This document shows positions 1-30,548 of a DNA stretch of 30,548 nucleotides, in pieces (position 1 is the stretch's first letter; each line of letters begins with the position of its first letter). The stretch lies in IMG/VR virus record IMGVR_UViG_3300045988_118519; one strand, given 5' to 3'. The notes beneath the pieces are model-generated. The model saw nothing but the letters and a program-made list of their open reading frames with translations, ran no database searches and was not told the origin of the DNA. The DNA is from a virus. Lineage: Duplodnaviria; Heunggongvirae; Uroviricota; Caudoviricetes. The position numbers and the translations under genes are program-made.

Positions 1-379
1 AGCGATTACCTAAATCAGCATCACAAGTGCTTACATCAATGGAAACTTCCATGCCTTCGATTAATTCTGGCAAGTTGTAAGTTTGGCTTACAGGTTGGCT
101 ACCCTGAAGCATGGCGGCGCGGTGACACCAGATAATCCAGCCAAGCGCCATATCCCATGCCATGTATTCTCTATCGCCATTTTTTGCCCTACGGCGATCT
201 ACAGATTCCCCGAAACGCTTCTCCATAAATAATTCATAGGCTGCTCGTTCATCCGATACTGCTGCCAGCGATGCCAGTGCGATTTCATAAGCCAGGCGCT
301 CAATATTGTCTCGCACGTCCAGGCTGCCGATTCGCTCTCTGATTTCTTTAATCAGTTCTTTGTCGGTAAAAGTAGTCAT
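1..379 (-). CDS. Hypothetical protein, C-terminus truncated by window edge (N-term MTTFTDKELIKEIRERIGSLD...)
   Basis: ATG at 379 (minus), open to window edge; not recognised. Confidence 0.5.
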   Translation of the reverse strand, partial: MTTFTDKELIKEIRERIGSLDVRDNIERLAYEIALASLAAVSDERAAYELFMEKRFGESVDRRRAKNGDREYMAWDMALGWIIWCHRAAMLQGSQPVSQTYNLPELIEGMEVSIDVSTCDADLGNR

Positions 380-382
380 GTG

Positions 383-670
383 TTAGTCCTCATCCACTTC
401 AACGCCATCTTTCAGCGTGATGCCGTGCCAATCATCAGCCCAACTGGTTAGCCCTGGCGCATCAATGCTAGGCATATAGACGCTTGCAGTGTGGTAGCCC
501 TTATCGTTATCAATGCTGGCAACGTGCTCGCCGTTGTATGCGCTCAGCGTGTCCAGGACGCTATAAAACTTTCCTCCGGCTGCCCTGAAATCCTTTACAG
601 CCTTCACAAGGCGATTCCACGCTTTTTCCTGTTCTGGCGTCAGGTCGATTAATTCCTGCAAAGTTGCCAT
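383..670 (-). CDS. Hypothetical protein, 95 aa
   Basis: ATG at 670 with GGAGAG-type RBS; acidic C-terminus; tightly packed in operon. Confidence 0.55.
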   Translation of the reverse strand: MATLQELIDLTPEQEKAWNRLVKAVKDFRAAGGKFYSVLDTLSAYNGEHVASIDNDKGYHTASVYMPSIDAPGLTSWADDWHGITLKDGVEVDED

Positions 671-671
671 A

Positions 672-1457
672 TCACTCTCCTTTGATGCGAATGCCAGCAA
701 GCCAGTTTCTTATGCCGATATATTCAGCGTTCCTGAAACCGCTTTTTACATATATAAATGGCAAGCGAAGATTGTGACCATTGGCTGCCAGGTAGTCTTT
801 ACAACCCTGTTCGGTAAAACAGCAGGTAACGAATTCATCAATATCTTTCACAGCAACGCGCCGCCATTTTTCTGGTGGCTCCCGAAAGTTTTCATGAAGT
901 AGTTCGAGACGACGACTTTGGAGTTTATTGGCTTCATTGCCATCTTCATCAACCCAGACAATCCGGTCATAGTCATAATCAGCATCAACAACGATTTCGC
1001 GCTTTTGATACACACAAAACATAGGGTCTGACGTTATATGATTGTCCTGTGTTCGAATATTTTCACCGATGATGCCAAACGAATCTGGTGCAGATTTTGT
1101 CTGCAACTCTGCTATGCGCTTACTTCCATCCGCGATTACTCCCTCGTAATACACACGCTGCTCGTTGAGTTTTGATTTTGTCTCCTCAAGCTCAACTCTC
1201 AGCTTCCCTACCGTTAGCGCAATATCCTCGTTCTCCTGGTCGCGGAGTTTGATGTATTGCTGTTTTTCGTCCAGCTCATCCAACAGCCCGGCGATAATGT
1301 CCACTTCCCGATGACGGATTTCTCGCTTAAACGCCGCTAAAGCTGCATCACAATCCTGTTCAGCGTTTGGACTGTCTGGCTTTTCCTGATACCACGCCAG
1401 AGTCGATTGATAGTTTTGTGCTGCCTTACGCAACGCCTGATAGTCAATCTCGCTCAC
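672..1457 (-). CDS. Coiled-coil protein, possibly Ea22-like, 261 aa
   Basis: GTG at 1457 preceded by AAGGAGG at 5 nt; the longer 377-aa track ORF has an implausible basic N-terminal extension; central heptad-like region LDELDEKQQYIKLRDQENEDIALTVGKLRVELEETKSKLNEQ. Confidence 0.55.
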   Translation of the reverse strand: MSEIDYQALRKAAQNYQSTLAWYQEKPDSPNAEQDCDAALAAFKREIRHREVDIIAGLLDELDEKQQYIKLRDQENEDIALTVGKLRVELEETKSKLNEQRVYYEGVIADGSKRIAELQTKSAPDSFGIIGENIRTQDNHITSDPMFCVYQKREIVVDADYDYDRIVWVDEDGNEANKLQSRRLELLHENFREPPEKWRRVAVKDIDEFVTCCFTEQGCKDYLAANGHNLRLPFIYVKSGFRNAEYIGIRNWLAGIRIKGE

Positions 1458-1692
1458 TGGTGCCTCCTTTACGGATCTGCGCTGCGATGCACGAAAAAAA
1501 AGACTCTCGCGTATGACAGTTAAGAGCTGGTGCGAACGCCGCGTTAAGAACGGCGGCATCACAGCCGTCATCAATATAGAGCGCAATTTTTTTCTCCAGG
1601 CGCGCTTTGGCTTCCTGCAACTGCATACCCCGGCACGCACGCGGGATATACTCAGCAATTTGAGCGATAGATTTTTCGTTCTGTTTAAACAT
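1444..1692 (-). CDS. Hypothetical protein, 82 aa
   Basis: ATG at 1692 with GAGGTG RBS; overlaps neighbours by a few nt. Confidence 0.4.
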   Translation of the reverse strand: MFKQNEKSIAQIAEYIPRACRGMQLQEAKARLEKKIALYIDDGCDAAVLNAAFAPALNCHTRESFFSCIAAQIRKGGTSERD

Positions 1693-1888
1693 GCTTCACC
1701 TCGATAGGCTTGATGGTATCGATCAGCAGTCGGCGGCGAGTATTTTCTGCAAAGTGGCGGCGTCCGGTTTCTTTGTGGTAAAACTCGTTTTTTCCGACGA
1801 CCCACATCCGCTTTGTCTGGTGCAGTTTTTTTACCTGCGGACCGTCTCGGGTGATAACAATTCCTGTATGAGTTTTTATCACGCTCAT
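1685..1888 (-). CDS. Hypothetical protein, 67 aa
   Basis: ATG at 1888 with GGAGA RBS; operon position after yfdS-like gene. Confidence 0.4.
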   Translation of the reverse strand: MSVIKTHTGIVITRDGPQVKKLHQTKRMWVVGKNEFYHKETGRRHFAENTRRRLLIDTIKPIEVKHV

Positions 1889-2247
1889 TTTTTATTCTCC
1901 GGTGCTTTCGGCATTACTGCCCAGTGAGTGATATTGACGTTTTCAAGGTCCCCGACCTGAAATGTCCACTGCCATTCTCCGGTTTCTTTTTGTCCCCAGG
2001 TGTACCAGAGAGAACGCCAGCCAATCAGCCAGCCTTCTCCATTAGCATCAAATAACAGAACACTTTCATTTGCTGGTGGCAGTTCAGCTGACACTGGTAT
2101 TATTTTGTTTTCCAGTGCCGCACATTTAGCTTCAAGCGCATCGAATTTACGTACCAGGTACTCAGCATTTGTTTCATTCACTTTCAGATCTCGTGGTACA
2201 CATTTCCCGCGAAGAAACCCTTCCATTTCGAAAACATTCATGCGCAT
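1885..2247 (-). CDS. yfdS: DUF551 protein, YfdS-like, 120 aa
   Basis: C-terminal ITHWAVMPKAPE resembles the DUF551 THWMPLP motif; length equals E. coli CPS-53 YfdS (120 aa) as I recall it. Confidence 0.6.
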   Translation of the reverse strand: MRMNVFEMEGFLRGKCVPRDLKVNETNAEYLVRKFDALEAKCAALENKIIPVSAELPPANESVLLFDANGEGWLIGWRSLWYTWGQKETGEWQWTFQVGDLENVNITHWAVMPKAPENKK

Positions 2248-2774
2248 GTGCGTAACTCCGATAACTCGTTAAAGCGCTCCATAAACATCCCGTAGGCATG
2301 GCTCGGAGCCAGTGGAATAACTTTGAACATTTCTGTTGCCGGGATACCTTCCAGTACTGGCCAGAAAGAGCCATCATCAAGCCCGAGATCGCGGCGTTCG
2401 GTTGCCAGCATGATGAGATCGGCATATTTCACAGGCGTGCTCATAACCGGGGGTAACCCGTATTTCTCACGGATTACGGCGTCTATTTTTTCTTCCATCC
2501 GTTTATAGTCAGGAAGAAGGCGTTTCAGTGGAGCGGGAATATCCTGGCAATACGCTTCTGTTGCATCATGCATTAACGCTTCAAAAGCAAATTCCTGCGG
2601 CACCAGCTGGCTGCAAAGCACCGCATGCTGGGCGACACTGTAGAAGTGTGAAAGATGTCCTGCAAAGCGACAGATATTTGAAAGGGAAACCGCGATATCG
2701 TTAATCACGATGTCGTCTTTATTTATCTTGTCATAATAAAAATGCTTCCCGGAAAAAGTTTTAATAAATGACAT
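2238..2774 (-). CDS. yfdR: HD-domain phosphohydrolase, YfdR-like, 178 aa
   Basis: ATG at 2774 with GGAGAA RBS; H...HD...D motifs (FAGH, ALMHDATEAY, DIP); length equals YfdR (178 aa). Confidence 0.65.
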   Translation of the reverse strand: MSFIKTFSGKHFYYDKINKDDIVINDIAVSLSNICRFAGHLSHFYSVAQHAVLCSQLVPQEFAFEALMHDATEAYCQDIPAPLKRLLPDYKRMEEKIDAVIREKYGLPPVMSTPVKYADLIMLATERRDLGLDDGSFWPVLEGIPATEMFKVIPLAPSHAYGMFMERFNELSELRTCA

Positions 2775-2868
2775 TTCGTTCTCCACTTTATATGCGCTGC
2801 ACCGCGCTGAATTCGGGTAAAAGGAATCCCGCACCATCCGGCGATTATTGAGTTAATTACGTTTCCAT

Positions 2869-2890
2869 AAATGCCCCCGCAGGGGCATTT
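2869..2890. other. Perfect 9-bp inverted repeat AAATGCCCC-cgca-GGGGCATTT between yfdQ-like and yfdR-like genes
   Basis: Read directly; no flanking U-tract on either strand. Confidence 0.5.
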
Positions 2891-2902
2891 GCAGTAATGA
2901 AA

Positions 2903-3727
2903 TCAGGCGGTGAAAGTACCAATAAAGGTTTCTACTTTGCTGTCTTTGAATTTCTCAACAAGCAGATCACGAAATTCGTTAGCCATTTCTTCCTGCACTG
3001 CTTCCAGCTGAATAATGCGCAGAACCAGTACAGGACGATCGCCAGTGATAATGCTGAGGCGTAATTTAAATGGACGTTCTTTCAGACCTTCAAACGGAAC
3101 GCATTTAAATTCAAATGCCACTGGCATAATGTCTTTGGTCTTCGCTTCGACAGACTCCATCAGGGAGCGTTTGCCGCTGAAGTCATTATCTTCAAAATCA
3201 GCGGTCTGGTTTGCTTCAATCGTGATTTTACGGACAGCCGCAGCCGCTTTTGTTGCCTGAATAGCGTCACCATTAGCATCAAAGCCCACAAGGTAGTCGG
3301 CCCAGTCTTCAATCCATTCTGCCAGTGACTTCTGGGAATGACGCTCGCCGTTAACAGACAACAGAGCAGAGAACGGTGCTGTCTTTTTCAGTTTGAGAGT
3401 GGCAGTGTTATCTGCGTGACCTGGCTCATCAATAGTACCCAGGTTAAGCACACTGACGGCACGCATATTATCGGCATCGATAAAGCAGCGGGTGCCTTCA
3501 TCTGCAAGATCTTTAGAATAACGGGTAAAGTCATCGATGCTGGCAGTGGAAAGCGCACCACGGAAACGGAAGCGATTTAAATTAAATTTTTCCAGATCAT
3601 GAATGCGGAAATTCTCAGGCAATGCCACAGCATCGGCACCAATCTTACTGATAATTTCATTAACACCCTGAGCAGAAATAAGAGCATGGATTTGATTAAT
3701 TGCGGTTGCGTCTAAGTTCTGAGACAT
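2903..3727 (-). CDS. yfdQ: DUF2303 protein, YfdQ-like, 274 aa
   Basis: Length equals CPS-53 YfdQ (274 aa); synteny with yfdP/R/S-like genes. Confidence 0.65.
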
Positions 3728-3792
3728 AATAAGTCCTCACTATATAAAGATATTCAGTGATGAGATAAATAATCAGTTAATTAAGAACGATA

Positions 3793-4155
3793 TTAATGAC
3801 CTGCTGCGCGGAGTTTTCCGTCAGGTTCACCGGCAAGAGTCAGTAATTGTCCCTGGTCTTCCTGCAGAATAGTCAGGCGACCACCGCGATTGACATACAT
3901 CGGCGTTTCGGTGGTGTCTTCTTCAGAAATTTTCCCGCGGTTAGTCGGGCGAACATATGAGAGTTTGTGTTTGATTTTCACACGGTTCTCATCAAACGGT
4001 TCGATTTCCAGGTTGAGCGAGACCTTACCTTTGGTTTTCGTGTTCATCACACCGGAAGCGACTTCACTGAGAACAGCGCCGATTTTGGTTTCAAATACGC
4101 CGCCGTCCAGCTCCCCGATAAATGCCTGCACATCAGTACTGCGTTCGCTAGCCAT
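3793..4155 (-). CDS. yfdP: Hypothetical protein, YfdP-like, 120 aa
   Basis: ATG at 4155 with GAGGAG RBS; the 182-aa track ORF extension runs through hairpins and is rejected; length equals YfdP (120 aa). Confidence 0.55.
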   Translation of the reverse strand: MASERSTDVQAFIGELDGGVFETKIGAVLSEVASGVMNTKTKGKVSLNLEIEPFDENRVKIKHKLSYVRPTNRGKISEEDTTETPMYVNRGGRLTILQEDQGQLLTLAGEPDGKLRAAGH

Positions 4156-4295
4156 TTTGCTGCTCCTCATCATATCGACCCTGCAAGGTCGGTTGGTTTC
4201 TCCACAAAACAGAGAAGAACACCTGCGGTGACTGCCGCCCGGATGGATTGGGTTATGAGCCCGTCGTCCGGTGATGCTCTTCTCTGTTTTGTAAA

Positions 4296-4337
4296 AAGAG
4301 CGGTACCAGCCGGAAGCAAGTGTACAAACTGGTACCG
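4296..4337 (-). terminator. Hairpin (GGTACCAG...CTGGTACC) followed on the minus strand by GCUCUUUUUAC; terminator-like element in the pL leader
   Basis: Inverted repeat and U-tract read on the minus strand; alternatively a boxA-like CGCTCTTTTTA. Confidence 0.4.
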
Positions 4338-4769
4338 CCAAAGCAGTGGCTGTTGTGGTGACCGGTGCTGATCTCCGGCTTGCGGTTATTTCAGACTCTC
4401 ACGGGCGTTTAATTGCCCCGCCGAACAGCTCTTTTCCGCAATAGCTGCAATGTCTTTCGCGCATCAGCCTGCGCATTCACCACAACGCTGAGAGCACTTA
4501 GCCAGTTACGGCACCACACTTTGTCGCGGTTCCATAAATGCCCTCATCGTTGCACCCTGGTCTCTTCCCAGGCGTCAAACCGAATCGCCACGCTGGTTAG
4601 GCGTCTTATCAGCATCCTCATTGACTTGCACATTCCGGCTACCTGGTTTGTCTGCTCGAGCAAGGAGTGGATTGTCCCCTTTAACGTCCCCAGACCGCTA
4701 ACGACGCATGTGCCATACGCCGTGTTACAACCAAATTTTGTTAGGACCTTGTTTGTTGGTCTGGAAAGA

Positions 4770-4821
4770 AAGATAAAATGAAATTGCGTAATGTGCAAGT
4801 GTTTTGTTGCGAGATATGCAA
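4770..4821 (-). promoter_or_regulatory. Candidate pL with two operator sites (OL)
   Basis: Two 15-bp sites TTGCGTAATGTGCAA (4784-4798) and TTGCGAGATATGCAA (4807-4821); minus-strand -35 TTGCAC (4793-4798), 17-bp spacer, -10 TATCTT (4770-4775). Confidence 0.5.
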
Positions 4822-4834
4822 TAGCGTGAGTAAT

Positions 4835-4857
4835 GAAAAGCCACCTTCTGGTGGCTA
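4835..4857 (-). terminator. Rho-independent terminator downstream of cI-like gene
   Basis: GCCACC-ttct-GGTGGC hairpin followed on minus strand by CUUUUC; lies 20 nt past the cI stop. Confidence 0.65.
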
Positions 4858-4877
4858 ATTGATGTTGAGGTAGGGGG

Positions 4878-5570
4878 TTAATTGTGTCGCTTAAGGGTTT
4901 GTGACTGACTGATTAAGACCTTTCCAAAGACCATAAACCGGTGTTCGTTTTCGCTGGTAATTCCCCATTCGCGGTAAATCTGATTATCAGAAATTACCAG
5001 CAGTTTATCAGGTATCATTTGCAGTCGTTTGACGTAAATTTTATCATCAAAACCAAATACATATATACCATCCCCATCAAACTGATTGATACTGATATCA
5101 ACGAAGATGAGATCTCCTGGCTCAATGGTTGGACACATACTGTCCCCACGAACGTTGATAACTTTAATGTGATTTGCTGGTCGTCCACCAAACATCGATA
5201 CAGCATTATCAGTTCTGTATTCAATGGCATGAATCACATCAATGACATCACCGCCCTGGATAAGGCCATTTCCCGCACTGGCACTGACATCCAGCATTTC
5301 AATACGGAATACATCCTTCACCTGCGCAACATCCTCACTAATACTGTTTTTACATACAGTATTACTTTTGAGGTCTGAGGTAAAGAGATCAGCAATATCA
5401 ACACCTAAGCTCCTGGCAATATTACTCAGGGCTTGTTCAGTGAATTGTTTCTGCTTACCTGTTTCGAGGCGCGAGATATTCGCCGCATCCACTCCTATTG
5501 CTTCAGCGAGATCGGCGATTTTCATGTTCTTCGCCTGGCGAAGTTGTCTGACTCGATTTCCTATGTTCAT
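4878..5570 (-). CDS. cI-like repressor (XRE HTH plus S24 LexA-like peptidase domain), 230 aa
   Basis: N-term RVRQLRQAKNMKIADLAEAIGVDAANISRLE HTH; Ala-Gly site in SASAGNG; GDSM Ser and VKRL Lys dyad; no SD upstream of ATG (possibly leaderless). Confidence 0.9.
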   Translation of the reverse strand: MNIGNRVRQLRQAKNMKIADLAEAIGVDAANISRLETGKQKQFTEQALSNIARSLGVDIADLFTSDLKSNTVCKNSISEDVAQVKDVFRIEMLDVSASAGNGLIQGGDVIDVIHAIEYRTDNAVSMFGGRPANHIKVINVRGDSMCPTIEPGDLIFVDISINQFDGDGIYVFGFDDKIYVKRLQMIPDKLLVISDNQIYREWGITSENEHRFMVFGKVLISQSQTLKRHN

Positions 5571-5590
5571 GCGTTTATTACATTTCTTTA

Positions 5591-5662
5591 TTGCGCGTTA
5601 AGCAAATCAACTTGCGCAAAATATTTGCGTGAAATAATATGCTCATCACGCAATATGTGGAG
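5591..5662. promoter_or_regulatory. OR region with candidate pR and divergent cI promoter
   Basis: TTGCGCGTTAAGCAA (5591-5605) matches the OL site pattern; palindrome CGCAAAATATTTGCG (5615-5629); -35 TTGCGC (5612-5617), 17-bp spacer, -10 TAATAT (5635-5640); GGAGG RBS before cro. Confidence 0.5.
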
Positions 5663-5667
5663 GTTAT

Positions 5668-5928
5668 ATGCAATCACCATTACGGAATGTGCGTAAGGCG
5701 CACGGATTTACTTTGCAGCATGTTGCTGCGGGCGTTCAGGTCAATCCAGCGACGCTGAGTCGTATTGAAAGACTGGAACAAATTCCATCTATCGATCTTG
5801 CAGAACGTCTGGCCAATTTTTTTAAGGGTGAAATCAGCGAAATGCAGATTCTTTATCCGGCACGTTTTCAATCTAGCCAAAACCAGAATGGGTTTAAACC
5901 ACAGGAACAGGAGGTAAGCCGTGGGTAA
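5668..5928 (+). CDS. Cro-like XRE-family HTH regulator, 86 aa
   Basis: VRKAHGFTLQHVAAGVQVNPATLSRIE HTH; divergent from the repressor gene. Confidence 0.8.
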   Translation: MQSPLRNVRKAHGFTLQHVAAGVQVNPATLSRIERLEQIPSIDLAERLANFFKGEISEMQILYPARFQSSQNQNGFKPQEQEVSRG

Positions 5929-6472
5929 GCATCATTGGAAAGTGGAAAAACAACCTGAGTGGTACGTGAAAGCTGTCAGAAAAACTATCGCGGCATTGCC
6001 TGGGGGTTACGCTGAAGCTGCTGACTGGCTGGATGTAACAGAGAACGCTTTATTCAACCGCCTTCGTGCAGATGGCGATCAGATTTTCCCGCTGGGATGG
6101 GCAATGGTTTTACAGCGCGCGGCTGGCACTCACTACATTGCGGATGCTGTCGCACAGTCTGCTGGTGGGGTGTTCGTATCGCTTCCTGAAATTGAGGAAG
6201 TAGAGAACGCCGATATAAACCAGCGCCTGCTGGAAGTCATCGAACAGATCGGGAATTACTCAAAGCAGATTCGTTCGGCAATCGAAGATGGGGTCGTGGA
6301 GCCACACGAGCAGACAGCAATTAATGATGAGTTGTATCTGTCAATTTCGAAGCTCCAGGAGCATGCAGCACTGGTCTACAAAATCTTCTGCGCTCCAGAA
6401 AAGAGTGACGCCCGCGAGTGTGCAGCTCCGGGCGTCGTGGCGTTTTGTGTCTGTGGAGAAACTAACGCATGA
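5921..6472 (+). CDS. CII-like phage regulatory protein (CP76-type), 183 aa
   Basis: GTG start with AGGAGG RBS at 6 nt; position after cro; family assignment from recall. Confidence 0.55.
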   Translation: MGKHHWKVEKQPEWYVKAVRKTIAALPGGYAEAADWLDVTENALFNRLRADGDQIFPLGWAMVLQRAAGTHYIADAVAQSAGGVFVSLPEIEEVENADINQRLLEVIEQIGNYSKQIRSAIEDGVVEPHEQTAINDELYLSISKLQEHAALVYKIFCAPEKSDARECAAPGVVAFCVCGETNA

Positions 6473-6882
6473 ACAGTTTAACGGCAAATAACCGTTTGTC
6501 GCAACAGCTGGTGGTCAGTGTCGCTGAACACCTGTTGTTACGGCATGAATGCAGATTACCAAATCACTTGGCTGTAAGTAACCACAGAGAACTTTACCTG
6601 ACTGTGGGGGGCGAGTTGTGCAGGAACTTAACCGCTGGTTTCGTGACGGAAGAGGGCTTTATGTCCATGTTATTCGTTGGGAGCCAGAAACACAGCGCGT
6701 TATCTATCTTCGCAAAGACTACCCGCATGAGTGCTTTAGTCCTTTGTGGAAATTCAGGCGTGATTTTGTTGAGTGTGAAGGACCACCAGCACATTGATTC
6801 TGCCATTCCGGGACGTTACACTGTTCAGGCACCTTATAAAGCGGGTGCCGGGCGTGGAAACTCGGAATTCACCAAAGCGCAC

Positions 6883-6905
6883 AACCGCGCTCTTGCGGTT
6901 TTTTT
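6883..6905 (+). terminator. Rho-independent terminator-like hairpin AACCGC-gctctt-GCGGTT plus TTTTTTT
   Basis: Read directly; lies inside the long frame that continues into Rha. Confidence 0.5.
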
Positions 6906-7074
6906 GTGTAATGAGCAGCATTACGCCCAAATTATGGTGGGGCGTGCAGGGCCAACTTCGGTTGGGCCGGGTTCTTTGGTGACCGGTATTTCCACCCCTG
7001 TACGTCTCACCACCAATAAGGTCGTGGAAAGCCTTGGTGGTGAGTTATTAAAAATCACCAAAGAGGCTGCCATC

Positions 7075-7620
7075 ATGGCTACGATCCCAACCCTCACTCA
7101 ACCTGAAATTGCCATCGTTGATGGTCAGGCTGTTACTTCATCCCTGGCTGTTGCCAACTTCTTCTCCAAACGTCATGACGATGTACTGAAAAAGATCCGC
7201 ACGCTTGAATGCTCTGCATCATTCACTTCCCGCAATTTTTCGGCGAGTGATTACACCGATTGCACAGGCCGCAAACTACCTTGCTATCAAATAACCCGCG
7301 ACGGCTTTGCGTTTCTTGCTATGGGTTTCACGGGTAAACGTGCTGCCCAGTTCAAAGAGGCATACATCAATGCCTTTAACCAGATGGAGAAACAGCTTTC
7401 AAATCCCTCTGTACTGAGCGACGTTGCACATAACGCCAGCGTTCTCTATTCCTACATTTCATCAATTCATCAGGTCTGGCTGCAGCAGCTTTATCCTATG
7501 TTGGCAAAAGCCGAATCTCCGCTGGCTGTTAGCTTGTATGACTATATTAATGATGCTTCGGCACTGGCCTGCCTCATAAATTTGTCGCTGAACCCTTCAG
7601 AGGTAAGGGGGCGCAAATGA
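7075..7620 (+). CDS. Rha-family phage regulatory protein, 181 aa as called (the frame is open from 6469)
   Basis: IVDGQAVTSSLAVANFFSKRHDDVLKKIRTL matches the Rha N-terminal domain; ATG at 7075 with AGAGG RBS. Confidence 0.7.
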   Translation: MATIPTLTQPEIAIVDGQAVTSSLAVANFFSKRHDDVLKKIRTLECSASFTSRNFSASDYTDCTGRKLPCYQITRDGFAFLAMGFTGKRAAQFKEAYINAFNQMEKQLSNPSVLSDVAHNASVLYSYISSIHQVWLQQLYPMLAKAESPLAVSLYDYINDASALACLINLSLNPSEVRGRK

Positions 7621-7841
7621 TCCGGAATATTTTCAAACGGTTTACCAATCAGACTTTCCGTTGTCCTCGTCCGGGTCAGTGGTACACCACACCTGCAGGG
7701 CATGTTCTACGTGTTAGCCTGGTTGACCGTGAATGTCAGAAGGTGATTTGTGAACCGCTGGGCCGTAGTTACCGCGTCAGTATGCCGCTTATAGCCTTTC
7801 GCTCCGGAAAAAACATGAAGCATCTCGGAGGTGCTGCATGA
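7617..7841 (+). CDS. Hypothetical protein, 74 aa
   Basis: ATGA start/stop overlap with both neighbours (translational coupling); GGGGG RBS. Confidence 0.5.
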   Translation: MIRNIFKRFTNQTFRCPRPGQWYTTPAGHVLRVSLVDRECQKVICEPLGRSYRVSMPLIAFRSGKNMKHLGGAA

Positions 7842-8656
7842 GTATGGAGCTGATGGTTAAAGCGATGAAAATTCGAGTGGGTAATCCATTGCGAAAACTG
7901 GTTCTGATCAAGCTGGCTGATAATGCCAGCGATCAGGGGGAGTGCTGGCCCAGCTACCAGCATATTGCTGACCAGTGCGAGATTAGCAAACGTTCTGTGA
8001 TGAATCATATTGCGGCCCTTTGTGAGTCCGGGCTGGTAAAAAAAGTCACCCGGAAAGGTGAAAAAGGTAACTCAAGTAATATCTATCTCCTTCATCTGGA
8101 TGGTGCAGGAGATTCACTAGGGGGTAGTGCAAATAATTCACTATCTGGTGCAGCAAATTCACCAGGTAGTGCAGGAGTTGCACCAGGGGGTAGTGCAGGA
8201 GATTCACCCAGAACCAGTCACTCTTTTGAACCAGTCAAAGAACCAGTCAATGAACCAATAGCTGTTGGTGCATCAGTTGATGAGTCCGTGCGAGTTCGTT
8301 CAAACCGACCGGAATACTCTCCGGAGTTTGAGCAGGCATGGCTGGTATATCCCAAACGTGCTGGTGGCAATTCAAAATCTGCAGCCTTCAAAGCCTGGAA
8401 AGCCCGTTTGAATGAGGGGGTAAACCCCGAAACCATGCTGGAAGGTGTGAAACGCTACGCGGGCTGGGTATCTGCGATGGGTAACAGCGGCACACAATTT
8501 GTGAAACAGGCTGTTACGTTCTTTGGTCCGGATCGTCATTTCGAAGAATCCTGGGAAGTTCCTGCGGTATCTGCAGCCAGACGCGAGGACCCGTACTTCA
8601 AAGCCAGTTACGACAACGTGGACTACAGCCAGATCCCGGCAGGATTCAGGGGGTGA
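7838..8656 (+). CDS. Phage replication initiator (O-like; N-terminal winged HTH), 272 aa
   Basis: N-term KLADNASDQGECWPSYQHIADQCEISKRSVMNHIAALCESGLV wHTH; internal iteron-like repeats; position after cII/Rha. Confidence 0.6.
   Translation: MSMELMVKAMKIRVGNPLRKLVLIKLADNASDQGECWPSYQHIADQCEISKRSVMNHIAALCESGLVKKVTRKGEKGNSSNIYLLHLDGAGDSLGGSANNSLSGAANSPGSAGVAPGGSAGDSPRTSHSFEPVKEPVNEPIAVGASVDESVRVRSNRPEYSPEFEQAWLVYPKRAGGNSKSAAFKAWKARLNEGVNPETMLEGVKRYAGWVSAMGNSGTQFVKQAVTFFGPDRHFEESWEVPAVSAARREDPYFKASYDNVDYSQIPAGFRG
8102..8260 (+). repeat. Iteron-like direct repeats (candidate replication origin) inside the initiator gene
   Basis: Five copies of about 20 bp with core GTGCAGGAGATTCAC starting near 8102, 8123, 8147, 8166, 8189; then three copies of GAACCAGTCA (8211-8250). 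Confidence 0.6.
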
Positions 8657-8658
8657 TC

Positions 8659-9147
8659 ATGAGTCTTTTGAATGAAGTTCAGAAATTCATTGAAGCCCAT
8701 CCGGGGTGTACTTCCGGAGACATTGCGGATGCTTTTGCAGGTTACTCACGGCAGCGCGTTCTGCAGTCAGCAAGCAAGTTACGTCAGAGTGGGCGTGTGG
8801 CTCACCGTTGTGAAGGAGATACACGCAGACATTTCCCGCGCCTGACTGAGAGAGCGCAGGAACCGGAACCACAACCAGTTCGAGAAACCAGACCTGTGCG
8901 CAATTTCTATGTCGGCACTAACGATCCACGGGTGATTTTGTGCCTGACCCGCCAGGCTGAAGAACTGGAGTCCAGGGGCTTATACCGTCGTGCTGCAACC
9001 GTGTGGATGGCGGCATTCCGTGAAAGCCACTCCCAGCCAGAACGAAACAATTTTCTGGCGCGTCGTGAGCGGTGCTTACGGAAAAGCAGCAAGCGCGCTG
9101 CATCGGGTGAAGAGTGGTATCTGTCAGGGAATTACGTGGGGGCTTAA
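8659..9147 (+). CDS. wHTH protein with ANR/PerC-like C-terminal region, 162 aa
   Basis: C-terminal LTRQAEELESRGLYRRAATVWMAAF resembles the ANR-family motif; family call is tentative. Confidence 0.45.
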   Translation: MSLLNEVQKFIEAHPGCTSGDIADAFAGYSRQRVLQSASKLRQSGRVAHRCEGDTRRHFPRLTERAQEPEPQPVRETRPVRNFYVGTNDPRVILCLTRQAEELESRGLYRRAATVWMAAFRESHSQPERNNFLARRERCLRKSSKRAASGEEWYLSGNYVGA

Positions 9148-9800
9148 TGAGTAATAAATATTGCCAGGCGCTGGTGGAGCTGCGGAACAAACCAGCCCAT
9201 GAACTGAAGGAAGTGGGCGATCAGTGGCGCACGCCGGACAACATTTTCTGGGGAATTAACACCCTGTTTGGCCCGTTTGTTCTGGATCTGTTTACTGACG
9301 GTGATAACGCCAAATGTGCCGCGTATTACACGGCGGAAGATAACGCGCTGGCGCATGACTGGTCAGAACGTCTTGCGGAGCTTAAAGGTGCTGCCTTTGG
9401 TAATCCCCCGTACAGCCGCGCCAGTCAGCATGAGGGGCAATACATCACCGGCATGCGTTACATCATGAAGCATGCCAGTGCCATGCGTGATAAAGGCGGG
9501 CGCTATGTTTTCCTGATCAAAGCTGCCACCAGCGAAGTGTGGTGGCCGGAAGATGCAGACCATATTGCTTTTATTCGCGGGCGTATTGGTTTTGAACTGC
9601 CAGCCTGGTTTATCCCGAAGGACGAGAAGCAGGTGCCGACAGGCGCTTTCTTCGCTGGTGCTATTGCTGTTTTCGACAAGACCTGGAAGGGACCGGCAAT
9701 CAGCTACATCGGGCGTGATGAACTTGAGGCATGTGGTGAGGCGTTTCTGGCGCAGGTTCGCCAGCAGGCGGAAAAACTGGTCAGGGAGATGGCGGCATGA
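9147..9800 (+). CDS. Phage Dam-like N6-adenine DNA methyltransferase, 217 aa
   Basis: Catalytic GNPPY motif; ATG overlaps upstream stop (TAATGA). Confidence 0.8.
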   Translation: MSNKYCQALVELRNKPAHELKEVGDQWRTPDNIFWGINTLFGPFVLDLFTDGDNAKCAAYYTAEDNALAHDWSERLAELKGAAFGNPPYSRASQHEGQYITGMRYIMKHASAMRDKGGRYVFLIKAATSEVWWPEDADHIAFIRGRIGFELPAWFIPKDEKQVPTGAFFAGAIAVFDKTWKGPAISYIGRDELEACGEAFLAQVRQQAEKLVREMAA

Positions 9801-10123
9801 CGACGTTAACTCAATGCCAGCAGCAGGTGCTGGATATGCTGATTTCTTACCAGAAAGAACGTGGCTTCCCGCCAACCAATCAGGAGGTGGCAACCATGCT
9901 GGGATACCGTTCAGTGAATGCAGCGGTGGAACATCTTCGCGCACTGGAGAAAAAAGGCGTCATCACGATAAAGCGTGGCGTGGCCCGGGGTATCACTCTT
10001 CATACCGCGGTGAAGGACGACGACAGCGAGGCGGTCGGGATTATCCGCTCACTGCTTGCCGGTGAGGAAAACGCCAGGCTGCGTGCAACCCACTGGTTAC
10101 ATGAGAGAGGCCTGAAAGTATGA
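9797..10123 (+). CDS. LexA N-terminal DNA-binding domain protein without peptidase domain, 108 aa
   Basis: GFPPTNQEVATMLGYRSVNAAVEHLRALEKKGVI is the classic LexA wHTH; no S24 domain follows. Confidence 0.6.
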   Translation: MTTLTQCQQQVLDMLISYQKERGFPPTNQEVATMLGYRSVNAAVEHLRALEKKGVITIKRGVARGITLHTAVKDDDSEAVGIIRSLLAGEENARLRATHWLHERGLKV

Positions 10124-10509
10124 AGCTGATCCTGCCTTTCCCGCCCAGCGTGAACACGTACTGGCGACACCCCAACAAAGGGGCATTTGCTGGTAAGAGC
10201 CTGATAAGCGCGGCGGGGCGAAAATTTCAGAGCGCGGCGTGCGCAGCAATAGTTGAGCAGTTACGTCGTCTGCCAAAACCAACGTCGGCACCTGCTGCAG
10301 TGGAGATCGTGTTGTTTCCTCCGGATAACCGGATCCGCGATCTGGACAACTATAACAAGGCGCTGTTTGACGCCCTGACCCATGCGGGTGTGTGGGAAGA
10401 CGACAGTCAGGTGAAAAGAATGCTGGTGGAGTGGGGACCGGTTATCCCGGAAGGGAAGGTCGAGATCACTATCAGTAAGTACGAGAAACCGGCGGGTGCA
10501 GCCGCCTGA
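10120..10509 (+). CDS. rusA: RusA Holliday-junction resolvase, 129 aa
   Basis: N-term MKLILPFPPSVNTYW and acidic residues typical of RusA. Confidence 0.85.
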   Translation: MKLILPFPPSVNTYWRHPNKGAFAGKSLISAAGRKFQSAACAAIVEQLRRLPKPTSAPAAVEIVLFPPDNRIRDLDNYNKALFDALTHAGVWEDDSQVKRMLVEWGPVIPEGKVEITISKYEKPAGAAA

Positions 10510-10528
10510 TTAAGAGGAGAAACGAAGT

Positions 10529-11338
10529 ATGAATAATCTGATGGTCATTGATGGTATTGAAGTTCGTCGTGATGCTTATGGGCGTTACAGCCTGAACGAT
10601 CTGCACAGGGCTGCCGGGGGAGAACAAAAAAACCGCCCGAAATACTGGCTCTCCAATAAGCAAACCTGTGAATTGATTGAACAACTTTTCACCGAGGGTG
10701 GAATTCCGCCTCTGGAACAAAATCAACCAGTTAGCGTCATTAATGGCGGAAATAACCAGGGGACGTATGTCTGCAAAGAACTGGTGTATGCCTATGCAAT
10801 GTGGATCAGCCCGTCATTCCATCTGAAGGTGATCCGTACTTTCGACATGGTAACCAGCGCACCGGAAAAATTATCCGGACAGGCTGCTGACAAGATGCAG
10901 GCTGGCGTGATCCTGCTGGACTTTATGCGCCGGGAATTAAATCTGTCTAACTCATCAGTGCTTGGAGCCTGTCAGAAGCTTCAGGAGGCTGTTGGCTTAC
11001 CGAATCTGGCACCGCGCTATGCCATTGATGCTCCTGCTGACGCGCCTGATGGCTCAAGTCGCCCCACGCTGTCGCTGAGTGCACTGCTGAAACAGTATGG
11101 TATCCGCCTGACGGCTAATCAGGCATATCACCAGATGGTGAAGCTGGGGATCGTTGAACAACGCGAACGATACAGCCGTACCGCGATTAACAACATCAAA
11201 AAATTCTGGTCGCTGACGGCGAAAGGCTGCATGTTCGGCAAGAACATCACCAGTCCTGCAAATCCGCGCGAGACGCAGCCGCATTTCTTCGAATCCCGGT
11301 TCCCTGAGCTGTTAAAGCTGCTCGATACCGTTCATTGA
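10529..11338 (+). CDS. KilA-N domain protein, 269 aa
   Basis: N-terminal KilA-N-like region (YSLNDLH, WLSNKQTCELIE, YVCKELVYAYAMWISPSFHLKVI); AAGAGGAG RBS. Confidence 0.7.
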   Translation: MNNLMVIDGIEVRRDAYGRYSLNDLHRAAGGEQKNRPKYWLSNKQTCELIEQLFTEGGIPPLEQNQPVSVINGGNNQGTYVCKELVYAYAMWISPSFHLKVIRTFDMVTSAPEKLSGQAADKMQAGVILLDFMRRELNLSNSSVLGACQKLQEAVGLPNLAPRYAIDAPADAPDGSSRPTLSLSALLKQYGIRLTANQAYHQMVKLGIVEQRERYSRTAINNIKKFWSLTAKGCMFGKNITSPANPRETQPHFFESRFPELLKLLDTVH

Positions 11339-11339
11339 G

Positions 11340-12335
11340 GTGACCGTGAGAGCACTACTGACCCCTGAAATTGCCCCGCGTATGGGGATCGTATTGTTCA
11401 GGCCAGGTTCAGAGCTGATGCCCCTGTTTATGCAGGGGCGTGTCCTGCTGGAGCCTGAGCCGGAACGTTATTCATCTTTCGCCAGTGGTGCCGTTCCGGC
11501 GGCATCACAACCGCTGGCGGATGATCCTGCCGTTCGGGCCGTGTTCCGCAATGAGGCAGTGATCCGTCGTGCTGGTGGAGTGGAATGTCTTGAACGCTGG
11601 TTACTTCGTGAAAAAGGTTGCCAGTGGCCTCATTCCGACTGGCACAGCGAGAACATGACCACAATGCGACACACGCCGGGCGCAATCCGTCTGTGCTGGC
11701 ACTGCGATAACCAGCTGCGCGATCAGTTCACGGAACGGCTGGAATCAATGGCAACGGATAACTGTACCCGCTGGGTGTTGTCTGTTGTGCGTCGGGATCT
11801 CGGTTTTGATGACAGTCACGTTGTGACAATGCCGGAACTGTGCTGGTGGCTGATTCGTAATGACCTGGCGGATGCCTTACCGGAAAGTGCAGCCCGTAAG
11901 GCACTGAGATTACCGAAGCCTGTTGTGCCGTCTGTCACCCGGGAAAGTGACCTTGTGCCTTCGGTTCCTGCCACCAGCATCATCCAGGATAAAGCGAAAA
12001 AGGTGCTGGCGCTGAAAGTGGATCCAGAGTCGCCGGAGTCTTTTATGTTACGCCCAAAACGTCGCCGCTGGGTTAATGAAAAGTACACGCGCTGGGTTAA
12101 GACACAGCCGTGTGCATGTTGTGGAAAGCCTGCTGATGATCCCCACCACCTGATAGGCCATGGTCAGGGTGGAATGGGTACAAAAGCGCATGACCTCTTT
12201 GTGTTGCCTTTGTGCAGAAAGCATCACGACGAGCTGCATGCGGATACCGTGGCATTTGAAGAGAAGTATGGCTCCCAACTGGAGCTGATATTTCGTTTTA
12301 TCGATCGTGCGCTGGCAATTGGCGTGCTGGCCTGA
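11340..12335 (+). CDS. DUF968 protein (YdfU-like), 331 aa
   Basis: C-terminal Cys/His motif [41 protein letters not shown]; start codon uncertain. Confidence 0.55.
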
Positions 12336-12352
12336 TTTTGTGGAGAAAGTTG

Positions 12353-12718
12353 ATGCGTGATATTCAAATGGTTCTTGAACGTTGGGGGGCATGGGTGGCA
12401 AATAATCACGAGGATGTCACCTGGTCGTCTATTGCTGCAGGATTTAAAGGACTAATCCCTTCAAAAGTAAAATCCCGCCCGCAATGTTGTGACGATGACG
12501 CGATGATCATTTGTGGGTGCATGGCTCGCCTGAAAAAGAACAACAGCGATTTGCACGATTTATTAGTGGATTATTATGTAGGTGGTATGACGTTTATGGC
12601 GCTTGCCCGTAAACATGGGCGTTCTGATTGCTGGGTTGGGCGTTTATTGCAAAAGGCTGAAGGTGTAGTTGATGGCATGTTAATGATGTTAGAAATTGAG
12701 CTAGAGATGGATCGTTAG
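12353..12718 (+). CDS. Late-gene antiterminator Q-like protein (phage 82-type family), 121 aa
   Basis: ATG at 12353 with GGAGAAAG RBS; position just before the late region; Cys-rich centre; family from recall. Confidence 0.6.
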
Positions 12719-12760
12719 AAGACCTCTTATTGAGGGGGTAATTGAATCAGTTTAATGTGT

Positions 12761-12795
12761 GGGGAGTCGATTTATTCTCCCCATTTTATTTAATT
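12761..12795 (+). terminator. Hairpin GGGGAG-N10-CTCCCC followed by T-rich tract
   Basis: Read directly; T-tract is interrupted. Confidence 0.35.
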
Positions 12796-12802
12796 AGTTT
12801 AC

Positions 12803-13249
12803 TTAAGGTTTTAATTCATCAAGACGTTGTTGGATAGTGTTTTTGCTTGCGTTGTCTGTTATAGCCATTTGTTGTACTTGCCCCATTGCCATTTGAGTTT
12901 CCATCCACATATCGGCCCACACTTTTGTATCGTTATTAACTTGAGCGATAGTAAATCTGACTTTTGATACCGGGGTTGTTGAATAGGCATTTCCGATTAA
13001 CATTTGTCCAAAAACAGCAGAGCCGCCTTCCAGTTCTTTACCACATATAACACTGCTGTTATCCGCGTTGTAAATTATCAACCCTCTACTATTGCAGTAA
13101 TTCACAAGGGCATCTTTGACTTTATCTTTTGTCGTATTTTGATAAACCCCCTCAGGTTTTCCTGATTGAGTTTTCTTTATCAATGGTACGGAAGAAGTAC
13201 AACCTGAAATGATAGTTGCGCTAAGTAATAGTACAGTCATTTTATTCAT
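12803..13249 (-). CDS. Lipoprotein of unknown function, 148 aa (cargo gene)
   Basis: Signal peptide with lipobox MNKMTVLLLSATIISGC; opposite strand to all flanking phage genes; AT-rich. Confidence 0.7.
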   Translation of the reverse strand: MNKMTVLLLSATIISGCTSSVPLIKKTQSGKPEGVYQNTTKDKVKDALVNYCNSRGLIIYNADNSSVICGKELEGGSAVFGQMLIGNAYSTTPVSKVRFTIAQVNNDTKVWADMWMETQMAMGQVQQMAITDNASKNTIQQRLDELKP

Positions 13250-13314
13250 GTTTCTTATCCATTGCTAAGGGTATACCCACACAATTATTTTTATTGGAGA
13301 TGAATAATCAACCG

Positions 13315-13342
13315 TTTACAATCGTAAAAAATCAAATATGCT
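13315..13342 (+). promoter_or_regulatory. Candidate late promoter pR'
   Basis: -35 TTTACA (13315-13320), 16-bp spacer, -10 TATGCT (13337-13342). Confidence 0.4.
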
Positions 13343-13371
13343 GTTAAGAGTGGTTACTTCGCCACACAACT

Positions 13372-13398
13372 TAAACCCGCCGCTGAGCGGTTTTTTTT
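13372..13398 (+). terminator. Candidate tR' terminator (Q target), giving a short 6S-like RNA of about 50 nt
   Basis: Hairpin AAACCCGC-CGCUGAGCGG followed by UUUUUUUU (13391-13398). Confidence 0.5.
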
Positions 13399-13496
13399 GT
13401 ACCTGTAAACTTGGTGCAGTACAGTAAACACGCTGGTGGTCGTGAATACTGACTTTTTATCTTGCTGGCTTTTTAGACAAGAGTTATTGGTATGTC

Positions 13497-13724
13497 ATGT
13501 TAACCAGAAGGGAAAAAGACATGCTAAAACAGCAAGATATGACAGAAACCGCCGCCGCAGTCCTTCATTTCTTACCTGCTGACAAGTGGGTAACGCCACG
13601 CATGATGACGAGAACTACCGGAGTAAGCGAAGCCCGGTGCCAGTTAATACTGACTCAGTTAGTTCTGGCGGGTCTGGCGAAGGATAACGGCGGGTACGGG
13701 AATAAATTCAGACGCTGCCAGTAA
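13497..13724 (+). CDS. Small wHTH-like protein of unknown function, 75 aa (start may be 13521)
   Basis: ORF just downstream of the tR' candidate; wHTH-like stretch WVTPRMMTRTTGVSEARCQLILTQLVLAGLA. Confidence 0.45.
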   Translation: MLTRREKDMLKQQDMTETAAAVLHFLPADKWVTPRMMTRTTGVSEARCQLILTQLVLAGLAKDNGGYGNKFRRCQ

Positions 13725-13874
13725 TGGCGGTTTCCTGCTGTGAAAATGGGCGGCTGGTGGGTGTTGGTAGCACCTGCCAGCCATTCGCTCATGCTTACTG
13801 GTCACAAGCGAACCACGGCCCACTGCTTTAGCGCAAAAGCAGAGTGAGCCTACCAGAGTTACGCTTACTGATCC

Positions 13875-14927
13875 ATGAAAAATACTGTAAAAATAAACAG
13901 TGTTGATTTAATCAACGCTGATTGCCTGCATTTTATTCAGTCCCTGCCTGATGATTCCATTGACCTGATTGTTACCGATCCGCCGTACTTCAAGGTGAAA
14001 CCCAACGGCTGGGACAATCAGTGGAAAGGGGACGAAGATTACCTTAAGTGGCTGGACCACTGTCTGGCCCAGTTCTGGCGGGTGTTAAAACCTGCCGGAA
14101 GCCTTTACCTGTTCTGTGGGCATCGCCTGGCATCTGATATTGAGATCATGATGCGTGAACGTTTCAACGTGCTTAACCATATCATCTGGGCGAAGCCGTC
14201 CGGACGTTGGAATGGGTGTAATAAAGAAAGTCTGCGTGCATATTTTCCTGCCACAGAGCGCGTTCTGTTTGCTGAACATTACCAGGGGCCATATCGCGGC
14301 AAAAGTGACGGCTATGCGGCAAAAGAAAGGGAACTCAAACAGCACATAATGGCACCGCTGATTTCGTATTTCAGGGATGCTCGTGCCGAACTGGGTATAA
14401 CGGCAAAACAAATTGCCGAAGCCACAGGTAAGAAAAATATGGTTTCCCACTGGTTTGGTGCCAGTCAGTGGCAGTTGCCGAATGAGGCTGACTACCGGAA
14501 GTTACAGGCACTGTTTTCCCGTATAGCGGCAGAGAAGTTTCAGGAACAACAACTGGAACAACCACACCACCAGCTGGTGGCATCTTATGATTCACTGAAT
14601 CGCAAATATTCTGAATTGCTGGATGAGTTTAAATCTCTCCGGCGCTATTTCTCCGTATCAGTCTCCGTGCCTTATACCGATGTCTGGATGCATAAACCCG
14701 TTCAGTTCTACCCGGGGAAACATCCGTGTGAGAAACCGGCGGATATGCTCAGGCAAATAATCAATGCCAGTAGTCGACCAGGTGATCTGGTTGCTGATTT
14801 TTTTATGGGATCCGGTTCCACAATAAAAGCAGCAATGGCGCTGGGGCGTCGGGCCTTAGGTGTTGAGCTTGAGTCAGAGCGGTTTAACCAGACAGTGAAA
14901 GAGATAAACGAGCTGGTGGGGAAATAA
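13875..14927 (+). CDS. Beta-class DNA methyltransferase (N6-adenine or N4-cytosine), 350 aa
   Basis: Motif IV TDPPYF near N-terminus and motif [10 protein letters not shown] near C-terminus (beta-class order) with a long central insert. Confidence 0.85.
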
Positions 14928-14933
14928 TCTGGT

Positions 14934-14956
14934 GGCCACGTCAGGTGGCCTTTTTA
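14934..14956 (+). terminator. Rho-independent terminator after the methyltransferase gene
   Basis: GGCCAC-gtcag-GTGGCC hairpin followed by TTTTTATTT. Confidence 0.6.
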
Positions 14957-14994
14957 TTTCCATTACACAGCACCCGCATCTGCGAGGTGGGGTT

Positions 14995-15210
14995 ATGAAA
15001 TCCATGGATAAGTTAACAACGGGTGTCGCCTATGGCACCTCAGCAGGTAGTGCCGGGTACTGGTTTTTACAGTTGCTCGATAAAGTCACGCCCTCACAGT
15101 GGGCGGCAATAGGTGTGCTGGGTAGTCTGGTATTTGGCTTGCTGACGTATCTGACAAACCTTTATTTCAAGATTAAAGAAGACAAGCGTAAGGCTGCACG
15201 GGGAGAGTAA
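14995..15210 (+). CDS. S21-type pinholin with dual-start motif, 71 aa
   Basis: [31 protein letters not shown]...[22 protein letters not shown] closely matches phage 21 S21 as I recall it, including MKSM dual start. Confidence 0.85.
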
Positions 15211-15214
15211 TTCA

Positions 15215-15529
15215 ATGACTCAAAACTATGAAGTGATTGTGAAAGGGATCCGCAATTTTGAGAATAAAGTTACGGTAACTTTAGCGTTACGGGACAAAAA
15301 ACGCTTTGACGGTGAAATTTTTGACCTGGACATCTCGCTGGACCGTGTTGAAGGTGCCGCGCTGGAGTTTTATGAGGCAGCAGCCAGAAGGAGCATCAGA
15401 CAGGTCTTCCTGGATGTTGCTGCCGGGTTATGTGAAGGGGACGAGCTGTTGCCAGAAACGCGCCCCTGTTCAAAGGCGCGGTATACCATAAAAATTAACA
15501 GTTCTGATAACTCGATTACGGGTTGTTAG
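15215..15529 (+). CDS. Hypothetical cytoplasmic protein inserted between holin and endolysin, 104 aa
   Basis: ATG with GGGGAGAG RBS; no TM segment; not recognised. Confidence 0.6.
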   Translation: MTQNYEVIVKGIRNFENKVTVTLALRDKKRFDGEIFDLDISLDRVEGAALEFYEAAARRSIRQVFLDVAAGLCEGDELLPETRPCSKARYTIKINSSDNSITGC

Positions 15530-15584
15530 CTTTTTGCAGTTGGCTTTCCAGTATCTTTCATTGGTAGCATCCTGATAAATATCC

Positions 15585-16118
15585 ATGAGCGCAAAAATCA
15601 AATACGGCCTGTCAGCTGCTGTTCTGGCGCTGATTGCTGCAGGCGCGTCTGCTCCTCAAATACTTGACCAGTTTCTGGATGAAAAAGAGGGTAACCACAC
15701 TACGGCATACCGCGATGGTTCCGGTATATGGACCATCTGTCGTGGTGCCACAATGGTGGATGGTAAGCCCGTCATACCGGGAATGAAGCTGTCGAAGGAA
15801 AAATGCGACCAGGTTAACGCTATTGAACGTGATAAGGCGCTGGCATGGGTGGAGCGCAATATTAAAGTACCTCTGACCGAACCACAGAAAGCGGGTATAG
15901 CGTCATTTTGTCCCTATAACATTGGCCCCGGTAAGTGTTTCCCGTCGACGTTTTATAAGCGGCTGAATGCCGGTGATCGTAAGGGCGCATGCGAGGCGAT
16001 TCGCTGGTGGATAAAAGATGGTGGGCGCGATTGCCGCATACGTTCAAATAACTGCTATGGACAGGTTATTCGTCGTGACCAGGAAAGCGCATTAGCCTGT
16101 TGGGGGATAGATCAGTGA
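15585..16118 (+). CDS. SAR endolysin (GH24 lysozyme with signal-anchor-release N-terminus), 177 aa
   Basis: Ala/Gly-rich weakly hydrophobic N-term [15 protein letters not shown]; catalytic E-D-T in [22 protein letters not shown]. Confidence 0.85.
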
Positions 16119-16582
16119 GCAGAGTCGCCGCGATTATTTATGCTCTGGTTATCTGCATCATCGTCTGCCTGTCATGGGCTGTTAATCATTACCGTGATAA
16201 CGCCATTACCTACAAAGCCCAGCGCGACAAAAATGCCAGAGAACTGGAGAAGGCGAACGCCACCATTACTGACATGCAGCAGCGCCAGCGTGCTGCTGAT
16301 GCACTCGATGCTAAATACACGAAGGAGTTAGCTGATGCGAAAGCTGAAAATGATGCTCTTCGGCGCAAGCTTGATAATGGTGGTCGGGTGTTCGTCAAAG
16401 GAAAATGCCCTGTGCCAACCTCAGCCGAAGCCTCCAGCGCCTCCGGCATGGGCAATGATGCCACCGTCGAACTCTCTCCAGTTGCTGGACGAAACGTTCT
16501 CGGTATCCGGGACGGAATTATCCGCGACCAAACAGCACTGAGAACGCTTCAGGAATACATCAGGACGCAATGCCTTCGATGA
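16115..16582 (+). CDS. Rz: Rz i-spanin, 155 aa
   Basis: [44 protein letters not shown] is near-identical to lambda Rz N-terminus; GTG start overlapping endolysin end. Confidence 0.85.
16335..16541 (+). CDS. Rz1: Rz1 o-spanin lipoprotein embedded in the +1 frame of Rz, 68 aa
   Basis: [22 protein letters not shown] lipobox plus Pro-rich [11 protein letters not shown] as in lambda Rz1; AAGGAG RBS. Confidence 0.8.
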
Positions 16583-16782
16583 TAGCGATAATTTTACTCA
16601 TCATCCTTCACATCTGGCTCTGTAGACAGGGTGGTGATCACTTCTGGAGTGAATCCAGATTAAATATCTCATTGCTGATGCTTGATATTGAGCATCTTGC
16701 GCGCGGTAAGGGGCTGCGTTGGGATAAGAGCCAGTCATTACAAATACCAGGATTTAGCCTCGCATTCGCGGGGCTTTTGTAA
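16570..16782 (+). CDS. Possible small hydrophobic protein, 70 aa
   Basis: ORF only; hydrophobic N-terminus; followed by terminator at 16800. Confidence 0.25.
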
Positions 16783-16799
16783 TGGCTTATACCCTACAC

Positions 16800-16826
16800 G
16801 GGATAACTTAACTGATATCCCTTTTA
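16800..16826 (+). terminator. Terminator-like hairpin GGGATA-N10-TATCCC followed by TTTTAA
   Basis: Read directly. Confidence 0.45.
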
Positions 16827-17159
16827 ACGGATAAAGGTATTCAAGCCTGACACATCATGCGCTGTATCGTCGCCGTATTCCCGTATTAACAGAGACCGTA
16901 GCCCGACGGGGAACTCCTTCTGCGCGAGTGTGCGGGAATAATCAAAAACGATGCACACCGGGTTTTTACCGCGTTTATGGTTCGCGGGTTTGTCCCTCAT
17001 GCTCGCCAGTCCTGTGCGGGGGTGGAAGAAACAGGACACTCACACAGATTCTTGTGGGCACGATGCTATTCCTTTCTGGATTATCCCGATGCCATTCATG
17101 CAGGGCGCTGTATCAGACGTTCGTCATGGCTGTCAGGCTGACGGGTCCTCCCGGTGGGG

Positions 17160-17350
17160 TGGCCTGCCACGGGGCGGGAGCGTCGCGGAAAAAGGCTAGT
17201 TTTTGCATTTTTATTGGCCACCATCATCTTTGCATCTTATTGATTATTAATGGTTATTTGTTTTTTGCATGTCGAATTGAGTGTTTTTTGTTCGACATCG
17301 AACGCGTTTTCTTAAAGTTGTTCGCACGATGCATGTTTAAAGCTCTCCGG
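17160..17350 (+). other. cos site: cosN at about 17172-17183 and candidate cosB with small-terminase binding repeats
   Basis: CACGGGGCGGGAGCGTCGCGG resembles lambda cosN ACGGGGCGGCGACCTCGCGG as I recall it; 8-bp inverted repeat ATGTCGAA/TTCGACAT at 17268-17299; about 186 nt upstream of terminase small subunit gene. Confidence 0.65.
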
Positions 17351-17357
17351 AGGAAAT

Positions 17358-17849
17358 ATGGATCATGAGTTGAAAAACCTGGTGCTGAATATTAATCAAC
17401 TGGCGGCTTTATCTGGTCTGCACCGCCAGACTGTCGTGGCAAGACTGAAAAACATTCGTCCCGCTGGTGGACATGACAAACTCAAGCTATACCGGTTGAC
17501 CGATATTCTGACTGAATTTATGGGGTTACCACCGCCGGTTGCTGAGGGCGAAATGGATCCACATGAACGCAAAGCCTGGTATCAGTCTGAACGTGAGCGT
17601 CTTAAGTTCGAACAGGAAACGGCACAACTCATTCCGGCCAGTGATGTCAGACGGGAGTTTGCCATCTGGGCAAAAGCGGTCGTGCAGGTGCTGGAGACAT
17701 TACCGGATATTCTGGAACGTGACTGCGGCCTGCAGCCTGCCGCTGTGAGCCGTGTTCAGTCCATTATTGATGATCTGCGCGATCAGATAGCCCTGCGGGT
17801 GACCGAAGCAGGTGCGGATGATGAGGAGGAATTACAGCAGGAGGAGTAA
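17358..17849 (+). CDS. Terminase small subunit (Nu1-like), 163 aa
   Basis: Position after cos; N-terminal HTH-like NINQLAALSGLHRQTVVARLKNI; GGAGGA RBS. Confidence 0.8.
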   Translation: MDHELKNLVLNINQLAALSGLHRQTVVARLKNIRPAGGHDKLKLYRLTDILTEFMGLPPPVAEGEMDPHERKAWYQSERERLKFEQETAQLIPASDVRREFAIWAKAVVQVLETLPDILERDCGLQPAAVSRVQSIIDDLRDQIALRVTEAGADDEEELQQEE

Positions 17850-19951
17850 TGCTGAATCAGGAAACCGCAAAGGCAGCACGAACCGATTCAGGTTATATCC
17901 TTCGCGCACCGAGACGAATGCGGGTTGCTGATGCCGTTGCTCAGTATATGCGGGTGCCCATGGGGGCAGGGAACTCAGTCCCGTGGGATCCGCTGGTGGC
18001 ACCGTATGTTATTGAGCCGATGAACTGCCTGGCCTCGCGTGAATACGACGCAGTGATATTTGTTGGCCCGGCACGAACCGGCAAGACTATCGGCCTGATT
18101 GACGGCTGGGTGATTTACAACGTGATTTGCGACCCTGCGGATATGCTGATCATTCAGATGACGGAGGAAAAAGCCCGCGAACACTCCAAAAAACGACTCG
18201 CCAGAACGTTTCGCGTCAGCCCGGAAGTGGTCAGTCGCCTGAGTCCGAACAAAAATGACAACAACGTTTATGACAGAACATTCCTTGCTGGCAACTACCT
18301 GAAAATCGGCTGGCCGTCAGTCAATATCATGTCCTCATCAGATTATAAATGCGTCGCGCTGACGGATTATGACCGTTTTCCGGAAGATATTGATGGCGAG
18401 GGGGATGCTTTCTCTCTTGCCTCAAAACGTACCACAACATTTATGTCCAGTGGTATGACGCTGGTGGAGAGTTCCCCCGGCAGGGATGTGAAGGATGTGA
18501 AATGGCGACGGACTTCACCGCATGAGGCTCCACCAACCACTGGGATACTGTCGCTCTATAACCGTGGCGATCGCCGTCGCTGGTACTGGCCCTGTCCACA
18601 CTGTGGTGAGTATTTTCAGCCCTGCGGCGATGTGGTTGCTGGTTTCCGTGATATTGCCGATCCCGTGCTGGCAAGTGAGGCGGCTTATATTCAGTGTCCT
18701 TCCTGTTCAGGACGGATTATGCCTGAACAAAAACGTGAGCTGAACGGACGTGGGGTCTGGCTGCGGGATGGTGAATCCATCAATGCGGATGGCAGTCGTT
18801 ATGGTGATCCCCGACGCTCACGTATTGCGTCATTCTGGATGGAGGGTCCGGCAGCTGCTTACCAGACACTCTCGCAACTCGTTTACAAACTGCTTACTGC
18901 AGAACAGGAATACGAGACAACCGGAAGTGAAGAAACACTCAAGACGGTTATCAATACCGACTGGGGATTACCTTATCTTCCCCGCGCCAGCATGGAGCAA
19001 CGAAAAAGTGAACTGCTTGAGCAGCGGGCAGAGCCAGTTCCTTCCCGCAGTGTGCCGGATGGCGTTAATTTCCTTGTGGCGACAGTGGATGTGCAGGCGG
19101 GACGTCATCGCCGTTTTGTGGTTCAGGTAACGGGCTATGGCAGCCGTGGCGAACGCTGGATTATTGATCGTTACAACATCACGCAGTCATTGCGCGGTGA
19201 CAGCGACGGGGAGAGCCAGCGAATTGATCCGGCCAGTTATCCGGAAGACTGGGATGTCCTGCTGACGGATGTTTTTCATAAAAGCTGGCCGCTGGCCTCC
19301 GATCCTTCTCAACAAATGCGACTGATGGCAATGGCGGTGGACTCCGGCGGTGAAGACGGGGTCACTGATAATGCCTATAAATTCTGGCGTCGTTGCCGTC
19401 GTGATGGCCTTGGTAAACGTATTTACCTGTTTAAGGGCGACAGCATCCGGCGCGCAAAACTGATCACCCGTACATTCCCTGATAACACCGGACGAACGGG
19501 CCGACGGGCGCAGGCCGCAGGTGATGTACCGCTCTGGCTTCTTCAGACGGATGCCCTGAAAGACCGGGTGAATAACGCGTTATGGCGTGACTCGCCAGGT
19601 CCCGGCTATGTGCATTTCCCTGACTGGCTGGGGAGCTGGTTTTACGACGAACTGACGTATGAAGAGCGGAGCAGTGACGGGAAATGGAGTAAGCCGGGTC
19701 GCGGTGCCAACGAAGCTTTTGACCTGATGGTGTATGCCGAGGCTCTGGTCATTCTGCATGGATACGAAAAGATCCGCTGGCCGGATGCACCGGAGTGGGC
19801 GAGCCGGGAAACCTGGCTGGAGTGTGTCCCGGACAGTACCGAACCGTCACCCTCACCGGAACCGGTATCCACGCCTGTTAAAAAACAAAAACGGAAGAAA
19901 ACAGTAACTGACGATGTTAACCCCTGGCTGACTTCCGGAGGATGGTTATGA
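17849..19951 (+). CDS. Terminase large subunit (lambda gpA-like), 700 aa
   Basis: Walker A-like VGPARTGKT; WPCPHCGEYFQ parallels lambda A VACPHCGEEQY; size and synteny. Confidence 0.9.
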   Translation: MLNQETAKAARTDSGYILRAPRRMRVADAVAQYMRVPMGAGNSVPWDPLVAPYVIEPMNCLASREYDAVIFVGPARTGKTIGLIDGWVIYNVICDPADMLIIQMTEEKAREHSKKRLARTFRVSPEVVSRLSPNKNDNNVYDRTFLAGNYLKIGWPSVNIMSSSDYKCVALTDYDRFPEDIDGEGDAFSLASKRTTTFMSSGMTLVESSPGRDVKDVKWRRTSPHEAPPTTGILSLYNRGDRRRWYWPCPHCGEYFQPCGDVVAGFRDIADPVLASEAAYIQCPSCSGRIMPEQKRELNGRGVWLRDGESINADGSRYGDPRRSRIASFWMEGPAAAYQTLSQLVYKLLTAEQEYETTGSEETLKTVINTDWGLPYLPRASMEQRKSELLEQRAEPVPSRSVPDGVNFLVATVDVQAGRHRRFVVQVTGYGSRGERWIIDRYNITQSLRGDSDGESQRIDPASYPEDWDVLLTDVFHKSWPLASDPSQQMRLMAMAVDSGGEDGVTDNAYKFWRRCRRDGLGKRIYLFKGDSIRRAKLITRTFPDNTGRTGRRAQAAGDVPLWLLQTDALKDRVNNALWRDSPGPGYVHFPDWLGSWFYDELTYEERSSDGKWSKPGRGANEAFDLMVYAEALVILHGYEKIRWPDAPEWASRETWLECVPDSTEPSPSPEPVSTPVKKQKRKKTVTDDVNPWLTSGGWL

Positions 19952-20160
19952 ACCAGAATGATATCGAAGCCATGATTCAGCGTTATACGGAAGCTGAAAT
20001 GGCGGTGCTGGACGGAAAATCCGTCACCTTTAATGGTCAGCAGATGACCATGGAAAACTTATCTGAGATCCGGCAGGGACGGCAGGAGTGGGAGCGCCGC
20101 CTTGCGGCTCTGATTACACGACGACGGGGGCATCCCGGGTACCGGCTGGCGAGGTTCTGA
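19948..20160 (+). CDS. W: Head-tail joining protein W-like, 70 aa
   Basis: Size, position and C-terminal RRRGHPGY similar to lambda W RRRGPAGF; ATGA overlap with terminase. Confidence 0.7.
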   Translation: MNQNDIEAMIQRYTEAEMAVLDGKSVTFNGQQMTMENLSEIRQGRQEWERRLAALITRRRGHPGYRLARF

Positions 20161-21668
20161 TGGCAATTCTTGATGATGTGATTGGCGTTTTTTCACCAGG
20201 ATGGAAAGCGGCAAGGCTGCGTTCCCGTGCGGTGATCCAGGCTTATGAGGCCGTAAAAACGACGCGGACACACAAAGCCCGGCGGGAGAACCGAACTGCC
20301 GACCAGTTAAGCCAGTACGGGGCCGTGTCGTTACGTGAGCAGGCCCGTTACCTTGATAACAACCACGATCTGGTTATTGGTGTATTTGACAAGCTGGAAG
20401 AACGGGTGGTGGGGAAAAACGGGATTATTGTCGAGCCACATCCGGTATTACGCAATGGGGCCATTGCCCGTGATCTGGCAGCGGAGATACGCACCCGATG
20501 GAGTGAATGGTCTGTCAGTCCGGAAGTCACCGGGCAGTTTACCCGTCCGATGCTGGAACGTCTGATGCTGCGTACCTGGCTGCGCGATGGTGAGGTGTTT
20601 GCCCAGATGGTTTCCGGGCGCATAAACAGCCTGACGCCTTCTGCCGGTGTTCATTTCTGGCTGGAGGCGCTCGAGCCGGACTTTATTCCCATGACCAGTG
20701 ATGAGAGCAACAGGCTGAATCAGGGCGTGTTTGTTGATGACTGGGGGCGTCCCGAAAAATATCTGGTGTATAAAAGCCGTCCCGTATCCGGGCGGCAGAT
20801 GGAAACCAAAGAAGTGGATGCAGAGCGAATGCTGCATCTTAAATTTGTTCGCCGTCTGCACCAGATGCGCGGGACGTCTTTGTTGTCCGGTGTGCTGATC
20901 CGCCTCAGTGCCCTGAAAGAGTATGAAGATTCTGAGCTGACTGCAGCAAGGATCGCCGCTGCTCTGGGGATGTACATCCGGAAAGGCGACGGGCAGAGCT
21001 ATGAACCGGATGGTAATGGCAGCAAGGAGAATGAACGCGAGCTTACCATTCAGCCAGGCATTATTTACGACGATCTGAAACCCGGCGAAGAAATCGGAAT
21101 GGTGAAGTCGGATCGTCCCAATCCTAACCTTGAAACTTTTCGTAATGGTCAGTTGCGTGCCGTGGCGGCGGGCAGTCGTCTGAGTTTTTCCAGTACGGCA
21201 CGCAACTATAACGGCACTTACAGCGCCCAGCGTCAGGAACTGGTTGAGTCTACTGATGGCTACCTGATCCTGCAGGACTGGTTTATTGGTGCCGTCACCC
21301 GCCCGATGTATCGTGCCTGGCTGAAACAGGCTGTGGCATCCGGTGTTATCAGGCTACCCCGCGATCTTGACCGTTCTTCACTGTATACCGCGGTGTATTC
21401 CGGACCGGTGATGCCGTGGATTGACCCTGTTAAGGAGGCTGAGGCCTGGAAAATCCAGATTCGTGGTGGAGCGGCGACAGAATCAGACTGGGTACGTGCT
21501 GGTGGTCGTAATCCGGATGATGTCAAACGTCGGCGCAAGGCCGAAATTGATGAAAACCGCAAGCTGGATCTGGTATTTGATACCGATCCGGCCAGTGATA
21601 AAGGAGGCAGCAGTGCCGCAACGAAACGACAGGAGCCGCAGCACACCGACGACCAGTCCGAAGAATAA
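20160..21668 (+). CDS. Portal protein (lambda gpB-like), 502 aa
   Basis: Size and synteny; ATG overlaps W stop. Confidence 0.85.
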   Translation: MAILDDVIGVFSPGWKAARLRSRAVIQAYEAVKTTRTHKARRENRTADQLSQYGAVSLREQARYLDNNHDLVIGVFDKLEERVVGKNGIIVEPHPVLRNGAIARDLAAEIRTRWSEWSVSPEVTGQFTRPMLERLMLRTWLRDGEVFAQMVSGRINSLTPSAGVHFWLEALEPDFIPMTSDESNRLNQGVFVDDWGRPEKYLVYKSRPVSGRQMETKEVDAERMLHLKFVRRLHQMRGTSLLSGVLIRLSALKEYEDSELTAARIAAALGMYIRKGDGQSYEPDGNGSKENERELTIQPGIIYDDLKPGEEIGMVKSDRPNPNLETFRNGQLRAVAAGSRLSFSSTARNYNGTYSAQRQELVESTDGYLILQDWFIGAVTRPMYRAWLKQAVASGVIRLPRDLDRSSLYTAVYSGPVMPWIDPVKEAEAWKIQIRGGAATESDWVRAGGRNPDDVKRRRKAEIDENRKLDLVFDTDPASDKGGSSAATKRQEPQHTDDQSEE

Positions 21669-23640
21669 TTCCTGGTTCAGGATGCAGGCTGGTCACCAGA
21701 GTGACGCGGATATTTATATTTATGACGAGATTGGTTTCTGGGGTGTTACAGCGAAGCAGTTTATCAGTGATCTGAATGCACTGGGCGATATCACCCACAT
21801 TAATCTCCATATTAATTCACCGGGTGGCGATGTCTTTGAAGGCATCGCCATTTTTAATGCGCTGAAAACACATGGGGCGTCCATTACCGTTTATGTCGAC
21901 GGTGTGGCGGCGTCAATGGCGTCGGTCATTGCGATGGTGGGAAACCCGGTCATTATGCCGGAAAACACCTTCATGATGATTCATAAACCATTTGGCTTTA
22001 CGGGCGGTGATGCGGAGGACATGCGCACCTATGCCGACCTGCTCGATAAGGTTGAGGCGGTTCTGTTACCCGCTTATGCACAGAAAACCGGGAAAACCAC
22101 CGATGAAATTGCTGCCATGCTGGCGGATGAGACCTGGATGTCCGGTGCCGAATGTCTGGCACATGGATTTGCTGATCAGGTAACGCCAGCCGTTAAGGCA
22201 ATGGCATGTATTCAGTCAAAACGTACAGAGGAATTTAAAAAGATGCCGGAATCCATTCGAAACATGATTACTCCGCCACGCAACAGTGCTCCACGCGTAC
22301 AGGATAATGAACCTGTAGCCTCCCGGACGCCAGTGCAGGCAGCAGCACCTGTGGTGGATGAAAACAGTATCCGTGCGCAGGTACTGGCAGAGCAAAAAGC
22401 GCGTGTAAACGGTATTAATGATTTGTTTGCCATGTTTGGCGGGCGTTATCAGACGCTGCAGGCTCAGTGTCTTGCCGATCCTGAATGTTCGCTGGAGCAA
22501 GCCCGCGAAAAGCTGTTGAACGAGATGGGGCGCGAGTCCACGCCATCCAATAAAAATACCCCGGCTCATATTTATGCCGGTAACGGTAATTTTGTGGGGG
22601 ACGGGATCCGCCAGGCGCTGATGGCGCGTGCCGGATTTGAAAAAACCGAACGTGATAATGTCTACAACGGGATGACCCTGCGTGAATATGCTCGTATGTC
22701 ACTGACTGAACGGGGGATTGGGGTTTCCAGTTATAACCCGATGCAGATGGTCGGTGCGGCGTTCACACACAGTACGTCTGACTTCGGTAATATTCTGCTG
22801 GATGTTGCGAACAAAGCCATTCTGCAGGGCTGGGAAGATGCCCCTGAAACCTATGAACAGTGGACGCGGAAAGGTCAGTTGTCTGATTTTAAAATTGCCC
22901 ATCGTGTGGGTATGGGGGGCTTCAGTGCTCTGCGTCAGGTGCGTGAAGGGGCGGAATATAAATACGTCACCACCGGAGATAAACAGGCCACTATTGCACT
23001 GGCGACCTATGGCGAGCTGTTCAGTATCACCCGTCAGGCCATTATCAATGATGATCTGAATATGCTGACCGATGTCCCGATGAAACTGGGCCGTGCGGCG
23101 AAATCCACTATTGCCGATCTGGTTTATGCCATTCTGACGTCTAACCCGAAAATCTCCACAGATAATGTAAGTCTGTTCGATAAAGCGAAACATGCAAACG
23201 TACTGGAGAGCGCTGCAATGGACGTGGCATCGCTGGATAAAGCCCGCCAGTTGATGCGTGTTCAGAAAGAGGGGGAGCGTCATCTGAATATTCGTCCTGC
23301 GTTCGTACTGGTACCGACGGCGATGGAGTCTGTTGCTAACCAGGTCATTCGCTCCTCAAGTGTCAAGGGGGCTGACATTAACGCCGGTATTATTAACCCG
23401 GTGAAAGATTTTGCGACCGTTATTGCAGAGCCTCGTCTTGATGATAACAGCCAGACCACTTTCTACCTGGCTGCGTCCAAAGGCTCCGATACGATTGAAG
23501 TGGCTTATCTCAACGGTGTGGATACGCCATATATTGATCAGATGGAGGGCTTCAGTGTGGATGGCGTGACAACGAAAGTGCGTATTGACGCCGGTGTCGC
23601 GCCAGTTGATCACCGCGGTCTGGTGAAATGTACGGCGTAA
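21613..23640 (+). CDS. Prohead protease (ClpP/S49-like) fused to major capsid protein (Mu gpT-like fold), 675 aa
   Basis: GTG with AAGGAGG RBS at 21601; N-terminal ClpP-like INSPGGDV and AASMAS; long C-terminal capsid-like region; single uninterrupted frame. Confidence 0.8.
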   Translation: MPQRNDRSRSTPTTSPKNNSWFRMQAGHQSDADIYIYDEIGFWGVTAKQFISDLNALGDITHINLHINSPGGDVFEGIAIFNALKTHGASITVYVDGVAASMASVIAMVGNPVIMPENTFMMIHKPFGFTGGDAEDMRTYADLLDKVEAVLLPAYAQKTGKTTDEIAAMLADETWMSGAECLAHGFADQVTPAVKAMACIQSKRTEEFKKMPESIRNMITPPRNSAPRVQDNEPVASRTPVQAAAPVVDENSIRAQVLAEQKARVNGINDLFAMFGGRYQTLQAQCLADPECSLEQAREKLLNEMGRESTPSNKNTPAHIYAGNGNFVGDGIRQALMARAGFEKTERDNVYNGMTLREYARMSLTERGIGVSSYNPMQMVGAAFTHSTSDFGNILLDVANKAILQGWEDAPETYEQWTRKGQLSDFKIAHRVGMGGFSALRQVREGAEYKYVTTGDKQATIALATYGELFSITRQAIINDDLNMLTDVPMKLGRAAKSTIADLVYAILTSNPKISTDNVSLFDKAKHANVLESAAMDVASLDKARQLMRVQKEGERHLNIRPAFVLVPTAMESVANQVIRSSSVKGADINAGIINPVKDFATVIAEPRLDDNSQTTFYLAASKGSDTIEVAYLNGVDTPYIDQMEGFSVDGVTTKVRIDAGVAPVDHRGLVKCTA

Positions 23641-23663
23641 ACGTCGCAGACAACAACTCTGAT

Positions 23664-23683
23664 GGCCCGTAAGGGCTTTTTTT
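23664..23683 (+). terminator. Rho-independent terminator after the capsid gene
   Basis: GCCC-gtaa-GGGC hairpin followed by TTTTTTT. Confidence 0.6.
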
Positions 23684-23726
23684 GTACCTGAAATCAGCCC
23701 CTGAACGGGGCTGTGCGGAGACAGTT

Positions 23727-24050
23727 ATGGCAAAGAATTTTGTAGAAGAAGGAAAAACGGTGGCGATTGTTGCCAGTGCAGCCATCAGCAGCGGAGATCT
23801 GGTGCAGGTGGGTGATGTTTTTGCGGTGGCGCTGACCGATATTCCACAGGGTGAAACAGGCGACGGCATGACCGAAGGTGTGTTTATGCTGCCTAAGCTG
23901 AAAACGGATGACATGAAAACGGGTAAGAAGGTTTATCTGAAGTCCGGAAAAGTTCAGCTGACTAACAGCGGCTCTGATCCGCTGGTCGGGGTTGTCTGGG
24001 CAGATGCCGGAACCAGTGCAGAAGAAGTGCCGGTAAAACTCAATGTCTGA
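23727..24050 (+). CDS. DUF2190-family head protein (possible decoration/cement protein), 107 aa
   Basis: Position after capsid gene; family from recall of the conserved pattern; GGAG RBS. Confidence 0.55.
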   Translation: MAKNFVEEGKTVAIVASAAISSGDLVQVGDVFAVALTDIPQGETGDGMTEGVFMLPKLKTDDMKTGKKVYLKSGKVQLTNSGSDPLVGVVWADAGTSAEEVPVKLNV

Positions 24051-24318
24051 TCCCTTTTCCCGGTTGGCAGCGCGTATGGATGCTATCACGGTCAGAAAGA
24101 TGGGAAAGACAGCCTCGATTAATGATGTCGATATGACTGTGATCCCGGGAGAAACACTGGCAGAGCTGAATGCTCTGTCCGGACCTGCGGTCTCTCTGGT
24201 GGTGTTTTCTTCGGGATACCGCCCACGGCGCGGGGATCGCGTTGTTTATGACGGACAACAATGGACGGTCACACGGCATGAACGCTTTAACGGTAAGCCA
24301 ATGATCTTTATTGAGTAA
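24043..24318 (+). CDS. Head-tail joining protein FII-like, 91 aa
   Basis: MGKTASI and RRGDRVVYDGQQWTV parallel lambda FII MGTSATI and RRGDTLTIGEENFWV. Confidence 0.65.
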   Translation: MSDPFSRLAARMDAITVRKMGKTASINDVDMTVIPGETLAELNALSGPAVSLVVFSSGYRPRRGDRVVYDGQQWTVTRHERFNGKPMIFIE

Positions 24319-24329
24319 AGAGGTGTGGG

Positions 24330-24908
24330 ATGAAGGGGCTTGAGAATGCCATCCGCAATCTGAACAGCCTTGATACCCGTATGGTGCCACAGGCCAGCGC
24401 ATGGGCGATAAACCGTGTGGCACAGAAAGCGGTCTCGGTTGCCACCCGGCAGGTTGCCGGGAATACCGTTGCGGGAGATAACCAGGTGAAAGGGATCCCC
24501 CTGAAACTGGTACGTCAGCGTGTCCGGGTGTTTAAAGCCAGTCCGTCAGGAAAAATGACGGCCAGGATCCGCGTTAACCGGGGCAATCTGCCCGCCATTA
24601 AGCTGGGGACAGCCCGGGTCAGACTGGCCCGGCGTGGTGGAAAACTGCAGTACCGTGGCAGTGTGCTGAAGGTGGGTAAATATCTTTTCCGGGATGCGTT
24701 TATTCAGCAACTGGCGAATGGTCGCTGGCATGTGATGCGGCGTATTGATGGCAAAAATCGTTACCCCATTGATGTGGTGAAAATCCCGCTGTCCGGACCG
24801 CTGACACAGGCATTTGAAGATGCCCGCGACCGCATCATTGCTGCGGAAATGCCGAAACAGCTGGGGTATGCACTGAAACAACAACTGAGGTTATGGCTGA
24901 CCCGATGA
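24330..24908 (+). CDS. Z: Minor tail protein Z-like, 192 aa
   Basis: Close match to lambda Z by eye (KGLE, WAINRVA, NGRWHVMRR..GKNRYPIDVVKIP, LGYAL); same length. Confidence 0.85.
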   Translation: MKGLENAIRNLNSLDTRMVPQASAWAINRVAQKAVSVATRQVAGNTVAGDNQVKGIPLKLVRQRVRVFKASPSGKMTARIRVNRGNLPAIKLGTARVRLARRGGKLQYRGSVLKVGKYLFRDAFIQQLANGRWHVMRRIDGKNRYPIDVVKIPLSGPLTQAFEDARDRIIAAEMPKQLGYALKQQLRLWLTR

Positions 24909-25306
24909 ACCGACATACACAAATCCGCCAGGTCGTACTGGCACGCCTTCGGGAACAGTGTGGAGACAGCGCCACGTTTTTTGACGGGCTTCCGGCATTT
25001 GTTGATGCGCAGGAACTGCCTGCCGTGGCGGTGTGGCTGAGTGATGCTCAGTACACCGGAAAAATGACGGATGAAGATGACTGGCAGGCTGTTCTGCATA
25101 TTGCTGTCTTCATCCGGGCACAGGCACCGGATTCAGAGCTGGATATGTGGATGGAGAGCACCATTTTCCCGGCCCTGAATGATGTACCGGCACTTTCCGG
25201 ACTCATCGACACCCTGATCCCACTCGGTTTTAACTATCAACGTGATAATGAGATGGCCACCTGGGCGATGGCGGAAATCACGTACCAGATCACGTACACG
25301 AATTAA
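24905..25306 (+). CDS. U: Tail tube terminator U-like, 133 aa
   Basis: ATFFDGLPAFVDAQELPAVAVWL and PDSELDMWMES match lambda U. Confidence 0.85.
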   Translation: MNRHTQIRQVVLARLREQCGDSATFFDGLPAFVDAQELPAVAVWLSDAQYTGKMTDEDDWQAVLHIAVFIRAQAPDSELDMWMESTIFPALNDVPALSGLIDTLIPLGFNYQRDNEMATWAMAEITYQITYTN

Positions 25307-25316
25307 GGAGGTGGCA

Positions 25317-26060
25317 ATGACCACACCAAATCCACTGGCAAAGACGAAAGGTGCGGGGACGACGTTCTGGATGTATACCGGCAACGGCGACGCATTTGCG
25401 AACCCTTTGTCGGACACTGACTGGCTGCGTCTTGCGATGGTGAAGGATCTGCAACCTGGCGAAATGACCGCTGATGCAGAAGATGATACTTATCTCGATG
25501 ATGAAGATGCAGACTGGAAAACGACAACCCAGGGGCAGAAATCAGTCGGTGATACTTCGGCGACGCTGGCCTGGCGTCCGGGTGACAGCGGGCAGAAAAA
25601 ACTGGTTCAGTTGTTCGACTCCGGTGAAGTCTGCGCGTTTCGTATCAAATATCCCAACGGTACTGTTGATGTTTTCCGTGGCTGGCTGAGTTCACTGGGT
25701 AAAACCATTGCCTCAAAAGACGTGATGACCCGCACTGTGAAAATCAGCGGTGTGGGGCGTCCGTATCTGGCAGAGGAAGGCACTGAAACAGTGAGCGTTA
25801 CCGGGCTGACGGTGGCACCGGCATCTGCCAGTGTAAAAGTGGGAGCAACCACCACGCTGACCTTTACAGTAAAACCTGACGGAGCCAGTGACAAAGCGAT
25901 CAGTGTGCATTCGTCAGATCCACAGACTGCCACGGTGACCCTGAACGGGCTTGTAGCCACGGTGAAAGGCGTGAAGCAGGGCAGTGTCAGCATTGTGGGC
26001 ATGACCGCTGACGGGAATTTTGTGGCTGTGGCTGCGGTGACTGTCAGCGCCGCAGGTTAA
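25317..26060 (+). CDS. V: Major tail protein V-like with C-terminal Ig-like domain, 247 aa
   Basis: AAGGAGG RBS; KGAGTT, ANPLSD, YLDDEDADW, YPNGTVDVFRGW match lambda V. Confidence 0.9.
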   Translation: MTTPNPLAKTKGAGTTFWMYTGNGDAFANPLSDTDWLRLAMVKDLQPGEMTADAEDDTYLDDEDADWKTTTQGQKSVGDTSATLAWRPGDSGQKKLVQLFDSGEVCAFRIKYPNGTVDVFRGWLSSLGKTIASKDVMTRTVKISGVGRPYLAEEGTETVSVTGLTVAPASASVKVGATTTLTFTVKPDGASDKAISVHSSDPQTATVTLNGLVATVKGVKQGSVSIVGMTADGNFVAVAAVTVSAAG

Positions 26061-26080
26061 CAGGACGATACTCATCATTT

Positions 26081-26105
26081 GCCCCGGTTATCCGGGGCTT
26101 TTTTG
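26081..26105 (+). terminator. Rho-independent terminator after major tail gene
   Basis: GCCCCGG-ttat-CCGGGGC hairpin followed by TTTTTT. Confidence 0.7.
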
Positions 26106-26117
26106 CAGGTGGAGAAC

Positions 26118-26507
26118 ATGATGTTTCTGAAACAGGGCACGTTTAATTATGAAAAACAGTCCGTGGTGCTCAGTGAGCTGTCCGGGCTGCAGAGAATTGA
26201 ATATCTGGCGTTTGTTCAGCAGCGAACGGCAAAGTTTGATGCCGGTGAGGGAGAACTGCCGGAGGCTGAACGACAGATTGCTTTTCTGCGGATGGGGATG
26301 GATATCAATGCCTGGCTGGTTTCCCGCTCACTGTGGAATGCGGATCAGTCTAAGGATGTAGAGACGCTTTGCGCATCCGTTATTACAACATGGTCGTATG
26401 ATGCCCTGGGTGCGGGGGCGGAGATGGTTCTGTCGCTGAGCGGTATGGGGGCCATTGATAATGCCGGGGATGATGAGCATGAGGCGCTGACGCCGGAAAA
26501 GTCCTGA
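26118..26507 (+). CDS. G: Tail assembly chaperone G-like, 129 aa
   Basis: MFLKQ..VVLSELSGLQRIEYLA parallels lambda G. Confidence 0.8.
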   Translation: MMFLKQGTFNYEKQSVVLSELSGLQRIEYLAFVQQRTAKFDAGEGELPEAERQIAFLRMGMDINAWLVSRSLWNADQSKDVETLCASVITTWSYDALGAGAEMVLSLSGMGAIDNAGDDEHEALTPEKS

Positions 26508-26845
26508 CGCGGGAAATGCAGTTTGTCATGCGGCTTGCCCGGGAGTTCCGGCGGGCAGACTGGCGGCGGATGCTGTCGGAAATGTCGGCCACTGAGCTTG
26601 GTGAGTGGGGCGATTATTTCCGGATGCAGAGCTTCAGTGATGTGTGGATGGATGCGCAGTTTGCCTCGCTGAAGGCATTGATCGTGAGAATGGTGTCCGG
26701 CAGCAGTGATGCTGCGGTGGCTGATTTCAGCCTTTTACCGGAAGAGAACGGGATACCGGAGCGAACGGACGAAGAACTGATGCATCTTGGGGAAGGTATT
26801 TCCGGAGGTGTGCGTTATGGACCAGATAGCCAACCTGGTCATTGA
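26118..26845 (+). CDS. T: Tail assembly protein G-T fusion by programmed -1 frameshift (T frame opens at 26483; shift near 26495-26501)
   Basis: T ORF is in the -1 frame relative to G and overlaps its 3' end; candidate slip site G GAA AAG; conserved G/GT arrangement in lambda-like phages. Confidence 0.6.
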
Positions 26846-29800
26846 TTTGGGGATTGATGCGGCAGAGTTTAAAAATGAAATCCCCCGTATCAAAAACCTT
26901 CTGAATGGTGCAGCCAGCGATGCAGAACGGTCTTCTGCCCGTATGCAGCGTTTTATGGAGCGTCAGACTCAGGCCGCCCGGCAGACAACGCAGGCGGCGT
27001 CTTCGGCTGCAACAGCCGCATCCGTCCATGCGCAGACGGTGGAGAAGAACGCACAGGCTCATGAACGCATGGCCCGCGAGGTGGAGAAAACCCGCCAGCG
27101 TATGGAGGCGCTGAGCCAGAAAATGCGCGAGGAACAGGCGCAGGCCATGGCTCTGGCGGAGGCTCAGGATAAAGCGGCTGCTGCGTTTTATCGTCAGATT
27201 GACAGTGTGAAACAGGCCAGTGCGGGTCTGCAGGAATTACAGCGTATTCAGCAGCAGATCCGACAGGCCAGAAACAGTGGCGGGATTGGTCAGCAGGATT
27301 ATCTGGCGCTGATTTCTGAGGTTACGGCGAAAACCCGTGTTCTTACACAGGCTGAGGAAGAGGCTACCCGACAGAAAGTGGCGTTTATCCGTCAGCTTAA
27401 AGAGCAGGCAACCCGCCAGAATCTTTCTTCTTCTGAGTTGCTTCGTGCTAAGGCTGCCCAGCTGGGGGTAAGCAGTGCTGCAGAAGTGTATATCCGCAAA
27501 ATGGAGCAGGCAGGAAAAGCCACGCATTCGCTGGGGCTGAAAAGTGCAGCGGCCCGTCAGGAGATAGGCGTTCTGATAGGTGAACTGGCCCGCGGAAATT
27601 TAGGTGCGCTGAGGGGATCCGGAATAACGCTGGCTAACCGTGCCGGGTGGATAGACACATTGATGTCACCGAAAGGCATGATGCTTGGCGGGGTTATTGG
27701 CGGTATTGCCGCGGCTGTCTATGGTCTGGGTAAAGCCTGGTATGACGGTCAGAAGGAGGGGGAAGAATTTAACCGCCAGCTGTCGCTGACGGGGCATTAT
27801 GCCGGAGTCACTGCCGGGCAGCTGTGGACGCTCAGTCGTGCTATTTCCGGGAATGGTATCACGCAACATGCTGCAGCCGGTGCGCTGGCTCAGGTGGTGG
27901 GGAGTGGTGCATTTCGTGGAAACGATATCGGTATGGTGGCGAGAGCTGCCGCACAGATGGAGCGATCGGTTGGCCAGTCGGTCAGCGATACCATAAATCA
28001 GTTTAAGCGGCTGAAGGATGATCCTGTAAATGCCGCGAAGTCTCTGGACAATGAGCTGCATTTTCTTACTGCCACTCAGCTTGAGCAGATACGCGTCCTT
28101 GGAGAGCAGGGGCGGTCCAGTGATGCGGCACGGATAGCCATGTCTGCACTGGCAGAGGAAACCGGTCGGCGTACTGCGGATATTGATAATAACCTCAATG
28201 CGCTGGGCAGTACGCTGCAAACTTTGTCTGACTGGTGGAAGCAGTTCTGGGATGCGGCCATGAATATTGGTCGTGAAGATTCGCTGGATGCGCAGATTGC
28301 CACTTTGCAGGAGAAAGTGTCGCGGGCGAAAAGACTCCCCTGGACGGCATCATCTTCTCAGGTTGAATACGATCAGCAGCGTCTTAACGATCTTCAGGAG
28401 AAAAAACGCCAGAAGGATTTGCAGGATGCAAAAGAGCAGGCAGAGCGGAATTATCAGGAGCAACAGAAACGCCGTAATGCTGAAAATGCTGCACTGAACC
28501 GGATGAATGAAACGGAAGCTGCACGACATCAGCGTGAAATTGCGCGTATTAATGCCATGCAGTACGCCGATCAGGCTGTCAGGGATGCGGCGATACAACG
28601 TGAAAATGAACGTTACGAGAAAGCCCTGGCATCCGGTAAGAAAAAAACACGCGAAACCCGTAATGATGAGGCCACCCGGTTATTGCTGCAGTACAGTCAG
28701 CAACAGGCACAGGTGGAAGGACAGATTGCTGCTGCAAGACAGTCAGCAGGCATTGCCACTGACAGGATGACAGAAGCGCATAAACAGCTTCTGGCTCTGC
28801 AGCAGCGCATCAGCGATCTGGACGGGAAAAAACTGACGGCAGATGAAAAGAGTGTGCTGGCCCGTAAAGATGAACTGATTCAGGCACTGACGCTGCTGGA
28901 TGTAAAACAGCAGGAGCTTCAGAAACAGACGGCACTCAACGATCTGAAGAAAAAAACAATTCAGCTGACCAGTCAACTGGCTGAAGAAGAGCGCGCTCAG
29001 CGTCAGCAACATGACCTGGATATCGCCACGGTTGGTATGGGTGATCAGCAGCGGCAGCGATATCAGGTACAACTGAGTCTTCGCCAGAAATACCAGCAAC
29101 AGCTGGAGCAGTTGAGGCGGGATAGTGAGCAGAAAGGGACATATAACACGGATGACTACAGAAAGGCCGAGCAGGCGCTGACGGAGAGTCTGAACCGACA
29201 ACTGAATGAGAATCGCCGTTACTGGCAACAGCTTGAAATTGCTCAGGGTAATTGGAAAAACGGAGTCCTGCGTGCACTCCAGAATGTCACTGAGAATGCG
29301 GATAACACAGCCGGGACAGTGGAACAGTTGTTCACGTCTGCGTTCAGTAGCATGAGTGACTGGCTGGCGACATTCTGTACTACAGGCAAACTCAATTTCA
29401 AATCTTTTACTTCTTCTGTGCTGTCAGATATGTCCAGAATCATGGCTCAGATAGCTTTAATGAAAGCGGTAAAAGGCATTGCTTCCGCGCTGCCTTTTGA
29501 TTTTGTAGCCAATGCTGATGGCGGTGTTTATCAGTCGGCTGATTTGAGTCGCTACAGTGGCACGGTGGTTAACCGTCCGACGTTTTTTGCTTTTGCAAAA
29601 GGCGCGGGTGTGATGGGGGAAGCTGGACCTGAAGCCATTCTGCCACTGCGTCGTGGTGCTGACGGTAAGCTGGGGGTTGTGGCGGATATTGGTGGTTCAG
29701 GTATGGCGATGTTTGCCCCGCAGTACAACATCGAGATCAATAACGATGGCACGAACGGGCAGATAGGTCCTGCTGCCCTGAAGGTGGTTTATGACCTTGG

Positions 29801-29873
29801 GAAAAAAGCGGCAGCGGACTTTATGCAACAGCAGGCCCGTGATGGTGGTCGGTTAAGTGGAGCATATCGGTAA
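26817..29873 (+). CDS. H: Tail tape measure protein H-like, 1018 aa
   Basis: Size, position, long coiled-coil Q/A/E/R-rich regions; GGAGG RBS. Confidence 0.9.
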   Translation: MDQIANLVIDLGIDAAEFKNEIPRIKNLLNGAASDAERSSARMQRFMERQTQAARQTTQAASSAATAASVHAQTVEKNAQAHERMAREVEKTRQRMEALSQKMREEQAQAMALAEAQDKAAAAFYRQIDSVKQASAGLQELQRIQQQIRQARNSGGIGQQDYLALISEVTAKTRVLTQAEEEATRQKVAFIRQLKEQATRQNLSSSELLRAKAAQLGVSSAAEVYIRKMEQAGKATHSLGLKSAAARQEIGVLIGELARGNLGALRGSGITLANRAGWIDTLMSPKGMMLGGVIGGIAAAVYGLGKAWYDGQKEGEEFNRQLSLTGHYAGVTAGQLWTLSRAISGNGITQHAAAGALAQVVGSGAFRGNDIGMVARAAAQMERSVGQSVSDTINQFKRLKDDPVNAAKSLDNELHFLTATQLEQIRVLGEQGRSSDAARIAMSALAEETGRRTADIDNNLNALGSTLQTLSDWWKQFWDAAMNIGREDSLDAQIATLQEKVSRAKRLPWTASSSQVEYDQQRLNDLQEKKRQKDLQDAKEQAERNYQEQQKRRNAENAALNRMNETEAARHQREIARINAMQYADQAVRDAAIQRENERYEKALASGKKKTRETRNDEATRLLLQYSQQQAQVEGQIAAARQSAGIATDRMTEAHKQLLALQQRISDLDGKKLTADEKSVLARKDELIQALTLLDVKQQELQKQTALNDLKKKTIQLTSQLAEEERAQRQQHDLDIATVGMGDQQRQRYQVQLSLRQKYQQQLEQLRRDSEQKGTYNTDDYRKAEQALTESLNRQLNENRRYWQQLEIAQGNWKNGVLRALQNVTENADNTAGTVEQLFTSAFSSMSDWLATFCTTGKLNFKSFTSSVLSDMSRIMAQIALMKAVKGIASALPFDFVANADGGVYQSADLSRYSGTVVNRPTFFAFAKGAGVMGEAGPEAILPLRRGADGKLGVVADIGGSGMAMFAPQYNIEINNDGTNGQIGPAALKVVYDLGKKAAADFMQQQARDGGRLSGAYR

Positions 29874-30202
29874 TGGAGACGTTTCACTGGAAAGTGCGCC
29901 CGGATATGAATGTGGTATCAGAGCCGAAAGTGGTGACAGTGAAGCTGGGCGATGGTTATGAACAGCGTCGTGCGGCGGGACTGAATAACCAGTTGTCGAC
30001 TTACAGCGTGACGATACGTGTTCGTAAATGTGAACACCCATCTTTAAAAGCCTTTCTGGAACGGCACGGTGGCGTCCGCGCATTTCAGTGGACGCCACCT
30101 TATGACTGGAAGCCGATCAGGGTGGTTTGTCGTAAATGGTCGGCAAGCGTGGGGGCGTTGTGGGTAACCATAACGGCAGATTTTGAACAGGTCGTGGCAT
30201 AG
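29873..30202 (+). CDS. M: Minor tail protein M-like, 109 aa
   Basis: Close match to lambda M (FHWKV, GDGYEQR, TYSVT, WTPPYDWK, FEQVV). Confidence 0.9.
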   Translation: METFHWKVRPDMNVVSEPKVVTVKLGDGYEQRRAAGLNNQLSTYSVTIRVRKCEHPSLKAFLERHGGVRAFQWTPPYDWKPIRVVCRKWSASVGALWVTITADFEQVVA

Positions 30203-30211
30203 GAGGCTCTG

Positions 30212-30548
30212 ATGCAGGATATTCCACAGGAAACACATCATGAGACGACACGCCTCACTCAGTCAGCCCAGGTGGTGCTCTGGGAAATCGATCTGACAGA
30301 GGTCGGTGGTGAACGTTATTTTTTCTGTAATGAGCAGAACGAAAAAGGTGAGCCGGTTACCTGGCAGGGGCGGCAGTATCAGGCATACCCTATTCAGGGG
30401 ACGGGATTTGAACTGAACGGCAAGGGCAGTGCTGCCCGTCCGACACTGACGGTTTCTAACCTGCACGGAATGGTCACCGGGATGGCGGAAGACCTGCAGA
30501 GTCTGGTCGGCGGAACGGTGGTCAGGCGTAAGGTTTACGCCCGTTTTC
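30212..30548 (+). CDS. L: Minor tail protein L-like, C-terminus truncated by window edge
   Basis: AGGAGG RBS; MQDIPQET...VVLWEIDLTEVGGERYFFCNEQNEKGEPVTWQGRQYQAYPIQG is near-identical to lambda L. Confidence 0.9.
   Translation, partial: MQDIPQETHHETTRLTQSAQVVLWEIDLTEVGGERYFFCNEQNEKGEPVTWQGRQYQAYPIQGTGFELNGKGSAARPTLTVSNLHGMVTGMAEDLQSLVGGTVVRRKVYARF

What the first reader, a model, noticed from the sequence alone, without database searches (positions are those of the whole stretch)
17160..17350. Lambda-like cosN and candidate cosB upstream of the small terminase gene
CACGGGGCGGGAGCGTCGCGG closely parallels the lambda cosN sequence I recall, predicting a 12-nt cohesive end GGGCGGGAGCGT. Downstream there is an 8-bp inverted repeat (ATGTCGAA/TTCGACAT) in an AT-rich tract, plausibly small-terminase or IHF sites. 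This fixes the virion genome ends and shows that the packaging module is lambda-type.
Basis: partly seen in the sequence, partly recalled or inferred. Interest (0 to 1): 0.45.

Follow-up and report, generated by a model that had tools for sequence, protein, structure and literature searches.

The report
Lambda-type cos site of a prophage
This is the DNA-packaging cut site (cos) of a common E. coli lambda-like prophage, built like phage lambda's own site, so it is a correct but ordinary annotation and not a new kind of element.

Summary
The 21-mer is at 17168-17188. The composite cosQ-cosN pattern occurs once in the window and in none of 100 shuffles. By homology the nicks fall at 17171|17172 (top strand) and 17183|17184 (bottom strand), giving a 12-nt 5' end GGGCGGGAGCGT. 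This differs from lambda only at positions 7, 8, 9 and 11, in the half of cosN where published work finds natural variation common.

Two phage records (cdtI, Tritos) begin at exactly this base with the identical sequence, and Hafnia phage yong2 begins at position 13. The cyanophage Cr-LKS3 is reported to have 5' cohesive ends and shares the same flanking bases.

The 8-bp inverted repeat is not significant alone (P about 0.06). It does lie at the positions (+97 and +120) where 12 relatives carry inverted copies of a TTCRNCAYC motif. A third copy zone lies at about +43 to +58 and an IHF-like site at +62. That is lambda's R3-I1-R2-R1 layout.

The large terminase is GpA family (25% identical to lambda gpA). 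The small terminase is DUF1441, only a remote Nu1 homologue. No virion ends have been mapped for this phage.

The parts
17143..17149 (+). cosQ, the packaging-termination signal (GGGTCCT)
   Evidence: Exact match to the lambda heptamer. It lies at -29..-23 from the top-strand nick here and at -30..-24 in lambda. It is part of the composite pattern found once in the window and in 0 of 100 shuffles. It is conserved in mEp460-type, LLS/mEp043, VT1-Sakai, CP-1639 and yong2. Feiss et al. describe cosQ as a highly conserved 7-bp site needed for termination (PMC4669245).
17167..17188 (.). cosN core (22 bp), the substrate of the large-terminase endonuclease
   Evidence: 16 of 22 positions match lambda. 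6 of 11 base pairs are rotationally symmetric, against 5 of 11 in lambda. The CG dinucleotides flanking both nick positions are conserved. The sequence is invariant in at least 120 IMG/VR contigs.
17172..17183 (+). Predicted 12-nt 5' cohesive end GGGCGGGAGCGT; nicks at 17171|17172 (top strand) and 17183|17184 (bottom strand)
   Evidence: The left half (positions 1-6) is identical to lambda. Differences are at positions 7, 8, 9 and 11 only. Published work finds natural variation common at positions 7-12 and reports that lambda mutations there, including C11G, have little or no phenotypic effect. Records AB285204.1 (cdtI) and OV696610.1 (Tritos) begin at this base with the same 12-mer, and yong2 begins at position 13. 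Cr-LKS3, reported to have 5' cohesive ends, shares the CG|GGGC start and the |CGCGGAA flank.
17184..17204 (+). Conserved block just right of cosN (CGCGGAAAAAGGCTAGTTTTT)
   Evidence: Identical in cdtI, HannyBb, mEp460-type and 569R4, whatever the cosB/TerS class. Recognisable in LLS, yong2, Chris1, Fels-1 and Cr-LKS3. Its function is inferred only: an extended large-terminase contact, or a spacer that sets the cosN-to-R3 distance.
17214..17229 (+). R3-like small-terminase site zone (TTGGCCACCATCATCT), +43..+58
   Evidence: Overlapping copies of the half-site motif in the + orientation. Every DUF1441-TerS relative examined has such copies at +41..+52. Lambda R3 is at bp 50-65, and terminase cuts 47 +/- 2 bp from the R site (PMC9026076). 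No binding has been tested.
17233..17245 (-). IHF-like site (I1 equivalent); minus strand reads AATCAATAAGATG
   Evidence: One mismatch to WATCAANNNNTTR, which is not significant alone (observed 1, expected 0.32). The exact consensus sits at the same position and orientation (+60..+64) in mEp460-type, cdtI-type/HannyBb, CP-1639 and Chris1. It lies between R3 and R2, as in lambda.
17268..17276 (-).
   Evidence: Inverted copy of the half-site at +97. All 12 relatives examined have an inverted copy at +94..+99. The arm is conserved in 19 window-type IMG/VR contigs while the spacer and flank vary.
17291..17299 (+).
   Evidence: Exact match to TTCRNCAYC at +120. Relatives carry one at +118..+122. 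Motif position 8 is the same base (T or C) in R2 and R1 in all 13 phages compared.
17358..17849 (+). Small terminase gene (163 aa, DUF1441 / phrog_141)
   Evidence: Pfam DUF1441, E 4.6e-44. phrog_141 'terminase small subunit', E 2.7e-77, with a cross-hit to lambda Nu1's phrog_57 at 8e-9. Nu1 in turn hits phrog_141 at 5.6e-8. hhalign of the family profile against Nu1 is collinear over 140 columns, E 1e-4, probability 58%. The ATG is at +187; lambda nu1 starts at +191.
17849..19951 (+). Large terminase gene (700 aa, GpA family)
   Evidence: Pfam GpA_ATPase 8.5e-72 and GpA_nuclease 1.1e-85. 25% identical to lambda gpA over 623 residues, E 4e-19. 88% identical to cdtI TerL, with the C-terminal 320 residues (nuclease domain) almost identical, 1 difference in 320.

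Best explanation
17143-17300 is the cohesive-end site (cos) of a lambda-like temperate phage. It has the same three-part layout as lambda cos.

- cosB: the small terminase (DUF1441 type, with an N-terminal helix-turn-helix) binds three copies of a TTCRNCAYC-like motif. These lie at +43..+58 (R3, forward), +97..+105 (R2, inverted) and +120..+128 (R1, forward). An IHF-type bend at +62..+74 probably helps.
- cosN: this anchoring places the GpA-family large terminase on cosN. It nicks the top strand between 17171 and 17172 and the bottom strand between 17183 and 17184. The product is virion DNA with 12-nt 5' overhangs, GGGCGGGAGCGT.
- Direction and termination: packaging proceeds rightward from the cosB-bearing end through the terminase and head genes. 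It stops at the next cos on the concatemer, where cosQ (GGGTCCT, 17143-17149) is needed for the terminal cut.

What is shown: the sequence elements, their geometry, their conservation, and the terminase families. What is inferred by homology: the nick positions, protein binding and the direction of packaging.
For: 1. The composite cosQ-cosN pattern occurs once in the window and in 0 of 100 shuffles. cosQ spacing is one base shorter than in lambda.
2. The overhang differs from lambda only at positions 7, 8, 9 and 11, and the CG dinucleotides at both nicks are kept. This matches the published pattern for lambda-like cosN: positions 7-12 vary, the left half and cosQ are conserved, and Gifsy-1 differs at positions 8, 9 and 11 (PMC4669245).
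3. Genome records of cdtI and Tritos start at the predicted top-strand nick with the identical 33 and 12 bases respectively. yong2 starts at the predicted bottom-strand nick.
4. Cr-LKS3 has a small terminase of the same family and is reported to have 5' cohesive ends (PMC9303873). It shares the flanks ...CG|GGGC...|CGCGGAA..GGC.GTTTTT.
5. In 12 relatives, with small-terminase identity to the window ranging from 86% down to 44%, motif copies lie at fixed positions: + at about +45, - at about +97, + at about +121. An exact IHF consensus lies at about +62 in four lineages.
6. In the window, matches to TTCRNCAYC with at most 1 mismatch number 3 against 0.31 expected.
7. The region is modular. The same cosN and flank carries at least three cosB classes. 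The cdtI large-terminase nuclease domain is almost identical to the window's (1 difference in its last 320 residues), while the two small terminases are only 42% identical.
8. The large terminase is GpA family and the portal is lambda family. The small-terminase start is at +187, against +191 in lambda.
9. PhiR40.1, PhiR47.1 and PhiR55.1 were used as phages in infection and defence assays (the text seen reports modest protection against them). PhiR40_1 differs from the window at one base between cosQ and the small-terminase ATG (17215), and PhiR47_1 is identical over 17172-17260.
Against: - No virion DNA ends have been mapped for this phage or for any phage with this exact cosB.
- The basis on which the cdtI, Tritos and yong2 records were started is unknown to me. 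Asakura 2007 is not held.
- The LLS/mEp213 end is explicitly an inference by its authors.
- mEp460_4F5 starts 5 nt earlier and lacks 3 nt inside cosN.
- The inverted repeat (P = 0.064) and the IHF-like site are not significant on their own.
- The R-site motif was derived partly from the same sequences used to count it.
- No residue of the small-terminase recognition helix tracks the T/C class of the R sites.
- No binding data exist for any DUF1441 small terminase that I could find.
Confidence: 0.85

Rival explanations
1. It is a cos site, but the stagger differs from 12 nt. The bottom-strand nick would lie a few bases from 17183|17184, so the overhang is not exactly GGGCGGGAGCGT.
For: Overhang length varies in this wider family. 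Cr-LKS3 has 9 nt. The Gifsy-2 spacing between the conserved flanks is 14 nt, and VT1-Sakai and CP-1639 show 11 and 10 nt. Bottom-strand nicking in lambda is positioned by cosB anchoring rather than by local sequence.
Against: In both lambda and Cr-LKS3 the bottom nick falls immediately before CGCGG. Here CGCGG begins at +13. yong2's record starts exactly at +13. The R3 zone is at the lambda-like distance.
Confidence: 0.07
2. The inverted repeat at 17269-17298 is not a small-terminase site. It would be an RNA hairpin in the late transcript (attenuator or translational control of the small-terminase gene), or the operator of another regulator. cosN remains real.
For: The simple scan calls a weak terminator-like site at 17289-17304. 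The repeat folds into a 9-bp stem of -12.8 kcal/mol.
Against: The fold is unremarkable (z = -1.78; 12 of 200 shuffles fold as well). Terminator-like sites are not enriched (3 against 1.2 +/- 1.1). In relatives the two arms often differ at the two central positions, which would break a stem, while keeping the half-site pattern. A third copy in the same orientation as R1 lies at about +45, which a hairpin does not explain. Rfam gives only a sub-threshold hit to a human lncRNA.
Confidence: 0.08
3. The site is a decayed relic in a defective prophage, or the phage packages by the headful route, so no cohesive ends are made from it.
For: Many E. coli prophages are defective. Related prophages (VT1-Sakai, CP-1639) have 1-2 nt missing in cosN.
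Against: Phages tested in infection and defence assays carry the same cos: PhiR40_1 differs at one base between cosQ and the ATG, and PhiR47_1 is identical over 17172-17260. cosQ, cosN and the R sites are intact. The large terminase is full length with both GpA domains. Authors of related work place GpA-type large terminases with phages that make 5' cohesive ends.
Confidence: 0.03

Closest known systems
Bacteriophage lambda cos (cosQ-cosN-cosB)
   Same: Exact cosQ heptamer at nearly the same distance. Left half of the overhang and the CG flanks are identical. Same 12-nt spacing between the flanks. R3(+)-I1-R2(-)-R1(+) order at similar distances. Small-terminase start about 190 bp from the left end. 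GpA-type large terminase.
   Different: Overhang positions 7, 8, 9 and 11 differ. The R-site sequence is unrelated (TTCRNCAYC against lambda's CGTTTCC-type). The small terminase is DUF1441, not Nu1 (no BLAST match). The large terminase is only 25% identical. The lambda-type sequence ATCATTATCA left of cosQ is absent here.
Phage cdtI (AB285204.1), Tritos and HannyBb
   Same: Identical cosQ, identical 12-mer and identical next 21 bases. The cdtI and Tritos records start at this base. The large-terminase nuclease domain is almost identical, 1 difference in the last 320 residues.
   Different: A different cosB (GCATTTCCATGGCGGCGGCAGCATG...) with no TTCRNCAYC copies, and a small terminase only 42% identical with a different N-terminal domain.
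mEp460 / Ayreon / phi458 / 569R4 group
   Same: Same cosQ-cosN (mEp460's own record has G at overhang position 12), same cosB geometry, small terminase 86% identical.
   Different: The R sites are of the CAC class (TCATCACC / GGTGTCGA) where the window has the CAT class. They carry an exact IHF consensus. Ayreon's authors did not locate cos.
mEp213 / mEp043 / LLS putative cos (GGGCGGCGCGCT)
   Same: Same small-terminase family (62-63% identical), same cosQ, same flanks, R sites at +45, +98 and +121. The end is annotated as a 5' extended cohesive site.
   Different: The overhang differs at positions 7, 8, 9 and 10 from the window. cosB is shorter, with R1 overlapping the small-terminase start. 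The end is inferred, not measured.
Gifsy-1 and other natural cosN variants (Feiss et al. 2015; Vahanian et al. 2017)
   Same: The variation is confined to overhang positions 7-12. [quoted passage not shown]
   Different: I did not retrieve the Gifsy-1 sequence. The Vahanian survey is not held, so I cannot say whether this exact 12-mer is listed there.
Cyanophage Cr-LKS3
   Same: Small terminase of the same family (37% identical) and a GpA large terminase. Reported to have 5' cohesive ends. Same CG|GGGC start, the same following CGCGGAA..GGC.GTTTTT block, and a cosQ-like GGGTCCC upstream.
   Different: 9-nt overhang, a different host phylum, and no enterobacterial-type R sites.
N15-type simple cosB and PICI cos sites
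   Same: They share cosQ and cosN with lambda-like phages.
   Different: N15 has a single R3 plus a remote rR2. PICIs have no R repeats and use Rpp. The window has the complex three-site layout and a full set of terminase, portal and capsid genes.

Membership tests
Lambda-like cos site (sense of Feiss et al. 2015) | [quoted passage not shown] | tested here: inconclusive
   Sequence level is met: 8 of 12 identical, left half 6 of 6, with 12 nt between the conserved CG flanks. Related records start at the predicted nicks. The physical ends of this phage cannot be measured with these tools.
Lambda-like cos site | Conserved 5'-CG-3' dinucleotides flanking both nick positions | tested here: met
   CG at 17170-17171 and CG at 17184-17185. 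The criterion is from PMC4669245.
Lambda-like cos site | 7-bp cosQ upstream of cosN at the lambda distance | tested here: met
   GGGTCCT at 17143-17149. It is at -29..-23 here and at -30..-24 in lambda.
Lambda-like cos site | Partial two-fold rotational symmetry of cosN | tested here: met
   6 of 11 symmetric pairs, against 5 of 11 in lambda.
Lambda-like cos site, complex cosB | Three related R sequences with R2 inverted relative to R3 and R1, and an IHF site between R3 and R2 | tested here: inconclusive
   Motif copies lie at +43..58 (+), +97 (-) and +120 (+), with an IHF-like site at +62 (1 mismatch). The layout recurs in 12 relatives. Binding was not tested. The window's R3 and IHF elements are one-mismatch matches.
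Lambda-like cos site | Location immediately upstream of the small- and large-terminase genes, with cosB on the terminase-gene side | tested here: met
   Small-terminase ATG at +187 and the large terminase directly after it.
GpA-family large terminase (Pfam PF05876 + PF20454) | Both the GpA ATPase and GpA nuclease domains above Pfam cut-offs | tested here: met
   242 bits and 288 bits, against cut-offs of 25.6 and 22.5. Collinear BLASTP alignment to lambda gpA, E 4e-19.
Nu1-family small terminase (lambda gpNu1) | Sequence membership of the Nu1 family | tested here: not met
   Pfam assigns DUF1441, with no Nu1-family model among the Pfam matches. BLASTP against Nu1 finds nothing. The best PHROG is phrog_141, whereas Nu1 is phrog_57.
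Nu1-family small terminase (lambda gpNu1) | Remote homology and the same domain order (N-terminal HTH, central coiled region, C-terminal TerL-binding end) | tested here: inconclusive
   Reciprocal PHROG cross-hits at 8e-9 and 5.6e-8. hhalign is collinear over 140 columns at E 1e-4 but probability 58%. The HTH segments align. The single-sequence AlphaFold model was too poor to use (pLDDT 52).
Headful (pac) packaging | Large terminase of a headful clade, a pac site, and no conserved staggered-nick site | tested here: not met
   The large terminase is GpA family. A complete cosQ-cosN is present.

The most novel reading that the evidence does not exclude
DUF1441-type small terminases may read their own R-site code (TTCRNCAYC, in CAT and CAC classes). 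The code would be laid out in the same R3-I1-R2-R1 geometry as lambda, although the proteins share no pairwise sequence similarity with Nu1. At least three cosB/small-terminase specificity cassettes (window type, mEp460 type, cdtI type) are exchanged in nature onto one invariant chassis of cosQ, cosN and the large-terminase nuclease domain. That would make this group a natural test bed for how packaging specificity is swapped. A linked point: a cosQ variant (AGGTACT) in Fels-1, Gifsy-2, Chris1 and Pmp14 would contradict the view that cosQ does not vary.
Probability: 0.5. Interest if true: 0.35.

Novelty: new member of a known kind. Interest (0 to 1): 0.2.

Why it matters
- **Practical value.** It places the virion genome ends and packaging direction for a prophage type whose cos region matches 2168 of 5426 complete E. 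coli genomes. In those genomes the small terminase is labelled only 'DUF1441 family protein'. In the PhiR40_1 record, a spurious ORF is annotated across cos.
- **Annotation.** It allows correct orientation and annotation of related phage genomes. Ayreon's authors could not place cos.
- **Conceptual value.** It adds nothing new in kind. It extends the documented lambda cos architecture to a small-terminase family that has no binding data, and it gives testable R-site predictions.

Tried and rejected
- **Literature search for the 12-mer.** A full-text search for GGGCGGGAGCGT found only an unrelated mammalian promoter paper.
- **Papers not held.** Asakura 2007 (cdtI) and Vahanian 2017 (cosN survey) are not in the library. 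So the basis of the cdtI record start, and whether this exact 12-mer is already listed, could not be checked.
- **PDB sequence search.** Searching with the small terminase gave only noise, with E at or above 0.78.
- **Structure prediction.** Single-sequence AlphaFold of the small terminase gave pLDDT 52, and the N-terminal 64 residues were below 50. I discarded it and ran no fold search.
- **IMG/VR scan.** A scan for the exact cosN was meant to find contigs ending at cos. It returned 120 or more contigs, and in nearly all of the 80 listed the site is internal, so nothing was learned about ends. The contigs were useful for defining cosB classes.
- **RNA reading of the inverted repeat.** Rejected.
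- **TTTTTGCAT / TTTGCAT direct repeats.** I considered the repeats at 17200, 17229 and 17262 as alternative small-terminase sites. I rejected them because the third copy is lost (GTATG) in most window-type relatives and the repeats are absent from other classes.
- **Recognition-helix residue.** I looked for a residue that tracks the CAT/CAC R-site classes and found none. Only a loose correlation appears in the loop after the helix (SNLK against KLK), which I do not rely on.
- **mEp460_4F5 record start.** It does not match the predicted nick and has a 3-nt gap in cosN. I treated this as uninformative, possibly an assembly artefact at the ends.

Full report
**What is at the coordinates**

The sequence CACGGGGCGGGAGCGTCGCGG lies at 17168-17188 on the + strand, and the proposed overhang GGGCGGGAGCGT at 17172-17183. 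It sits in the non-coding gap between the lysis genes and a terminase pair. The lysis genes are a holin, a lysozyme, Rz and Rz1. The terminase pair is a 163-aa protein starting at 17358 and a 700-aa protein at 17849-19951. The inverted repeat ATGTCGAA (17269-17276) / TTCGACAT (17291-17298) is perfect with a 14-nt spacer. It lies in a tract that is 63-68% A+T, against 49% for the window.

**Is it more than chance?**

I compared the site with a real lambda record joined end to start.
- The 22-bp cosN core matches at 16 of 22 positions.
- The overhang matches at 8 of 12, with positions 1-6 identical and differences at 7, 8, 9 and 11.
- The CG dinucleotides on the outer side of both nick positions are kept.
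- A lambda 24-mer slid over both strands of the window scores best here (17/24 against at most 15/24 elsewhere). That is suggestive only.

The lambda cosQ heptamer GGGTCCT is present exactly at 17143-17149. That is 29 to 23 bases left of the predicted nick, against 30 to 24 in lambda, and the bases after it are also similar. The composite pattern GGGTCCT-N19/20-ACGGGGCGG-N6-CGCGG occurs once in the window and in none of 100 dinucleotide-preserving shuffles.

The inverted repeat taken alone is not significant. 6.4% of shuffles of the 174-bp tract contain a perfect inverted repeat of 8 bp or more.

**Where are the ends?**

No measurement exists for this phage, so the nick positions are inferred. 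Four independent lines agree.

1. *The pattern of differences from lambda.* Feiss and colleagues define lambda-like phages by 12-base 5' extensions similar to lambda's. They report that positions 7-12 vary naturally (N15 at 9 and 12, Gifsy-1 at 8, 9 and 11). The left half, the flanking CG pairs and cosQ are conserved. The lambda C11G change is phenotypically silent (PMC4669245). The window differs at 7, 8, 9 and 11, which fits this pattern.
2. *Record starts.* The genome records of phage cdtI (AB285204.1) and phage Tritos (OV696610.1) begin at the base equivalent to 17172. cdtI shares the identical first 33 bases. Hafnia phage yong2 begins at the equivalent of position 13, the predicted bottom-strand nick, and its other end finishes with a 12-mer preceded by cosQ. 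I could not read how those starts were chosen.
3. *A reported case in the same family.* Cyanophage Cr-LKS3 has a small terminase of the same family. Its authors report 5' cohesive ends of 9 nt (PMC9303873). Its ends read ...GACGCG | GGGCTCGCG | CGCGGAAGTCGGCAGTTTTTCG. This gives the same CG|GGGC start, and the same CGCGGAA..GGC.GTTTTT block directly after the overhang as in the window.
4. *An inferred end in a relative.* Phage LLS (small terminase 63% identical) is annotated with a 5' extended cohesive site, GGGCGGCGCGCT, at the homologous place. Its authors state that this is inferred and matches the putative mEp213 cos analysed by Feiss (PMC12315714).

One record disagrees. mEp460_4F5 starts five bases earlier and lacks three bases inside cosN. 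I regard this as uninformative.

**What is the inverted repeat?**

I collected the cos regions of 13 phages carrying this small-terminase family, with protein identity to the window from 86% down to 44%. I indexed them from the predicted top-strand nick.

A half-site of the form TTCRNCAYC recurs at fixed places.
- One or several overlapping forward copies at +41 to +52.
- One inverted copy at +94 to +99.
- One forward copy at +118 to +122.

The window's repeat arms are the second and third of these, at +97 and +120. Its forward zone TTGGCCACCATCATCT is at +43 to +58.

The base at motif position 8 is T in some lineages and C in others. It is the same in the inverted and forward copies in all 13 phages, and the upstream zone follows suit. 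Only about nine of these lineages are independent.

Among 19 IMG/VR contigs of the window's own class, the arms are unchanged while the spacer and flanks vary. In the window, matches to the motif with at most one mismatch number 3 against 0.31 expected. The motif was partly derived from these data, so this figure is generous.

Between the first and second elements, an exact IHF consensus (WATCAANNNNTTR, minus strand) lies at +60 to +64 in the mEp460 group, the cdtI group, CP-1639 and Chris1. The window has a one-mismatch version at +62 (17233-17245). By itself this is not significant.

This order, forward site, IHF site, inverted site, forward site, is the published lambda R3-I1-R2-R1 arrangement. 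Lambda R3 is at bp 50-65, and terminase is known to cut 47 +/- 2 bp from its R site (PMC9026076). The small-terminase ATG is at +187, against +191 in lambda. The IHF-like element is a separate sequence upstream of the repeat.

**The proteins**

- *Large terminase.* It has both GpA domains well above Pfam cut-offs, and the portal is of the lambda family. It is only 25% identical to lambda gpA.
- *Small terminase.* It is Pfam DUF1441 and phrog_141. BLASTP against Nu1 finds nothing.
- *Profile-level relation to Nu1.* The window protein hits Nu1's PHROG at 8e-9, and Nu1 hits phrog_141 at 5.6e-8. A profile of 13 family members aligns collinearly with Nu1 over 140 columns at E 1e-4, but with probability only 58%.
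- *HTH alignment.* The N-terminal segment LNINQLAALSGLHRQTVVARL lines up with Nu1's VNKKQLADIFGASIRTIQNW.
- *Failed attempt.* A single-sequence structure model was too poor to use.
- *Head genes.* They are of the Gifsy-2 kind, with ClpP protease fused to the capsid protein.

'Lambda-type packaging module' is therefore true of the mechanism and of the large terminase and portal. It is only remotely true of the small terminase.

**Modularity supports the assignment**

At least 120 IMG/VR contigs carry the identical cosN plus 12 flanking bases. In the 117 that could be extended, the sequence to the right falls into three main classes: window type, mEp460 type and cdtI type.

The cdtI large terminase is 88% identical overall to the window's, and almost identical (1 difference) over the last 320 residues, which hold the nuclease domain. 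The two small terminases are only 42% identical and have different N-terminal domains. So cosN travels with the nuclease domain and cosB with the small terminase. This is expected if the large subunit cuts cosN and the small subunit reads cosB.

**Is the site functional?**

PhiR40.1, PhiR47.1 and PhiR55.1 were used as phages in infection and defence assays (the text seen reports modest protection against them). PhiR40_1 differs from the window at five bases in 1001. Only one of these (17215) lies between cosQ and the small-terminase ATG, and none is in cosQ, cosN or the R2/R1 arms. PhiR47_1 is identical over 17172-17260. A relic or defective site is therefore unlikely.

**Rivals**

- *A different stagger length.* This is possible in principle, because relatives show 9 to 14 nt between the conserved flanks. 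In both measured systems, though, the bottom nick falls just before CGCGG, which here starts at +13.
- *An RNA hairpin or terminator reading of the repeat.* This is weak. The fold z-score is -1.78, terminator-like sites are not enriched, and Rfam gives only a sub-threshold hit to a human lncRNA. It also does not explain the third copy at about +45.
- *Headful packaging.* This does not fit a GpA large terminase with a complete cosQ-cosN.

**Comparison with what is known, and novelty**

This is a lambda-like cos in the published sense. The same 12-mer already stands at the start of a 2007 GenBank record (cdtI). Natural variation of cosN in lambda-like phages has been surveyed, and complex cosB layouts in many such phages are noted in the literature.

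Some things are not documented, as far as I could find.
- Any binding or end-mapping data for DUF1441-type small terminases from enterobacterial phages.
- The R-site motif proposed here.

The site is unannotated in public records. RefSeq labels the small terminase 'DUF1441 family protein' at the listed matches, and 2168 of 5426 complete E. coli genomes hold a match to this region. The PhiR40_1 record carries a spurious ORF across cos.

**Verdict**

A correct reading of an ordinary and useful feature. It is a new member of a known kind, with low interest (0.2). Confidence that it is a functional lambda-type cos giving the predicted 12-nt 5' end is about 0.85. Confidence in the specific R-site and IHF assignments is lower, about 0.6 and 0.5.

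Noticed in passing
L016 (Fels-1), L015 (Gifsy-2), L019 (Chris1), L021 (Pmp14): about 23-30 nt left of the predicted nick: These four phages carry AGGTACT (in AAAGGTACTCC) where lambda and the window have the cosQ heptamer GGGTCCT. The rest of the cos layout is kept. Published work says natural variation in cosQ is not apparent.
   Followed up: partly
L001 1-30 (mEp460_4F5); L008 (mEp460); L017 (VT1-Sakai); L020 (CP-1639): There are irregularities inside cosN of relatives. 4F5 lacks 3 nt (GGGCGGGAGCG-CGG) and its record starts 5 nt left of the nick. mEp460 has G at overhang position 12. VT1-Sakai and CP-1639 have 11 and 10 nt between the conserved flanks in place of 12. These could be real cos defects in prophages, or sequencing or assembly errors in a G+C-rich end region.
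   Followed up: no
window 16928-17368 (+); L024 1664-1969: A 146-aa ORF runs straight across cosQ, cosN and cosB. Part of the equivalent stretch is annotated as a hypothetical protein in the PhiR40_1 record. It is very likely spurious.
   Followed up: partly
window 17849-19951 compared with L147 733-2829 (cdtI): The large terminase is almost identical to cdtI's over about the last 320 residues (1 difference) but clearly diverged over the first 380, and the first 20 residues do not align. This points to a recombination joint inside the gene, between the part that works with the small terminase and the nuclease part.
   Followed up: no
window 16900-17037: This stretch, just left of the cos region, is 98% identical to the right-end region of lambda-like phages such as 2B8, 4A7 and Lambda_4C10. 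Those phages have a different terminase type. It is a mosaic joint close to cos.
   Followed up: no
window 17200-17208, 17229-17235, 17262-17270: TTTTTGCAT occurs twice and TTTGCAT a third time in cosB. The third copy is changed to GTATG in most window-type relatives, and the repeats are absent in other classes. This is probably chance.
   Followed up: yes
window 21421-23640 (+): One 739-aa ORF combines a ClpP-type protease domain (residues 95-255) and a major capsid domain (441-736). This is the fused protease-capsid arrangement described for Gifsy-2 (mentioned).
   Followed up: partly
window 13875-14927, 14932-15210, 15215-15529, 16335-16541: Upstream context: a DNA N6/N4 methylase, a phage 21-type holin, a DUF1327 protein between the holin and the lysozyme, and an Rz1 lipoprotein gene embedded in Rz.
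   Followed up: no
window 17240-17249 and 17390-17399: A 10-nt inverted repeat (90% complementary) links the IHF-like site to codons for the conserved LNINQL motif of the small terminase. It is probably a by-product of coding. I did not test it as a remote accessory site like N15's rR2.
   Followed up: no
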